Shown: positions 1-64,000, numbered from the stretch's first letter. The stretch is 64,000 nt of DNA from Desulfosudaceae bacterium (GCA_963674745.2 CAXXDV010000001.1:864001-928000), one strand, 5' to 3'. A program made the numbers and translations. The notes: generated by a model not told the origin, from the sequence alone.

Positions 1-1718
1 CTGATCCTGTCCTGGGTCTTTTTAAACCGCTTATAGGTTTTCTCTCCTCCGGGTCTTTCGACCTGATAGGGCCTCTCGGGCCACTCGGGAGCAGGCTTGT
101 TGTAAATGTATTTTTTAAAGGCCTCTTCAGTGATCAGATTCTCACGGGGCGATATCACATCCAGAAATTTGTTGAACCCGGACAAGCCGGTGAGCCATTT
201 CTCCTGCCATTTCTGAAACGTACTCGGCTCGCCGATGAGGCGCAGATAGTTCCTGCGGATATCCTTCATCCGCTTGCGCACAATATTGTTGGGCGCGTAA
301 ATCTCCATTGGCTTGAGCAGGGGGAAAATGCTAAAGGCCATTCGCTTGTGGTATTGCGAACGATGACCGATGTACTTGTTTTTATGCCTGTTTTCCATGC
401 AATAATCATAGCCGCGCAGGTTGACGTCGATATAGCGGGCCAGGGTGGCGCCGTGGGTTTCATAGAGTTCCCGGTATCCGCGTTCGATCAGGCCCATCAC
501 TTCATGTTCGTTGAAATTTTTCGGGTCCATGCCACCGCCGCCGAAAAAACTGATCGAATTCCAGTCCACATTTTCCTTGATGCGACCCTGCTTTTTCATA
601 TCGCGCCACATGGGCGTGGCCGGGAACGGGCAGACCCGGGTCAATTGCTGGGTGGTCGGCGCAAGGGCGATAAAATCCTGCAGATCTTCTTCGATGTTCT
701 GACGGTTCTGGAAATCAAACCCCACCATCCAGGCGCCGCTGGTGGTGATACCGACACTGTGCAGGCCCGAAAACATATCCTTGTAGCTCAAGCCCTGGGT
801 TTTGCTGTAGCCGTGGTCCTGTGCATATTTGGATTCGACACCGACAAAAACGGTGCTGGCGCCGGTCAGCATCATGTCCTCGAACGTCCAATTGCTCATC
901 GACCGCATGGCGGCGAGGCAATAAAAGCTGTAATAAGCCAGTCCGAATTCGCTGTCCTCCCGGAGCAGCCGGCCCAGCTCCTGCATGTATTCAACGTCTG
1001 CGAAGGAGTCCTCCTCGAGCAGTGTCATCTGAGGCGTGTAGGGGTTTTCACGATAGGCCCGCTTGAATTCCCGGTGAACCTGTTCCGGGGTCATCAACTG
1101 GATACGGCGATGCTGAAAATATTCGGTCGTGCCGCAAAAATCGCATCTGTTCGGGCACCCTACTGAACCGACGACGACGGGGGTCTGGCCTTTTGAACGC
1201 CGGCTGATCATGGGTAACGTCGTTCCCCACTTGGGCAGATGGGAGTGGAACTTGGGCTTGTCGACCGGTTCGCCGAGCAGTTTCCGAAAAAAAGTAATGC
1301 CTTCCTCGTGGCACAGATGATCGCACAGCGCTTTGATCTCTTCGGCTGTCGATGTGGCTTCGAGTCCTGCGGCGCCGAAACCGCCGAGAACGATCTGCGA
1401 CGTCGGGTCCTTTTCGCGGATGGCCCGGCACATCTCGACCGCGTCGTCCATCTGGTTATGAAAAAAGCTAATGCCGATATAGTCGTAACCTTTTTCGATC
1501 TCCTTAAGAAAATCCGCTTTCCCCGGAAATTCCAGCAAAACCGAAGACGAGTCGATATTCTGGGCGATGAGGTGACAGGCGTTCATGTGCAGATGGCCGC
1601 TGAGGGTAAAAATATCGCATCCCCGGCTGAAGCGCTGGTTCATTATGTCGGTGGGAGAGGTGTTGAAAAACTGCTCTGCGTAAGGACCCCATGTGGTGGT
1701 AAAAAGAATTTCGGTCAT
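1..1718 (-). CDS. B12-binding-domain radical SAM protein (partial, runs off left edge)
   Basis: Not in ORF track. Hand translation from ATG 1718 (GGAGG upstream) gives MTEILFTTTWGPY...IVLGGFGA...VGCPNRCDFCGT (CxxxCxxC); the same frame is open in the first 40 nt of the window. Confidence 0.85.
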   Translation of the reverse strand, partial: MTEILFTTTWGPYAEQFFNTSPTDIMNQRFSRGCDIFTLSGHLHMNACHLIAQNIDSSSVLLEFPGKADFLKEIEKGYDYIGISFFHNQMDDAVEMCRAIREKDPTSQIVLGGFGAAGLEATSTAEEIKALCDHLCHEEGITFFRKLLGEPVDKPKFHSHLPKWGTTLPMISRRSKGQTPVVVGSVGCPNRCDFCGTTEYFQHRRIQLMTPEQVHREFKRAYRENPYTPQMTLLEEDSFADVEYMQELGRLLREDSEFGLAYYSFYCLAAMRSMSNWTFEDMMLTGASTVFVGVESKYAQDHGYSKTQGLSYKDMFSGLHSVGITTSGAWMVGFDFQNRQNIEEDLQDFIALAPTTQQLTRVCPFPATPMWRDMKKQGRIKENVDWNSISFFGGGGMDPKNFNEHEVMGLIERGYRELYETHGATLARYIDVNLRGYDYCMENRHKNKYIGHRSQYHKRMAFSIFPLLKPMEIYAPNNIVRKRMKDIRRNYLRLIGEPSTFQKWQEKWLTGLSGFNKFLDVISPRENLITEEAFKKYIYNKPAPEWPERPYQVERPGGEKTYKRFKKTQDRI

Positions 1719-1758
1719 GGCCGCCTCCTGTCGTCAGGTCAACCCGGGCGAACCCTGT

Positions 1759-2511
1759 TCAACCGACTTGCCTGTTTGTTTTTGCCGCCGGCTTGCTTTT
1801 CAACTGTTTTAATTCAGCCTGGATATATTTGTGATGCAGGGCGCTGATGACCTCGTTGATGGCCGGAATCCCCTTTTTCAGCAGGTCGATAATTTCATCG
1901 GCTGATCTGCTGCGCGCGATGCGATCAACAAATATGGACAATTCACTGCTGGTCAGGTCGCGGATAAACCCCAGGTAAACATCCAGCGCCTCGACATTGA
2001 CCCCCATAGCGGCCGAAAAGCCCGCTCCCCTGATATCGCTGAGGGCCTTTATCAGCCGGTAATCGACTTCGTCGTAGTATTTTTTCCCGTTTTTGGATTG
2101 AGGGGTAATGGCCCCCCGTTCCTCGATGGCGGTCATTTCCGCTTCCGTCAAGAGAACGTGTTTCATTACCTCGGAATGGGGAATATCGTAAATTTCAGGA
2201 AGCAGGTCGGTATCATCGGCCAGGCGGGACTTGACCTCGAGGATGAGTTCATAATCCGCCATGGTAAGGTCTTCGCCGGCAAAGAATATTTTCTTAATGG
2301 CCTTTATCGACAACCGCAGCTCGTCCTGAAGGCGTTTAATAAACGACACTTTGCGGATGGCTTCGCGGTCGTAATAGGCCATGTTGCGGGCCGTTTTCTG
2401 GGGTTTTCCCAAAAGCCCTTCGTTTATGTAGTGCCTGATCGTGGACAGGGGAAGACCGCTGGCCTTTGCCAGTTCACCGATTTTCAATTTGTTATCGATT
2501 AAAGTGCCCAC
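1759..2511 (-). CDS. MerR-family transcriptional regulator
   Basis: N-terminal LKIGELAKASGLPLSTIRHYINEGLL MerR HTH; upstream minus-strand TTGACA-17-TAAAGT promoter candidate. Confidence 0.9.
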   Translation of the reverse strand: MGTLIDNKLKIGELAKASGLPLSTIRHYINEGLLGKPQKTARNMAYYDREAIRKVSFIKRLQDELRLSIKAIKKIFFAGEDLTMADYELILEVKSRLADDTDLLPEIYDIPHSEVMKHVLLTEAEMTAIEERGAITPQSKNGKKYYDEVDYRLIKALSDIRGAGFSAAMGVNVEALDVYLGFIRDLTSSELSIFVDRIARSRSADEIIDLLKKGIPAINEVISALHHKYIQAELKQLKSKPAAKTNRQVG

Positions 2512-2813
2512 GGCATCCTCATTAAGTAGCTAGTAATACTGTTTACTTTATGCCTGGTATTTTAAAATGTCAATCATAAAACTTGAAGCTGGTGTTTTTT
2601 GCAGGACAATCGCTTTCCACTTTTTTCTCTGCTTCTGTTAGGAACGTAAATCTACATTCTGAAAAAAAACCGGAGCCCAAAAACCCGTTTCCAGACCTAC
2701 GGGTTTAAAGTGAATTGTCTGGAATATTTTTCATTTAGCGGCTATCATTAATCATATGAAATCGACCGCATGCGGTTGTAAATAAAAACGCAAACCTTTG
2801 AAAGAGAGGGCAT

Positions 2814-3302
2814 ATGTATTCAAAAACCACTTTACGTTTGGCAAAAACGGCACTCTTTGTTTCTCTGGCAATATTTCTGATTTCTTCATATACGAGGGCT
2901 GGAGGGGGATTGCTCGACCCGCCCAAGAAGCACCACTACTTTCACAGCGTCGGCGAAAACTGGGTGTTAAACAATGGTTATTACGCCCTGCTGTATATAA
3001 CGTATGACGGCTACAATCTTAAAAACGGCCAGAGGATTACCGGCCGCGGGGGTTTTGGCGGCGTAACCACTGACGACAGAAAGCAGAACGGAACGATTTC
3101 AGTTAATATCAAGCTGTACAGAACCAATGGAGACGCGTTTGTCGCCGAGAAGAACTGGTCCGGGAGTCTTGGCTCCAGCAGAAACGGGGTATCCTGGCGT
3201 TACACCCCCCCGGGGGACAGCTATTGGGCCATTGACAGCTCTTTTTATTTCCAGAAAGAATCCACCTCGAACAGCGGTGCCATTTATGTCAAGGTAACTT
3301 AA
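2814..3302 (+). CDS. Hypothetical secreted protein
   Basis: GAGGG RBS, signal-peptide-like N-terminus, aromatic/Gly/Ser-rich mature part. Confidence 0.65.
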   Translation: MYSKTTLRLAKTALFVSLAIFLISSYTRAGGGLLDPPKKHHYFHSVGENWVLNNGYYALLYITYDGYNLKNGQRITGRGGFGGVTTDDRKQNGTISVNIKLYRTNGDAFVAEKNWSGSLGSSRNGVSWRYTPPGDSYWAIDSSFYFQKESTSNSGAIYVKVT

Positions 3303-3384
3303 AAACAGGGAACGAATTTCGGGCAAATGATTCTTATCCGGGCCCAATAACAGGCGACAAGCAACTTTTACATGGGAGGAAATC

Positions 3385-3738
3385 ATGAAACACAAGAACA
3401 AAATTCGCGGGTTGATGTTGTTTCTGTCAGGAATTGTCACGGCTGTCATCCTGCAATCCGGGTTTCCAGGCCTGAATAAGGCTCTGGCGGATCAGTACGC
3501 GTGCATCCGTACGGACCTGAATGCCCAAGGCATGACCGGAAACATTCCCAATCCCGAATTCACCATCACCTACGATGTGCCCTCATGCTATGCGAGTAAC
3601 GGATACAGCGTTGAGCGGGTTTACATGTACGGTGACCAGGTCGCTGTACACTATAAAGGCTCCAGCGCCACATCTTCTATCCTTAACACCTTACAAGGGG
3701 GATCCAGAGGCGGATCAGGATTCAGCCCCATTCCCTGA
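3385..3738 (+). CDS. Hypothetical secreted protein
   Basis: GGAGG RBS, signal peptide ending ALA, two Cys. Confidence 0.7.
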   Translation: MKHKNKIRGLMLFLSGIVTAVILQSGFPGLNKALADQYACIRTDLNAQGMTGNIPNPEFTITYDVPSCYASNGYSVERVYMYGDQVAVHYKGSSATSSILNTLQGGSRGGSGFSPIP

Positions 3739-3910
3739 CATACCTGAATCTGAAAGGTCTTATTTACATATTCTTTATTCTCCTTGACCCCGGGAAAACC
3801 GCTGTGATAGAGACAGGGCAGCCTTGAGGCCGACACGAAAACCAACGGCTTGGGAAAATCATCCTGAGCCGTTTTTGTTTCTAATCCCGAACGAAGAAAG
3901 GAGAAAAACA

Positions 3911-4393
3911 GTGATCCGTTTGTTGGAAAAAGCCGTCGTGGCTTTTATTTTCGCAAGTTTGATGTTTATGCAAACCGCCGATGCAGGTGAACGCCATCAT
4001 TTTAAAAACCTGGCCGAGGCCAAACAGGTGGAAATTTTAAAAAATGAAACCCGAAAAGCCGTTCCCGACGCATTTAAACAGGCCGAGTCGGGCAGTGACG
4101 GCCAGGACATTTTTGCCATCTACAAGAAGTCACCCCAGGAAGTTATCTCGGTGAACCTCAGAAGCGTCAATGACATGGCTTTTGACGATGTGGAGACCCT
4201 GTCCATCGATGGACGGAAAACAATATTCTTTTATGCCGGAACCCAAAAAAACGGTTTTCTGGTGGTTACGCTGAACAACAATGCCGGATACTTTTTTTTA
4301 GGGTACAACAAACCCTATATGGGGGACGATATCGTCAAAAAAGATGAATTGCTTCAAATCGCCAGGAAGATGAATCTGTCCCGGTTTGAGTAA
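3911..4393 (+). CDS. Hypothetical secreted protein
   Basis: AGGAGA RBS before GTG 3911; signal peptide ending ADA; ORF-track start 3824 looks over-extended. Confidence 0.65.
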   Translation: MIRLLEKAVVAFIFASLMFMQTADAGERHHFKNLAEAKQVEILKNETRKAVPDAFKQAESGSDGQDIFAIYKKSPQEVISVNLRSVNDMAFDDVETLSIDGRKTIFFYAGTQKNGFLVVTLNNNAGYFFLGYNKPYMGDDIVKKDELLQIARKMNLSRFE

Positions 4394-4463
4394 AAACGGC
4401 CGTAATGATAAATGATGACCGTTTTTTTGAAAACAAGACTGTGCCTGAAAGACGGTAATGATT

Positions 4464-4514
4464 AAAAAAGCGGGCGGTATTTCAGCTTGTATAGAAATAC
4501 CGCCCGCTTTTTTT
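4464..4514. terminator. Bidirectional intrinsic terminator
   Basis: AAAAAAGCGGGCGGTATTTC...GAAATACCGCCCGCTTTTTT between convergent genes. Confidence 0.85.
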
Positions 4515-4598
4515 AAGCACCATGAGCGATCCAAACAGCCGCCACTTTCTGACGGCAATCCCTTCTGACAGCCCCTACTTAAGAAGCCCTCAAGCGGT

Positions 4599-6905
<2,307 letters not shown>

Positions 6906-7033
6906 TTATCACAAAATCAGGACTGTACGTCAACATAACTCTGGAACCCCTTTTGCCCTTTTTAATTGCGCCACCCGGAGATCGTTGCTATAACCGACCA
7001 AAACCCCCCAACACAGCAGGCCAAAGAACAACA

Positions 7034-8842
7034 GTGAAGCCTTCCGCATATAAATGGACAACACATTTTTCCCAGTTGCCCGAACAACGGTTCTGGTTGA
7101 TTGCCGGCATCATCCTGCTGCTGGCGGCAGCGCTTCGTCTGGCGGCCCTCTTTTCGCTGCGGTCAACAATCTATTTTGACCATCTGCTATATGACGAACT
7201 GTTTTATCACAACTGGGCGGCGAAAATCGCCGACGGCACCTGGCACAGCACCGCCGTATACGAATTTGCCCCGCTGTTTGCTTATGTTGCGGCCGGTGTC
7301 TATAAACTGTTTTCAGCGAATGCGATTTATATTCGTTACCTGAACATCGGTTTCGGGGTCCTGACCTGCTTGGGCATCGGACTGGTGGCCCGCGAAATCG
7401 GCGGCCGGCGGCTGGGACTGGCGGCCATGCTGGTCGCGGCCCTGTACAAACCGCTGATCCTTTACAGCGTGGTGCCCCTGAAAACAGCCCTTTCCGTTAT
7501 GCTGTTTTCCATGTTCATGTGGTTTTTCCTGTCCGGCCTGAACGCTTCGCCCAAAGCCCGAAACGGGTTTTTAGCCGGTATGGCCGGCGGCCTGATGGTC
7601 AATGTCCGGCCCAATTACCTGGCGCTCATTCCCGTGGTGGTGGTGTTTCTGCTGATCATCGGTTACCGGGACGGCCGGGGCATAAAGCGCGCCGTTTGGC
7701 CGGCCGCTCTGCTGCTGGCCGGTTTTGGGATCTGCATTTCACCTTTTGTGATACGTAATTTCCGGGTTGCCGGAAAAGCCGCCCTGACGGCTTCACAGGC
7801 CGGTTTTAATTTTTATACCGGCAACGACCTGGAAAACAAATCCCCTTATTACCGGCCGGAACCATTTGCCTCTTCTTCGCCCTTTTACCAGGGCGTCCAG
7901 TTCAACATCGAAGCCAGCCGTCGGGTCGGCCGCCAGTTGTCACCCCGTCAGGCATCGTCCTTCTGGATCCGTACCACGCTTGAGCAGTCATTGGCTTCTC
8001 CCGGGGCCATCGCCAAAAAAATCGGCCTTAAGGCCCTGGCTTTTTTCAACCGTTTCGAGGCCGCGGATCATTATCACATCGGTTTTATCAGCCGATTCGC
8101 ACCGTTTTTCCGGCTGCCCCTGTTCCGATACGACCTCGTCCTGGCCGCGGCCATGGCCGGTCTGGCCGCCGGCCTGGCCGGGAACCGCAAAATCTTCGCC
8201 GCCGGTCTTGTTTTTGCCGTATACGGCCTGACGTTGACCGCCTTTTTCTGCAATGCCCGCTACCGGCTGCCGGTCTTGGTTATTTTGATTCCGCTGGCCG
8301 TCTACGGAATCCGTGGTTTCATCCATTCACTCCAGGCCCGGAAGTTAAAAAAGGCCGCAGGCTTGATGGCTGTAGCTGGCCTGGCCTTGTGCGTCAGCTG
8401 GTTGCCGGTCACCGGTACGGACGATATGACGGGATATTACAATACCCACGCCCTGGTTCTCAGCCGGCAGGGCCGCGTTGATGAGGCAATGGGCTTCTGG
8501 AAAATTTCTTCGGATATGAAACAACCCTATTCGGATTTTGCCGACCTGGCCCTGGCCGGTGCTTACTGGCGAAAGGGCGACCCGGAAAAAACCATGACGT
8601 ATTTGAATAAAGTTTCAGACCACGGTCTGGCCGCCGCCGGCAAATATGAGTTTCTGGGAGATCTGGCCGTAAAAGCCGATGATTATCAAAAAGCCGCCGC
8701 CCATTACCGCACATCAATCAGGATAAACAGCGGACAGCTGGACGTCAGAAGAAAGCTGATCAAAGTTCTGGAATCGATCGACCCGACTGAAGCGGCCGGG
8801 CAGCGGGCCGAATGGTTCAGAATCCGCGCCTATTATCCATAA
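7034..8842 (+). CDS. GT-C fold (PMT/ArnT-like) membrane glycosyltransferase with C-terminal TPR
   Basis: Many TM segments, YDE motif after TM1, NVRPNY and ARYRLP motifs, TPR-like tail; start uncertain (6953 or 7034). Confidence 0.75.
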   Translation: MKPSAYKWTTHFSQLPEQRFWLIAGIILLLAAALRLAALFSLRSTIYFDHLLYDELFYHNWAAKIADGTWHSTAVYEFAPLFAYVAAGVYKLFSANAIYIRYLNIGFGVLTCLGIGLVAREIGGRRLGLAAMLVAALYKPLILYSVVPLKTALSVMLFSMFMWFFLSGLNASPKARNGFLAGMAGGLMVNVRPNYLALIPVVVVFLLIIGYRDGRGIKRAVWPAALLLAGFGICISPFVIRNFRVAGKAALTASQAGFNFYTGNDLENKSPYYRPEPFASSSPFYQGVQFNIEASRRVGRQLSPRQASSFWIRTTLEQSLASPGAIAKKIGLKALAFFNRFEAADHYHIGFISRFAPFFRLPLFRYDLVLAAAMAGLAAGLAGNRKIFAAGLVFAVYGLTLTAFFCNARYRLPVLVILIPLAVYGIRGFIHSLQARKLKKAAGLMAVAGLALCVSWLPVTGTDDMTGYYNTHALVLSRQGRVDEAMGFWKISSDMKQPYSDFADLALAGAYWRKGDPEKTMTYLNKVSDHGLAAAGKYEFLGDLAVKADDYQKAAAHYRTSIRINSGQLDVRRKLIKVLESIDPTEAAGQRAEWFRIRAYYP

Positions 8843-8878
8843 TGGCGTCGTAAAAAGTTCGCCTTTTTACGAGTGCAT
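8842..8878. repeat. Short inverted repeat (terminator or MITE-end relic)
   Basis: TCGTAAAAAG/CTTTTTACGA perfect 10-bp stem between convergent genes; TCGTAAAAAGT recurs at 36539. Confidence 0.5.
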
Positions 8879-8895
8879 CATCAATAGCCTTTTCT

Positions 8896-9309
8896 TTATT
8901 CATTCACCGCGGCGGCCATGGCCACGTTTTCCGCGCCGGCCAGCTTGCAGGCGTCCATTACCCGCATGGCCACGCCGGTAAGACTGTCCTTATCCGCCAC
9001 GATCATCACCCCGGCTTCCGGATTTTCCGCCAGGGCCCGTTCCACGTTGACACGGACCGCCCGGAGGTCGATTTCCCGTTGGGCCATGTAAATCCGGTTG
9101 TCCGGGGTAATGCCGATCATAACCGTCATTTTTTCTTTGCTGACGGCAGTGGCGGCCGCCGGCCGGTTGATATCCACGCCGGTCTCCCGGACAAAGCTGG
9201 TGGTCACCAGAAAGAAAATCAGCAGGATGAAGACCATGTCGATCAACGGCGCCATGTTCAGCTCCACCCCTTTTTTCTGTGATCGTCTGGCGGCGGTAAT
9301 GTTCAGCAT
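8896..9309 (-). CDS. exbD: Biopolymer transporter ExbD
   Basis: LNMAPLIDMVFILLIFFLVT motif. Confidence 0.93.
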   Translation of the reverse strand: MLNITAARRSQKKGVELNMAPLIDMVFILLIFFLVTTSFVRETGVDINRPAAATAVSKEKMTVMIGITPDNRIYMAQREIDLRAVRVNVERALAENPEAGVMIVADKDSLTGVAMRVMDACKLAGAENVAMAAAVNE

Positions 9310-9322
9310 CTTGATCTTCCTG

Positions 9323-9937
9323 TCAATTATCCAAAAACCGTTTCAAATAAATGCCCGCCGACGCGGCCCGCTGTTTAATGGTCGTGGCCCGTTGCGCCAG
9401 AAAACCGCTCATGTACAGACCGGGAATGGAAACCAGCAGACCGGTCTGGGTCGTAATCAGGGCTTCGGATATGCCGCCGGCCAGGGCCCGGACATTGCCT
9501 GTTCCAAACTGGGTAATGACATCAAAGGTGACAATCATACCAATGACCGTTCCCAGCAGGCCCATCAGCGGGGCCACCCCCGCCAGGATACTGATGGCGG
9601 ACTGGTGACGGTCCAGCGCGGTGACCATGGCCAGGACCGTTTCGTCAAGGATGTGCGCGTCCAGTTCCGGGTTCCCGCAGCGGCGCCTTAAAAATGATCG
9701 CACCAGGGCAGCGTTTACACCGCGATATTGGGGCCCGGGCAGGCGGTTTTCACTGATCATCCGTCCGGCCTCCCGGCGGGGAATGTTCTTCATGTAAAGA
9801 CGCCTTAAAAACAGGGCCCGGTTGATAATCAGCACCCACATGACAAAGGAGATAACCAGCAGCGGAATCATCACCACGCCTCCGTCAGAGAGATAACCGT
9901 AAATGCGAATACCATAGTCCTGGATGTAATATATCAT
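9323..9937 (-). CDS. exbB: MotA/TolQ/ExbB proton channel protein
   Basis: APLMGLLGTVIGMI and GGISEALITTQTGL motifs. Confidence 0.9.
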   Translation of the reverse strand: MIYYIQDYGIRIYGYLSDGGVVMIPLLVISFVMWVLIINRALFLRRLYMKNIPRREAGRMISENRLPGPQYRGVNAALVRSFLRRRCGNPELDAHILDETVLAMVTALDRHQSAISILAGVAPLMGLLGTVIGMIVTFDVITQFGTGNVRALAGGISEALITTQTGLLVSIPGLYMSGFLAQRATTIKQRAASAGIYLKRFLDN

Positions 9938-9945
9938 TTCCCTTT

Positions 9946-10000
9946 TAACCCTGGCGCCCTAAACCTTGAACCTCAAACCTTGAACCTTGAACCCTGAACC
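9946..10000. repeat. Degenerate heptamer tandem repeat (AACCTTG)n
   Basis: aaccctg-gcgccct-aaaccttg-aacctca-aaccttg-aaccttg-aaccctg-aacc. Confidence 0.7.
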
Positions 10001-11427
10001 TATCTGCCTCTTGTTTTAAACACCTGGTTCACAAAGGAAACCGCCTTCTCCTCCATCTGGCCGATAATATTTTCCACCCGGCGGCTGATCAGCGTGTGGG
10101 CCAGCATGAGGGGAATGGCCACGCACAAGCCCAGCATGGTAGTTACCAGGGCTTCGGAAATACCGCCCGACATCATGCGGGGATCGCCCGTACCGTAATA
10201 CGTAATGGCATGAAAGGTGTTGATCATGCCGGTTACCGTTCCCAGCAAGCCCATCAGCGGTGCGATGGCCGCCAGCATGCCCAGGGTGGACAGAAACCGC
10301 TCCAGACGCGGCACCTCATTCAATATCGCTTCCTGCAGGGCGTTTTCCATGTCCTCACGGCTCATCTGCCTGTAATCCAGCGCGGTATGGATCACCTTGG
10401 GCACGGATTTGTCTTTGTCGTTCCGGCACAGCTCCCGGCAGGCCGTCCAGTCGTCGCGGCCGACGCATTCAGAAACCCGGGCCATGAAGGTTTCAGCATC
10501 GCAATTGCGTTTGGCAAGATACCGGAACCGCTCGACCGTGATGACCGCCCCGATAGCAAGAATCAGCAGAATCGGCCAGACAATGGGGCCGCCCCTGGGA
10601 ATCTGGGCCATCAGGCTCAGCTTGTGGGTCAACTGCCTGAGCGCGGCGCCGCCGGAAATGTCAAGGCAAACCGCGTCATCGTCCCCGGCCATGTATTTTT
10701 TTATCTGGCGGGCCACGGAAAAGGACGGTTTCCGGGACAGGGCAAAAAGACGATGGCTGCTGTCGGAAAACAGCGCAAAACCCATTTCCGACGATGTCCG
10801 GTAGGCAACCGTCAGGTTCCCGACCAGTAAAATCTCGGCCGGAGAGGTTGCGCCGCTGCGATCGACCACGGTTCCGGAAGTTTTGCGGACCTGCCCGGAC
10901 AATTCAATTTCTTCGAGCAACAGATCGACCATGCGGCGGACATTGTCCATGGAGGGGAACCGCCTGGCGTCGGCCAGTTCCTGTGCCAGCGACTGCCGGT
11001 CGGGAACAAAGGCGCTCTGGGGACTTTGCCGGAACAGTTCATCCAGGTCTTTGGCGTTGGTTCGGACATACCCGATAATCTCCCGGACCACACCTGACAC
11101 TTCGGCATAGACTGTCTGGAGCTGATTTCCCTTTTCTGTCAATTGCTGCAACTGGTTTTCGGTATCGGCAATCTGCGTTTTCAGACGACTGTTTTTCTGC
11201 TCCAGGTCGGCCATGGCCTGGAGCAGGGCGTCTTTATCTTTTAAAATCGCCTGCCGGCTCTGTTCGGCCTCGGCCTCGGCCTGAAGAGCCGCCGTTTCGG
11301 CCTGACGCAGGACCGCCGCCTGCTGTTCCCGCATTTTCACGTAGTCGGCCCGCATGTCTCCGGCCGACAGGGGCAAAGGCGAGCACAACAGAAGCAGGCA
11401 CAGAAACAGGCAGGATTTTTTTTTCAT
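10000..11427 (-). CDS. Long MotA/TolQ/ExbB protein with N-terminal coiled coil
   Basis: Signal peptide MKKKSCLF from ATG 11427 (overlaps upstream stop); APLMGLLGTVTGMI, GGISEALVTT. Confidence 0.9.
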   Translation of the reverse strand: MKKKSCLFLCLLLLCSPLPLSAGDMRADYVKMREQQAAVLRQAETAALQAEAEAEQSRQAILKDKDALLQAMADLEQKNSRLKTQIADTENQLQQLTEKGNQLQTVYAEVSGVVREIIGYVRTNAKDLDELFRQSPQSAFVPDRQSLAQELADARRFPSMDNVRRMVDLLLEEIELSGQVRKTSGTVVDRSGATSPAEILLVGNLTVAYRTSSEMGFALFSDSSHRLFALSRKPSFSVARQIKKYMAGDDDAVCLDISGGAALRQLTHKLSLMAQIPRGGPIVWPILLILAIGAVITVERFRYLAKRNCDAETFMARVSECVGRDDWTACRELCRNDKDKSVPKVIHTALDYRQMSREDMENALQEAILNEVPRLERFLSTLGMLAAIAPLMGLLGTVTGMINTFHAITYYGTGDPRMMSGGISEALVTTMLGLCVAIPLMLAHTLISRRVENIIGQMEEKAVSFVNQVFKTRGR

Positions 11428-12215
11428 TTCCCGCCCTCCTGTTGCCCGGCCAGTCGGCCCAGGGGCAACCGCACCAGATCCGTTGGCCGTCGCTTCTCGG
11501 CCATGTCGATGGCGGCCTGCAACTCCCGCTGCCAGTGCCCGGGAAGTAAGCGCCATTCCGACTCGGCCACATTATAGTAGCCGGCCAGTTCCTGGTCCGG
11601 GGACAGGCAGAACAAGGCGATCCGCCCCACCCGAAGAACAAAAAACTGCCGCTGGTTGCCTTCCAGCTCAATCTGCTCCTGATAGACTTCGGTGGTGTTG
11701 CCATAGGACGCTTCAATAAAGAGGGTTTCCATGGTTTTGCGGAATTTTTCACTGGTGCTCGTCTGGGCATCATCCAGCGTTTCTTTTAGATGATCCAGAG
11801 GCACCGTTCGTTCCACGGCCAGAAACGGCATGCCGTCTTCAACCAGCCGGACCAATCGGGGATAGACCGTTTCCAGAAAAGGCAGGATAGCGGCGGCCAT
11901 TTTTCCGGCCTCCTGTATCCGGGTTTCAAGTGACTGGTTGGTGGTCTTTTGTTCGGCCACCGATTCCTGCAGTTGACTCAGCCGATCGGTTAAAACGGCC
12001 TGTTCCTGCACAAGCGCTTCATACCTGGCAACCAGCCGCCCCCGCTCGGCTTGCCATTGATCAAGTTCCACCTGGGTACGGACGCGGGTATCGATGGACT
12101 GGTCAATAGGCGCCCGTAATTGCCCGGCAAACTCCTGAGCCGCCAGCGGCAAACAGGTCCGAACACATACGGCAAGTGTAATGCAAACCGTCAGCATTGA
12201 ACGTTTAATCAGCAT
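11424..12215 (-). CDS. DUF3450-family periplasmic coiled-coil protein (TonB system accessory)
   Basis: Signal peptide, coiled coil, MPF..ER, EKFR, EASYG, LRVGRIALF motifs; upstream of ExbB-ExbB-ExbD. Confidence 0.85.
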   Translation of the reverse strand: MLIKRSMLTVCITLAVCVRTCLPLAAQEFAGQLRAPIDQSIDTRVRTQVELDQWQAERGRLVARYEALVQEQAVLTDRLSQLQESVAEQKTTNQSLETRIQEAGKMAAAILPFLETVYPRLVRLVEDGMPFLAVERTVPLDHLKETLDDAQTSTSEKFRKTMETLFIEASYGNTTEVYQEQIELEGNQRQFFVLRVGRIALFCLSPDQELAGYYNVAESEWRLLPGHWQRELQAAIDMAEKRRPTDLVRLPLGRLAGQQEGGK

Positions 12216-12316
12216 GCTTTTCTCCCCAGCCCTAACACGAATATTTCATAAATTTTCCCAGCCCGGGCGAGCCACCTTGAGCATACGTGCTTTGTTGCAG
12301 GCCGCTCGCAAATCTT

Positions 12317-12375
12317 GTAGGGGCGGCCCCCTGTGGCCGCCCTGTTGAAGGGCACCCACAGGGGGGTGCCCCTAC
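12317..12375. repeat. GTAG-type REP doublet
   Basis: GTAGGGGCGGCCCCCTGTGGCCGCCC...GGGCACCCACAGGGGGGTGCCCCTAC; relatives at 23658, 23762, 50759. Confidence 0.85.
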
Positions 12376-12389
12376 GTGAGCAGGCGTCC

Positions 12390-12432
12390 GGAACCTTGCC
12401 CCCTGGAATCCTCGGCCCCTTGAACCCTCTAA
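12390..12432. repeat. Degenerate octamer repeat (CCCCTTGA/AACCCTCG family)
   Basis: Same family at 44974, 45577, 45721. Confidence 0.6.
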
Positions 12433-12529
12433 ATACAAATCCCGGACCGCAACTCAACGATCCGGGAATAACCCTGTTTTATCCGCAAGATCCTGCGATA
12501 TCCGCTGCGCCCACAGCAAAACCGCTCCT

Positions 12530-12700
12530 TGACCAGGCAGGTCTTCTGGCTTTCGAATCATCCTGGCGGCTGCGTCTTCCCGGCGTCAACACGACAGTGA
12601 CATAATTACAGCCTTCGTCCTCGATTACAGCGGCGGGTCCGCTCCCGTTTTTCACGGGATTCCCTATTAAGCTTAAAAAAAGCGCCTGATCTGTTGTTCT
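12530..12700 (-). promoter_or_regulatory. Cobalamin riboswitch
   Basis: Minus strand AATAGGGAATCCCGTGAAAAACGGGAGCGGACCCGCCGCTGTAA...CACTG...GGGAAG...AAGCCAGAAGACCTGCC (B12 box). Confidence 0.93.
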
Positions 12701-12843
12701 GTTGCCGCATCTTATATATAATCCGCCTGAATATCAAGGGGTTTTGTTTTTTCAGGGCGCCGAAAAAACATTGACGACGGATTCCGGCTGATATACAAAA
12801 ACAAGAAACTTTCAAATAATTTCCAACATTTCAAAAGATACTA

Positions 12844-14208
12844 ATGAAGAACGTCAAAACCGTTTTCTGCTGTCAAAACTGCGGCCACCAGGCGCCCAAG
12901 TGGATGGGACGATGCCCGGAATGCGAGGGCTGGGGCACGTTTGCGGAAGAACCGGTGGGCGCAGGGGCAAAAACCGCCGCAGCCGTTCCGAAAGGCAGGG
13001 GCCCCAAACCGGTGGCCCTGAGTGAGGTGGAGATCGCCGATGAACAGCGGCTCCAGACGGGTATCAGTGAGTTTGACCGGGCCCTGGGCGGCGGCATTGT
13101 GGCCGGCTCCCTGGTCCTGATCGGCGGCGATCCCGGCATCGGAAAGTCCACCCTCATGCTCCAGGCCGCCCGGAACCTGGCTGAAAAAGGCCATACCGTG
13201 CTCTATGTATCCGGTGAAGAGTCATTAAAGCAGCTGAAAATGAGAAGCGAACGACTGGGCGGAGACAGCGCCCTGGACATCATGGCCGTTGCTGAAACCG
13301 ACATCGAAGCGGTCACGGCCATGGCCGATTCCATGCGGCCGCAGGCCATGATCGTTGACTCCATTCAGACCATGGCCAGCCCGGATTTTTCGTCCGCACC
13401 GGGCAGTGTGGGCCAGGTGCGCGAAGCCACCATGCGCCTGATGGCGCTGGCCAAGCAGACCGGCGTGCCGGTTTTTCTGATCGGCCATGTCACCAAGGAC
13501 GGCACCATTGCCGGGCCTCGCATCATGGAACACATGGTGGACACGGTGCTTTATTTCGAAGGCGACAAGAACCAGGTCTTCCGGATCCTTCGGGCCGTTA
13601 AAAACCGGTTTGGCTCCACCAATGAAATCGGGGTATTTGAGATGAAAACCGCCGGCCTGGATGAAGTGGCCAACCCCTCGGCGGTTTTTCTGTCTGAAAA
13701 GCCGGACCATTCAGCCGGATCAGTGGTTTCGGCCAGCATGGAAGGCACCCGCCCCATCCTGGTGGAACTGCAGGCACTGGCCAGCCGGTCCAGCCTGGGC
13801 ACGCCCCGCCGGACCATCCTGGGGCTGGACCAGAACCGCGTCGCCCTGCTGGTGGCGGTAATGGAGAAAAAACTGGGCATGGAGCTGATGGGTTACGATG
13901 TGTTCATGAATGTCGCCGGCGGGGTCAGGATCAACGAACCGGCCGTCGATTTGGGTATTCTTGCCGCCGTGGCTTCCAGCTTTCTGGACCGGCCCATCAA
14001 GGCCGGAACCGTGGTCCTGGGAGAAGTGGGGCTGACGGGTGAAGTAAGGGCCATCAATCACATTGAGACCCGGGTGGCGGAAGTCAAAAAAATGGGGTTT
14101 GAAAACTGTGTGCTGCCCTACAGCAATTTAAAACGCATGCGAAATGAAAAACGGATTTCCATCACCGGCGTAAAAACCATTTCAGAAGCGATCGAAGCGC
14201 TGTTTTAA
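12844..14208 (+). CDS. radA: DNA repair protein RadA/Sms
   Basis: Zn finger, GDPGIGKST, KNRFG motif, Lon-like C-terminus. Confidence 0.98.
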   Translation: MKNVKTVFCCQNCGHQAPKWMGRCPECEGWGTFAEEPVGAGAKTAAAVPKGRGPKPVALSEVEIADEQRLQTGISEFDRALGGGIVAGSLVLIGGDPGIGKSTLMLQAARNLAEKGHTVLYVSGEESLKQLKMRSERLGGDSALDIMAVAETDIEAVTAMADSMRPQAMIVDSIQTMASPDFSSAPGSVGQVREATMRLMALAKQTGVPVFLIGHVTKDGTIAGPRIMEHMVDTVLYFEGDKNQVFRILRAVKNRFGSTNEIGVFEMKTAGLDEVANPSAVFLSEKPDHSAGSVVSASMEGTRPILVELQALASRSSLGTPRRTILGLDQNRVALLVAVMEKKLGMELMGYDVFMNVAGGVRINEPAVDLGILAAVASSFLDRPIKAGTVVLGEVGLTGEVRAINHIETRVAEVKKMGFENCVLPYSNLKRMRNEKRISITGVKTISEAIEALF

Positions 14209-14218
14209 ACGTTATTTT

Positions 14219-14845
14219 ATGTCAAAACAATCAAACAATACCCGAAAGCGGCCGGACTTTTACGCACAGAAGGCCAAAAAAGAGCACTACCCGGCCCGGT
14301 CGGTATATAAACTGATGGAAATACAAAAGAAACACAAAGTCCTTAAAAAAGGCGCCACCGTCATCGACCTGGGCTGCGCCCCGGGTTCCTGGCTCATGTA
14401 CACGGCCGAAGTGGTCGGCGATCAAGGAAACGTTACCGGCATCGACAAAACCCCTGTAACCGTGCCCATGCCGCCCCAGGTCACCACGTATGCTGCTGAT
14501 ATCTTTGAGTTGAACCCGGATGACCCGATATTCGGCGACCGGCCGGCGGATGCCGTTTTAAGCGACATGGCACCGTCGACCACCGGCCATTCCGCCACCG
14601 ATGCCGCCCGCTCCTTTGAGTTGTCCGTGTCAGCGCTGACATTCGCCAAAACCGCCCTTAAAACCGGGGGAAACTTTATCTGTAAAATTTTCCAGGGTGA
14701 AGATTTTAAAATGTTCACGGATATGGTAAGAAAAGAATTTAACCGGTGTGTTATTTTTAAACCGGCCAGTTGCCGGAATGACAGCCGGGAAACATATGTA
14801 ATTGGATTGGGAAAAAAGGAGCCGGTCAATGTCAGGTCACAATAA
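14219..14845 (+). CDS. rlmE: 23S rRNA Um2552 methyltransferase
   Basis: [28 protein letters not shown] motifs. Confidence 0.95.
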
Positions 14846-15572
14846 ATGGTCATCTATCAAGCATAAAAAACAGGCGGCGGACGCCAAACGGGGCAAGGTA
14901 TTCACCAAGCTGATCAAGGAGATTACGGTTTCGGCCCGGGCGGGCGGGGGAGATCCGACAGCAAACGCCAGGCTGAGAAGCGCCATCCAGGCCGCCAAAG
15001 ACGAAAACATGCCCAAGGACAACATTGACCGGGCCGTCAAAAAGGGAACCGGTGAACTGGAAGGCGCCAACTATGAAGAACTGACCTATGAAGGCTATGG
15101 CGCCGGCGGTGCCGCTGTTTACCTGGAATCCCTGACAGACAATAAAAACCGTACCGTCAGTGATGTCCGCCATATTTTCAGCCGGCACAACGGCAGCCTG
15201 GGTGAAAACGGCTGCGTGGCCTGGATGTTTGAAAAAAAAGGTTTTTTTGAAATCGACAAATCGGTGGCCGATGAAGACACGGTCATGGAAACCGCCATTG
15301 AAGCCGGCGCGGAAGATGTCCGGGAAGCGGAAGAAGCATTTGAAATCATAACGGATGTGAGTGATTTTGAAGCCGTCAAAGAAGCACTGACAAACGCTGA
15401 CATCACCTTTTCCTTTGCCGAAGTGACCATGCTTCCCCAGAACACGGTTGATCTCGGGCCCAAAGAATCGGAACAGATGTTAAAGCTGTTAGAGGCCCTG
15501 GATGACTGCGACGACGTCCAGAAGGTGTATACCAACGCCAATCTTGACGAGAGCGTCGACTCTGACGATTGA
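14829..15572 (+). CDS. yebC: YebC/PmpR family protein
   Basis: [14 protein letters not shown] start at 14829 with [23 protein letters not shown]. Confidence 0.96.
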
Positions 15573-15632
15573 TGGCAACATCGGGCCCCGCAGACTGTGT
15601 CGCAATTCGTTATTTGGGAAAAATATAACTAA

Positions 15633-15726
15633 AATGGGTGCCACGGGCGAAGCGACAGCTTGCCCGTGAATAATCATATCGCTACAAGAAACACGGGCAA
15701 CCTTCGGTTGGCCCGTGGCACCCATT
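15633..15726. repeat. REP-like dyad (inverted pair of hairpins)
   Basis: AATGGGTGCCACGGGC..GCCCGTG-spacer-CACGGGC..GCCCGTGGCACCCATT; 16-bp perfect outer inverted repeat. Confidence 0.75.
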
Positions 15727-15799
15727 AAAGAAATAACAACTTTGCCGCCATGCACTCGGCCGCTTGGCCGCAATTGAGTTTTTGACGCGGCCTTCCTGG

Positions 15800-16693
15800 T
15801 TATTTTAAGGCCAGCATCTTCTCGACCGCCCCCAGCGCACGCTGCTGAACGTCGACCGGCACCTTGACTTCGGGGGCCATGTTTTCAAGACAGTCGGCAA
15901 TCGATTCCGGGGTAATCCGCTTCATATCCGGGCAGATCATTTTTTCCGAAACCGGATAAAACGATTTCTCGGGACAGGCTTTTTTCAAAGCATAAAGAAG
16001 ACCGTTTTCCGTTGCCACCAGAAAAGACCCGGCTTCCGACTCCCGGGCGTATCTGAGCATGCCGGACGTGCTCAAAACCACGTCTGCCATCGCCAGGACT
16101 TCGGCCCGGCATTCGGGATGCGCCATGACCGCCGCATCCGGATGCTGCGCCTGGGCCCTGACGACATCATCCGCCCGCAACGCGTCGTGGATCGGGCAAT
16201 ACCCTTCCCAGAGATGGACTTTTTTATCGGTCAGACCGGCCGTGTAAGCGGCCAGGTTCCTGTCCGGTGTCATCAGGACTTCTTTAGCTTCCAGGCTGTT
16301 GATCACTTTCGCAGAGTTGGCGGAGGTACAGCAGACCGTGGAAAGGGCCTTGACCGAAGCCGGCGAATTGACGTACGTCACCACCGGCATAGAGGCCCCC
16401 AGCTCACTGATCTTTTTCTTCAGCGTTGAAACGGTCACCATATCCGCCATGGGACAACCCGCGTCCATGGCCGGTAAAAGAACGGTCTTATCGGGGCAGA
16501 CAATCGAAGCGGTTTCAGCCATAAAATGCACGCCACAAAAGACAATCACATCGGCCCTGGTTTTTGAGGCCCTGATCGCCAGCTCCAGGGAATCACCGCA
16601 CAGATCGGCCAGGTCCTGAATCTCCGGCGGCTGATAGTTGTGCGCCAGGATGATGGCGTTTCTTTTCTTTTTCAGTTCTTCAATTTTATCCAT
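15800..16693 (-). CDS. nadA: Quinolinate synthase
   Basis: LAHNYQ, FCGVHFMAE, GCPMA, YVNS, AHPEC, ICPDMK. Confidence 0.97.
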   Translation of the reverse strand: MDKIEELKKKRNAIILAHNYQPPEIQDLADLCGDSLELAIRASKTRADVIVFCGVHFMAETASIVCPDKTVLLPAMDAGCPMADMVTVSTLKKKISELGASMPVVTYVNSPASVKALSTVCCTSANSAKVINSLEAKEVLMTPDRNLAAYTAGLTDKKVHLWEGYCPIHDALRADDVVRAQAQHPDAAVMAHPECRAEVLAMADVVLSTSGMLRYARESEAGSFLVATENGLLYALKKACPEKSFYPVSEKMICPDMKRITPESIADCLENMAPEVKVPVDVQQRALGAVEKMLALK

Positions 16694-16725
16694 GATTACA
16701 ATAAGAGGAGATTTTTACAATACCA

Positions 16726-17403
16726 TCAGTTCCGGGAATCCAGCTGCATCACATCCGCGCCTTCCGGGGGAGAAAACGCGAACAGGGCGGCATCAATTGC
16801 GCCTCCCAGTTGAATATCGGAAAAGACAATACGGGTCAAATCGTCATAAACATTAATGGTTTCCAGTTCCTGAACCAGCCCGCTCTGCCTGGACACGTAA
16901 AAATAAATCGCTTCCAGGTCAGCCGTTTTATTTTCCGGCACCAGTTTTAGTGTGTAATACCCCGGTTTCTGGCGGTTCTGATCGATGCTGACCTGATTCT
17001 TTTCCTCAATAGTGCTGATTGCCGCCAGAAAACTGACGCCCTGGCCATCGCCGAACAAATCGGAAACGTCACCCGCCAGCACCTGGTTCTCCTGGGGCTT
17101 GAATATCCAAAGCCTTGTTCCATCGGTAATGATCTGCTGGGGTTCCGGCTCAACGTACTCCCAGCGCATTTTTCCGGGCTCCATAAAATAAGCCCGTCCG
17201 GAAGCCGTGTCGGTTATATCCATGGCTTTCAACGTGGAAGTCTGTTCAAAGCGGGCCTGAAAGCTGCCGCAACCGTATGTGTTCTGAATTTGTTTTAGAA
17301 GATCGGAAGCCGATAGCCCGGTAACCTCGGGTGACTCTGCCGGGCACCAGACAGCCGACAACCAGACCATAAAAAAAACACCTGTCATCAGAGCCTTTTT
17401 CAA
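16726..17403 (-). CDS. lolA: Outer-membrane lipoprotein carrier protein
   Basis: F.Q, PGKMRWEY, ITDG, F..PEGADV motifs; TTG start 17403 after GGAAGG. Confidence 0.88.
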   Translation of the reverse strand: MKKALMTGVFFMVWLSAVWCPAESPEVTGLSASDLLKQIQNTYGCGSFQARFEQTSTLKAMDITDTASGRAYFMEPGKMRWEYVEPEPQQIITDGTRLWIFKPQENQVLAGDVSDLFGDGQGVSFLAAISTIEEKNQVSIDQNRQKPGYYTLKLVPENKTADLEAIYFYVSRQSGLVQELETINVYDDLTRIVFSDIQLGGAIDAALFAFSPPEGADVMQLDSRN

Positions 17404-17505
17404 TTTTTCCTTCCACACTGAAAAATGGTCGACCGTAAAAAATGAATACAACGCCACCCATAATTCGAGGAACCGGGGTGTTATTGCGATGTTTAAAGGG
17501 CCGGA

Positions 17506-17823
17506 TTAGTCTTCATCAAGAAACAAAACGCCGCATCCGTAACGGCTTGCCCCCCTGTCGTCCAACTCCAGACACCAGCGTACCTCCGCCCGACGACTGT
17601 GCCATGTGCCGGAACTCACCGGATCAAGGGCCGAGTTGTCATCTGTTTTGATCATAACGTAAGCCCCCGGGCATAACGGATCCGATATTTCAAAGTATAC
17701 GCCCCCCTCACTGTAATTAAGCATCAATGCCGAAGACAGTATCTGAGGCATGTCTCTTGAAACAACAATGGGTATCGTGCATTTAAACCTGGGGTGCGCC
17801 CGCCGCTGCCTTTGTTCAACCAT
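17506..17823 (-). CDS. PilZ domain protein
   Basis: QRRAHPR (RxxxR) and NYSEGG (D/NxSxxG); AGGAG RBS. Confidence 0.88.
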   Translation of the reverse strand: MVEQRQRRAHPRFKCTIPIVVSRDMPQILSSALMLNYSEGGVYFEISDPLCPGAYVMIKTDDNSALDPVSSGTWHSRRAEVRWCLELDDRGASRYGCGVLFLDED

Positions 17824-18025
17824 TTTCTTACTTCTCCTTTCAGCTCAAATCAGGGCGTAAAAAAAAACGCGTCCACGAATGTTCGCGACAACAAAAATGG
17901 ACAATTCTAACTATTAGAAATACCAAACCATCGGGGAAAAGTCAATCCTGAAGACCTGAAACCTGAAATTTCCAGCCGGCAGCCTGACCGGCGCCATTGC
18001 AGGAAAGATGTTTTTTAGCGTAAAA

Positions 18026-19513
18026 TCAGTGTGCTGACTGTTTTTCCCGGGGTGCATAATCCATAATGGTCAATCGGATTCTGCCGATCACCGGAATCAA
18101 ATCCAATTGCTGATCCGGTTGCCCCCCGGCCAGCCGGATATGGGTCACATCCGCCGGCATCTGCCCCAGGGTGGCATCGGCGGTTATCCAACCGCCTTCG
18201 ACATAAAACCGGTTCCAGGCATGATAGAAGAATCTGCCTTTCATATAAACAATGCCGGTTTCCACCTGGGCGGGAATACCGGCTGCCCGTCCCAATGCCG
18301 CCAGAAGCATGGCGTGTTCATTGCAATCTCCCTGACGATGGACCAGGGTTGAAAGCGCATTGGGCATGGACACAACCGGTTTTTTATCAATATTTTCATA
18401 TACCCAGCGCATCAATTGTTCCGCCCGAACCCGGTCGGATCGACCTGGCGGCGCAATTTGAGCCGACAGCGCGCGGATGTCCGGATTATCAGATTGAATA
18501 AAAGCGTTGGGCATAAGAAAGGGCTGCAGCTTCTCTTCTGCGTGTCCGGCAACACCGGACAGGGTTTCTTTTTTAATGGTCAACTCCCTTCCGGAAAGGG
18601 TTTGCCGACCACCGGACAGCGCCAGCCGCTCAAGATCAACCGCTTCGAGGCTTACTTTCAACATGTCCAACTGCTGTGGCTTGTCAAACACCACATTGGA
18701 TTCAATGGCCATTAAATCCGTCAGGTCACCCGGCCCCCGGTCCACCCTGGCCAACGCTTCATGCTTGTCTACTTTTACCAGCGACAGGCCCAACAGTCCA
18801 CTTTCCTTTAAAATCTCGCCGTGTTCGCTGATCCAGACCTGCTGCGACATGCCCTTGAAATCAATTGCAAGGCGGGTGGCGGCCTGGTTTAAATCCATAA
18901 CCTCGATAAATTCTTTTTCCTCCACCGTGACCCTTACCGGAACAACCGACATACTGGAAGGATCAAAAATCGAAACGGACATTGCGTCCCCGGGGGCCAT
19001 GCCCGAATTACAGACCGCATAGATCAACCCGGCCGGCAGGTAGGGGGTTTCATCAACCAAAAGTTTTATTGTTTCGGATTTTCCCTCAACTTCAGTGGTC
19101 ACGACCAGGGTTTTATCCTTCATGACGCCCTGAGCCGCAAATTCGAACTGACCGGACCGCAATCGGCTTTCAAACGACCGCAACGTCAGGTTGCTGTTGA
19201 GTATGGCGGCCAGATGAAGATTGACCCGGTGCGTCAGGCTCATCATGTTCACCTGCAGAAACATGTCTTCTTCAATGGCATAATGGTCGGTCATGTTTTT
19301 AAAAACGGAATGCGAATAGCCGATTTTCCGATCGTTCTGCAGAATATTCATCCATGTTTCCCGATCCGGAAGGGGCTGGTCGTCACTGATGACAAGGGAG
19401 CCTTTATCGGCAAGCCCGGAGAACACCCCCAGACGGACACCAAAGAGTGACAGAAACAGAACCAGACAGGCGGCTGCCGCGATCCAGAGGCCGGAAATGG
19501 ATTTTTTAGCCAT
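18026..19513 (-). CDS. Transglutaminase-like domain protein
   Basis: GDCNEHA...LGRAAGIP...HAW...DAT catalytic triad; N-terminal TM anchor. Confidence 0.9.
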   Translation of the reverse strand: MAKKSISGLWIAAAACLVLFLSLFGVRLGVFSGLADKGSLVISDDQPLPDRETWMNILQNDRKIGYSHSVFKNMTDHYAIEEDMFLQVNMMSLTHRVNLHLAAILNSNLTLRSFESRLRSGQFEFAAQGVMKDKTLVVTTEVEGKSETIKLLVDETPYLPAGLIYAVCNSGMAPGDAMSVSIFDPSSMSVVPVRVTVEEKEFIEVMDLNQAATRLAIDFKGMSQQVWISEHGEILKESGLLGLSLVKVDKHEALARVDRGPGDLTDLMAIESNVVFDKPQQLDMLKVSLEAVDLERLALSGGRQTLSGRELTIKKETLSGVAGHAEEKLQPFLMPNAFIQSDNPDIRALSAQIAPPGRSDRVRAEQLMRWVYENIDKKPVVSMPNALSTLVHRQGDCNEHAMLLAALGRAAGIPAQVETGIVYMKGRFFYHAWNRFYVEGGWITADATLGQMPADVTHIRLAGGQPDQQLDLIPVIGRIRLTIMDYAPREKQSAH

Positions 19514-19587
19514 ACAAACACCTTATAAATAACATAAACATCTTTACTATATAGAACTGATCCCAAAAAAATGGCCGGCTGGAACGT

Positions 19588-19619
19588 TAATCACATAACC
19601 ACTTAAACACATAATCACA
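19588..19619. repeat. Four imperfect 8-nt tandem repeats TAAnCACw
   Basis: taatcaca taaccact taaacaca taatcaca. Confidence 0.55.
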
Positions 19620-19706
19620 TAGACTTTTAAGTACCACTGTTACTTATAGGTTTGGTTCCGGGCCGTGCCCGGGTGGGACGCTAATAAAGAATTTTCCCAA
19701 ATGCCA

Positions 19707-21518
19707 CTAAACTATTCTTTTGAATTGCTTCTCAATATCTCTCAACGACCAACGAATGATCGTCGGCCGGCCATGGGGACAGTGCCAGGGATTGTCGCAG
19801 GTATCCATCTGGTCCAGCAACGCCCGCATTTCCTGTTCATTTAGCCGCTGGTTGGCGCGGATGGCGCCATGGCAGGCCATGACCGAAAGGACTTCATCCC
19901 GTTTGACGGTCATTTCCGGTGCCAACCCGATTTCCGCCAGTTTTTCGGCCAGCTCATGAATCAGCCGGACGGCATCGGTATCAGCAATCATTTCCGGAAC
20001 CGCCTTGATGACAAAAGCGTTCTGGCCGAACTGCTCCAGCTGCAGTCCGGTCTTTTCGAGCTCGGGCAGAATGGGTTCCAGGGCGGCCGCTTCTCTGTAA
20101 GTCAACTCTACTGTTTCCGGGATCAGCAACCCCTGGCTGACCGGCCTGCGACTTTCGGCATGTTTTTTCAGTTTTTCAAATACCACCCGCTCGTGGGCGG
20201 CATGCTGATCGACCAGAAAAATTTCCCGCTCCGATTCACAGACAATGTAGGTATGATGGAACTGGCCGACAACCGTCAGTCCGGAAAACGATAAAACCTG
20301 ATCAACGGCATCATCCGGTACCGGCGACGTCGGTATTGTCTCCTCCGAAGGCCGCTGCGGCGGTTGTTTCAATTCCGGTTCAGGCACCGGGGACGGTGAA
20401 GCCGGGTTCAAACCCGGGGCCGGCTGCCGGCCGACACCGGAATAAGAAATACGGCTTTCCGCGGCCGCAAACGGAATCGTCTCCTGTCGCGGTATCGGGT
20501 AATCCCCGTCCCTTTCCCAGGGCAGTGACGGTTCTGCCCGCCACACCTTTTCCACAGCAACCTTTAACGTTTCATACACCTGCCGCTGGTTCGCAAACCG
20601 GACCTCATTTTTGGTGGGATGCACATTAACGTCGACACGGTCAAACGGCACGGTGACGAAAATAACGGCTACCGGAAAATTCCCTTTGACCATCCGGCCG
20701 CGGTAACCTTCAAAAAGCGCATACTGCAGCCCCCGGTCCTTGACCATCCGGCCGTTGACAAACAGATGTATTTTCTGGGAAGAGCGCCGTGTGATGTGGG
20801 GCGCGCTGATCCAGCCGGAAACCTCGGCCGGCCCGTTTGAAACACCGATCTCATACATGTTGTTTCTGGTGTCCCGCCCCAGCGTGTCCGTTATCCTGTC
20901 CAGAGGCCGGCCGACGGCCGGCCAGTTTTTAACCGTCTTGCCGTCATGAGAAAGCTGAAAATGGATGTCATGGCGGCACAGGGCAAAACCGGTCATCATG
21001 TCCGCAATATGCCCCATCTCCGTGTTGGCTGATTTTAAAAATTTTCGCCGCGCGGGGACATTAAAAAAAAGCTGCCGGACCTCCACCATGGTGCCTTCCG
21101 GTGCGCCGACATCCCGGACATCCTTTATTTTTCCCCCGGAGACGTGAATCTCCGTGGCCGCGTCAGACCCCGCGTCCCGGCTCACCAGTAAAAAATTCGA
21201 TACCGAGGCGATACTGGGAACGGCCTCTCCACGGAAACCAAGGGTACTGATGGCAAACAGGCTTTTTTCATCTTTGAGCTTACTGGTGGCATAGCGCTCC
21301 AGGCAAAGCAGCGCGTCATCACGCGCCATTCCGATACCGTTATCGGAAACCCGGATAAGGGACATGCCGCCTCGCTCCACCTGAACGGTGATCCGGGTAC
21401 TCTCTGCATCAATGGCGTTTTCAACCAGTTCTTTAACGATAGAAGCCGGCCGCTCCACCACTTCACCGGCAGCGATTTTATTGGAAAGGGTTTCCGGGAG
21501 TATTTTTATGGCTGACAT
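19707..21518 (-). CDS. mutL: DNA mismatch repair endonuclease MutL
   Basis: IAAGEVVERP, GFRGEA, DQHAAHER, CPHGRP; start at MSAIKIL. Confidence 0.97.
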   Translation of the reverse strand: MSAIKILPETLSNKIAAGEVVERPASIVKELVENAIDAESTRITVQVERGGMSLIRVSDNGIGMARDDALLCLERYATSKLKDEKSLFAISTLGFRGEAVPSIASVSNFLLVSRDAGSDAATEIHVSGGKIKDVRDVGAPEGTMVEVRQLFFNVPARRKFLKSANTEMGHIADMMTGFALCRHDIHFQLSHDGKTVKNWPAVGRPLDRITDTLGRDTRNNMYEIGVSNGPAEVSGWISAPHITRRSSQKIHLFVNGRMVKDRGLQYALFEGYRGRMVKGNFPVAVIFVTVPFDRVDVNVHPTKNEVRFANQRQVYETLKVAVEKVWRAEPSLPWERDGDYPIPRQETIPFAAAESRISYSGVGRQPAPGLNPASPSPVPEPELKQPPQRPSEETIPTSPVPDDAVDQVLSFSGLTVVGQFHHTYIVCESEREIFLVDQHAAHERVVFEKLKKHAESRRPVSQGLLIPETVELTYREAAALEPILPELEKTGLQLEQFGQNAFVIKAVPEMIADTDAVRLIHELAEKLAEIGLAPEMTVKRDEVLSVMACHGAIRANQRLNEQEMRALLDQMDTCDNPWHCPHGRPTIIRWSLRDIEKQFKRIV

Positions 21519-21525
21519 GAGGAAA

Positions 21526-21711
21526 TTAGCATCCGGCCTTACCGGCGACGAATTTACACAAAAACTCCGATTCAAGTGGTGACAGGTCAAATTTCAGAAT
21601 CGCTTCTTCGGCAATTTTCTGCGGATTCTTGTCCGGTTGATCCTGGCGTTGTTCGGTCACCCAGGAAACGGCTTTTCTAATTATTTCGCCTTCCGGCATG
21701 ATGGTTGTCAT
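21526..21711 (-). CDS. Small hypothetical protein
   Basis: Fills the gatA-mutL gap with RBS; helical 61 aa. Confidence 0.7.
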   Translation of the reverse strand: MTTIMPEGEIIRKAVSWVTEQRQDQPDKNPQKIAEEAILKFDLSPLESEFLCKFVAGKAGC

Positions 21712-21728
21712 TATTTTTTCCCCTTAAC

Positions 21729-23189
21729 TTATAATGCTGGTTTTTTATCCCTGATCCCGAGGTCCTGCTCCAGATTCCAGGCCGCCCGCATCAGGGTAGA
21801 TTCGTCAAAATAGTTTCCGGTCAACTGCAGGCCGATGGGTAATCCCGACCGGGAAAAGCCGCAGGGAACCGACATGCCCGGCAGGCCCGCCAGGTTGGTG
21901 GAGAGGGTAAAAATATCCGACAGATACATGGTCAACGGATCATCCTTCTTTGACCCGATGGCAAAGGCCGGGGTGGGGGCAACGGGTGAGGCAATGACGT
22001 CACACATGCCGAACGCTCGCTTGAAATCATCGGCTATCAGTGAACGTACCTGCGATGCCTTTTTGTAGTAAGCGTCGTAATATCCCGCCGACAGGCAGTA
22101 AGTACCGATCAGAATCCGCCGCTGCACTTCCTTGCCGAAACCCTTTGAGCGTGTTGTTTTATACATCTGGATGAGGTTGTCGGCTGCTTCTTCTCTTAAT
22201 CCGTATTTCACCCCGTCATACCGGGCCAGGTTGGAGCTGGCTTCCGCCGGCGAAAGGACATAATAGGCGGCCACCGCATATTCCACATGCGGCAGGGACA
22301 CTTCCACGCATTTCGCGCCCATGGACTCCAACTTATTAATAGCGGCGGTCACGGCGGCGGTTACGTCCGGATCGACACCTTCGGAACTGTGATACTCACG
22401 GCAGAGACCGATGGTGAGGCCTTCAAGGCCCTGTTTTAAAGCGTCTGTATATTCCGGCACCGGTTCCGGAGCGGAAGTCGAATCCCGGGGGTCATGCCCG
22501 GCAATGGCATTCAACAGCAGCGCGCAATCCGGTACGCTTTTGGTCAGAACACCGATCTGATCCAGGGATGAGGCAAAAGCCACCAGTCCGAACCGCGACA
22601 CCCGGCCATAAGTGGGTTTCAACCCCACCACGCCGCAATGCGAAGCCGGTTGCCGGATGGACCCACCGGTATCCGACCCCAGTGAACCCAGGCACATATC
22701 AGCGGCCACTGCCGCGGCCGAGCCGCCGCTGGAGCCACCGGGAATACAGGACAGGTTCCAGGGGTTATGCGTCGGCTTGACGGCTGAATGTTCGGTGGAC
22801 GATCCCATGCCGAACTCATCCATATTGGCTTTGCCCACGATAACCACCCCTTGTTTTTTCAGTTTTTCAATCACGGTGGCATCATATTGTGGGATAAAAT
22901 TATGAAGCATGCGGGAGCCGCAGGTGGTGAGGATATCCCTGGTACAGATAATATCCTTGATGGACAGGGGAATACCTGTCAACGGTGATGCCTGTCCTTC
23001 GGCAATCCGGTTATCCGCAGCCTGTGCCTGCTCCAGGGCCGTTTCATCCGTTATCGTAATATAGGCGCCGACCCGCTCATCCACGTCCCGGATGCGGTCC
23101 AAAACCGCCTGTGTCAGCTGAACAGAGGAAATATCCCCCCGCTGCAACTGTTGCCTTGCTTCTGTAATGGTCAGTTCATTCAAGTTCAT
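21729..23189 (-). CDS. gatA: Asp/Glu-tRNA amidotransferase subunit A
   Basis: [28 protein letters not shown]. Confidence 0.98.
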
Positions 23190-23202
23190 GGGAATATCTT
23201 TT

Positions 23203-23490
23203 TTATTCTATAATTTTAGGAACTTCAAACATATCTTCGGCCGCTGCCGGGGCATTGGCCAGGGTCCTTTCCAGGGGGAGGGCGTCTTTTGTTTCATCCT
23301 CCCGCAGCACGTTGACCAGTGATATGGCCTGGGCCATGGGCTTGACGTCTTCGGTTGCCACGGCGCTCAATTTATCCACGTAAGCCAGAATGTCACTCAA
23401 TTGTGATACAAACTGTTCCAAATCTTCGTCGGCGATGTCCAGCCGGGCCAGATGCGCCACATGACGGACATCTTCAATACTTAATTTCAT
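23203..23490 (-). CDS. gatC: Asp/Glu-tRNA amidotransferase subunit C
   Basis: VAHLARL, LRED, FEVPKI; upstream of gatA. Confidence 0.95.
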
Positions 23491-23657
23491 TTTATTCCAC
23501 TGCCGTTCAATTTTTGATGTTTTATGTCTTCATCAGGCTTTAAACCGTTAATAATCCACAGTATCACACAATGCAACCGAGAAATTCACTCTTTTTTGCC
23601 TGGCCCTACATTATGCATGGGCGCCCACCTCGAATTCATGAACACCTTCCACGGCCT

Positions 23658-23819
23658 GTAGGGGCAACCCCCTGTGGTTGCCCTTTACCGGGCAGGCACG
23701 GGGGCCTGCCCCTACGATATTAATGAACAAACGCCTCGATCATGAACGCGCTCCTCGGTCTGTAGGGGCAACCCCCTGTGGTTGCCCTTTACCGGGCGGC
23801 CACAGGGGGCCGCCCCGAC
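23658..23819. repeat. Two tandem GTAG-type REP doublets (23658-23715, 23762-23819)
   Basis: GTAGGGGCAACCCCCTGTGGTTGCCCTTTACCGGGC identical in both, each closed by an inverted REP. Confidence 0.88.
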
Positions 23820-23893
23820 AACATTCGAAAACGGCCTGCAACATCGCAAAAGGAACAAGGGGCTCGGGTTCGAAATGTCGTAGATTATCCGGG

Positions 23894-24571
23894 TCAGCCA
23901 TCCGACGCCTGTATCAAAATAGGACTATACCCATCCTTCCGTAACCGTTCAATAACCGGCTCGGCTTCTTCGCGACTGGTGAATTGTCCGCACCGCAACC
24001 GGTACCAGGTTTCGCCCCCTTCTCCGGTCACCTTTACAATATGGGGCGTATAGTTTTGCTCTTTCAGTTTTTGAAAAAACCGGTCGACATACGCTTCTTC
24101 TTTTAAGGCGGCCACCTGAATCGTAAAATTGAACTGCCCCTGATCAGGGGGTTGGTTTCCAGAGGACACCCGGACGGTTTTTTCAACGGCAGGGGCTTTA
24201 ACCGGATGTTCACCCACCGGCCTGTCGAGGACCGGCGGCGGCACGGGTTCCTGCCGGGGCGGCGCCTCGGGCTTTTCGGTATTCTGCACGGCGGGCTTCT
24301 TTTGGGTGTTTCCCTCTGCGGACGTCTTTTCAGCTGTTTTGACCGGTTTCGGGTTGACGGCCGGCCGGCTCTCCGATGCCGCCAAATAATCTCCGACCGT
24401 TTCATTCTCGCCAGGGACCGGAACCAGTCCCCGGCCGACGAAAATACCGAGAATAAAAAACCAGCCGCAGATAAAGACCAGCAGCGCCCCCCAGCCCAGA
24501 GCCTCGACCGGAGACAACGCCAGCATGAATCGCTTTTTCTTTATGGCCGGTGTTTTTCTGTTTTTTGCCAT
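23894..24571 (-). CDS. SPOR domain cell-division protein (FtsN/DedD-like)
   Basis: TM, Pro-rich linker, TIQVAA...WYRLRCGQF; downstream of argS. Confidence 0.88.
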   Translation of the reverse strand: MAKNRKTPAIKKKRFMLALSPVEALGWGALLVFICGWFFILGIFVGRGLVPVPGENETVGDYLAASESRPAVNPKPVKTAEKTSAEGNTQKKPAVQNTEKPEAPPRQEPVPPPVLDRPVGEHPVKAPAVEKTVRVSSGNQPPDQGQFNFTIQVAALKEEAYVDRFFQKLKEQNYTPHIVKVTGEGGETWYRLRCGQFTSREEAEPVIERLRKDGYSPILIQASDG

Positions 24572-24579
24572 ACCATATA

Positions 24580-26238
24580 TTACATGGATTCAGGCGCGGA
24601 AACCCCCAGCAGCGCGAGACCGTTTTTGATTATTTTTTTCACCGCGCAAACCAGGTACAGCCTGCCCATGCTCAGCTCGGGGTCATCGCCAAGCACTTTA
24701 TGCCGGTTATAATAAGCATGAAAACCTGCCGCCAGATCCATCAGATAAAATGTGATCCGATGCGGCTCCATCTGTGTTGCCGCGATCCGGACCACTTCCG
24801 GATACCGCGCCACCGCCTTGATCAGGTCGATCTCTTCGGGTTCAACCAGCCTGGCAACCGCTCGATTGTCGGGAGACACTTCCCCGATACCCATTTCCCC
24901 GGCTTTACGCAACATACTGGAAATTCTGGCATGAACATACTGCACATAATAGACGGGGTTGTCGTTGCTTTTCTTCTTGGCCAGTTCCAGGTCAAAATCA
25001 AGGGGACTGTCATAATGCCGGGAAAGGAAAATAAACCGGGCGGCATCAACGCCGACCTCTTCGAACACTTCGCGTAAAGTGACAAATGTTCCCGACCGGG
25101 TCGACATGGACACCGGCGACTTATCCCGCATCAGGTTCACCAGTTGCACCAGGATCACGTCAATGTCATCACTGCTCCGGCCCAGGGCCTGAACCGCCCC
25201 CTTGACCCGGGGGATATACCCGTGGTGGTCCGCACCCCAGATATCGATCAGGCGGTCAAATCCCCGGTCAAACTTGTTTTTATGATAAGCGATATCAGAG
25301 GCAAAATAAGTTGTTTCACCGTTGTTCCGGACAACCACCCGGTCTTTGACATCCCCGAAATCGGTTGACCTGAACCACAGGGCGCCGTCGGCTTCATAGG
25401 CGAACTGTTTTCCCCGGATCGTATCCAGGGCATCGGCCACCGCGTTGTTCTCAAACAACGCCTTTTCTGAAAACCAGCTGTCAAAACCGATACCGAAATC
25501 AGCCAGATCCCGGCGGATACCGTCCAGAATCTTTTCCCCGGCAAAAGCCGCGCAGGCGATTATCGCCGCCGTCTCATCCAGGCTGTCAAAGCCCGGCACG
25601 GCTGCGTCCACCTCCCGCGCCAGTTGCTGAATATAATCGCCCTGGTAGCAGTCCGCCGGGAAAACAACCGGCTCGCCCCGGAATTCGCGCCGGCGCAAAT
25701 AAACCGACCGGCCCAGTGTCATCATCTGGTTGCCGGCGTCATTGACGTAATATTCCTTTTCAACCTGCCAGCCGCAGAAAGCAAGGATGTTGGCCAGGCT
25801 GTCTCCGACGGCGGCACCCCGCCCGTGACCGACATGAAGCGGACCGGTGGGATTGGCGCTGACAAACTCGACCATGATCTTTTTGCCCTGACCCAGGTCG
25901 CAGGCGCCGAAATCCTGCCGGGTATGAACTGCTTCGAGCAACGGCAGCCAGGTCGCATTATTTAAAAAAAAATTGATAAAACCGGGCCCTGCGATTTCAG
26001 CCTTATCAATAAGATTGTCTTTGTCATTGATATGGCGGATAAGAATTTCCGCCACAGCCCGTGGTGCCATTTTATAAACCGAGGCGCCTGTCATGGCGAA
26101 ATTGGTGGCAAAGTCTCCGTGTGTTTTGATTCTTGGTTCTTCGACCTCGAACACGGGCAGCGCATCGGACGGCAGGTTTCCGCTGCCATGAGCCGCCCTG
26201 GCCGCATCCTTGATGAGGGCTCTGATCGTTTCTTTCAT
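24580..26238 (-). CDS. argS: Arginine--tRNA ligase
   Basis: EFVSANPTGPLHVGH, GADHHGY, MSTRSG, YVQYVHARI. Confidence 0.98.
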   Translation of the reverse strand: MKETIRALIKDAARAAHGSGNLPSDALPVFEVEEPRIKTHGDFATNFAMTGASVYKMAPRAVAEILIRHINDKDNLIDKAEIAGPGFINFFLNNATWLPLLEAVHTRQDFGACDLGQGKKIMVEFVSANPTGPLHVGHGRGAAVGDSLANILAFCGWQVEKEYYVNDAGNQMMTLGRSVYLRRREFRGEPVVFPADCYQGDYIQQLAREVDAAVPGFDSLDETAAIIACAAFAGEKILDGIRRDLADFGIGFDSWFSEKALFENNAVADALDTIRGKQFAYEADGALWFRSTDFGDVKDRVVVRNNGETTYFASDIAYHKNKFDRGFDRLIDIWGADHHGYIPRVKGAVQALGRSSDDIDVILVQLVNLMRDKSPVSMSTRSGTFVTLREVFEEVGVDAARFIFLSRHYDSPLDFDLELAKKKSNDNPVYYVQYVHARISSMLRKAGEMGIGEVSPDNRAVARLVEPEEIDLIKAVARYPEVVRIAATQMEPHRITFYLMDLAAGFHAYYNRHKVLGDDPELSMGRLYLVCAVKKIIKNGLALLGVSAPESM

Positions 26239-26256
26239 CTTTTTGAAATATCCCGG

Positions 26257-26673
26257 TTATTCGTCTTCTTCGTCGTCATCATCATCGGGCAGGTCATCGT
26301 CACCGGTGAGGATCTCATCCAGATCATCAATGTCTTCATCATCATCGAGATCGTCTACTTCAACGTCGAGTTCTTCATTCATTACCCTTACATCATCCAC
26401 GATCACCTCAACCGAGCTTTTTTCCTTGTCATTGACCAATTCTTCAATGGCGACGGCGAGTTTTTCCGCGGTAACAGCCGGCGGAAAAAAGTTGTGAGAC
26501 CTGATCGCCTTGACCACGGCGGCTGGACCGGCTTTTACAGCCTTGCTGATATCGGTCAATTTGTAGATCTGATCGGACAACGGGGAAAATTCATTGGAGG
26601 CCAATTCAACAAATTCACTGATAATAATATTGGTTTTGGTGTCGTCTTTAACAACAAGATACTTTTGATTCAT
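26257..26673 (-). CDS. Hypothetical protein with very acidic C-terminal tail
   Basis: AGGGAG RBS; D/E-rich tail; co-oriented with argS. Confidence 0.75.
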   Translation of the reverse strand: MNQKYLVVKDDTKTNIIISEFVELASNEFSPLSDQIYKLTDISKAVKAGPAAVVKAIRSHNFFPPAVTAEKLAVAIEELVNDKEKSSVEVIVDDVRVMNEELDVEVDDLDDDEDIDDLDEILTGDDDLPDDDDDEEDE

Positions 26674-26829
26674 CTGCCTGTCTCCCTGATGACGTTATAA
26701 ATACTCGTCGGGTTAATAAATTCCTTGTCTGTTTTGCGCCAATCCGAGTTTTTCCCGGATGGGCACTAACTTAATGTGATAACAAAAAAAATCAAGATTA
26801 AAACGAAAATGCCGGCCGAAAAAGGCTTT

Positions 26830-28278
26830 TTATTTTTTCCAGAACTCGGGTACCAGAAGAATGATTATGGTATAAATTTCCAGCCGGCCGAGCAGCATGC
26901 ACCAGGCCAGCAGCCATTTACCGGCCACCGGAAGGGCGGCGAAATTATCCAGCGGCCCGACTGCCCCGAACCCCGGGCCGATATTGCCGAGGCATGCCGC
27001 CACGGATGAAATCGATGTTACGGCATCAACACCCATTGCGGCCATAACCATGGAACAGACGACAAACAAGAGAACATAAAGGCAGAGAAAGCCCATGATG
27101 CTTCTCATGACCTCTTCGGGAATGGCCTTACCGGCCAACTTGACATGGGTGACCGCCTTGGGGTGGACCAGACAAAAAAGCTCCTTATAACAATATTTTA
27201 TACCCAGAAAAATACGGACGCATTTCATCCCGCCGCCGGTGGAACCGGCGGAAGCGCCGATGAACATACAGACAAAAAGGATCAACTGGGACAGTGCCGG
27301 CCATGTTTCATAATCGGCCGTAGCAAATCCGGTGGTGGTAATAATGGAAACCACCTGAAAGGCGCTGTACCGTATCGTGCTGCCGATGGTTTGATAAACG
27401 GACCCGTAAAGATCCCAACTGACAATACCGATCAGTAAGGCTACCAGGAACAGAAAAAAACGGCATTCCGTGTCTTTCCAGAAAGCCATGGGTTTGGCCC
27501 TTAACATCTGATAATGGAGGGAAAAATTAATCCCCGCAAACAGCATAAACAAAACCACCACCCAGTCCACATAAGCACTTCCATAGGCCGCAATGGACAG
27601 GTTGCGGGTTGAAAACCCGCCGGTGGGCATGGTGGTAAAGGTATGGCACAGCGCGTCAAACAGGCTCAGACCGCAAAGTTTCAACAATAAAAGTTCACAT
27701 ACGGAAAAAAGGATGTATACCTTCCAGAGTGTCTTGGCGGTTTCCCGGACGCGCGGCTGAAGCTTGTCCGGAACCGGGCTGGGCACCTCCGCGATATAAA
27801 GCTGCATCCCACCGACACCGAGCAGGGGGAGAATCGCCAGCGACAGCACAATAATCCCCATACCGCCCAGCCATTGAATAAAGCTCCGCCAGAGCAGAAA
27901 CCCGGGAGCGACGTCTTCGATGGCACTCAATACCGACGCGCCGGTGGTCGTAAAGCCGGAAACCGATTCAAAAACCGCGTCTGTAAAAGACGGCAGCACC
28001 CCGCCGAAATAAAACGGCAGCGCTCCGGCGAACCCGGCTGCCAGCCAGCAAATCGCCACCGCTACCATTGCCTCCCGTTTATCGATAGCGTCATCAGCGG
28101 ACGACCTGTTGGCAAGGACCAGTAAGGCACCACACCCCAGGGTCACCACCATGGAATAAAGAAACGGCTTTAAACTGCCGTCTGAAAGCCCCCATCCCAC
28201 CGCCAGGGGCAGAATCATGCTGAGCCCCAGAAAAAAAATCAAATACCCGGTAATATTTAATATCGTTTTCCAGCTCAT
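26830..28278 (-). CDS. trkH: Trk potassium uptake membrane subunit
   Basis: SGFTTTG, PTGGF, TTTGF, GNIGPG pore loops. Confidence 0.96.
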   Translation of the reverse strand: MSWKTILNITGYLIFFLGLSMILPLAVGWGLSDGSLKPFLYSMVVTLGCGALLVLANRSSADDAIDKREAMVAVAICWLAAGFAGALPFYFGGVLPSFTDAVFESVSGFTTTGASVLSAIEDVAPGFLLWRSFIQWLGGMGIIVLSLAILPLLGVGGMQLYIAEVPSPVPDKLQPRVRETAKTLWKVYILFSVCELLLLKLCGLSLFDALCHTFTTMPTGGFSTRNLSIAAYGSAYVDWVVVLFMLFAGINFSLHYQMLRAKPMAFWKDTECRFFLFLVALLIGIVSWDLYGSVYQTIGSTIRYSAFQVVSIITTTGFATADYETWPALSQLILFVCMFIGASAGSTGGGMKCVRIFLGIKYCYKELFCLVHPKAVTHVKLAGKAIPEEVMRSIMGFLCLYVLLFVVCSMVMAAMGVDAVTSISSVAACLGNIGPGFGAVGPLDNFAALPVAGKWLLAWCMLLGRLEIYTIIILLVPEFWKK

Positions 28279-29642
28279 TAAATAAACTCTAGCTTGACGG
28301 CCAGCATTTTTTCCACCTTGGGGATGGCATGTTTCTGGGCAAAAATGACGACCCGGTCTTCCGGATTGATGATCGATTCACCGGAAGGAATAATGATTTC
28401 TTCACCCCGGATAATCCCGATAACCAGGGAATCCTTGGGCATGGCGATTTTTCTCAAAGGCGTACCGACCAGATCTGAAGTAGACAGCGCCTCGGCCTCC
28501 AGGATCTCGGCCTGCTCCTCTTTTAAAGAAATGGCGGACAGGACCTTGCCTTTGCGGATATGCTGCAGAATCGAGTTGATCGCCGAAAGCCTGGGGCTGA
28601 CGACCTGCTCCACGCCGATGGTGGACATCAGGGGTATATAGTTGAATTTTGAAATCTTGGTGACCGTGTTGGCCGCACCCATTCGCTTGGCCAGCAGTGA
28701 AATCAGAATATTGGTCTGTTCGTCATTGGTCAGGCTGACCACAACATCCATGTTTTCAATATGCTCTTCGGCCAGAAGTTCCTGGTCGGACCCGTCCCCC
28801 TGGAGGACCACTGTTTTATTGACTTCCTCGGCCAGCCTGGCACACCGGACAGGATCGGAATCAATGATTTTGGCTTTTATATCAGTGGCCTCAAATCGTT
28901 TGGCCATCCGCAGGCCCAGCCTGCCGCCGCCCACGATCAGGGCCCGTTTGACCGGTTGGGCGGTTTTACCAAAGGCTTTAAGCGAACGGCCCAGGGTTTC
29001 TTTTTCGCTGATAAAATAGACGATATCATTGGCCATCAAGCGGGTATTGCCCCGGGGAACAATCATTTTCTCACTGCGAACAATCGCGGCCACAAGAAAA
29101 AGCCGGCCCCCGGACCGGGCCGACAAATCAGACAGCTTCTGCCGGACGTAGGGAGAGTCCTCGGCCAACCGGACACCGACCAGTTTCAGTCTGCCTTCGG
29201 CCAGATCCACGACTTCAGAAGCACCGGGGACATTGATCAACCTTTCGATCGTGTTGACGACTTCGATCTCCGGATTAATAATCGTATCAATATAAGGGGG
29301 CTGTTCTTTAAACATACTGTGGTAATTATCAAAGTCCGCGTTCCGGATACGTGCCAGCTTCTTGGTGGAAGGCGAAAGGATATTGGCCATCAGGCAGGCG
29401 ACAAGGTTGGTCTCATCACTGTCGGTTACCGCCAGAACGATTTCGGCTTCTTTGATGCCAGCGCCATGCAATACGGTCGGACTGCTGCCCGACCCCATAA
29501 CCGTCTGAACATCTGTATGGTCAGCCACCCGGCGCAGTGATGCCTGATCCCGGTCAATCACCACCACATCTTTATTTTCAATAGACAGCCGGCTGGCAAT
29601 ATGGAAGCCCACCTCACCGGCGCCGATAATTAACACTTTCAA
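28278..29642 (-). CDS. trkA: Trk potassium uptake NAD-binding subunit
   Basis: Two RCK modules (GAGEVG, GGGRLG); coupled to trkH. Confidence 0.96.
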   Translation of the reverse strand: MKVLIIGAGEVGFHIASRLSIENKDVVVIDRDQASLRRVADHTDVQTVMGSGSSPTVLHGAGIKEAEIVLAVTDSDETNLVACLMANILSPSTKKLARIRNADFDNYHSMFKEQPPYIDTIINPEIEVVNTIERLINVPGASEVVDLAEGRLKLVGVRLAEDSPYVRQKLSDLSARSGGRLFLVAAIVRSEKMIVPRGNTRLMANDIVYFISEKETLGRSLKAFGKTAQPVKRALIVGGGRLGLRMAKRFEATDIKAKIIDSDPVRCARLAEEVNKTVVLQGDGSDQELLAEEHIENMDVVVSLTNDEQTNILISLLAKRMGAANTVTKISKFNYIPLMSTIGVEQVVSPRLSAINSILQHIRKGKVLSAISLKEEQAEILEAEALSTSDLVGTPLRKIAMPKDSLVIGIIRGEEIIIPSGESIINPEDRVVIFAQKHAIPKVEKMLAVKLEFI

Positions 29643-29869
29643 TTAAATCTCCTCTCGGCTGATATCCGCCGAATTTTTATCTTAATATCATAACTGCATC
29701 CATCCACAAACGCAAATTACCGCCATCACCCGGCCGCGGATGGCGGGTGTCATCCTGATTTCCGTGTCAAAGGATGAAAAGGCCCCATCCCGGGAAATAC
29801 CGCTTGATATTTTCAGCAGTTATACTGTAAACATATTTAAATTATAAATAATATGGAGAAAACAACAAG

Positions 29870-31099
29870 GTGTCGGAAAAAAAGTACCAGGTCCTTTTTT
29901 ATGGCGAGATATTACCGGGCTCGGATATTGAAACAGTAAAGAACAACCTGGCTGAAATTTTCAATGTTGATAAAAAAAAGATTGAGGGCCTGTTTTCCGG
30001 TGGAAAAAAAGTTGTCAAAAAAAATTCGTCACGTGACGTGTGTGAAAAAACCAAAAAAGTATTCGCGTCCGCCGGAGCGGTCGCGTCAGTCGTTCCCCAG
30101 GGGGACCGATCAGCACCACCACCGGTAAGGAAAGAACCCGCCCCCGGAGAAAAGCCCCCGGCCAGGGCTGCAACCCCGCCCCCGATACCCGATAACGTCC
30201 CTGGCAAACGACCTGACAGCACCAGTGCCGAGAAGAATATCAATAAGACCGTACTGCTGCTGCTGACTTTTTTTCTGGGGGGGTTCGGTGTTCACAAGTT
30301 TTACCTGGCTAAAAACATCCAGGGGATTTTTTATTTTCTGCTCTCCTGGACCTTTATCCCGTTGCTTTTTTCTGTGGTTGACTTTCTGATATACCTCTTT
30401 ACAGATGAAGAAAAACTAAACGGCAAATACCGGGCCGGCGCAACCCCCCTGGTCATCATAATGGCGGTATGCGGGCCATTTGTCTTTATCATCGCACTGA
30501 GCACGGTCATGGCCATCGCCTTTCCCATTTTTCTGCTCTCCGATACGGGACAGAAGACGCTTGCACCGATCATGGAAAAAGCGTTTTCACAATCGCTTGA
30601 ATTCGAAGTGTCCGAAAACGCTACCGGAACCATGCCGGCGCCTTCTTCGAAAATGGCGATGAAACAATCCGGTTTTGCTGAAGAAACCGCAGCATTAAAA
30701 GCCGGGGGCACCTGTTCCGGAAAAATCCATGGGCAGCCTTTTTCAGTTGATAATGCCTATATTCAAAATGGTATTTTACATCTGGGACAGGGTACCGGCT
30801 TTTTTGCGGACCAGGAGATGGTTATTTTCATGTTTCTGAAGGACAATGACGTTTCCAGCCAACGCTTCCATGTCTCGGCAAACGATGATGGTTTTAACCA
30901 TCCCCATATCCACTTAAAATGGCAGTCCGGCGACGAGCCTGGACCCCAGACCGAAGTCGCCATGAAAGGATATGACCTGGACATCGAATTCGGGCAGGTT
31001 GTCGGCAAGACCGTTCAGGGCAAAATTGACCTGAACATACCCGGAGGCAAGGAGACCTGCCTGGCAGGGACATTTACTGCCGAAATCAGCGACGAATAA
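29870..31099 (+). CDS. TM2/NINE-domain membrane protein with soluble C-terminal domain
   Basis: LLLTFFLGGFGVHKFYL motif; Pro-rich linker; GGAGA RBS. Confidence 0.75.
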   Translation: MSEKKYQVLFYGEILPGSDIETVKNNLAEIFNVDKKKIEGLFSGGKKVVKKNSSRDVCEKTKKVFASAGAVASVVPQGDRSAPPPVRKEPAPGEKPPARAATPPPIPDNVPGKRPDSTSAEKNINKTVLLLLTFFLGGFGVHKFYLAKNIQGIFYFLLSWTFIPLLFSVVDFLIYLFTDEEKLNGKYRAGATPLVIIMAVCGPFVFIIALSTVMAIAFPIFLLSDTGQKTLAPIMEKAFSQSLEFEVSENATGTMPAPSSKMAMKQSGFAEETAALKAGGTCSGKIHGQPFSVDNAYIQNGILHLGQGTGFFADQEMVIFMFLKDNDVSSQRFHVSANDDGFNHPHIHLKWQSGDEPGPQTEVAMKGYDLDIEFGQVVGKTVQGKIDLNIPGGKETCLAGTFTAEISDE

Positions 31100-31117
31100 C
31101 GTATAAAGCAAACCACT

Positions 31118-32524
31118 GTGGCACAAAAAAACAAAAAAACGACCGGCGGCGAAAAAAACAGCAACCGCGCGGATCAATCCCGCAAACGGATTCTGGCCGC
31201 CGCCAGAGCGGTGTTTGCCCAGTACCCCTATGGCGCTGCCGGTGTTCGAAAAATTGAAGAAGAAGGCGGTTTTAACTATGCCCTTATCCGGTATTATTTC
31301 GGCTCTAAAAAAGGGCTCTTTGAAGCGGTTTCATTTGATTTAATTAACGAATATATCCATCACATTCTGCCCGGCATAAAAACGTCGCTGGAGAACACCG
31401 CCCCCGAGACGGCGCTGCCCCGGTTTGTCAATGAAATGTTTGATTTTGCCTTTGACCACCCGGACGGCCCGACCACCGTGATGCTCAATATCGGCCAGAC
31501 CGAGCTGTTTGAAGACACCCTGCTCGGTCTTTCAGCCATGCGGCGTTATTTTACGCAAGTCACAAAAATCTTTAAGGCATCTATCCCGTTTGACGTCTCC
31601 GACCAGGAAGTCACCATGTGGGTTTTTGCTTTTACTGCCCTGACAGTGAACTTCGTCGGTGCCAGGGCCTTTCATGCCGCGGCGCTCAGCATGGACCCGG
31701 AAAGTGATGAATACCGGCAATGGGTCAAACAGGCCATACTGACCGTGTTCACGCCGGTATTGGAACGGTTTTTATACGGTCAGGGCGTTGACCCGGAAAT
31801 TGTTCTTTCCGAGGAGGCCAGGGCCTACTTCCCGGAGGCCCCGGCCCCGAACCCGACGTCCCAAAAGAAAAAAACCAAAGGTGACATGACCCGCGAGAAG
31901 ATTCTCGATGCGGCTCAATCTGTTTTCAGCAAACGGCCATACAACACGGCCAGTATCAGGCAGATCGGGCAGGCGGGCGGATTTGATTTTACCATCATTC
32001 ACCATTATTTCCCGACCAAGAAAGAGCTGTCTGAAGCCGTGAGCATTCGTTTTTACACTGACTTTTTTAAGCAATCGGCTTTATGGCTGGCCGTGATCCC
32101 GGACGGGCCCCACAACCGGATATCGCTTTCCGATGGCCTGTCCCTTTATATCAACAGCCTTCTTGAATACTTGTTCGCGCATCACCATGGCCCGGCCATT
32201 ATCATGCAGAACATGGCCCAACCGGATCCGGGCCTGACGTTGCCGGCTTTTGAGTTTACCTTGCGTTTTTACAATGATATCGCCAACCGTTTAAAACAAT
32301 TATTGCCCCTCAAGGCGGGGGAAAAAGAAATCCGCATGTGGCAGTACTGCCTGGTCACGCTGATATCGACCTGCGTGGGCGGGCCGGATTATCCGGCCCG
32401 CATCATCGGCCTGTCCCCAAAAGGAAGTCAATACCGGCAGTGGGTGTTTTCAACGCTGATATTTCTGTTTTACCCCGGATTGAAAAAAATGATAACCCGG
32501 ACATCCGATCCGGATATTGACTGA
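31118..32524 (+). CDS. Tandem (double) TetR-family regulator
   Basis: Two HTH units: RILAAA...IRYYFGSKKGL and KILDAA...IHHYFPTKKEL. Confidence 0.88.
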   Translation: MAQKNKKTTGGEKNSNRADQSRKRILAAARAVFAQYPYGAAGVRKIEEEGGFNYALIRYYFGSKKGLFEAVSFDLINEYIHHILPGIKTSLENTAPETALPRFVNEMFDFAFDHPDGPTTVMLNIGQTELFEDTLLGLSAMRRYFTQVTKIFKASIPFDVSDQEVTMWVFAFTALTVNFVGARAFHAAALSMDPESDEYRQWVKQAILTVFTPVLERFLYGQGVDPEIVLSEEARAYFPEAPAPNPTSQKKKTKGDMTREKILDAAQSVFSKRPYNTASIRQIGQAGGFDFTIIHHYFPTKKELSEAVSIRFYTDFFKQSALWLAVIPDGPHNRISLSDGLSLYINSLLEYLFAHHHGPAIIMQNMAQPDPGLTLPAFEFTLRFYNDIANRLKQLLPLKAGEKEIRMWQYCLVTLISTCVGGPDYPARIIGLSPKGSQYRQWVFSTLIFLFYPGLKKMITRTSDPDID

Positions 32525-32576
32525 CACCCTGCAGGACAGCAGAAGCGCGCCTGCAACCCCGGGGAGGCCCATTGAT

Positions 32577-32912
32577 TTATATTGCCATAAAACCCAGGGC
32601 CAGCATCGTCAGCATCGCCGCGCTGATGTAAAATGATCGATAATTCAACGCTTTTTCCAGTTCCTGTTTCCAGAAAAACCCTTTTCCCATGGCCGCCCGG
32701 ACGGCTTTTAAAGAAGGCCATAAGGGGGTTTCAGACACGGATTGATAGGGCCTTTGCTTTACATCACTTCTTTCATTTTCGACCATCAGCAGTTTCAGGT
32801 CCTCACCGCCCCGGTGGGATGATGAGACGAAAAGGTTTTCCCCGACTGCACACGGGTTAAGCATCTGTAAAAACGGGCCTGTATTTCCATTGAATTGTGC
32901 CTGTGTCATCAT
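32577..32912 (-). CDS. Hypothetical protein with C-terminal TM helix
   Basis: AGGAGG RBS and ATGA overlap with the upstream MerR stop. Confidence 0.55.
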   Translation of the reverse strand: MMTQAQFNGNTGPFLQMLNPCAVGENLFVSSSHRGGEDLKLLMVENERSDVKQRPYQSVSETPLWPSLKAVRAAMGKGFFWKQELEKALNYRSFYISAAMLTMLALGFMAI

Positions 32913-33688
32913 GATTTTTTCCTCCTGCTGCATTTTGGTTTCCGCAATCCGGTCTCTGTCTTTACTGGTTCTTCGACTTTCGCGGGTTCTTCTTTGGACG
33001 GCACTTCTTTTTCCAGCTTTGCGAAAAACATTGATATTTCTTTTCCCCTCTGCCTCAACAGCCGCCGCCAGCGTTCGATTCCTTTTTCCAGAAGCTTGAT
33101 TTTGTTGTTCAAATAATCCATCTGCGCTTTCATCTGCGGCAACCGGCCGCCCATTTCCGCCAGGCTGTTACGCTCTTTGTCCTTTTTGAACGAAAGGTAG
33201 TCCCGGACCAGCTCGGCCAGCACCTTGATTTCATCCAGCGTGTATCCGAACAGCTGCAGATCCTGAATGTACTGGCAAACCTTGACATAGGATTCGGGAT
33301 AAAGGCGAAAGCCGCCCGGCGTATAACTTTCCGGCTCGATGATGCCTTTTTCTTCCCAGTGCTTGATGGTTCTTGGATTGGAGTCGATCCGTTTAGCCAA
33401 CTCACCGACGGTCAACAGCGGCATGCCTGATGCGTGGCGTTTGGCCCCTTTGCTCGGTATACCGACTTTTCGGCGGATCCGGATGACCTCATCAAGTGAA
33501 TAACCGATATCCAGCAGCTTGAAAATCGTATCGGCGGCCTCAAGCCCGCTCTGGTCAAAATACGGCGTATCACCATCCACCCGGCCGGCCGGCACAAGCA
33601 CCTGGGCTTCAACCAGCTTATCCAGCACAGCCTTCTCAATACCGGTCTTACTAATGAACTCTTCCTGATTGTAAATGTGCTCGACCAT
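32909..33688 (-). CDS. MerR-family regulator with two HTH domains
   Basis: LTVGELAK...TIKHWEEKGII...GGFRLY plus an N-terminal MerR-like domain. Confidence 0.88.
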   Translation of the reverse strand: MVEHIYNQEEFISKTGIEKAVLDKLVEAQVLVPAGRVDGDTPYFDQSGLEAADTIFKLLDIGYSLDEVIRIRRKVGIPSKGAKRHASGMPLLTVGELAKRIDSNPRTIKHWEEKGIIEPESYTPGGFRLYPESYVKVCQYIQDLQLFGYTLDEIKVLAELVRDYLSFKKDKERNSLAEMGGRLPQMKAQMDYLNNKIKLLEKGIERWRRLLRQRGKEISMFFAKLEKEVPSKEEPAKVEEPVKTETGLRKPKCSRRKKS

Positions 33689-33690
33689 AA

Positions 33691-33970
33691 AAACCTTCGT
33701 CTACGTATGTTTTTATTTAAAAGTATACCTAAACGTATAGTTACTATTTTTGCCTGTGTCAAGTTTTTTTTGAAATTATGATAAAAGCACTTCTTTTAAA
33801 CTTAAAAAATGCGCCGCAGATCCCCGGGTGCAGCCAACAAACACCTTGACATGAAAGGGCCGCAGGGTTATTGTACATTTGTATAAATTGGGGCAAAACA
33901 ACTCTTTAAAAATTTTCGGCTGTTGTGTCAGGGCACGGGTACCGGATGTCCGGACATTCACGTTTATAAT
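33691..33970. promoter_or_regulatory. Divergent promoter region with repeated ACnT-nn-ACGT-like boxes
   Basis: TTGACA-17-TATTGT on + (33846); TTGACA on -; dyad TATACCTAAACGTATA at 33724-33739. Confidence 0.5.
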
Positions 33971-34013
33971 AACCCGCGATTTTGATTGATCACATCCAGG
34001 AGAGACGCCACCC

Positions 34014-35267
34014 ATGACAGCACTAAAACAGCAGCACCGCATGATTGAAAAGGCCTTACGGGAATATGCGGAAAAAGAAATTATGCCCCGGATTCCAGCC
34101 TTTGAAAGCGGTCAGGAACCGCCCTATGCGTTAATGCGCCGAATGATGACGGACATTCTCGGCGCCGACTGGATCAAGCAATCCCTGCTGAAACGGGTGG
34201 ACAAAATGGACCGGGGGGAATGGGACAAGAATAAATCCAAAGGGGCCATGGATATTATGGAAGGCATGGACCCCTTGATGGCATCGATCGTGATCAAGGA
34301 ACTGTCCCGGGTCAGCCCCGGGTTCTGCATGTCATGGGGTGCCGCTGTCGGACTTTGTGGCGCCAACATTCTGGACAAGGGAACAGCAGACCAGATCCGG
34401 CAATATGCCGTACCGGCGATTACCATGGAAAAAATCGGGGCCTGGGCGCTGACGGAACCCGAGGCGGGTTCAGACGCCCTGGGGTCAATGAAAACAACCG
34501 CCCGGAAAACCGGTGACGGTTATGTCCTAAACGGCAGCAAGACGTTCATTACCAACGCGCCTTTTGCCGATATTTTTGTCGTTTACGCCAAATTGGATCA
34601 GGGCCAACCCGAATCAGAACAAATTCCCCACGCTTTCATTGTTGAACGGGGCATGAAAGGACTTTCCACAGGTGCGCCCTTAAAGAAAATGGGGATGAAG
34701 GATTCGCCCACCGGAGAGGTGTTTCTGGATGATGTGCTTGTGCCGGCGGAGAATATTCTCGGTGGAAAAGAGCACCGGTCCGGACGCCGGGAAGTCAAAT
34801 CATCCCTGGGTACGGAACGTTCCGGGATCTGCCCCATGTGCCTGGGAATCATTGAAAAATGTTATGAACTGACGGTGCAGTATGCCAGAAAGCGTAAACA
34901 GTTCGGCCGCCCCATCGGTGAATTCCAGGCCGTTCAACTGCAGATCGCCAACATGTATATTCATCTGCAGAACTGCTGGGCCATCGTACTTCGCCTGGCT
35001 GAAATGGCCGCAACCGGGCAACAGGACATGGCTTATGTATGTGCGACCAAGGCCTATGCGGGCAAAGCAGCGGTGGAGGTGGCCCTGGACGCCATTCAGA
35101 TCCATGGCGGCTACGGTTACATGGAAGAATACCATATTGAAAAGCTCATGCGTGACGCCAAGCTTCTGGAAATCGGGGCCGGGACAACCCACATCAACCT
35201 GCTGACGGCGGCCCGACTGGAACTGGGGATAAAATCAACAGATAGCGGAAAAGGAGATGAAAAATGA
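34014..35267 (+). CDS. Acyl-CoA dehydrogenase
   Basis: ALTEPEAGSD, LNGSKTFITN, RKQFG, QIHGGYGY. Confidence 0.96.
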   Translation: MTALKQQHRMIEKALREYAEKEIMPRIPAFESGQEPPYALMRRMMTDILGADWIKQSLLKRVDKMDRGEWDKNKSKGAMDIMEGMDPLMASIVIKELSRVSPGFCMSWGAAVGLCGANILDKGTADQIRQYAVPAITMEKIGAWALTEPEAGSDALGSMKTTARKTGDGYVLNGSKTFITNAPFADIFVVYAKLDQGQPESEQIPHAFIVERGMKGLSTGAPLKKMGMKDSPTGEVFLDDVLVPAENILGGKEHRSGRREVKSSLGTERSGICPMCLGIIEKCYELTVQYARKRKQFGRPIGEFQAVQLQIANMYIHLQNCWAIVLRLAEMAATGQQDMAYVCATKAYAGKAAVEVALDAIQIHGGYGYMEEYHIEKLMRDAKLLEIGAGTTHINLLTAARLELGIKSTDSGKGDEK

Positions 35268-36172
35268 CAGACATCAGGTTTGATGGCAGAGTAGCGATTG
35301 TAACCGGCGCCGGTGCCGGACTGGGCAGGACTTACGCCCTGGCCCTGGCCGAGCGGGGCGCCAGGGTGGTGGTCAATGATTTAGGCGGGTCCCGGGACGG
35401 CACCGGCGCCAGCACCAGCGCGGCAGACGTCGTGGTTGACGAAATAAAAAAAGCCGGCGGAGAAGCGGCGGCCAACTATGATTCCGTGGCCACAAAAGAA
35501 GGCGGTGAAAACATCGTCAAAACAGCCGTGGACGCTTTTGGCAAAGTGGATATTGTCATCAATAACGCCGGTATCTTGCGGGATAAAAGCTTTGTCAAAA
35601 TGGGCGAGGATGAGTGGGACCTGGTTGTCGGCGTGCATTTAAAAGGGGCTTTTTGCGTCACCCAGCCGGCCTTTAAAATCATGCGTGAAAACGGCTATGG
35701 CCGGATCGTCAACACCACCTCCGGTGCCGGTCTTTACGGCAACTTCGGCCAGAGCAACTACTGCTCGGCCAAAATGGGCCTGGTCGGACTGATGAACAAC
35801 CTGGCCATCGAAGGCGCCAAATATGATATCAAATGCAATACCATCGCGCCGATTGCCGCTTCCAGGTTGACCGAAGATGTCATGCCGCCCAATTTGTTTG
35901 AAAAGCTGCAGCCTGAATTTATCACCCCGCTGGTACTTTACCTGGCCTCTGAGACCAACACGGAAACCAAAAAAATCTTTAACTGTGCGGCCGGATGGTT
36001 CAGCCGGGCGGAAGTGATTTGCGCGCCAGGCGCCATCATCGGCGATGGGAAAAGGGCCATCTCGCCCGAAGAAATTCAACAGAACTGGGAAAAAATCATG
36101 AGCATGGACGAAGCCAAACCGTTGGGGTCGGTGGCGGAATCCTTTGCTTTTCTGGGACCGCTGCTGTCATAA
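35264..36172 (+). CDS. SDR, MFE-2-type 3-hydroxyacyl-CoA dehydrogenase
   Basis: TGAGAGLG, VVNDLG, NNAGILRD, YCSAK. Confidence 0.92.
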   Translation: MTDIRFDGRVAIVTGAGAGLGRTYALALAERGARVVVNDLGGSRDGTGASTSAADVVVDEIKKAGGEAAANYDSVATKEGGENIVKTAVDAFGKVDIVINNAGILRDKSFVKMGEDEWDLVVGVHLKGAFCVTQPAFKIMRENGYGRIVNTTSGAGLYGNFGQSNYCSAKMGLVGLMNNLAIEGAKYDIKCNTIAPIAASRLTEDVMPPNLFEKLQPEFITPLVLYLASETNTETKKIFNCAAGWFSRAEVICAPGAIIGDGKRAISPEEIQQNWEKIMSMDEAKPLGSVAESFAFLGPLLS

Positions 36173-36194
36173 CCCGGAATTTAAGACTCAAACA

Positions 36195-36233
36195 GGCCTT
36201 TTGCGGGCGACCGGAAGACCGCCCGCAAAGGCC
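36195..36233 (+). terminator. GC-rich hairpin after SDR gene
   Basis: GGCCTTTTGCGGGCG...CGCCCGCAAAGGCC; no U-tract. Confidence 0.45.
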
Positions 36234-36281
36234 GCAGACACCTAAGAGACAACCGATTAATCATTAACCTGAGGAGGGGGG

Positions 36282-36533
36282 ATGAAAATATCCGTTTTTG
36301 GTTTGTCAATCATCTGGGGCGCTTTCTGGGGAATGGCCGCGTTTTACTGTGTATTTCTGTCTTTTCTGGGGTTTGAGACGCCCTATAAACTGGTATGCGA
36401 ACTTTGTTTCGGGTTGATTCCGCCCTCTTTGTTCGGCGCCATTGTAGCCAGTGCCTTCGGTTTTGCCATGGGCTTTGGTTCGGCGCTCTTCGGCGGCACG
36501 GTCTATAATTTTATTGCCGTGCTGACCGAATAA
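36282..36533 (+). CDS. Small membrane protein
   Basis: GAGGAGG RBS; two hydrophobic segments. Confidence 0.7.
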   Translation: MKISVFGLSIIWGAFWGMAAFYCVFLSFLGFETPYKLVCELCFGLIPPSLFGAIVASAFGFAMGFGSALFGGTVYNFIAVLTE

Positions 36534-36642
36534 GGGTTTCGTAAAAAGTCTGAATGCAGCCAGGCGGCTGGGGGCCAAGCGGCTGAGGGCCAGGCGGCGC
36601 CGGGTCCTTGAAAATTTCACGTACTTTTATGTACGCGCATCC

Positions 36643-37410
36643 TCAGAATTTGCCGTGACGCCCTTGGCCACCGGCAAAGCGCCCGGCCCCGGCAACCGTT
36701 TCACCGCTTTCGATGGTCTTTAAGCCCAGCCGGAATTCGTTTTGCATGGCACCTGAAAAATCAAGATCAAACTGTTCGTAGGCTGACCGGCGGTCACTGC
36801 GCATGCAGTTTTCCGGAAAAGCGGCGATCTGTTTGCCCAGATTCACCGCCTCGGTCAGGGCGGAACCGTCCGGCACGAGCCGGTTGGCCAGCCCCATGGA
36901 CAGGGCCTCCTCTGCTGGTATTGGCCGGCCGGTCAGAATCATGTCCAGGGCGCGGGAAAGGCCGATCAGCCGGGGAAGACGGACCGTACCGCCGTCAATG
37001 AGCGGTACGCCCCAGCGCCGGCAGAACACCCCGAACACGGCACTTTCTTCAACCACCCGCAGGTCACACATCAGGGCCAGTTCCAAACCACCGGCCACGG
37101 CGTAACCTGCCACGGCCGCGATTACCGGCTTTGAAAAGACCATGCGGGAAGGCCCCATGGGGCCGTCCCCATCCGGCGCCATTCGATTGATGGTATCCCC
37201 TCCCTGTGAAACGCTTTTCAAATCAGCGCCGGCGCAAAAATTACCGCCGGTGCCGGTCAGAACAGCCACTTTGGCCTCTTGATTATTTTCAAAATGTCGG
37301 AAAGCTTCGGCCAGAGCCTCGGCTGTCGGGCGATTGACCGCGTTTCTCACTTCGGGCCGGTTGATGGTGATGATGGTCACCGGCCCGTCGGTGTCAGTCA
37401 ATACCAGCAT
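36643..37410 (-). CDS. Enoyl-CoA hydratase/crotonase family protein
   Basis: NRPEVRNA, FCAGADL, AGGLELALMCD, RRWGVPLIDGG. Confidence 0.95.
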   Translation of the reverse strand: MLVLTDTDGPVTIITINRPEVRNAVNRPTAEALAEAFRHFENNQEAKVAVLTGTGGNFCAGADLKSVSQGGDTINRMAPDGDGPMGPSRMVFSKPVIAAVAGYAVAGGLELALMCDLRVVEESAVFGVFCRRWGVPLIDGGTVRLPRLIGLSRALDMILTGRPIPAEEALSMGLANRLVPDGSALTEAVNLGKQIAAFPENCMRSDRRSAYEQFDLDFSGAMQNEFRLGLKTIESGETVAGAGRFAGGQGRHGKF

Positions 37411-37479
37411 AATCAGTCCTTTTGCGCTTTTGGAGCAGTTTATTAAACCCGTTTTTTATTTTTCTTTGATTTTCATTAT

Positions 37480-37567
37480 CGCCAACGTCTGCGGTTAGCT
37501 GTGGCGCGGCTTGCCTGAGCGCAGCGAAAAGCAAGCCGTGGACATCAGCCACACCGCTTGGTTGGCC
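37480..37567 (-). other. attC of mazEF cassette (88 bp, unrelated to the other seven)
   Basis: Minus strand GGCCAAC...CGGCTTGC..GCAAGCCG...GTTGGCG immediately after mazF stop. Confidence 0.88.
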
Positions 37568-37569
37568 TA

Positions 37570-37905
37570 TTAATATATACAAGCATCTAATATTGACAGG
37601 ACTTCAGACAACAGTTCGTCGTTTCGTCGCTCGATACGCTTAACACGACGAGCACGGAAATCAACTGATTTTACTTGTTCAACCATGACGAAACCGGTCA
37701 ACTCGCTTGCCTTTGGAATTGGTACGTGAAAGGGAAAACCACGATCTGTATTTGTAATAGGACACACAATAGCCAAACCTGTGCTGCTATTGAACAGGTC
37801 CTTGCTGACAACTAGTGCCGGTCGACGCCCTTTTTGCTCATGACCAGCTTGCGGATCAAATGTAATCGCGATTAAGTCTCCCTGTTTGGGAATATAAGTC
37901 GCCAT
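37570..37905 (-). CDS. mazF: PemK/MazF family toxin
   Basis: FDPQAGHEQKGRRPALVVS, CPIT, EQVKSVD. Confidence 0.95.
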   Translation of the reverse strand: MATYIPKQGDLIAITFDPQAGHEQKGRRPALVVSKDLFNSSTGLAIVCPITNTDRGFPFHVPIPKASELTGFVMVEQVKSVDFRARRVKRIERRNDELLSEVLSILDACIY

Positions 37906-38154
37906 TTACCAGACCTCTTTACCGACTGGTTTTCCCCAATCGGTTTCTTTGGCTTGGTGTTCTTTGGGAATTTTCGCCACAAGATCCTTGAGTTCATATT
38001 TCCTGCGCACTCTTTGGGCTGGGGTGACGATTAAGGAACCATCTTTCACAGAAATATTGACGTTATCGCCCACATTGATTTGTGCGTCCGAAAGCAAGGC
38101 CTTTGTGATGCGAAGGCCTTGGCTATTTCCCCATTTTTGAATTTTTGCAAGCAT
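37906..38154 (-). CDS. mazE: AbrB/MazE family antitoxin
   Basis: KIQKWGNSQGLRI, DWGKPVGKEVW; AGGAGG RBS. Confidence 0.95.
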   Translation of the reverse strand: MLAKIQKWGNSQGLRITKALLSDAQINVGDNVNISVKDGSLIVTPAQRVRRKYELKDLVAKIPKEHQAKETDWGKPVGKEVW

Positions 38155-38168
38155 AAAGCCACCTCCTG

Positions 38169-38209
38169 ATGTATATCCAAAGTATATACATTAAATGTTT
38201 GATGGTCAA
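38169..38209 (-). promoter_or_regulatory. mazEF promoter and operator
   Basis: TTGACC (38209-38204)-17 bp-TATACT (38186-38181); inverted repeat ATGTATAT-N7-ATATACAT over the -10. Confidence 0.8.
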
Positions 38210-38220
38210 GCGTTTTTTCA

Positions 38221-38342
38221 GGCCAACGGCGGGCGCCGCCGGCGAGCAGGGGTTGCAGACTTCGCTAAAGTGAGTTTAACACCAAACTATGCCAAGACAA
38301 AAGCAGCCCGTCCGCGAGTCCGTGTGAGTGGCATTGATAATC
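38221..38342 (-). other. attC of vapBC cassette (family A, degenerate R'')
   Basis: R' GTTGGCC; body homologous to attCs at 39625, 40135, 41296; R'' position reads GATTATC. Confidence 0.8.
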
Positions 38343-38348
38343 ATTCAC

Positions 38349-38723
38349 TTATCTTTTTGGAAAATATTTTACTTTGCTCAAATCTTTGAAATCTGAATCT
38401 TGAGTCCATATCGTTGCGTTATATTCTTTTGCAGTTGCAATGATTATGCTATCAGCCATCGGAATGCCATTTTCCAAGCTTATTTTTGAGGCTGAAATAG
38501 CCAATGAACTCGTCAGGTCCACGACAGAACCTTTCCGCATCGCAACGACTGCCTGTAAGGCTTCATCCTCTCCAGATTCTCGAAGGACTACCTTAAAGAC
38601 CTCATAAATAGTTACTGTCGGGACAACAAGTGACGCCGTGTCTTTTAAGGGGGTGAGAAAGTGTTTAGCGTTTGGCTCATCAGCAAAATATGCAAGCCAA
38701 CCTGAAGAATCGACAATATTCAT
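38349..38723 (-). CDS. vapC: VapC family PIN-domain toxin
   Basis: IVDSS, YEVFK, MADSII, WTQDSDF acidic tetrad. Confidence 0.93.
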   Translation of the reverse strand: MNIVDSSGWLAYFADEPNAKHFLTPLKDTASLVVPTVTIYEVFKVVLRESGEDEALQAVVAMRKGSVVDLTSSLAISASKISLENGIPMADSIIIATAKEYNATIWTQDSDFKDLSKVKYFPKR

Positions 38724-38926
38724 ACTCTGTCTTCCTCTCGTTCGAATTCCGTGTTTATCCCCTTGATAAAGCCACGCAGCTCTTTAATGTCTTTTTCTGG
38801 AATAAGTTCAATTCGACCAATGTATTCAACTACTTGCATTTTTTGCCCAGGACGAATCTGTAGTGCCTGCCTGACTGATTTTGGTATAACAACTTGAAAC
38901 TTGGGTGATACGGTTACAGTTTGCAT
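38720..38926 (-). CDS. AbrB/SpoVT-type antitoxin (VapB)
   Basis: MQTVTVSPKFQVVIPKSVR from ATG 38926 with GGAGG; ATGA overlap with vapC. Confidence 0.9.
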   Translation of the reverse strand: MQTVTVSPKFQVVIPKSVRQALQIRPGQKMQVVEYIGRIELIPEKDIKELRGFIKGINTEFEREEDRV

Positions 38927-38957
38927 GATAAAACCTCCATCGATATTTTTTCGTAAT

Positions 38958-38986
38958 ACGATAGCACTATCGATACGGCTTGTCAA
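38958..38986 (-). promoter_or_regulatory. vapBC promoter and operator
   Basis: TTGACA-17 bp-TATCGT; palindrome CGATAG-CA-CTATCG at 38959-38972. Confidence 0.75.
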
Positions 38987-38998
38987 ATTCTTTCTGAT

Positions 38999-39344
38999 GG
39001 CTAACGAGTCTGTAGGAAAAGTCTATTTTCGATAAATTTTATCTTTTTTCAGAAAAACACCTTCGTAGAATATATTTTATACTAAAACATAAAATCCTTG
39101 CAAACCATCTATTTTAGATGGCTTCACAGAGATCATACAAAATCTTATATAACTTTCAGGTTTTCAAAAATTGGCGGCAAAACCCTATGTTTTACTCAAA
39201 TTTTACTTTTTCTACAGCCTCAACGTCTTCAGCCAATGGGCGCCAGGGCTTCCTCTGACTGTCTTAAAGATGGTTAATGTTCAGTTTCCCCAAAATGTTC
39301 AAAACTCGAGTGCCCTGGCTATCATTTGGGCTGCTTGGTTAAGT
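38999..39344 (-). other. attC (family B) split by a MITE at the R' triplet
   Basis: Removing 39006-39224 restores GGCTAAC-GTCTTCAGCC...GTTAAGT (127 bp), closely similar to attC 41957-42082. Confidence 0.88.
39006..39221. mobile_element. 216-bp non-autonomous IS derivative (MITE)
   Basis: 17-bp terminal inverted repeats GAGTCTGTAGGAAAAGT / ACTTTTTCTACAGCCTC (15/17), flanked by AAC direct repeats. Confidence 0.82.
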
Positions 39345-39630
39345 GCCCGCATTATTCAGAAAGACCTTAACGACAACATGGGCAAATAAAATAAAATGAT
39401 ATTTTTCTTTTTACGCTTTGTCCATCACGAACTTATGAAAACGGGTAGGTCTCTTTTCATCCGGACAAATAAAGGCGCATTATCATTCGGCCGCGCCAGT
39501 TCGAAAATAAAATTTATCTTTACTGGCCGAAAAATTCAACTTGGTGACAATTACCATTTTGGCAACGAATGTCGAATTCAGCCAAAATTCTTTTTTTTAT
39601 TTTTTTCCCGTACAGATTCAGTGCACTTAA
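39345..39630 (-). ncRNA. ORF-less cassette copy A (candidate structured RNA or DNA element)
   Basis: Bounded by attC cores, no ORF-track ORF in cassette direction, paralog at 42083-42365, conserved stems. Confidence 0.45.
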
Positions 39631-39746
39631 CGTCCGCCACCACCGGCGAGCAGGGTTTGCGGACTTCTTAAATGTTAGTTCAACACCACACTATGCCAAA
39701 ACTAAGGCAGCACGCCCCTGCGAGTCTGTGTGAGTGGCGTTGATGT
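39625..39746 (-). other. attC of TPR cassette (family A, apparent 2-bp deletion in R'')
   Basis: R' GTTAAGT; near-identical to 40135-40259; ACATCAACGCC instead of ACATAACAACGCC. Confidence 0.85.
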
Positions 39747-40118
39747 GAAATTTTTTATTGTTAATCCATTTTCCTCGAATAATGTATTATACAAGTCAAT
39801 CTTTCCGCCTTCTTTAATAAACCTTTCGATTTCATGATACATTTCATCTTTTCTGTTTAATGTAAATAGACAAAGGGACAAACAGAAAGACGCAATTTCT
39901 TTTTTGGGAAGAAGTTCTACAGCACGTTTTGCGTAAGGGATTGCGTTTTCGGAATCATTGAGTTCTGAATAATATAAAGTTGCTATCATTGACGCAGATA
40001 CACCGGATTTAGGGTACTTTTCAAGTATATGTTTAAATTCAATAATGGCTTCCTTTACTTTACCTTGGTTCTTTAAGTCAAAGGCGTGCTCATACATTTT
40101 TTCTTCTTCTGAATTCAT
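39702..40118 (-). CDS. Cassette TPR-repeat protein (reads through into attC)
   Basis: TPR-like helices EAIIEFKHILEKYP, NAIPYAKRAVELLP. Confidence 0.75.
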   Translation of the reverse strand: MNSEEEKMYEHAFDLKNQGKVKEAIIEFKHILEKYPKSGVSASMIATLYYSELNDSENAIPYAKRAVELLPKKEIASFCLSLCLFTLNRKDEMYHEIERFIKEGGKIDLYNTLFEENGLTIKNFTSTPLTQTRRGVLP

Positions 40119-40134
40119 ATGCTTAATCTATTAC

Positions 40135-40259
40135 ACATAACGTCCGCCACCACCGGCAAGCAGGGTTTACGGACTTCTTAAAATGTTAGTTCAACACCAC
40201 ACTATGCAAAAACAAAGGCAGCCCGCCCCTGCGAGTCTGTGTGGGTGGCGTTGTTATGT
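40135..40259 (-). other. attC (family A, 125 bp)
   Basis: R'' ACATAAC contains the ORF stop; R' GTTATGT. Confidence 0.92.
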
Positions 40260-40772
40260 GCCCAATAATTTAATCATATATATTAAAACAATGAGTTCTA
40301 ATAATGCGACAAAAGCACCGGCTATCACATGCGAGAATTTGACAAACCAATAAATATCGACCCGATCTGCCAGCCAGCCAATTCTGAACAAATATATTCC
40401 ATAAACTATTATTGCAGTTGGTAGGCCAAAGCTCCAGCGGAAACTACCTTCCGGAATACCTTGTAATACAAAAGTCACCAAGACTATTAAAGTAAAAGCT
40501 GCCAAAAATATGGCAAATAAAGCATGTATTCGAAAAATTTGCTTCACGAAACGTTGCTTGATTAATACATACAAACCACTGAGAAAGATCAGTAAACAAA
40601 AAGGGATATACCAAAATAAAGGTTGTACTTCGTCTAAAGAACCTTCATCGTAATAGATGGCAAACATTCCTCCAATTGCGAGCAAAAAGACAGTACCCGA
40701 ACATTTGACATTCAAGCGGAAAATATTTGCCAAGTCGACATTGTCATATTTTTCAACAAGGTGCGTAATCAC
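40254..40772 (-). CDS. Cassette hypothetical multi-pass membrane protein
   Basis: About 5 hydrophobic segments; AGGA RBS and GTG; fills the cassette. Confidence 0.75.
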   Translation of the reverse strand: MITHLVEKYDNVDLANIFRLNVKCSGTVFLLAIGGMFAIYYDEGSLDEVQPLFWYIPFCLLIFLSGLYVLIKQRFVKQIFRIHALFAIFLAAFTLIVLVTFVLQGIPEGSFRWSFGLPTAIIVYGIYLFRIGWLADRVDIYWFVKFSHVIAGAFVALLELIVLIYMIKLLGT

Positions 40773-40783
40773 TTACATCCTGC

Positions 40784-40911
40784 ACATAACGGCGGCCGCC
40801 AATGGGAGCCAGGGTTTCCACTGACTTGCCGTAAAGATGGTTAATGTTCATTCCCCTCAAAAGTGCAAAACCCGGGTGCCCTGGCGATCCTCTTGCGATG
40901 CCTTGTTATGT
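40784..40911 (-). other. attC (family B, 128 bp)
   Basis: ACATAAC...GCCAGGG/CCCTGGC stem...GTTATGT. Confidence 0.9.
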
Positions 40912-40933
40912 GTTTACGTTTTTTTTCTGTATC

Positions 40934-41263
40934 TTATGTCTCTTTATTCGAGGAATAGTTTTTAGTAACAATAATATTTATTATCAGCACGATAATTACA
41001 AAGACCGTAAAACAAAAATAAATTATAAACAAAGAAACAGAAGCTTTTTCGGAGATATCTTGCACTTTCGAAACATCTTTTAAGACCCCAATAATTTTTA
41101 TGGGGTCTGTTGTGTTATCAATCTCAGAACTTAAATCAGAAACTAAGGAGCTCGTCTGTGTACTTGGAAAACCCATAAGCACAAAAAAAAGAACTGATAT
41201 TGATACAATCAAACCGATAACATTGACACCAGATAGCCAAGATAGGTCTTTTCTTTTTTTCAC
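40934..41263 (-). CDS. Cassette hypothetical 2-TM protein
   Basis: GGAGG RBS, GTG start, two hydrophobic helices. Confidence 0.75.
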   Translation of the reverse strand: MKKRKDLSWLSGVNVIGLIVSISVLFFVLMGFPSTQTSSLVSDLSSEIDNTTDPIKIIGVLKDVSKVQDISEKASVSLFIIYFCFTVFVIIVLIINIIVTKNYSSNKET

Positions 41264-41295
41264 ATATTACCTCCGTACTTTCATAGCTGTGTGAC

Positions 41296-41419
41296 ACATA
41301 ACGTCTGCCACCACCGGCGAGCAGGGTTTACAGACTCAGCAAAAGTTCGTTCAACACCAAACTGTGCCAAAACCAAGGCCGCCCGCACCTGCGAGTCCGT
41401 GTGAGTGGCGTGGTTAGCA
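41296..41419 (-). other. attC (family A, 124 bp)
   Basis: R'' TGCTAAC 2 nt after the ORF stop; R' GTTATGT. Confidence 0.92.
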
Positions 41420-41421
41420 CG

Positions 41422-41943
41422 TTAATCAGTTAGCTTTCTTTTCAGAAATTCATATATCTTTGCATAATCCTTGTTCCCAAAATAAATCAAAATGCAAATG
41501 AGTGATACCATAAATATTATAAATACTATAAACCATTTATATAAAAGTATATGGCTGATAATCTGGGGTAACGAATTGAATTTAGAAAAGGCATCATTGA
41601 ATACTCCAAAAAGTAGAATCAATAAGAATAAGCATATAGCTATAAGCCAGTACCGTAACAGAAATGATAATGAAATTTTACCATTTAACGAAACCTTTCC
41701 ATCACGCTCATTGAATTTTCCAACGAATTGAGGCCTCAAAGGAGAGCCCAGAAACCATCGATAATAATAAATAATCACATTATCTTTTTTGATTTTTCCG
41801 ACAAAATTGTTCTGAAAGATCGTGTTGAAATGATTTGTCTCTGTTCCCATCTGAAGTGTTGCTATTGAACTTTTTAAATCATAAGCACTTGTAATATCAA
41901 CATCTTGCTTCTTCCAAAAAATCATTTTAATTATTCTTATCAT
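41422..41943 (-). CDS. Cassette hypothetical membrane protein (soluble N-terminus + 2 TM)
   Basis: ORF fills the cassette between two attCs. Confidence 0.75.
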   Translation of the reverse strand: MIRIIKMIFWKKQDVDITSAYDLKSSIATLQMGTETNHFNTIFQNNFVGKIKKDNVIIYYYRWFLGSPLRPQFVGKFNERDGKVSLNGKISLSFLLRYWLIAICLFLLILLFGVFNDAFSKFNSLPQIISHILLYKWFIVFIIFMVSLICILIYFGNKDYAKIYEFLKRKLTD

Positions 41944-41956
41944 TTTTCAGAGTGCG

Positions 41957-42082
41957 TGCTAACGTCTGCAGCCAAAGTAGCCAGGGCTTCCAGTGACTGA
42001 CTTTAAGGTGGTTGATGTTCAATTTCCCCCGAATGTTCAAAAGCCGAATGCCCTGGCTATCATTTGGGCTGCTTGGTTAAGT
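41957..42082 (-). other. attC (family B, 126 bp)
   Basis: R'' ACTTAAC; R' GTTAGCA. Confidence 0.92.
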
Positions 42083-42365
42083 GCCCGCATTATTGAGAAA
42101 GACTTTAACGACAGCATGGGCAAATAAATTAAAATGATATTTTTCTTTTTACGCCTTGTCCATCATGAACTTATGAAAACGGGTAGGTCTCTTTTCATCC
42201 GGACAAATAAAGGCTCAAAATCAAACAGTCCCGCCAGATCAAAATACAGCTTATCTTTACTGATTGAAAATATCAATCTGGTGACAATTTCCATAGTGGC
42301 AACGAAGATCATTTTTCGTCAAAATTCTTTTTTTATTTTTTCCCGTACAGATTAAGTGCACTTAA
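42083..42365 (-). ncRNA. ORF-less cassette copy B, first position of the array
   Basis: Paralog of 39345-39630; begins with perfect palindrome TTAAGTGCACTTAA. Confidence 0.45.
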
Positions 42366-42385
42366 CTATGTTATTAGATAGGCTG
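42360..42385 (-). other. Probable attI site
   Basis: Minus strand CCTATCTAATAACATA-GTTAAGT: GTTRRRY core with no attC upstream, between the array and a divergent integrase-like stub. Confidence 0.7.
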
Positions 42386-42618
42386 CTTGATTTCATCCCG
42401 TTTCTGTATACTTAACCATAAATTTGATTAACTACAAATAATTTTTCATTGGACGATGAAATGGTTTTTATGCCATAAATTTAGATAATTAGGTTGTTCT
42501 GACTTTATCTATATAAATTTATTGACGCACGTTTAATAAAGAATTAGGGTCTTAAACGGGCATGCTTGATAATTTTTCATTTTACTTAGCACGCAATCTT
42601 CAGGTTCAGGGAGGAACT

Positions 42619-42873
42619 ATGGAAAAATTCGCTGATTATCTCATTTCAAAGTCAATCATACCGGAAAACCAGATTCCGTACTATATCGGGTGGGTGAAAG
42701 CCTTTTTCCGGTTCCTGGACAAAGACACGTCCGAAAATGTAACGGCAGATGAAATTGACCGGTATATTAAAGGACTGGTCAAACTGGTTGAAGCGTGGCA
42801 GTTAAAACAGGCCAGGCAGGCGATCCAGGCGTTCTGTTTTTTCCAGGGCCAGCCACCTCCGAATATGCCTTAG
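42619..42873 (+). pseudogene. Truncated integron-integrase-like gene (N-terminal SAM-like domain only)
   Basis: GGAGG RBS; F..YL...QIPYYIGWVKAFF...WQLKQARQAI resembles the N-terminal extension of long integron integrases (recalled); divergent from array; no catalytic domain. Confidence 0.65.
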
Positions 42874-42913
42874 CGCGATACAGGACCCGGGTCGAAGGCC
42901 TGGCGCTTCATAT

Positions 42914-42951
42914 AAAAAGCGTCATCCCCGAAGCCGGGGATGACGCTTTTT
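42914..42951. terminator. Bidirectional intrinsic terminator
   Basis: AAAAAGCGTCATCCCCG-AAGC-CGGGGATGACGCTTTTT. Confidence 0.88.
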
Positions 42952-42983
42952 GAATACAAAAAAGGACGCGTTCAACGACGGGC

Positions 42984-44891
42984 TCAGATGGCTCGCGCCG
43001 CCTCGTATCCTTCGTGAACCGCGAATACGATCTTTCTGGGCTGCTTGGCATCGCCGATCACGACCACCTGGTAATCCTTCAGCTCTTCGGCCAGATCACT
43101 ATTGGGTCTTGAGCCGATGGCCACAACAACCGTATCGGCTGCAATGATCTGCTGTTCACCGTTGACCTCGCCGACAATACCATCAGCCGTGATTTCCTTG
43201 ACGGCAAAGGCGTTGATCTGTTCGATACCGCATTCGTTCAGGCACTGCATGATAACCCACTTGGTACCCGGCCCGATGTTGTGCCCCATCTTGTCCAGCA
43301 TTTCCAGCTGGACCACTTTCTTGCCTTCTTTGGCCAGGTGCAGACAGACATCACAACCGGTGCCGCCGCCGCCGATAACCGCCACCGTCTCTCCGGGCAC
43401 GGGTTTGCCCACCAGCACATCCCAGGCGTGCATGACATTGTCCCGATCCACGCCTTTGATGGGCGGAGAAGCCGGAACAGCGCCTGCCGCGTATATTATC
43501 ACATCCGGTTTTTCAGCCGCCACGGTCTCTTTATCAGCGGTCTGACCGAGCTTGACCGTTACGCCCAGATCCTTGAGCATGGCCGTAAAATATTCCCCGA
43601 CCAGGGCAAACTCGCCGAAATCCGGGGTCTGGGAGGCCAGTTTCAACTGCCCGCCCAGGCGGTCACTGTTATCGATCAGCACCACTTCGTGCCCGCGGAC
43701 AGCGGCCACCCGTGCGGCTTCACAACCACCTGGGCCACCGCCGATAACCAGCACCTTCTTTTTCTCGGCTGCCGGCTGGAGCTCGCCGTAAAGTGACTCC
43801 CGGCAGGCCTCGGCATTAATGGCGCAGGTCACCGGTTTGCCTTCAAACAGGCTGTCCATGCAATTCATGCAGGCGATACACCGGCGGATCAGCTCGGGAC
43901 GGCCGGCCTTGACCTTGTTGGGCAGATCGGGATCGCACACCAGCGGCCGGGCCATACAGACCATGTCGGCTTTGCCCGAGGCCAGGATCTCCTCGGCCAG
44001 TTCGGCGCTGTTGATACGGTTGGAGGCCGCCACCGGGGCGTGATCAAGCGCGCTTTTGATGCCTTCGGCCATCCAGACATAACCGCCGCGGGGGACATTC
44101 ATGGTGATCATGGGTTCCAGGGATTCATGCCAGCCGGCCGTAATGTTAAAGGCATCCGCCCCGGCATCTTCCCATATTTTCGCGAACTGCTTCATATCAT
44201 CCAGCTTGTTGCCGCCCGGCACCAATTCATCTCCCACCATACGGACAAAAAGCGGGTAATCATCCCCCACATTTTCCCGGATGGACGCAATGATCTCCGT
44301 ACCGAACCGGGCCCGGTTCTCCAGGCTGCCGCCGTACGCGTCGGTCCGCAGGTTGGTGGCCGGGCTCATGAACTGGCTGATCAGGTAGCCGGCGCTGGCA
44401 ATGATCTCCACGCAGTCATATCCGGCGGTTTTGGCCCGGGCCGCAGCCGCGCCAAAGGCGTCTACGATCTCTTTGATCTCTTCAACCGTCAGGGCACGGG
44501 GTTTTTGTTTGGAAAAAATCGGCGGGGCCACGTCCGAGGCACTGACCGCCTGATTGCCGGTCAGAAACGTCATTTCATAGCGGCCCGGATGCCACAACTG
44601 GATGCTGGCTTGAGAATCATATTGATGGATTGCTTTGACCATCCGCTCATGTCCGGGCAGAAATTTATCATCGGAAATATCCAGCCCCATCACCATGCCC
44701 GGTACCACCGGGCTGATACCGACCGTTACCAGTCCGGCACCGCCCTTGGCCCGGCGTTCATAATAGGCCACGGCCGCGTCATTGATTTCGCCCATGGCGA
44801 CGTTAACCGTCAAAGCCGGCATGATGATTCGATTGGGCATCGTCATTGATTTAATGGTCATCGGTTCCATCAAGTGTTTGAATTCGGACAT
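42984..44891 (-). CDS. NADH:flavin oxidoreductase, 2,4-dienoyl-CoA reductase (FadH)-like
   Basis: OYE barrel (GYLISQF, RTDAYGGSLENRAR), CIACMNC Fe-S motif, GGGPGG FAD site. Confidence 0.9.
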   Translation of the reverse strand: MSEFKHLMEPMTIKSMTMPNRIIMPALTVNVAMGEINDAAVAYYERRAKGGAGLVTVGISPVVPGMVMGLDISDDKFLPGHERMVKAIHQYDSQASIQLWHPGRYEMTFLTGNQAVSASDVAPPIFSKQKPRALTVEEIKEIVDAFGAAAARAKTAGYDCVEIIASAGYLISQFMSPATNLRTDAYGGSLENRARFGTEIIASIRENVGDDYPLFVRMVGDELVPGGNKLDDMKQFAKIWEDAGADAFNITAGWHESLEPMITMNVPRGGYVWMAEGIKSALDHAPVAASNRINSAELAEEILASGKADMVCMARPLVCDPDLPNKVKAGRPELIRRCIACMNCMDSLFEGKPVTCAINAEACRESLYGELQPAAEKKKVLVIGGGPGGCEAARVAAVRGHEVVLIDNSDRLGGQLKLASQTPDFGEFALVGEYFTAMLKDLGVTVKLGQTADKETVAAEKPDVIIYAAGAVPASPPIKGVDRDNVMHAWDVLVGKPVPGETVAVIGGGGTGCDVCLHLAKEGKKVVQLEMLDKMGHNIGPGTKWVIMQCLNECGIEQINAFAVKEITADGIVGEVNGEQQIIAADTVVVAIGSRPNSDLAEELKDYQVVVIGDAKQPRKIVFAVHEGYEAARAI

Positions 44892-44973
44892 GGCGCACCT
44901 CTTTTTAAGTTGTTTTATAAGGTTTTAACTTTAAGCATATTAATATTTTTGCCGTTCACGTCATCTAAGTATA

Positions 44974-45011
44974 AGGGTTCAAGGATTCAAGGGGTCGAGG
45001 GTCAAGGGGGC
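44974..45011. repeat. Degenerate octamer repeat (AAGGGTTC/AGGGGTCG)
   Basis: aagggttc aaggattc aaggggtc gagggtc aagggg. Confidence 0.65.
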
Positions 45012-45013
45012 AA

Positions 45014-45499
45014 TCATTTTACACAGGCCACCAGCGGCTCGTCCGCCGATATCAGAGAAACCAGCGCCCGTTTGAAGACGTCCCGCTGATCCTCGGGGAA
45101 TGTGTTCATGATCTCTTCGTTGGCCCGCAACCTTAAGGCACGAAGCTCTTCCTTCATGCCCGCGCTCTTATCCGTCAGACAAACCAGAATGGCCCGCCGG
45201 TCGTTGGGATTGCGTTCTCTGTACACGAATCCGGCCCGTTCCAGGCGATCGATCAGGCCGGTCAAGGTGGCCGAGTCAAATCGCAACAATTCACCGATAA
45301 GCGTCGGCGAGAGGCGATCGGAAACCCACAGGCACTCTATTATGAGATATTGGGCCGGGGTCAGACCGTAAGGCTCAAGAAAATTTCGCAGCAGTTTCTG
45401 CGCGGCCTGGGCAGCCCGCGAAAGGAGAAAGCAGACACAGGAACGGGGATCGTCCAGATTCTTTAGCATATCATTATCTGTTATACATATATCTTGCAT
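45014..45499 (-). CDS. MarR-family regulator
   Basis: LTPAQY, TLTGLIDRLE, DRRAILVCLT; start 45499 or slightly downstream; palindrome TATCTTGCATGCGAGATA at 45490-45507. Confidence 0.9.
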   Translation of the reverse strand: MQDICITDNDMLKNLDDPRSCVCFLLSRAAQAAQKLLRNFLEPYGLTPAQYLIIECLWVSDRLSPTLIGELLRFDSATLTGLIDRLERAGFVYRERNPNDRRAILVCLTDKSAGMKEELRALRLRANEEIMNTFPEDQRDVFKRALVSLISADEPLVACVK

Positions 45500-45576
45500 G
45501 CGAGATACTTTCTCCGATTTTTTATTCCCTGTCAAGAAAAAAATTACCTGAAACGAATTTGAGAGGCATAAAGCAC

Positions 45577-45758
45577 AAGGGTTCAAGGGGTCAAGGATTC
45601 GAGGGGTCGAGGGCGCAAATGAAGACAACTTACTTAAATTATTTGAAAATGGGATGGATGAGTGTGGCCGGATGAAAAGCCATGATCATTTGCTAAATGT
45701 CGACAAAGGGCTTAAGGAGCACCCCTTGAACCCTCGACACCTTGGCCCCTCGGACCCT
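45577..45758. repeat. Inverted pair of octamer-repeat tracts enclosing a ~105-bp gene relic
   Basis: G-rich tract 45577-45613 and C-rich tract 45721-45758 are reverse complements of the same repeat unit. Confidence 0.6.
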
Positions 45759-45833
45759 TTTTTCAACAGAATTGAAGAAGAACAGACCTGGCTATCCATG
45801 TAGTTGTGGAGATGACTGGGCAGAGGCCAAAAG

Positions 45834-46181
45834 TCAGGCCGGTATAAAGTTAACCTGGCTGACCATGGCTTCCTGCTGCTTGATCAGCTTTTCGATCTGG
45901 GTCTTTTCCCGGTCACTGGTCACCGGTTCAACCTGAGATATCGGCCGGTTATCAGCGTCTTTGGTGTATTGCCATTGCCGGACATAGCCCGCCACACTGG
46001 CGAAACAAAAAGCACCGAACCCGCAGCAGGTCCGATCGACAATACCATTGCCGACCGTATAAAGGACTTCTTCTCCCTGAAAGGGTAAGCGGGCCTCTTT
46101 GGTTATCAGGTAATGACCGCCGATGGCCGTAATTTCGCTGTTTAATTCCGGATGGGTAAAATCCCGAACAGGCGTATTCAT
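45834..46181 (-). CDS. Hypothetical protein with CCG motif
   Basis: 115-aa ORF co-oriented with neighbours; DRTCCG..C. Confidence 0.7.
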   Translation of the reverse strand: MNTPVRDFTHPELNSEITAIGGHYLITKEARLPFQGEEVLYTVGNGIVDRTCCGFGAFCFASVAGYVRQWQYTKDADNRPISQVEPVTSDREKTQIEKLIKQQEAMVSQVNFIPA

Positions 46182-46226
46182 CGTTAAGCAACGTCTTTAC
46201 ACCGGATATGTCATAACAGATCCGGG

Positions 46227-46865
46227 CTAAGGGGTTGTCCTCAGCTGTTCCTCAACCATGTCGGTGGTATTGCCGAATACCGCTCGATAAGCCACCGTCA
46301 GGATGCAGAACCCCAGGGGAAGTGTCAGCACAATGCCGATTCCCAAAAGGATGGCGCCCAGGCTGCCGATGACCGCGGTAACGATTGTCAGACCGAGAAA
46401 AGGCCAGAAATTGGCTTTCACAACATCCATGCTGGTCGTGGAAGCCTCCCAGAAGCCCATGTTCCGGTCGGCGATTAAAAACATGCCGAAGACCAGCAGC
46501 GCCTGCAGCGCATAAGTAAAAAAAAGAGCCGCCACGTGACCGATAAGGGGAAACCATCCCAATATCAGCACCCCGAGGATCATAATCACACCCCAGATCA
46601 GCATAAACAGCAGGGCATTAAAAAATACGGAAAACCCTGAAAAAACGGTTCCCGGTCCGGGCGGGGGTGTTTCACCGTCGAATAACCGCAGGGTCAACAA
46701 AATAAATCCCGCGGTCAAGGGCGGCATCAGGATCATCATGGTCAGACTGCTCAAGGCAACCAGGAGAATGGCCGCCACCACCAGGGTAAAAAAATTGGCT
46801 TTAAAAAGCTTAACGCCTTCATCAATCCAGGGCCCGAATTGCACCTCAACCTGATTTTCCATCAC
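46227..46865 (-). CDS. Integral membrane protein
   Basis: AGGAGG RBS; about 5-6 TM segments. Confidence 0.8.
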   Translation of the reverse strand: MMENQVEVQFGPWIDEGVKLFKANFFTLVVAAILLVALSSLTMMILMPPLTAGFILLTLRLFDGETPPPGPGTVFSGFSVFFNALLFMLIWGVIMILGVLILGWFPLIGHVAALFFTYALQALLVFGMFLIADRNMGFWEASTTSMDVVKANFWPFLGLTIVTAVIGSLGAILLGIGIVLTLPLGFCILTVAYRAVFGNTTDMVEEQLRTTP

Positions 46866-46983
46866 ACCCTCCTTAATTTTTCTTTATTATTTATAAATCG
46901 CAAAGAACCCGCCGAAAGTCAAGAAAATGGCAAAAAAGACAAACCCGTAAAAATTTCTTGCTAAATCAAAAGAATCAGATAAT

Positions 46984-47616
46984 ATGACTGACATGTCAGT
47001 CAGAGAAAAGAAAAAAGCGGAAACCCGCCAGCTCCTGATGGGTGCCGGCGTTCAGGCCTTTCACGAAAAAGGCATCCACGAAACCCGGGTATCGGATATC
47101 GTGGCTCGGGCCGGCGTGGCCCAGGGAACATTCTACAATCATTTTCAATCCAAAGAAGCCCTGTTCAGGGCCATGGCCGATGAATACATGGCCCATTACG
47201 TGGCGCTGTTTCATCATCATACCGCCGGCCTGTTTGAAACGGAAAACCCGGCCGACATGGTCCACGCTTTCGTCGGATTTTTACGCCAGCTGTTTATCAA
47301 CTGCCGGGAGAACATTGCCACCGCCCGGCTGGTTTTCGGCGAGGGCGCCGGCTCGGTGGGTCCTTACCAGGAAATTTGCGATTCCGTGGTCAGCCGCTTT
47401 ATCTTCCTGATCAAAAGCGTTCTGGACCAGGGAAACGAAAAAGAATTTCTCCGGATAAACGATACTGAACTGGCGGCAGCCATGGTGTTCGGCCTGTTTC
47501 AACGCTGCATGTTTTATTTTCTGTTAACCAAAAAAGAATTTGACGTCGACCGGATTGAACGGGGGATGACCGCCTTTCTCTTTGAAGGACTGAACGTTCA
47601 ACTGGAAGACGATTAA
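46984..47616 (+). CDS. TetR-family regulator
   Basis: IVARAGVAQGTFYNHFQSKEAL; start 46984 or 46993. Confidence 0.93.
   Translation: MTDMSVREKKKAETRQLLMGAGVQAFHEKGIHETRVSDIVARAGVAQGTFYNHFQSKEALFRAMADEYMAHYVALFHHHTAGLFETENPADMVHAFVGFLRQLFINCRENIATARLVFGEGAGSVGPYQEICDSVVSRFIFLIKSVLDQGNEKEFLRINDTELAAAMVFGLFQRCMFYFLLTKKEFDVDRIERGMTAFLFEGLNVQLEDD
46985..47002. promoter_or_regulatory. Perfect 18-bp palindrome, probable TetR operator
   Basis: TGACTGACATGTCAGTCA overlapping both candidate ATGs. Confidence 0.75.
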
Positions 47617-47674
47617 TGCAGAAACATTTTAGGGCCTCGCCGGAGGGTGAAATACCCGGACTAAAGGGGGAAAA

Positions 47675-48832
47675 ATGACATACACATCAAACGCCGACTG
47701 GAGCACCTGTACCGAGTGCGGACAATGCCTGATGAAGTGTCCGGTACTGGAAATGGAAAAAGATGACGCGGTCGCGGCCATTCGCAAGCTGATTCGGGGA
47801 GAACCGGCCCCGGAGGTACTCGACAGATGCACCTTCTGCTTTGACTGCAACCGGTACTGTCCGGTGGAGGGCCTTCGCCCCCATGAACTTTTTCTCCAGC
47901 GCGCCCTGGAAAAACGCAAAAAAGTGCCCGGCGTTTTAAACTATCTTTCCAATGGCCGGGGCACCAAAAACATGTTCGGCGATCTTTACAATCAGCTGAA
48001 ACCGGATGAAAAACAAATTCTTGAAAAATGGTCTGTCATACCCGATGGCGGTGACGTTTTATGGGTGGGCTGTATCGGGCGGCTCAGCTGCCGGGATCTG
48101 GATCGGTCCGGCGTACTGGCACCACTTACCAAGTTTGGACCTCCGGAGCTGTGTTGCGGTGAACTGCCCTACCGGTTATGCTCCTGGGATATGTACGAGG
48201 AAACCGTCAACCGGACACTGGCGGTGCTGGAACCCATGAAAATCGATCGTCTGGTCTGTTACTGCGGCTCGTGCTACAACTATTTTACCAGCATTCTACC
48301 CAAAGTTTACGGCAAAGCCCTGCCCTATCCGGTGATTTCCCTGTATGAATGGTTGTGGGAACAATACGAAAAAGGCGCCATCCAGGTTAAACAACCGCGC
48401 AACTTCAAAGCCGCCATTCACGAATCATGCTATGTCAGTGAACTGGATCCGTCGTTTGCCGAATGCCTGCGTAAACTTTATAACGTTACGGGCATGGAGG
48501 CCGTTGAGCTTGAACATCACGGGGACCGGAACCTGTCCTGCGGTGCCGTTAGCATCGTTCGGAGCATGAACATGGTCAAAAGCCTGTTCAAGGAACAGCG
48601 CACAAAATTCCATGAAGTATCAGACGCGGGCGCAGACGAAATAGCGTTAAACTGCCCGGGCTGTTATATTACGCTGAGCTTTACCAACCGGCTGTATAAG
48701 AAAAAATTGCGTTACATGCCGGAAATTCTGTTGTCCGCCTTTGGAGACGAAATCACGGTGCCCCTGGGTAAACGCATCCCCGGCATTGCCAAAACCGTGA
48801 CCATGAATTTTCCCCGGGTAATGTTCTGGTAA
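47675..48832 (+). CDS. HdrD/GlpC-like Fe-S protein (two 4Fe-4S motifs + CCG domains)
   Basis: CTECGQCLMKCP, CTFCFDCNRYCP, LCCG, CGSC, HESC, CPGC. Confidence 0.88.
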   Translation: MTYTSNADWSTCTECGQCLMKCPVLEMEKDDAVAAIRKLIRGEPAPEVLDRCTFCFDCNRYCPVEGLRPHELFLQRALEKRKKVPGVLNYLSNGRGTKNMFGDLYNQLKPDEKQILEKWSVIPDGGDVLWVGCIGRLSCRDLDRSGVLAPLTKFGPPELCCGELPYRLCSWDMYEETVNRTLAVLEPMKIDRLVCYCGSCYNYFTSILPKVYGKALPYPVISLYEWLWEQYEKGAIQVKQPRNFKAAIHESCYVSELDPSFAECLRKLYNVTGMEAVELEHHGDRNLSCGAVSIVRSMNMVKSLFKEQRTKFHEVSDAGADEIALNCPGCYITLSFTNRLYKKKLRYMPEILLSAFGDEITVPLGKRIPGIAKTVTMNFPRVMFW

Positions 48833-48847
48833 TTTTAAGGAGAGGCC

Positions 48848-49582
48848 ATGCTGGTATCGGTCTGGAAATCAAAAAACGAAATTCAACAGGCCCTGGCCGA
48901 CGCCCGACGCGTGGCGGTATTTTCCTGTAACGTCTGTGCCAACCTCAACGGTACCGGCGGCAGGCGGGGATTGCGCCGGATGAAGCGCTTGCTGAAAGAG
49001 TGGGGCAAGGAAATTGTACTGGCCAAAACCGTCAATGTCTGCTGTTCGGAAGTGATCATGCGGCAGTGCCTGCGGATCTATATTGAACCGATCAAAAACA
49101 AGTGCGACGCCCTGATCATGCTGTCCTGCGCCGGTGGGGTCAAGTGTGCTTTTTTATGTGACCCCGGCCTTCCGGTGGTGGCGGCCCTGGATTCTTTCGG
49201 CAGCGGCGTTGTCACCACCTCCATGGAGACCTTTGAGGCGGGTCTCTGCCAGAGCTGCGATCATTGCGTGCTGACCTATACCGGCGGCATCTGCCCGCTG
49301 GCCGCCTGCCCGGCGAAGAAGAAATACGGGCCGTGCAAAAAAGCGCCCGCAGAAGGCATGGTTTGTGCCGTGGATCCGGACCGGGAATGCGTCTGGAAGA
49401 AAATTGAACAAAAGGCGGACATGGCGGCCCTTGCCAAAATGGCCGAACTTCATGGCAGCAAAGATTATGAACGGCTGCCGGCGGTACCGGTCAAAGGGTC
49501 ACCGAAAGTCGTCCTTAAAACCTCGGGCTGGTTCATGGCCCGGATTCCGGGCATATCCGGCCTGATCGACATGATAAGATAG
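48848..49582 (+). CDS. MetV-like (MTHFR C-terminal domain) Cys-rich protein
   Basis: CNVCA..GG, SCAGGV, CQSCDHCVL.YTGGICP..CP...GPC...ECVW. Confidence 0.8.
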   Translation: MLVSVWKSKNEIQQALADARRVAVFSCNVCANLNGTGGRRGLRRMKRLLKEWGKEIVLAKTVNVCCSEVIMRQCLRIYIEPIKNKCDALIMLSCAGGVKCAFLCDPGLPVVAALDSFGSGVVTTSMETFEAGLCQSCDHCVLTYTGGICPLAACPAKKKYGPCKKAPAEGMVCAVDPDRECVWKKIEQKADMAALAKMAELHGSKDYERLPAVPVKGSPKVVLKTSGWFMARIPGISGLIDMIR

Positions 49583-49584
49583 GG

Positions 49585-50604
49585 TTAAATCTTTAAAATG
49601 CTGTCTAACAGGGACTTAAGCTTCTCATCCATGTCAGCCCCTTTTTTCTTCTCGTAATTCGCAATCTGGGCTTTGATGACTTCGAGCTTTTTGTCAATTA
49701 ACAGGCCTCGCTCCACTTTTTTGATCATGGTCGTATTTTGTTTCAACAGCTGCTTCACTCGGGCGATAAGCTGATCGACCAGGCTCTTTACAATCGCCAG
49801 GTTCTGACTCAACTGCTCCTGGAGCTTTTCTTCGGTAATGATGAAAACCGTGGTCGGCTCCATGGCTTTGGCTGTGGCCGTCCTGGGTTCGCCTGTTATG
49901 ATGGCCATTTCGCCGAAAATCTGGTCTTTTTCCAGTTCACCGATCTTCATGCTTTTGTCTCTGAACCGGCGCGTAATTTTAACCTTCCCGCTGAGAATGA
50001 GATAGGCTTCTTCCCCGGTGGCGCCCTGTTTAAAAATAACGTCTCCGGCTTTGAACATTTTTGTGGAAAACCCCTTTTGCCTGGGTTTTTCAGCGGTCTT
50101 CCCCTCTTTTTTCTCCTGGATTTTACGATCCAGCGCCGGGGTGTCTAAACTTTCACCGGCTTCACTGTCATCAAATGTCCTGTAATCCAAAACGTCAAAA
50201 TCGGGAGCAGCAGGCTGTGCTGCAGGTGCCTGTTCCGGCTCAACGGCTGCTGTTTCAGGGGAACCCTCATGCTGCTCTTCATATCCAGGATCGTATCCCG
50301 GCTCGAGCGTGGAAGTATCAATTCCGATTGGAAAATCATCCACCGGATCATCAATAATCGTAATATCAGAGGCGTCGATTTCAACCTCAACAGGCTCTTC
50401 TTCAGCCTGGCCATCGTCTTCCGGGTTCAATTCTGGTGCCGCCATATCCTTCCCGGTTTCATCAGCTCCGTCATTCACCATCGTAAAATCAGAGCTGTCG
50501 ACTTCGACTTCCGGCTCGACGTCAGGTGCGCTTTCACCCTGGACATCCTTTTCCATCTTTAATTCGGGAATTTCATCTTCCCGGTCTTTTTCGTTGTCCC
50601 CCAT
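49585..50604 (-). CDS. Cyclic-nucleotide-binding domain protein with acidic disordered N-terminus
   Basis: IFKQG...IFGEMAII.GEPRTATA. Confidence 0.85.
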   Translation of the reverse strand: MGDNEKDREDEIPELKMEKDVQGESAPDVEPEVEVDSSDFTMVNDGADETGKDMAAPELNPEDDGQAEEEPVEVEIDASDITIIDDPVDDFPIGIDTSTLEPGYDPGYEEQHEGSPETAAVEPEQAPAAQPAAPDFDVLDYRTFDDSEAGESLDTPALDRKIQEKKEGKTAEKPRQKGFSTKMFKAGDVIFKQGATGEEAYLILSGKVKITRRFRDKSMKIGELEKDQIFGEMAIITGEPRTATAKAMEPTTVFIITEEKLQEQLSQNLAIVKSLVDQLIARVKQLLKQNTTMIKKVERGLLIDKKLEVIKAQIANYEKKKGADMDEKLKSLLDSILKI

Positions 50605-50758
50605 TTTGCCCCCCGTGTTAAAACCCCGATATTTAATGATCTTTTATCTAGATTGCATCACAGGTCCAAAAATTTGTCAACCTCTAACCCGGATATTTCA
50701 CGAATTGATTTGGCCCCGGCCCCTTTGCCCATTCTGCAAAACGCGGGCGCTTACTCAC

Positions 50759-50785
50759 GTAGGGGCAACCCCCTGTGGTTGCCCT
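50759..50785. repeat. Single GTAG-type REP
   Basis: GTAGGGGCAACCCCCTGTGGTTGCCCT, identical to 23658 and 23762. Confidence 0.85.
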
Positions 50786-50797
50786 TCCTCACCCGGC

Positions 50798-52513
50798 CTA
50801 CTCATCGAGTTTAAAATCGACCCCACCCTCCTTGAGACCGGCTATACCGGCGCCGATACTGAAATTATCGGTTATACCCGCGGCATCCAGGTTAAGCTGC
50901 GCTTCATAGGAGCGGACCCCGGTATTGCAGACCAGGACGATTTTTTTATCTTTCGGCACTTCATCCATGCGGTCACACAGTTGATCATGGGGAATGCTTT
51001 TCCAGATACCGGAAAACTTGTTTTCAAACGGTTGCGCATCGGCCAGCGCCCGGCAATCCACGAAAAACACATCGCCGTTGTCCTTATTTTCCCATGCCTC
51101 ATGGAAAGCGGCAAAATCCAAGGGCCGGTAGCGGCCATCGAGATAATTGGCAGTGGCGTTGCCCAGGGCATTGATGATATCCATGGCTGCGGCAAACGGC
51201 GGAGAATAGGCAATTTCCAGGTTACTGATTTCTTCCACCGGGGGTTTGTACTTGAGTATCGTGGCCACGGCATTTATCCGGCCCACCATTTCGCATCCCT
51301 GGCCGCCGAACCCCTGAATACCGAGGACCTGTCGGGTCTTGCGGTCAACCACCAGCTCCAGGTAAATAATTTCTTTTTCAATATAAAAATGGGCCCGGTC
51401 AAACTGGGCCACCACGACACTGGCGGCATCAAATCCGGCCTGTTTTGCTTTATCCACCGTCAGACCCGCGCCGGCCAGAGAACTATCAAACACCTTGACC
51501 ACGAAACTGCCCACCCCTCCTTCAAAAACGGCGTTTCCACCGACGATGTTGGTGCCCACCACCCGGCCCTGGCGGTTGGCCATGGAACCCAGCGGGAAAT
51601 ACCCGGGCTGACCGGTAATCAGGTTGGGAACGGCAACACAATCACCGCCGGAATAGATATCCGGATCTGATGTTTCCATTTTTTCGTTCACCACGATCAA
51701 CCCCTGGGGGGTTATGTCCAGACCGGCTTCTTTGGCCAGGTCGGTATTGGGGATGACACCGGCCGATACAATGACCAGATCGGCCGCAAGCTCACGCTTG
51801 TCCGTCTTGACACCGGTAACTTTTCCCTCTCCCAGGAATTCAACCACCTTTTCATTTGTGAAAACGGTTACATCATGTTTGTTCAGCCGCTTTTCCACCA
51901 TGGTCGCCAGATGAGAACTGGCGAAACCGGGCATGACCTGGCCGCAAACCTCGACGATAGTTGTTTCGATTTCCCACATGTCGGACAGCGCTTCGGCCAT
52001 TTCCAGGCCGATAAACCCGGCACCGATAATGACCGCTTTTTCCGGGCTGTCATTGGTGACCATCTGCTTGATACCCATGGCATCCCGCAGATTGGCAACG
52101 GTAAAGACATTTTCCAGGTTTTCACCGGGCAGATTCAGCCGCCTCGGACGGGTACCGGTGGCGATGACCAGCTTGTCATAAGCCAGGGTATCGGTGCTGT
52201 TGTCTTTTTTCCGGATATGCACGACTTTGTTTTCCCGGTCGATCCGGGTGACTTCGGTGCCGGTCATGGCGATGACGCCTTTGTCTTTCAGAAAAAAACG
52301 CTCATCCCGAACCATGTGAAAGCTGGTTGAGCGCAATTCGGATTCATCGCTGACATCACCTGAAATGTAAAAAGGAATGCCGCAACCGCCGTAAGAGATA
52401 TATTCGTCCTTGTCAACCAGGTACACTTCCGCGTCCGGGTCGAGTCTTTTGGCCCGGCAGGCCGCCTTGGGGCCCAGTGCCACACCACCGATGATGACTA
52501 TTTTTCGAGACAT
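50798..52513 (-). CDS. CoA-disulfide reductase / rhodanese fusion
   Basis: SYGGCGIP, GAGFIGLE, AYSPPF, rhodanese CNTGVRS; GGAGG before ATG 52513. Confidence 0.9.
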   Translation of the reverse strand: MSRKIVIIGGVALGPKAACRAKRLDPDAEVYLVDKDEYISYGGCGIPFYISGDVSDESELRSTSFHMVRDERFFLKDKGVIAMTGTEVTRIDRENKVVHIRKKDNSTDTLAYDKLVIATGTRPRRLNLPGENLENVFTVANLRDAMGIKQMVTNDSPEKAVIIGAGFIGLEMAEALSDMWEIETTIVEVCGQVMPGFASSHLATMVEKRLNKHDVTVFTNEKVVEFLGEGKVTGVKTDKRELAADLVIVSAGVIPNTDLAKEAGLDITPQGLIVVNEKMETSDPDIYSGGDCVAVPNLITGQPGYFPLGSMANRQGRVVGTNIVGGNAVFEGGVGSFVVKVFDSSLAGAGLTVDKAKQAGFDAASVVVAQFDRAHFYIEKEIIYLELVVDRKTRQVLGIQGFGGQGCEMVGRINAVATILKYKPPVEEISNLEIAYSPPFAAAMDIINALGNATANYLDGRYRPLDFAAFHEAWENKDNGDVFFVDCRALADAQPFENKFSGIWKSIPHDQLCDRMDEVPKDKKIVLVCNTGVRSYEAQLNLDAAGITDNFSIGAGIAGLKEGGVDFKLDE

Positions 52514-52655
52514 AATTTTGACCTCCACAATCTTTTTATGTTGATGATCATATATTTAGTTATGAGCATTATCTCAAAAAAAACGACCATACCGCATTCC
52601 CTATCCAGATTCAAGCCCCGGACGGAGGTTTTTATCAACCGCTTGAAACAGAAAG

Positions 52656-53843
52656 CTATTTAACCTGACAGACCAGTCCCTTCAGGTAGGAACCCTCCGG
52701 AAATCCGAGAGCCACAGGATGATCCGCTGCCTGCCCCAAACGGGCGATGATAACGGCTGACCGCCCGGCGTCAAGGGCGGCATCGGCAATGATCTTCTGA
52801 AACAGAGACGGGTCCAATAAGCCGGAACAGGAAAACGTCATCAGAACGCCTCCCGGCCGCAGCAGCCGGAAAGCCAGAAGCGCAATGTCCTTGTATCCGC
52901 GGGCGGCCCTGTTCAAATGCGCCCGGGATTCGACAAACTTGGGCGGATCCAGGACGATCAGGTCAAACTCCCGTTTTCTTTCACTGTACGTCCGCAACTG
53001 TTCAAACACATCCGCCTGAACATTTTCGACGCGGCCCCTGTCAAAACCGTTGATGTCCAGATGCCGATCCAGTATTTCCAAGGCCGGTCCTGATGCTTCC
53101 ACGTTGGTCACATGCCCGGCACCGCCGTGCAGGGCGTAAATCCCGAATCCGCCGGTATAGGCAAAACAGTTCAGCACTTCGGCCCCTTTGGCGTAACGCA
53201 TCAGGTGACGGCGATTCTCCCGTTGATCCAGATAAAAACCGGTTTTATGTCCGTTGACGATATCCGCAAGAAAACGCAATCCGTTCTCTTCAAAAGGCAC
53301 ATGTCCGGGCGGCGGGGCTCCGGAAACGACCCTCTTAACCGGGGCCAGCCCTTCCTTGGCACGAACCGAAGCGTCGGAGCGCTCATATATACCTTGGCAG
53401 GGCACCAGTCGGGCAAGCTCGGCCGCAATCGTCTCTTTCCAGAATTCCGCACCGCACGACAGACACTGCATGACCAGAAAATCCCCGTACCGGTCTACGA
53501 TCAAACCGGGCAGACCGTCGGATTCGGCATAGACCAGCCGCATGGCGGTGGTTGATTGGAATTGCCGCAAAAACGTTCTTCGGGAAATAGCGGCCTTGAG
53601 CCGTGTTCGAAAGAACGCCTCATCAACCGGCCGGTTCGAATCAAACGACCAGACGCGGACCGTAATCTGGGATTCGGGCGAAACAGCGCCCCTGGCCAGA
53701 AACTTGCCTTTGTGGGATAAAACATCAACGGTTTCACCGGGCGCAACCCCTTGGGGACGACGCGCCAGGGCACCGGAAAAAACCCAGGGATGGCATCTTT
53801 TCAGCGATGATTCCCGGCCTTTTTTAAGATAGATGTCAGTCAT
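52656..53843 (-). CDS. rlmI: 23S rRNA m5C1962 methyltransferase family
   Basis: HPWVFSG, ESDGLPG, GHKTGFYLDQRENR, LDPP, TFSCS, YLK. Confidence 0.92.
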   Translation of the reverse strand: MTDIYLKKGRESSLKRCHPWVFSGALARRPQGVAPGETVDVLSHKGKFLARGAVSPESQITVRVWSFDSNRPVDEAFFRTRLKAAISRRTFLRQFQSTTAMRLVYAESDGLPGLIVDRYGDFLVMQCLSCGAEFWKETIAAELARLVPCQGIYERSDASVRAKEGLAPVKRVVSGAPPPGHVPFEENGLRFLADIVNGHKTGFYLDQRENRRHLMRYAKGAEVLNCFAYTGGFGIYALHGGAGHVTNVEASGPALEILDRHLDINGFDRGRVENVQADVFEQLRTYSERKREFDLIVLDPPKFVESRAHLNRAARGYKDIALLAFRLLRPGGVLMTFSCSGLLDPSLFQKIIADAALDAGRSAVIIARLGQAADHPVALGFPEGSYLKGLVCQVK

Positions 53844-53993
53844 TTTTCAAATAATTCCAAAGTCATGTTGAAAAGTATCGAAAAAGCGGCAAAAGAACAA
53901 TCATTTATTATAACCATGTGATATAGTTGCTGAGTCTGAAACGACCGGACCATTTGGAATTAACAGGAGCGGTCACATGAAGGGAAATTTGAT

Positions 53994-55133
53994 ATGACGC
54001 AACCAATTTATCTTGATTATAACGGCACCACCCCGAACGCGCCCGAAGTTGTCGAGGCCATGCGTCTTTACCTGGAAACGGAATTCGGCAACCCCTCCAG
54101 TTCCCACTGGTACGGCATCCGGCCGAAGCAGGCGGTCGAAGCGGCCAGGCGGCAGGTGGCCGGCTTGATCGGCTGCACGGCCGACGAAATTTTTTTTACC
54201 AGCGGCGGGACTGAATCCAACAACCAGGCCATCAAAAGCATTGCCGCCGCCCGGCAAGACCGCGGACGCCATATTATCACCTCGCAGATCGAACATCCGG
54301 CCATCCTGGAAGTCTGCCGGTTTATGGAGGGATGGGGTTTCTCCGTAACCTGCCTGCCCGTGGATGAATTCGGGCGGGTTGATCCGGATGATGTGGCTGC
54401 CGCCGTCAGGCCGGAGACCATTCTGATTTCCATCATGCACGCCAATAATGAAGTCGGCACCATTCAACCGATTAAAGAAATATCCGCCATTGCGTCACAG
54501 GCCGGCATCCTGATGCATACCGACGCGGCCCAGTCCCCGGGCAAGGTTCCCGTTAACGTGGATGATCTGGGTGTGGACCTGCTCTCCATCGCCGGCCATA
54601 AGCTTTACGCGCCCAAAGGCGTCGGCGCGCTCTATATCCGCAAAGGCGTCGAAACCCGGCCCTTTTGCCACGGCGCAGGCCAGGAAAAAGGTGCCCGGGC
54701 GGGCACTGAAAACGTGCCCGGAATTGTCGGACTGGGAAAAGCCTGTGAACTCATTGCCGCCGGCCTGGAGAAAAAGGCGGCCCACATGAAAACAATGCGC
54801 GATCGATTTGAAAATGCCCTGCGATCCGGGTTGACGGGCATCCGATTTAACGGCCATGCCGAATTGCGGCTGCCCAACACGTGCAGTGTTTCGTTTTCCG
54901 GCCTAGAAGCCGACCGGATCCTGGAAGAAATCGGACTTGAAGTCGCCGCCTCGGCCGGGGCCGCCTGTCACTCCGACCATGTGGAAATTTCACCTGTCCT
55001 GGCTGCCATGAACATCCCGGAAGACCGGGCCAAGGGCACGCTGCGGTTTTCCACCGGAAAAATGACAACAACCGAAGATATCGACCGGGCCGCCGAAGTG
55101 ATCATTACGGCCGTCAAAAAATTGCGCTTGTAA
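53994..55133 (+). CDS. Cysteine desulfurase (NifS/IscS family)
   Basis: YLDYNGTT, FTSGGTES, AGHK, SAGAACHS. Confidence 0.93.
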   Translation: MTQPIYLDYNGTTPNAPEVVEAMRLYLETEFGNPSSSHWYGIRPKQAVEAARRQVAGLIGCTADEIFFTSGGTESNNQAIKSIAAARQDRGRHIITSQIEHPAILEVCRFMEGWGFSVTCLPVDEFGRVDPDDVAAAVRPETILISIMHANNEVGTIQPIKEISAIASQAGILMHTDAAQSPGKVPVNVDDLGVDLLSIAGHKLYAPKGVGALYIRKGVETRPFCHGAGQEKGARAGTENVPGIVGLGKACELIAAGLEKKAAHMKTMRDRFENALRSGLTGIRFNGHAELRLPNTCSVSFSGLEADRILEEIGLEVAASAGAACHSDHVEISPVLAAMNIPEDRAKGTLRFSTGKMTTTEDIDRAAEVIITAVKKLRL

Positions 55134-55168
55134 CCTGTTGCAATCGTATACAACGATAGTAAACGGCC

Positions 55169-57031
55169 ATGACCGACCATCTTTCAAAAATCCGTCCCGT
55201 GTTGAAAACGCTTCCGCCCTTTTTCTTTCTAACGGTTATTGCCATCATTAGTTACGGCAACTCGTTTAACGCGCCGTTCGTCTTTGACGATCTGCCCCAG
55301 ATCATTGAAAACCCCCATATCCGAATAACCGGATATTCATCGGATATTCCAGCACGATTGATGAATTGCCGCAATCCCAACCGGTTTCTGGCCTATGCCA
55401 CCTTTGCCCTGAACTATTATGTTCATCAATACGAGGTGGCCGGGTATCATTTAGTCAACGTGATTATTCATATTATAACGGCTTTTCTCGTCTTTTTAAT
55501 CGCCCGGATGACTTCCCGGCTGTGCGATGAAAAGCCCTCTGTCCTGCTGCCTTTTCTGGCCGCCGCCCTGTGGCTGGTGAGCCCGGTTCATACCCAGTCG
55601 GCAACCTATATCGTTCAGCGCATGAACGCCATGGCAGCCATGTTTACCCTCCTGGCCCTCTGCTGCTTTGTCCGGGCAAGATTAATGCAGAGAAGCGACA
55701 AATCAGGTCTCAAGCCGATCCTGCTTTATGCCGGGGTCGGTTTTTCCGGTCTGTGCGGCCTGGCCGCCAAGGAAACCGGCGCCATCCTGCCAATTGTCCT
55801 CCTGCTTTACGAATGGTATTTCTTCCAGGACCTGAACCGCGCCTGGATAAAAAAGCAGTTGGCATGGATAAATGTCGTGCTGCTATTGCTGATCATCATC
55901 GGCTTCGTGTATATGGGCTGGCACCCCCTGGAACGACTGACGCACATGTATGAAGAACATGATTTCACCATGGGTCAACGCCTGCTGACCGAGCCGCGGG
56001 TGGTCCTGTACTACCTGACCCTGCTTGTTTTCCCGCATCCAAGCCGCCTTACGCTGGACTATAATTTCCCCCTGTCCCTGTCATCGTTTAATCCGGCCAC
56101 GACCCTGCCGGCCATCCTCGGTCTTGTGGCCCTGATTGTCATTGCCGTATATACGGCTCGCAGGCACCGGCTGTTTTCATTTGCCATTATCTGGTTTCTG
56201 GTTACCCTGGTCATTGAATCATCGTTTATCGGGCTGGCCATTATCTTTGAACACCGAACATACCTGCCGTCAGTTTTTGTGGCCATCGGACTGGTCTGGT
56301 TAATGTTTTCCCACCTTCGGCCAAAGATATTCGCCACCTTACTTTTATGTCTTGCCATCGGCATCAGCAGTTTATGGACACATCAAAGAAACAATACCTG
56401 GAACAATCCCATCTCTCTTTGGCAGGACACAATTCAAAAGTCCTTGGGCAAAGCCCTTCACTATAATAATATTGGCGCTATATTTGCTGAACAGGGCATC
56501 AGCGATAAGGCCGTTAACTACTACAAAAAGGCCTTACAGTTAGATCCAAAGTATACACTTGCTTATAACAATCTGGGCGTTGAGCTGTCAAAAACGGGCC
56601 GTCGCCACGAGGCGATTGACGCTTATCGAACAGTGCTGACAATAGACCCCGAGTATGATTCAGCTCACTATAACCTTGGAAACAATTTATTACAGGCCGG
56701 ATTTATCGACGCTGCAATCAGTCATTATGAAGCGGCGGTCAGGCTCAAGCCGGATAATATAAACATGTTGAACAACCTGGGCTCGGCTTATACGATCGCA
56801 AATCGGTTGGAAGACGCCATTAATTGTTATCTCAGAGCACTACGAATCGATCCGGACTCTGACCTGGCGATCAGAAATTTAGCCACTGTACTGGCCAACT
56901 TTAAAGACATCGAAAAAGCTGTTGACCGTTTTTTGCGCCCCGAGTTATCACGCCGGCAGCTGGCCAGGGTCTACAACCGTATCTCGATAATTTGTCTGGA
57001 GAAAAAAGATTTGGCGACAGCAGAAGAATAG
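55169..57031 (+). CDS. TMTC-like membrane glycosyltransferase with TPR repeats (probable premature stop)
   Basis: FVFDD, KETG, FEHRTYLPS, TPRs; paralog of 58040-59983. Confidence 0.82.
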   Translation: MTDHLSKIRPVLKTLPPFFFLTVIAIISYGNSFNAPFVFDDLPQIIENPHIRITGYSSDIPARLMNCRNPNRFLAYATFALNYYVHQYEVAGYHLVNVIIHIITAFLVFLIARMTSRLCDEKPSVLLPFLAAALWLVSPVHTQSATYIVQRMNAMAAMFTLLALCCFVRARLMQRSDKSGLKPILLYAGVGFSGLCGLAAKETGAILPIVLLLYEWYFFQDLNRAWIKKQLAWINVVLLLLIIIGFVYMGWHPLERLTHMYEEHDFTMGQRLLTEPRVVLYYLTLLVFPHPSRLTLDYNFPLSLSSFNPATTLPAILGLVALIVIAVYTARRHRLFSFAIIWFLVTLVIESSFIGLAIIFEHRTYLPSVFVAIGLVWLMFSHLRPKIFATLLLCLAIGISSLWTHQRNNTWNNPISLWQDTIQKSLGKALHYNNIGAIFAEQGISDKAVNYYKKALQLDPKYTLAYNNLGVELSKTGRRHEAIDAYRTVLTIDPEYDSAHYNLGNNLLQAGFIDAAISHYEAAVRLKPDNINMLNNLGSAYTIANRLEDAINCYLRALRIDPDSDLAIRNLATVLANFKDIEKAVDRFLRPELSRRQLARVYNRISIICLEKKDLATAEE

Positions 57032-57227
57032 TGTCGCCAAGCACTACAATTGGAACAAAAGAGCAAAAAACATTTTAAGAAGCCCATTTTCAAAAAAGCC
57101 ATACTATCGTCCATTCAATCCTCTCTGGGTCGTCAAGTTTTATCAATTGAGGCGGCTGACACTTTACGCTGAAACCGCTTTATATTCACAGTTTGATGAA
57201 GCGTTTAAAATCGTGTACACTCTTTTT

Positions 57228-58022
57228 ATGTGCTTGATTTTTATTGCCATCAACCAGCATCCGGACCATCCGTTGATTATTGCCGGCAACCGGGATGAGT
57301 TCTACCGTCGCCCCACGGAAAAGCTTTCTTTCTGGCAGGATCAACCCGACATCCTGGCCGGCCGTGACATCGCGGCCGGCGGCACCTGGCTGGGGGTTAC
57401 CCGAACCGGCCGCATAGCGGCCATCACCAACTACAGAGATCCGGCACGGATAAACGACAATGCGCCGTCAAGAGGGCTACTGGTTCTTGACTTTCTGGCC
57501 GCGGACACCACGCCCGAACAGTTTGTCCTGGAAAACGAAGATCGCATGACCCGGTGCAACGGGTTTAACCTTGTTTTCGGGGACCTGTCCGCTCTTTATT
57601 ATTATTCCAATCGTGGCAACGCGCTGATTTACCGGATACCGCCGGGTCTCCACGCCGTCAGCAACCACCTTTTAAACACCGCCTGGCCGAAGGTCGAAAA
57701 AGGCAAAGCAGCCCTGGCCGGCCTGCTGGCCGAACCAGGAGACGTCAATAACGAGGCCCTGTTTTCCGTTCTCCAGGACACGGAAAGGGCCCCTGACAAA
57801 TTGCTACCGGACACCGGTGTCGGCCTGGACTGGGAGCGCAGCCTCTCCCCCATGTTTATTATTACCGACGTGTATGGGACCCGCAGCACTTCTTTGATAA
57901 CCGTGGACAACCAGAACAGCGTGACCTTCATGGAACGAACATATACACCGGATGCCTGCGGCCGCCTGGCCGTTTCCACGGAAACCGTTACCTTTCAGCC
58001 AGGGCTGTTTGTGGTGACTTGA
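57228..58022 (+). CDS. NRDE/TANGO2 family protein
   Basis: MCLIF start at 57228, NRDEF, GGTWLG, YGTRS. Confidence 0.93.
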   Translation: MCLIFIAINQHPDHPLIIAGNRDEFYRRPTEKLSFWQDQPDILAGRDIAAGGTWLGVTRTGRIAAITNYRDPARINDNAPSRGLLVLDFLAADTTPEQFVLENEDRMTRCNGFNLVFGDLSALYYYSNRGNALIYRIPPGLHAVSNHLLNTAWPKVEKGKAALAGLLAEPGDVNNEALFSVLQDTERAPDKLLPDTGVGLDWERSLSPMFIITDVYGTRSTSLITVDNQNSVTFMERTYTPDACGRLAVSTETVTFQPGLFVVT

Positions 58023-58039
58023 CGGTATTGCAATAATCA

Positions 58040-59983
58040 ATGACAAAAGCATTTTCAGACACGCCCCCGGGGGTCAAAAATTTTCTGGCGTCAGTCCTGC
58101 TTATAATTATCGTTCTTATCGTCTATGCCAACACCTTCGACGCTCCTTTTGTATTCGACGACCTGCTGAACATAAAAGAAAACGTGGGCATCCGCCTGAC
58201 CCGATTTACACCGGAGTCCCTGGCCAGGGTGCTGGGTTCTGACCGGCCGCTGGCCGGATTGAGTTTTGCCCTCAACTACTATTTCCATGCCGATGATGTC
58301 CGGGGGTATCATCTCCTCAACCTGGTTATCCATATTATCACCGGCCTGCTGATCATGCTTGTGGCCGAACAGACCTTGCGGCGTTGCGAAATGGGAAGCA
58401 CCGCAATCCCTGTTTTCGCTGCCGGATTGTGGCTGGTACACCCCGTGCACACCCAGTCCGTCACATACATTGTTCAGCGAATGAATGCCATGGCAACCAT
58501 GTTTTATATGCTGGCCCTGTTCTGCTACATCCGGGCCCGGGTAAAAACGGCAGACGGCATCAACCCTTTTGAACGGGCCTTGCTTTATGCTTTATGCCTG
58601 GTATCCGCCATTCTCGGGCTGGCCGCCAAGGAAACCGTGGCCACCCTGCCGATCATACTACTGCTGTATGAATGGTTCTTTTTTCAACACATGAACTCGA
58701 CCTGGCTAAAAAAACAACTTCCCTGGATCGGACTGGTGATCCTGACGACAATGGTCCTGATTGTCTTTTTCATGGGTGACAACCCCTTGAACACGATCTA
58801 CGGTATGTATGACAAACTTGATTTTACCCTTAAACAACGTTTATTGACCCAGGCCAGCGTCGTTGTTTATTACGTTTCACTGCTGGTTTTTCCCTTTCCG
58901 TCCCGGCTTACGCTGGTTTATGATTTTCCGTTGTCCCGCACTATGACAGAACCAATGCCTACCGCCCTGGCGATAACGGCCCTGGTTATGCTTTGCGCCG
59001 CTGTCCTTTGCTCAACCCGGAAGCATCCCCTGCCGGCGTTCTGCATCGTCTGGTTTCTGGTCACCCTGAGTGTTGAATCCACGGTCATCGGCCTTGATCT
59101 GATCTTTGAACACCGGACCTATCTGCCTTCCATTTTTCCGTTGATCGGATTCGTCTGGCTGGCGTTTACCCGGATCCCGGCCAAAGCAGCCGCGGTCGCC
59201 ATCATCAGTACCGCCATCATTGCCTGTGGCATCTGGACACATCAGCGAAACAGCACCTGGCAAAGCCCCGTCCGTCTCTGGCAGGACACCGTTAACAAAT
59301 CACCCGGCAAGGCCCTGCCCTATAACAACCTGGCCGTCTGTTTAGCGGAATCCGGCCGTCTTGATGAGGCCGTTTCAAATTATCAGACAGCCCTTGACAT
59401 AAAGCCTGACTATGCCTCTGCGCATTACAACCTGGGAGTGGACTTATACCAGACCGGCCGTCACCCTTCGGCCATCGACCATTTAGAAACCGCCGTGCGG
59501 CTGGAACCGGAAAACGTCCAGGCCTTGAACGCCCTGGGTCTGGCTTATGCCGCAGCCGGGCGCGGGGAAGATGCCGTAAACAGCTACTTCCAAGCGCTTC
59601 ATGTAAGACCGGATTTTATGCCGGCACTGACCAATCTGGGCATCGCACTGGCGGCATCCCTGCGTGCTGGTGAAAGCATCAACACTTTTTCTATATCGGG
59701 GCTCTCCCCCTGGCAGCTGGCCCGGATTTACAACAGCGCGGCCAGCGATTTCATTAAAGCAGGAGACCTGGATTCGGCCGGACTATATTACTATAACGCG
59801 GTTCAACTGGATCCCGCTTATATTGACGGTTTATATAACCTCGGCCTGGTGCTGGCCCGGGAAAAAGCGTTTCAACAAGCAGCAGCCGTGTATGCCCGCA
59901 TACTGGCCATCAGCCCGCACGAAGAAACCGCCCGGAAAAGGCATGCGTATTGCCTGAGCATGATGGCCGGCGGCACGAATTGA
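58040..59983 (+). CDS. TMTC-like membrane glycosyltransferase with TPR repeats
   Basis: FVFDD, YIVQRM, FEHRTYLPS, TPRs. Confidence 0.85.
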   Translation: MTKAFSDTPPGVKNFLASVLLIIIVLIVYANTFDAPFVFDDLLNIKENVGIRLTRFTPESLARVLGSDRPLAGLSFALNYYFHADDVRGYHLLNLVIHIITGLLIMLVAEQTLRRCEMGSTAIPVFAAGLWLVHPVHTQSVTYIVQRMNAMATMFYMLALFCYIRARVKTADGINPFERALLYALCLVSAILGLAAKETVATLPIILLLYEWFFFQHMNSTWLKKQLPWIGLVILTTMVLIVFFMGDNPLNTIYGMYDKLDFTLKQRLLTQASVVVYYVSLLVFPFPSRLTLVYDFPLSRTMTEPMPTALAITALVMLCAAVLCSTRKHPLPAFCIVWFLVTLSVESTVIGLDLIFEHRTYLPSIFPLIGFVWLAFTRIPAKAAAVAIISTAIIACGIWTHQRNSTWQSPVRLWQDTVNKSPGKALPYNNLAVCLAESGRLDEAVSNYQTALDIKPDYASAHYNLGVDLYQTGRHPSAIDHLETAVRLEPENVQALNALGLAYAAAGRGEDAVNSYFQALHVRPDFMPALTNLGIALAASLRAGESINTFSISGLSPWQLARIYNSAASDFIKAGDLDSAGLYYYNAVQLDPAYIDGLYNLGLVLAREKAFQQAAAVYARILAISPHEETARKRHAYCLSMMAGGTN

Positions 59984-60007
59984 TGACGTCTTTCCGCCCC
60001 GGTAAAT

Positions 60008-62185
60008 TCAGACAATATCGGGATTCAGCCTGGCCGCCAGCAGCGATAAGCGGCGCCGGGGATTGTTTTTCCCCATGGCGACCCGGACGGCCTTGGACGT
60101 GCCGATCAGTATGACCAGCCGCCGGGCCCGGGTTAAGGCGGTATAAAGCAGGTTTCTTTCCAGCAGCGTGTAGTGCTGGGTCACCAGGGGCACAATCACC
60201 ACCGGGTATTCCGATCCCTGGGACTTATGAACCGTTATGGCGTAAGCCAGGGCCAGTTCATCGGTTTCCGAAAAATCATAATCCACGATCCGGCCGTCGT
60301 ATTCTACGGAGAGTGTTTGCCGGATTGCCTCCACCTCGGTAATGGTCCCGATATCGCCGTTGAAGACCTCTTTGCGGTAGTTGTTCTTCAGATGGATGAC
60401 CTTGTCACCGGCTTTAAAGCTGCCGTTCCCGGCGGCGCTGACCGCCGGTGCCGGGTTCAACGCCGCCTGAAGCTTCTGGTTCAGGTTAATGGTGCCGACC
60501 GCGCCTTTGTGCATGGGCGTCAACACCTGAATACCGGTCAACGGGTTAAACCCGAACCGCTGGGGCAACGTTTCTCCACACAGGCGGACAATCCGATCGG
60601 CAATGGCCTCGGGATCGCTTTCCTCAATAAACCAGAAATCATCTTCATCGTTCAGCAATCGCGCCGTTTCCAGGTCAGGGTGTTCTCCCTCGCGAATACG
60701 GTGAGCGTTGGTAACGATGGCGCTCTTCTGTGCCTGGCGGAATATTTCCGTCAGGCTGAATACCGGCACCATTTCTGACTGGATCAGGTCGCGCAGCACA
60801 TTACCCGGCCCCACCGACGGCAATTGGAATACGTCGCCCACCAGCACCAGCACGGCCGAGATCGGGGTGGCCGACAAAAGGTGGTAAAAAAGCTGGATAT
60901 CGACCATTGATGCCTCGTCAATAATGACGGCATCCGCTTTTAAAGGATTGTCCCTGTTTTTCATAAAGGAATCATCTTCAAAACCGTACCCCAGCAGTTT
61001 ATGAATGGTGGCCGCTTCATGATGCGTCACTTCGGCCAGACGTTTGGCCGCCCGGCCGGTAGGCGCGGCCAGAATAACGGATTGATTGCTTCCCTCAAGC
61101 ACCGCGGTAACGGCCCGGATCAGGGTGGTTTTACCGGTTCCCGGCCCGCCGGTGATAATCACCACCCGGTGACGAAAGACATTTTCAAGAACGCTCAACT
61201 GTTCGGCAGAGGGCTTGATGGCCAGCTGGTTGACCACCTTTTCGATGAGCGCTTCCGGCGCGCCGACGTCCATGTTCAAAGGAGAATTGACCAGTGCCAG
61301 CAGTCGCGCGGCGGTCATGGTCTCGGCCTGGTGCAGACCGGCAGGAAAGACAATATTAATGTCCGGGTCAGGACCCGGCATGGCTTCAATAACCGCCTCT
61401 CTGTTTTCGGCCAGTTCGGCCAGCGCGGTTTCAGCCAGATCAATATCGATCTGAAAAACCGCCTCGCACTGCCGTAACAGGTACTGCTCAAAAACAAATA
61501 CATGCCCGGCCGACGTCTGCTGCTCCAGCAGATGGGCCAGACAGGCCCGCACCCTCCGGGGATCGTCAGGCGTGGCGCCGGAACCCAGGGCAATGGCATC
61601 GGCGATCACAAAACCGCTGCCCGGCAGGTCTTCGGCCAGCTGAAAGGGATCGGTTTGCAAAACGGCCAGCGACTCGGGGCCGTATTGCCTGAAAATACGG
61701 GCGCTGTGAGTGGCATCCACCCCCTTTTCCACCAGAAAATCCATCAATTCTTTAAGGGCGTGGTGCTCCATCCAGGCCGCCCGGATCATGTCGGCCCTGT
61801 TTTGACCGATGCCGGGCACTTCCGTCAACCGCTCCGGCTCTTTTTCGATGACTTTCAGGCTGTCCGCGCCGAAAAAACGGGTGATTTTATCGGCCATGGC
61901 CGGCCCCAGCCCCCGGATCAGTCCGGATTTCAAGTAGCGATTAATGCCGTCGGTGGTCGACGGCAGCACGATTTCATAAATTGATATTTTAAACTGCTGG
62001 CCGTATCGGGGATGGGTGGTCCAGTCACCGGTGACACGCACGGCCTGACCGGGCGCGGCCCCCGGCATGATACCCACCATGGTGATTAAATTGTTGTGAC
62101 CGGCAAGCCTCAGGTTGGCGACTGAATAATACGTGGTCTTGTCCCGGAAGCGGATTCTTTCCAGGCTGCCTTCGATGGTAATCAT
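60008..62185 (-). CDS. recD2: RecD-like DNA helicase
   Basis: HhH region, GGPGTGKT, DEASM, TVHKSQGSEY, LYTALTRA. Confidence 0.95.
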   Translation of the reverse strand: MITIEGSLERIRFRDKTTYYSVANLRLAGHNNLITMVGIMPGAAPGQAVRVTGDWTTHPRYGQQFKISIYEIVLPSTTDGINRYLKSGLIRGLGPAMADKITRFFGADSLKVIEKEPERLTEVPGIGQNRADMIRAAWMEHHALKELMDFLVEKGVDATHSARIFRQYGPESLAVLQTDPFQLAEDLPGSGFVIADAIALGSGATPDDPRRVRACLAHLLEQQTSAGHVFVFEQYLLRQCEAVFQIDIDLAETALAELAENREAVIEAMPGPDPDINIVFPAGLHQAETMTAARLLALVNSPLNMDVGAPEALIEKVVNQLAIKPSAEQLSVLENVFRHRVVIITGGPGTGKTTLIRAVTAVLEGSNQSVILAAPTGRAAKRLAEVTHHEAATIHKLLGYGFEDDSFMKNRDNPLKADAVIIDEASMVDIQLFYHLLSATPISAVLVLVGDVFQLPSVGPGNVLRDLIQSEMVPVFSLTEIFRQAQKSAIVTNAHRIREGEHPDLETARLLNDEDDFWFIEESDPEAIADRIVRLCGETLPQRFGFNPLTGIQVLTPMHKGAVGTINLNQKLQAALNPAPAVSAAGNGSFKAGDKVIHLKNNYRKEVFNGDIGTITEVEAIRQTLSVEYDGRIVDYDFSETDELALAYAITVHKSQGSEYPVVIVPLVTQHYTLLERNLLYTALTRARRLVILIGTSKAVRVAMGKNNPRRRLSLLAARLNPDIV

Positions 62186-62766
62186 GCGGCCGGGTCCGAA
62201 TTGTGATTGGTCACCAGCCAGTCGGAGGCATCCTCAAGATCGCCGGCGATATATTCAGGAAAAAGACCTTTTTTTAGAAGTTCTTTTTCGGCGGTAAGGC
62301 CGTTGCCGGTTTTGACCAGGATGCTGTATCCGCAACCGGCGGCTTTGCCGCATTCAATATCCCGGGTGCTGTCGCCGATCATACAGGCCGAAGCCAGATC
62401 AATGGCATATCGCCGGCAGGCCTGGTGAATCAGGCCGGGCAGGGGTTTGCGGCATTCACACCCTTCTTCAGGCGTATGGGGGCAATAAAAAATATCCGTA
62501 ATTTCACCGCCGCTGTCGGCCACCGTATGAACCAGTTTGTTGAGCATGTAATCCAGGCCTTCCCGGGTCATGAGCTTCCGGTTGATGGCCGACTGGTTGG
62601 TAATCAGGATAATGGAAAAATGGGCTTCGGTCAGTCGTTTTATGGCATCGAGGCTGCCGGCGATAAACGCCACCTCGGACCAGCTTTTAATATAGTCCGG
62701 CGAATCCTGGTTGATCACACCGTCTTTGTCCAGAAAGACCACTTTTTCAAGTAAAGATGGTTTCAT
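62182..62766 (-). CDS. gmhB: D-glycero-D-manno-heptose 1,7-bisphosphate phosphatase
   Basis: FLDKDGVIN, TNQS, CPH...CECRKP, IGD. Confidence 0.9.
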   Translation of the reverse strand: MKPSLLEKVVFLDKDGVINQDSPDYIKSWSEVAFIAGSLDAIKRLTEAHFSIILITNQSAINRKLMTREGLDYMLNKLVHTVADSGGEITDIFYCPHTPEEGCECRKPLPGLIHQACRRYAIDLASACMIGDSTRDIECGKAAGCGYSILVKTGNGLTAEKELLKKGLFPEYIAGDLEDASDWLVTNHNSDPAA

Positions 62767-62771
62767 GCGTT

Positions 62772-63518
62772 TTACTCGGCTACCAGTTTGACATGGTCGT
62801 ACCCGTCGGAAACCAGCTTCTGTCGGGCCTGTTCCCCGGCCTCACGGGTGACATACTGCCCCACCCGCACCCGGTAAAACATCTTCGCACCCTCCTGGAA
62901 AGCGACAATAAAAACCTGGTCGTACTTCTTTTCCAGTGCGGATTTTAACTCATACGCATTTTCCCGGCTGGTAAACGACCCCACCTGGAGGGAAAAAGCG
63001 GCCGCGCCCCCGCCGCCGGACCGGTCATTTACCAAAACCGCCCGTTCGGCCAACGGTTCCCGGTAAGACGAATCCAGGGCCACCACCACCACCCGGCCGG
63101 TGCCGCCCATGGCAATGCCCAGCCGGGTGGCCGCTTCATAGGACAGATCAATGATCCGTTCGCCCACAAACGGCCCCCGATCGTTGACGCGTACAATCAC
63201 CGAACGGCCGTTTTTCGGGTTGATGACCATCACCCGGGTTCCCAGGGGCAGAATTTTATGGGCCGCGGTCATGCCGTGCATGTTGTACACTTCACCGCTG
63301 GACGTCTTTTTGCCGTGAAAATCCTTGCCGTACCAGGAGGCGATTCCGGCTTCCACAAAACCGGTGCTGTCTGTAATGGGGACATAGGTTTTTCCGAACT
63401 GTTCATAGGGATCGTTCTGCGAGGTTCGTTGGGGCGGAGTCGCACAAGCGGACACAAGCCAAAAACCGACGACAGTCCATAAAAGGTAGCCTGTTTTTCC
63501 CTGAGCAATCTGCTTCAT
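62772..63518 (-). CDS. rlpA: Septal ring lytic transglycosylase RlpA
   Basis: Lipobox VSAC, ASWYG, TAAHK.LP, VNDRGPF, SPOR domain. Confidence 0.95.
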   Translation of the reverse strand: MKQIAQGKTGYLLWTVVGFWLVSACATPPQRTSQNDPYEQFGKTYVPITDSTGFVEAGIASWYGKDFHGKKTSSGEVYNMHGMTAAHKILPLGTRVMVINPKNGRSVIVRVNDRGPFVGERIIDLSYEAATRLGIAMGGTGRVVVVALDSSYREPLAERAVLVNDRSGGGGAAAFSLQVGSFTSRENAYELKSALEKKYDQVFIVAFQEGAKMFYRVRVGQYVTREAGEQARQKLVSDGYDHVKLVAE

Positions 63519-63640
63519 ACAATACTTTCCAGACAGAATGGTTTACAATCATTTAAAAGTTTATTATATAACACTAATTTTTCTGTAGGCGCAACGGGTT
63601 GTCAGCCCCTTTCCGATTTAACCACTGACAGGGGGAAAAT

Positions 63641-64000
63641 TTGACGGAATCAACCAGCAGCAATTCACGAACAGCGCTGTCTCTGCAATACTTTCTTTTT
63701 TTCGGCGTGCTGGGCATTTTTCTGCCGTTTTTCAACCTCTACTGCTATCACCTTGGATTTTCCGGTGTTCAGATCGGCGCCCTGTTTTCCGTTCAAACCG
63801 GCGCCACGGTTATTTTTCCCATTCTCTGGGGCGCCCTGGCCGACCGCTTCAATGCCCGAAAATCGATTTTCGTGGTGTGCAATTTTATCGGCGCCGGAAT
63901 CTGGGCCTTTTTTCTGCTGACCACCGATTTTTTACCCATGCTGATCATCACCATTTTTTACGCTGTTTTTCGCGCACCGGTCATTTCCTTTATGGAAGCC
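63641..64000 (+). CDS. MFS transporter (partial, runs off right edge)
   Basis: Hand translation from TTG 63641: YFLFFGVLGIFLPFF...QIGAL...WGALADR (MFS motif A). Confidence 0.85.
   Translation, partial: MTESTSSNSRTALSLQYFLFFGVLGIFLPFFNLYCYHLGFSGVQIGALFSVQTGATVIFPILWGALADRFNARKSIFVVCNFIGAGIWAFFLLTTDFLPMLIITIFYAVFRAPVISFMEA

Follow-up and report, generated by a model that had tools for sequence, protein, structure and literature searches.

We identified two copies of an integron cassette, here called X, in a 64,000-nucleotide stretch of Desulfosudaceae DNA (the window). X appears to be a lineage-specific, gene-less cassette amplified by the integron integrase, and its likeliest activity, in a reading that we hold with about even confidence, would be to start transcription from a conserved AT-rich module. 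The genome carries 27 full-length copies of X (17 A-type and 10 B-type), spread over six arrays with 2, 14, 3, 1, 5 and 2 copies. We found ~239 attC matches in the genome, grouped in 15 clusters, and X made up ~11% (about a ninth) of the attC-bounded cassettes; the runner-up repeated family had 8 copies. X was ~410 bp long, consisting of a body of ~285 nt and an attC of 121 nt, and pairwise identity among the copies was 84-100%. All 27 started at GTTAAGT (G|TTAAGT) and ended in ...GACG|TT, and their attC sites scored 108-121 bits against the genome's own attC profile. When the genome was searched with profiles of the whole body and of its three parts, the same 27 copies were returned with zero partial relatives. 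X was co-oriented with the neighbouring cassettes throughout all six arrays. Clustering was weak, since we counted five tandem X-X pairs where random placement of 27 in 239 predicts ~2.9, and by eye the ORF orientation of the cassettes downstream of X had no bias. Word depth in read contigs from three runs on positions 38000-43200 was higher over X parts, which is not a copy number; those contigs were short and broken at repeats. With crossover sites and an attC of its own, and placed within arrays in varied settings, X is a bona fide integron cassette and by far the most amplified one in the genome.

X was the first cassette in two of the four integrase-linked arrays, and it was third and eighth/tenth in the remaining two. 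Copy B was found to abut attI, in agreement with the original prediction, and the intact integron at C3:29 kb likewise carries X as its first cassette. The attI sequences next to these two copies differed, as did the X alleles themselves; X was inserted independently at two different attI sites. The genome encodes three intact integrases. Over 85 residues, the intI remnant near copy B shares 49% identity with the N-terminal part of an intact 443-aa IntI from the same genome. Since the 27 copies occupy six arrays and two distinct attI sites, we concluded that X is moved by the integron integrase, being excised as a circle and then re-inserted.

Table 1. Positions in the window of the two X copies, their parts and the neighbouring integron features
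Feature	Position	Strand	Basis or remark
X copy A, A-type, sixth cassette of the window array, crossover to crossover	39224..39630	-	bounded by G|TTAAGT (5') and G|TTGAGG (3'); body 39345-39630
X copy B, B-type, first cassette, abutting attI	41964..42365	-	body 42083-42365
attC of copy A	39224..39344	-	nhmmer attC profile, 120.9 bits; R'' box ACTTAAC at 39338-39344 (minus strand)
attC of copy B	41964..42082	-	attC profile
Conserved 3' module, copy A	39345..39475	-	least variable stretch of the body; copy B equivalent 42083-42213
Nested inverted repeat TTGTCC/GGACAA around ATGAAAA/TTTTCAT	39417..39469	.	paired in 100% and 98.7% of cells; almost invariant
Inverted repeat TGCCC/GGGCA beside the R'' box	39344..39384	.	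5 pairs: 3 invariant, 2 with a one-sided change to sense-strand G-U
Sense promoter-like site TGGACA-17-TATCAT, towards attC and the next cassette	39396..39424	-	10/12 consensus matches; copy B 42134-42162
Antisense promoter-like site ACGACA-16-TAAAAT, through the body towards attI	39370..39397	+	9/12 consensus matches; copy B 42108-42135
Variable middle, copy A; two alleles A/B	39476..39582	-	30 substitutions and 1 gap in 107 columns; copy B 42214-42319
Antisense terminator-like hairpin TTTTGGC...GCCAAAA, then T8-A-T7 run, copy A	39557..39606	+	fold energy; not flagged by terminator scan
attI region, between copy B and the intI remnant	42366..42618	.	junction resembles attI of the intact integron at C3:29 kb
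intI remnant, first ~85 codons only	42619..42873	+	Pfam PF13495, E = 3.7e-7; TIGR02249 only 18.5 bits

The original prediction of two related cassettes in the window was confirmed, with the minus strand as the cassette orientation. Copies A and B were 86% identical over ~410 nt (E = 2e-132). They share the common core and the attC that had been described, both beginning at G|TTAAGT and carrying the R'' box ACTTAAC, and the named inverted repeats were present (Table 1). A MazE-PIN pair adjoins copy A. The predicted pattern of conservation was exact: the attC-proximal part had 6 substitutions in 138 columns, the middle was divergent to the extent given in the table, and the far (5') end was again conserved, with 2 substitutions and a 2-base indel in 49 columns. 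Among the 27 copies, A-vs-B divergence was 0.274 in the middle and 0.041 in the 3' module, and the 5' 47 nt of X, which include a run of ~16 A, were conserved. The constant ends and the variable middle are real, but the middle comes as two alleles only. The idea that a constant scaffold presents a variable region conferring specificity was therefore borne out for the ends and the divergent middle and not for specificity, as there are merely two alleles and no complementary genomic target beyond chance; when the whole bodies of three haplotypes were compared with their own genome, the best matches were 15-16 nt, mostly A-rich, with E of at least 0.3.

Diversity within the types was then compared with divergence between them. 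The middle segment had a diversity of 0.008 within the B-type and 0.064 within the A-type, and the B-type body as a whole 0.005-0.008. For the 3' module and attC, A-vs-B divergence was equal to within-type diversity, and attC variants were shuffled across the two body alleles. X copies recombine with one another, and the 3' module and attC are homogenised across two old middle alleles. In the older A-type, pi in the hairpin module (columns 166-236) was 0.033 as compared to 0.064 in the middle, and the middle, 5' end and attC centre spanned 0.064-0.082.

Such data could also come from a selfish or neutral hitch-hiker, useless to the cell and to the integron, that became numerous through frequent excision and re-insertion and owes its conservation to recent copying and gene conversion instead of selection. 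We regard this as possible but rather unlikely. The near-identical B-type copies indicate a recent burst, and the shuffled attC variants, together with A-vs-B divergence of the 3' module and attC at the within-type level, are signs of gene conversion. X was also found in no other genome searched, and a selfish element is one of the two options that Boucher et al. gave for such families (PMC1382264). On the other hand, the hairpin module of the A-type is only about half as variable as the other segments, which hints at some constraint, the attC of X is not unusually stable (-20.8 versus -21.6 +/- 3.6 kcal/mol), and useless cassettes are readily lost through excision, as argued in the text of PMC11014356. 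Either promoter activity or simple selfish over-replication may have been the driving force of the amplification.

Searches for X elsewhere gave no real match in 40 relatives and 400 genomes of the phylum, and a covariance model of the module gave none in 150 relatives. X was absent even from a 99%-complete congener that has the same attC family, and phages and plasmids yielded zero matches. A 20-base invariant motif of X had no match in genome contigs and one in metagenome contigs (L025), where only those 21 letters were common, and a scan with the gapped hairpin pattern gave one chance match in a Lachnospiraceae MAG (L027). The alignment of outside homologues that had been suggested as a check was met with none to align among phylum genomes, metagenomes, phages and plasmids. 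The non-coding Vibrio cassettes are described in PMC1382264 as highly paralogous as well, with up to 45 copies and with homologues limited to close relatives.

X had been put forward as a mobile non-coding RNA family. A mobile non-coding family it is, its 27 copies running exactly from G|TT to G|TT in varied settings and including insertions at two attI sites, but the structured RNA part of the proposal was not supported. Just one of 36 tested pairs was changed on both sides, in one A/B event, and 18 were invariant; the three conserved stems were uninformative on covariation because they hardly vary. The middle hairpin, which was thought to keep its pairing despite substitutions, had one true double change (A-T to G-C). 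The haplotype seen most often, in 10 of the 27 copies (9 of 22 distinct bodies of alignment A2), breaks two of the six pairs of this hairpin. RNAalifold, run on both strands, found most variable pairs broken in some copies. Fold energies were compared with dinucleotide shuffles for both strands as RNA and DNA, and no excess stability was seen (z -1.06 to +0.52), the whole body having z values of -0.14, -1.06, +0.52 and -0.08 and the module -0.63 and -0.40. Rfam gave no match to X, whether the gathering threshold or a limit of E <= 10 was applied. Significant covariation, folding beyond shuffles, a curated family and homologues elsewhere were each looked for and not found, and X as a folded RNA, or the structured ssDNA that had been offered as the alternative, is unsupported. 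We also rejected an operator motif, as the strict hairpin motif was confined to X (6/6 matches) and the loose form TGAAAA...TTTTCA occurred 33 times elsewhere with no common pattern.

A role in single-stranded DNA, with the conserved hairpins aiding the folding and recombination of their own attC as a cis-acting enhancer, seems very improbable. The stems directly adjoin the R'' box, the cassette ends lengthen the R'/R'' pairing by two base pairs, and no other cassette of the genome is as successful as X. However, the DNA fold of the body's bottom strand did not exceed shuffles in stability (z = -0.59), the wobble-compatible changes lie on the top strand and not on the recombining bottom strand, and attC stability is ordinary. 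The related candidate of a 'super-attC' was dropped, the bottom-strand fold of the X attC given above being ordinary against 86 others of the same attC family.

We examined coding potential on both strands. The original statement that neither copy has an ORF in cassette orientation did not hold for copy B, which has a 49-aa ORF at 42163-42312. Sense ORFs in X reach 49 aa at most, and in both window copies a longer ORF runs along the opposite strand; conservation was seen for neither the sense nor the antisense ORF. The antisense ORF is 73-79 aa in the B-type and open-ended in the A-type, which exceeds the limits of ~210 bp (Blanco) and 150 bp (Boucher), and its frame changes between the alleles. 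Indels of 1 nt and 2 nt separate the A and B alleles and shift the frame of the ORFs on both strands, and the start codon of the small sense ORF was lost in 3 of the 17 A-type copies (ATG to ATT). A Pfam search with three X ORFs gave zero matches. The 73-aa antisense ORF had a single match among 5.8 billion proteins, P0001, which is an A-type X copy read into the neighbouring attC. X can be taken as non-coding by the substance of the gene-less definition, with the B-type exceeding the literal length rule.

These results also bear on a small protein or type I toxin-antitoxin, in which a sense peptide of 16-49 aa from the middle would be repressed by an overlapping antisense RNA and the alleles would be cognate pairs, comparable to Ibs/Sib of E. 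coli. In a 16-codon frame, the codon differences between the alleles include two that are synonymous and a Lys/Arg exchange; X is present in many copies and its middle is allelic; and toxin-antitoxin cassettes are common in large arrays, as the MazE-PIN pair beside copy A illustrates. However, apart from the lost start codons, there is zero visible Shine-Dalgarno sequence upstream, no Pfam domain, and a peptide that has 16-24 residues in the A-type and 49 in the B-type because of the frame-shifting indel. Judged from its sequence, the peptide is too short and too polar for a membrane span. X has no conserved small hydrophobic ORF with an intact start, and we give this explanation hardly any weight.

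Transcription start from X, our preferred reading, centers on the AT-rich 3' module. The body of X has 36% G+C as compared to 50.5% for the genome. In this proposal, the module would start transcription within otherwise promoter-poor arrays, mainly in the sense direction from TGGACA-17-TATCAT, with read-through across attC into the next cassette, and additional antisense activity is possible. X would then resemble in function the 'promoter cassettes' known from Vibrio and Treponema integrons. The sense site, at 10/12, is level with the top-scoring site of the 3.7-kb array region, and 25 of the 27 copies keep one of at least 9/12. Dinucleotide shuffling of the body produced a site of at least 10/12 in 6.3% of cases, and among 200 other cassettes 26 contain such a site; the predicted promoter-like sites of X are not above chance. 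The host is not a Vibrio, and these sites, scored by consensus match, may not follow its promoter rules. According to Blanco et al., in-silico promoter calls failed to predict activity in such cassettes, and sense promoter activity was found in 25 of 30 gene-less Vibrio cassettes (PMC11014356); Treponema cassettes without an ORF are reported to act as promoters (PMC6557892). The sense -10 hexamer was the most variable block of the conserved module, with 4 of 6 columns polymorphic and 13 variant copies. A sense promoter near the 3' end leaves the conserved 5' 47 nt with its ~16-A run unexplained.

We also considered transcription in the opposite direction, for which X would be a self-contained antisense small-RNA gene. 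Here the ACGACA-16-TAAAAT promoter in the conserved module would fire towards attI to give an RNA of ~200 nt, with a constant 5' hairpin domain, an allelic middle possibly setting target choice, and a terminator (a hairpin and ~15 U) at the 5' end of the cassette. This model covers the entire conservation pattern. Its -35 and -10 hexamers had 1 and 4 variant copies as compared to 13 for the sense -10, the site was kept in 23 of the 27 copies, and the variable columns 238-241 between the antisense -10 and the predicted start form a low-constraint zone. The hairpin-adjacent run of 7-8 U was unchanged in 26 of the 27 copies, with a single substitution in one. A hairpin precedes the U run in both alleles, made from different sequences; in copy B, at about 42295-42345, a different and weaker one stands before the same T run. 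The fold energy of this segment was -12.3 to -14.0 kcal/mol in the A-type and -7.4 in the B-type. The cassette-borne sRNA-Xcc1 of Xanthomonas, facing against Pc, offers a precedent (PMC12444791, PMC6557892).

Several observations run counter to an antisense RNA. Its promoter matches at just 9/12, unremarkable in AT-rich DNA (a shuffled strand has 0.41 sites of this quality), the terminator scan made no call at the hairpin, and the weak B-allele stem (-7.4 kcal/mol) ends 8 nt before the U run. The antisense fold equals shuffles (z = -1.06 and -0.08). All four pair-keeping one-sided changes in the three conserved stems, as well as the middle-hairpin wobbles, are sense-strand G-U, which would be A-C mismatches in the antisense RNA. 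Genomic complementarity of 15-16 nt (E at least 0.3) is not beyond chance, and Rfam matches were zero. On balance, an antisense small RNA has a real though small chance of being correct. The fuller form is an integrase-spread antisense sRNA gene that combines a promoter of its own with a constant 5' hairpin domain, either of two allelic 'address' segments and a terminator made of a hairpin and a U run. This gene, whose leaky read-through from first position into attI/intI would tune the integrase and its own spread, strikes us as doubtful. If true, it would be the first amplified, allelic sRNA cassette family, feeding back on the integron itself.

Gene-less cassettes form a sizeable, little understood fraction of chromosomal integrons, with experiments so far limited to Vibrio and Treponema. 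The present genome provides a clean test case outside these two, with about one in nine cassettes being X, two alleles on one backbone, two attI sites and three intact integrases. Should X prove to be a promoter cassette, the function would not be confined to Vibrio, and large arrays could be active over much of their length; should it be an antisense RNA or a pure parasite, it would illustrate other ways of exploiting the integron.

Among known systems, sRNA-Xcc1 of Xanthomonas (Chen et al. 2011, via PMC6557892 and PMC12444791) has the layout of the antisense model, a cassette-borne non-coding transcript against Pc. As these sources summarize it, its cassette is common with symE, it is conserved across 13 species and its expression was shown, whereas X is without a partner gene, its homologues were not found and its transcript is predicted only. 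The promoter cassettes (Blanco et al. 2024, PMC11014356; Tansirichaiya et al. 2019, PMC6557892) are, like X, AT-rich and ORF-less, lie within arrays and have Sigma-70-like sites on both strands. X also occurs as a first cassette, as does TMB4 of Treponema. Promoter activity was measured in those cassettes, while for X it is inferred from sequence with predicted sites not above chance; X is ~410 bp long as compared to 491-666 bp, and the 73-aa antisense ORF of the B-type is slightly over their 70-aa limit. X resembles the paralogous non-coding cassettes of Vibrio (Boucher et al. 2006, PMC1382264) in having no ORF, conservation over the full length, many paralogues per genome (6 to 45 copies in Vibrio versus 27 for X), and homologues in very close relatives only, or none. 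Gene conversion was suspected for them too, and the same two candidates, selfish element or promoter, were named. X differs from the Vibrio families in its host, its attC family and its location in six arrays versus one super-integron. X also combines a homogenised backbone with two strongly diverged versions of its 107-nt middle, an arrangement absent from the account of the families excerpted from PMC1382264. X adds a further case to the known gene-less cassettes and is, on present evidence, an ordinary one of its kind.

The two window members of the ORF-less integron cassette family X (a body of ~285 nt and an attC of ~121 nt, in A-type and B-type alleles) both started at G|TTAAGT and ended in a 119-121-nt attC with the R'' box ACTTAAC. 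The cassettes of the window array lie on the minus strand and run leftwards from attI, and the placing of one X copy in position 1 was borne out by copy B. The hand counts of the original prediction also proved exact: copies A and B differed by 6 substitutions in the 138 columns of the attC-proximal conserved part (the 3' module), by 30 substitutions and one gap in the 107 columns of the variable middle, and, across the 49-column far (5') end, by 2 substitutions and an indel of 2 bases. The window integron has lost its integrase, and a remnant of intI alone stands beside attI. The genome has three intact integrase genes scoring above the TIGR02249 cut-off, with ORFs long relative to the 315-position family model. 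The 443-aa enzyme carries an extra N-terminal SAM-like domain (~97 residues) ahead of its integrase match; the window remnant corresponds to this domain and is 49% identical to the N-terminus of that protein over 85 residues.

Coordinates of the cassette copies, integron components and other features (C1, contig of the same genome; other bare coordinates refer to the window, except for the integrase loci L028, L029 and L014)
Feature	Position	Strand	Details
Cobalamin riboswitch	12519-12704	minus	full-length RF00174 match, 105.8 bits
GC-rich direct repeats	23636-23721, 23740-23825		adjacent, 86 nt, 85% identity, internal palindromes in each
MazE-type antitoxin (88 aa) and PIN-domain toxin (124 aa)	38349-38986	minus	cassette directly downstream of copy A
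X copy A (A-type)	39224-39630	minus	sixth cassette of window array
Hairpin and T8-A-T7 run	39557-39606	plus (antisense)	copy A
X copy B (B-type)	41964-42365	minus	first cassette, at attI
attI region	about 42366-42618		between copy B and intI remnant
intI remnant ORF	42619-42873	plus	Phage_int_SAM_4 domain, E = 3.7e-7; ~85 N-terminal codons left
Flavin oxidoreductase gene, 635 aa (Oxidored_FMN / Pyr_redox)	42984-44891	minus	beyond intI remnant, unrelated
Repeated blocks	55756-56312, 58615-59171		2859 nt apart, 73-75% identity; probably paralogous genes
Intact integrase	L028 664-1812		382 aa
Intact integrase	L029 917-2248 (C1:2117116-2118447)		443 aa
Intact integrase	L014 3-1115		at least 371 aa
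Head-to-tail X-X pair, A-A	C1:1486951-1487778		largest array
Head-to-tail X-X pair, B-B	C1:1500336-1501161		largest array
Head-to-tail X-X pair, A-B	C1:1520682-1521510		largest array
Head-to-tail X-X pair, B-B	C1:1523106-1523931		largest array
Head-to-tail X-X pair, B-A	C1:1529258-1530084		largest array
Sense promoter-like site TGGACA-17-TATCAT	both window copies		10/12, consensus scan; towards attC and next cassette
Antisense promoter-like site ACGACA-16-TAAAAT			9/12, consensus scan; kept in 23/27 copies

The duplicated ORF-less cassette was confirmed and extended from 2 to 27 full-length copies (84-100% identity) in the genome (5.55 Mb, three contigs). Profile searches of this genome with the whole body, or with the 5' end, middle and 3' module singly, returned the same 27 and no partial or more distant relative. 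Iterated attC profiles found ~239 attC sites in 15 clusters; very large arrays such as C1:1480166-1531326 (88 attC) and, on contig C3, C3:1821285-1857918 (45 attC) had no integron integrase match nearby. X was present in six arrays (2, 14, 3, 1, 5 and 2 copies) and was the largest family after clustering of all attC-to-attC bodies, which took in the 24 X copies with an attC on both flanks. The next family, with a body of 262-264 nt and a sense ORF of 54-68 aa, numbered 8 copies distributed over five C1 and C3 arrays. By a crude count over all arrays, 80 of 224 attC-to-attC bodies held no complete ORF of at least 70 aa on either strand, and several of these formed small multi-copy families (e.g., 406 nt x3 and 412-413 nt x2). 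X was the first cassette at two attI sites, as a B-type copy in the window and as an A-type copy in the integron at C3:29 kb. Since these attI sites are related but clearly different, X was inserted there in two separate events. In the remaining two integrase-linked arrays X stood third in one, and eighth and tenth in the other. Five X-X pairs were directly tandem against ~2.9 expected at random by our arithmetic, a weak excess.

The longest ORF in cassette orientation was 16-24 aa in A-type and 49 aa in B-type copies, and its start changed from ATG to ATT in 3 of 17 A-type copies. The antisense strand is T-rich with few stops in two of three frames; its ORF was 73-79 aa in B-type copies and in A-type copies extended beyond the cassette. 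Because 1-nt and 2-nt indels separate the alleles, the antisense "proteins" would lie in different frames between the indels. Pfam matched neither sense nor antisense ORFs, and the single match of the 73-aa antisense ORF among 5.8 billion proteins was an A-type X copy itself, read through into the next attC. In substance X is non-coding, but the antisense ORF is longer than the limits used for gene-less cassettes (about 210 bp by Blanco et al., 150 bp by Boucher et al.).

BLAST with the X body gave no genuine match in 40 relatives (four low-complexity matches of 22-40 nt) or in 400 genomes sampled across the phylum (two such matches). None of 150 relatives matched a covariance model built on the 140-nt module, scans for exact patterns gave chance matches alone in 185,579 species genomes and a metagenome collection, and phage and plasmid collections yielded no match. 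The attC family of X was nonetheless present in four of the five close relatives examined (15 matches in one of them, a congener of 99% completeness), and integron integrases in 7 of 12 relatives. Within the set of genomes searched, X is therefore an expansion private to this lineage.

Between the 17 A-type and the 10 B-type copies, divergence was 0.274 for the middle, against 0.041 for the 3' module and 0.008-0.082 for attC. Divergence in the latter two equaled the diversity within each type, and attC variants were common to both body types, indicating homogenization of, or constraint on, the flanks, with two old alleles surviving in the middle. The near-identity of the B-type bodies (diversity 0.005-0.008) points to a recent burst, and the A-type copies are, judging from their diversity of 0.03-0.08, the older. 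Within the A-type, the module's hairpin portion had a diversity of 0.033, about half that of the middle, 5' end or attC center.

The original prediction proposed a mobile structured RNA or ssDNA element, which X is not demonstrably; the structured-RNA reading failed in the tests applied. Rfam gave no match on X, either against the whole window at gathering thresholds, where the cobalamin riboswitch was the sole match, or against the array region at E <= 10. Whole bodies folded no better than dinucleotide shuffles on either strand (z for copy A, -0.14 on the sense and -1.06 on the antisense strand; for copy B, +0.52 and -0.08), and neither the conserved 3' module (z = -0.63 and -0.40) nor the bottom strand folded as DNA (z = -0.59) stood apart from shuffles. 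In the RNAalifold structures of the 22 distinct bodies, on either strand, some copies disrupted the majority of the variable pairs. Among the 36 pairs of six helices named in the original prediction or by us, one changed on both sides in this alignment (G-C to A-U, middle hairpin); the six cells with the change were all B-type, so it counts as one event. The middle hairpin did keep its pairing, as predicted, in B-type copies and in a single A haplotype, but lost 2 of 6 pairs in the commonest haplotype. The three conserved stems were paired in 99-100% of cells and hardly vary, and are thus uninformative for or against structure. All four of their one-sided changes that keep pairing were to G-U on the sense strand, a small hint in favor of that strand (chance about 1 in 16 by our estimate); two further changes break pairs.

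The X body is 36% G+C against 50.5% for the genome. The most likely activity of X, to which we give roughly an even chance, would be to start transcription within the conserved module, which is AT-rich. A sense promoter-like site that scores at least 9/12 and retains the key A and T was kept in 25 of 27 copies; its candidate -10 hexamer falls in columns 237-252, where the module varies most (0.121). Neither the sense nor the antisense site was significant against shuffles and other cassettes, a site of at least 10/12 occurring in 6.3% of shuffles and in 26 of 200 other cassettes. That X is instead an antisense sRNA gene is improbable in our estimate, and that it is a functionless selfish cassette is equally doubtful; both are serious rivals to transcription initiation. 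The former would account for a small-gene layout of promoter-like site, constant hairpin domain, allelic middle and hairpin with T8-A-T7, and a hairpin precedes the T run in both alleles, formed by a different sequence in each (-12.3 to -14.0 kcal/mol for A-type copies, -7.4 for the B-type). However, a terminator scan made no call there, and the B-type stem ends 8 nt before the T run. Transcription initiation is favored mainly because of experiments in Vibrio and Treponema. Blanco et al. (PMC11014356) report measured sense promoter activity for 25 of 30 gene-less Vibrio cassettes, some also antisense, which in-silico promoter calls failed to predict. Promoter activity was likewise shown for Treponema cassettes by Tansirichaiya et al. 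(PMC6557892), who discuss a first-position ORF-less cassette as a possible influence on intI. An sRNA borne on a cassette is also known, sRNA-Xcc1, oriented against Pc (PMC6557892, PMC12444791).

In the passages of Boucher et al. (PMC1382264) that deal with them, non-coding Vibrio cassettes are typically paralogous, one family having 45 and 34 copies in two V. vulnificus strains, and show full-length conservation with homologues in close relatives alone; selfishness or a promoter role is proposed. X belongs to this already described class of amplified, gene-less cassettes as a new member specific to its lineage, and is new in its two-allele middle on a homogenized backbone, its spread over six arrays and its two attI insertions.
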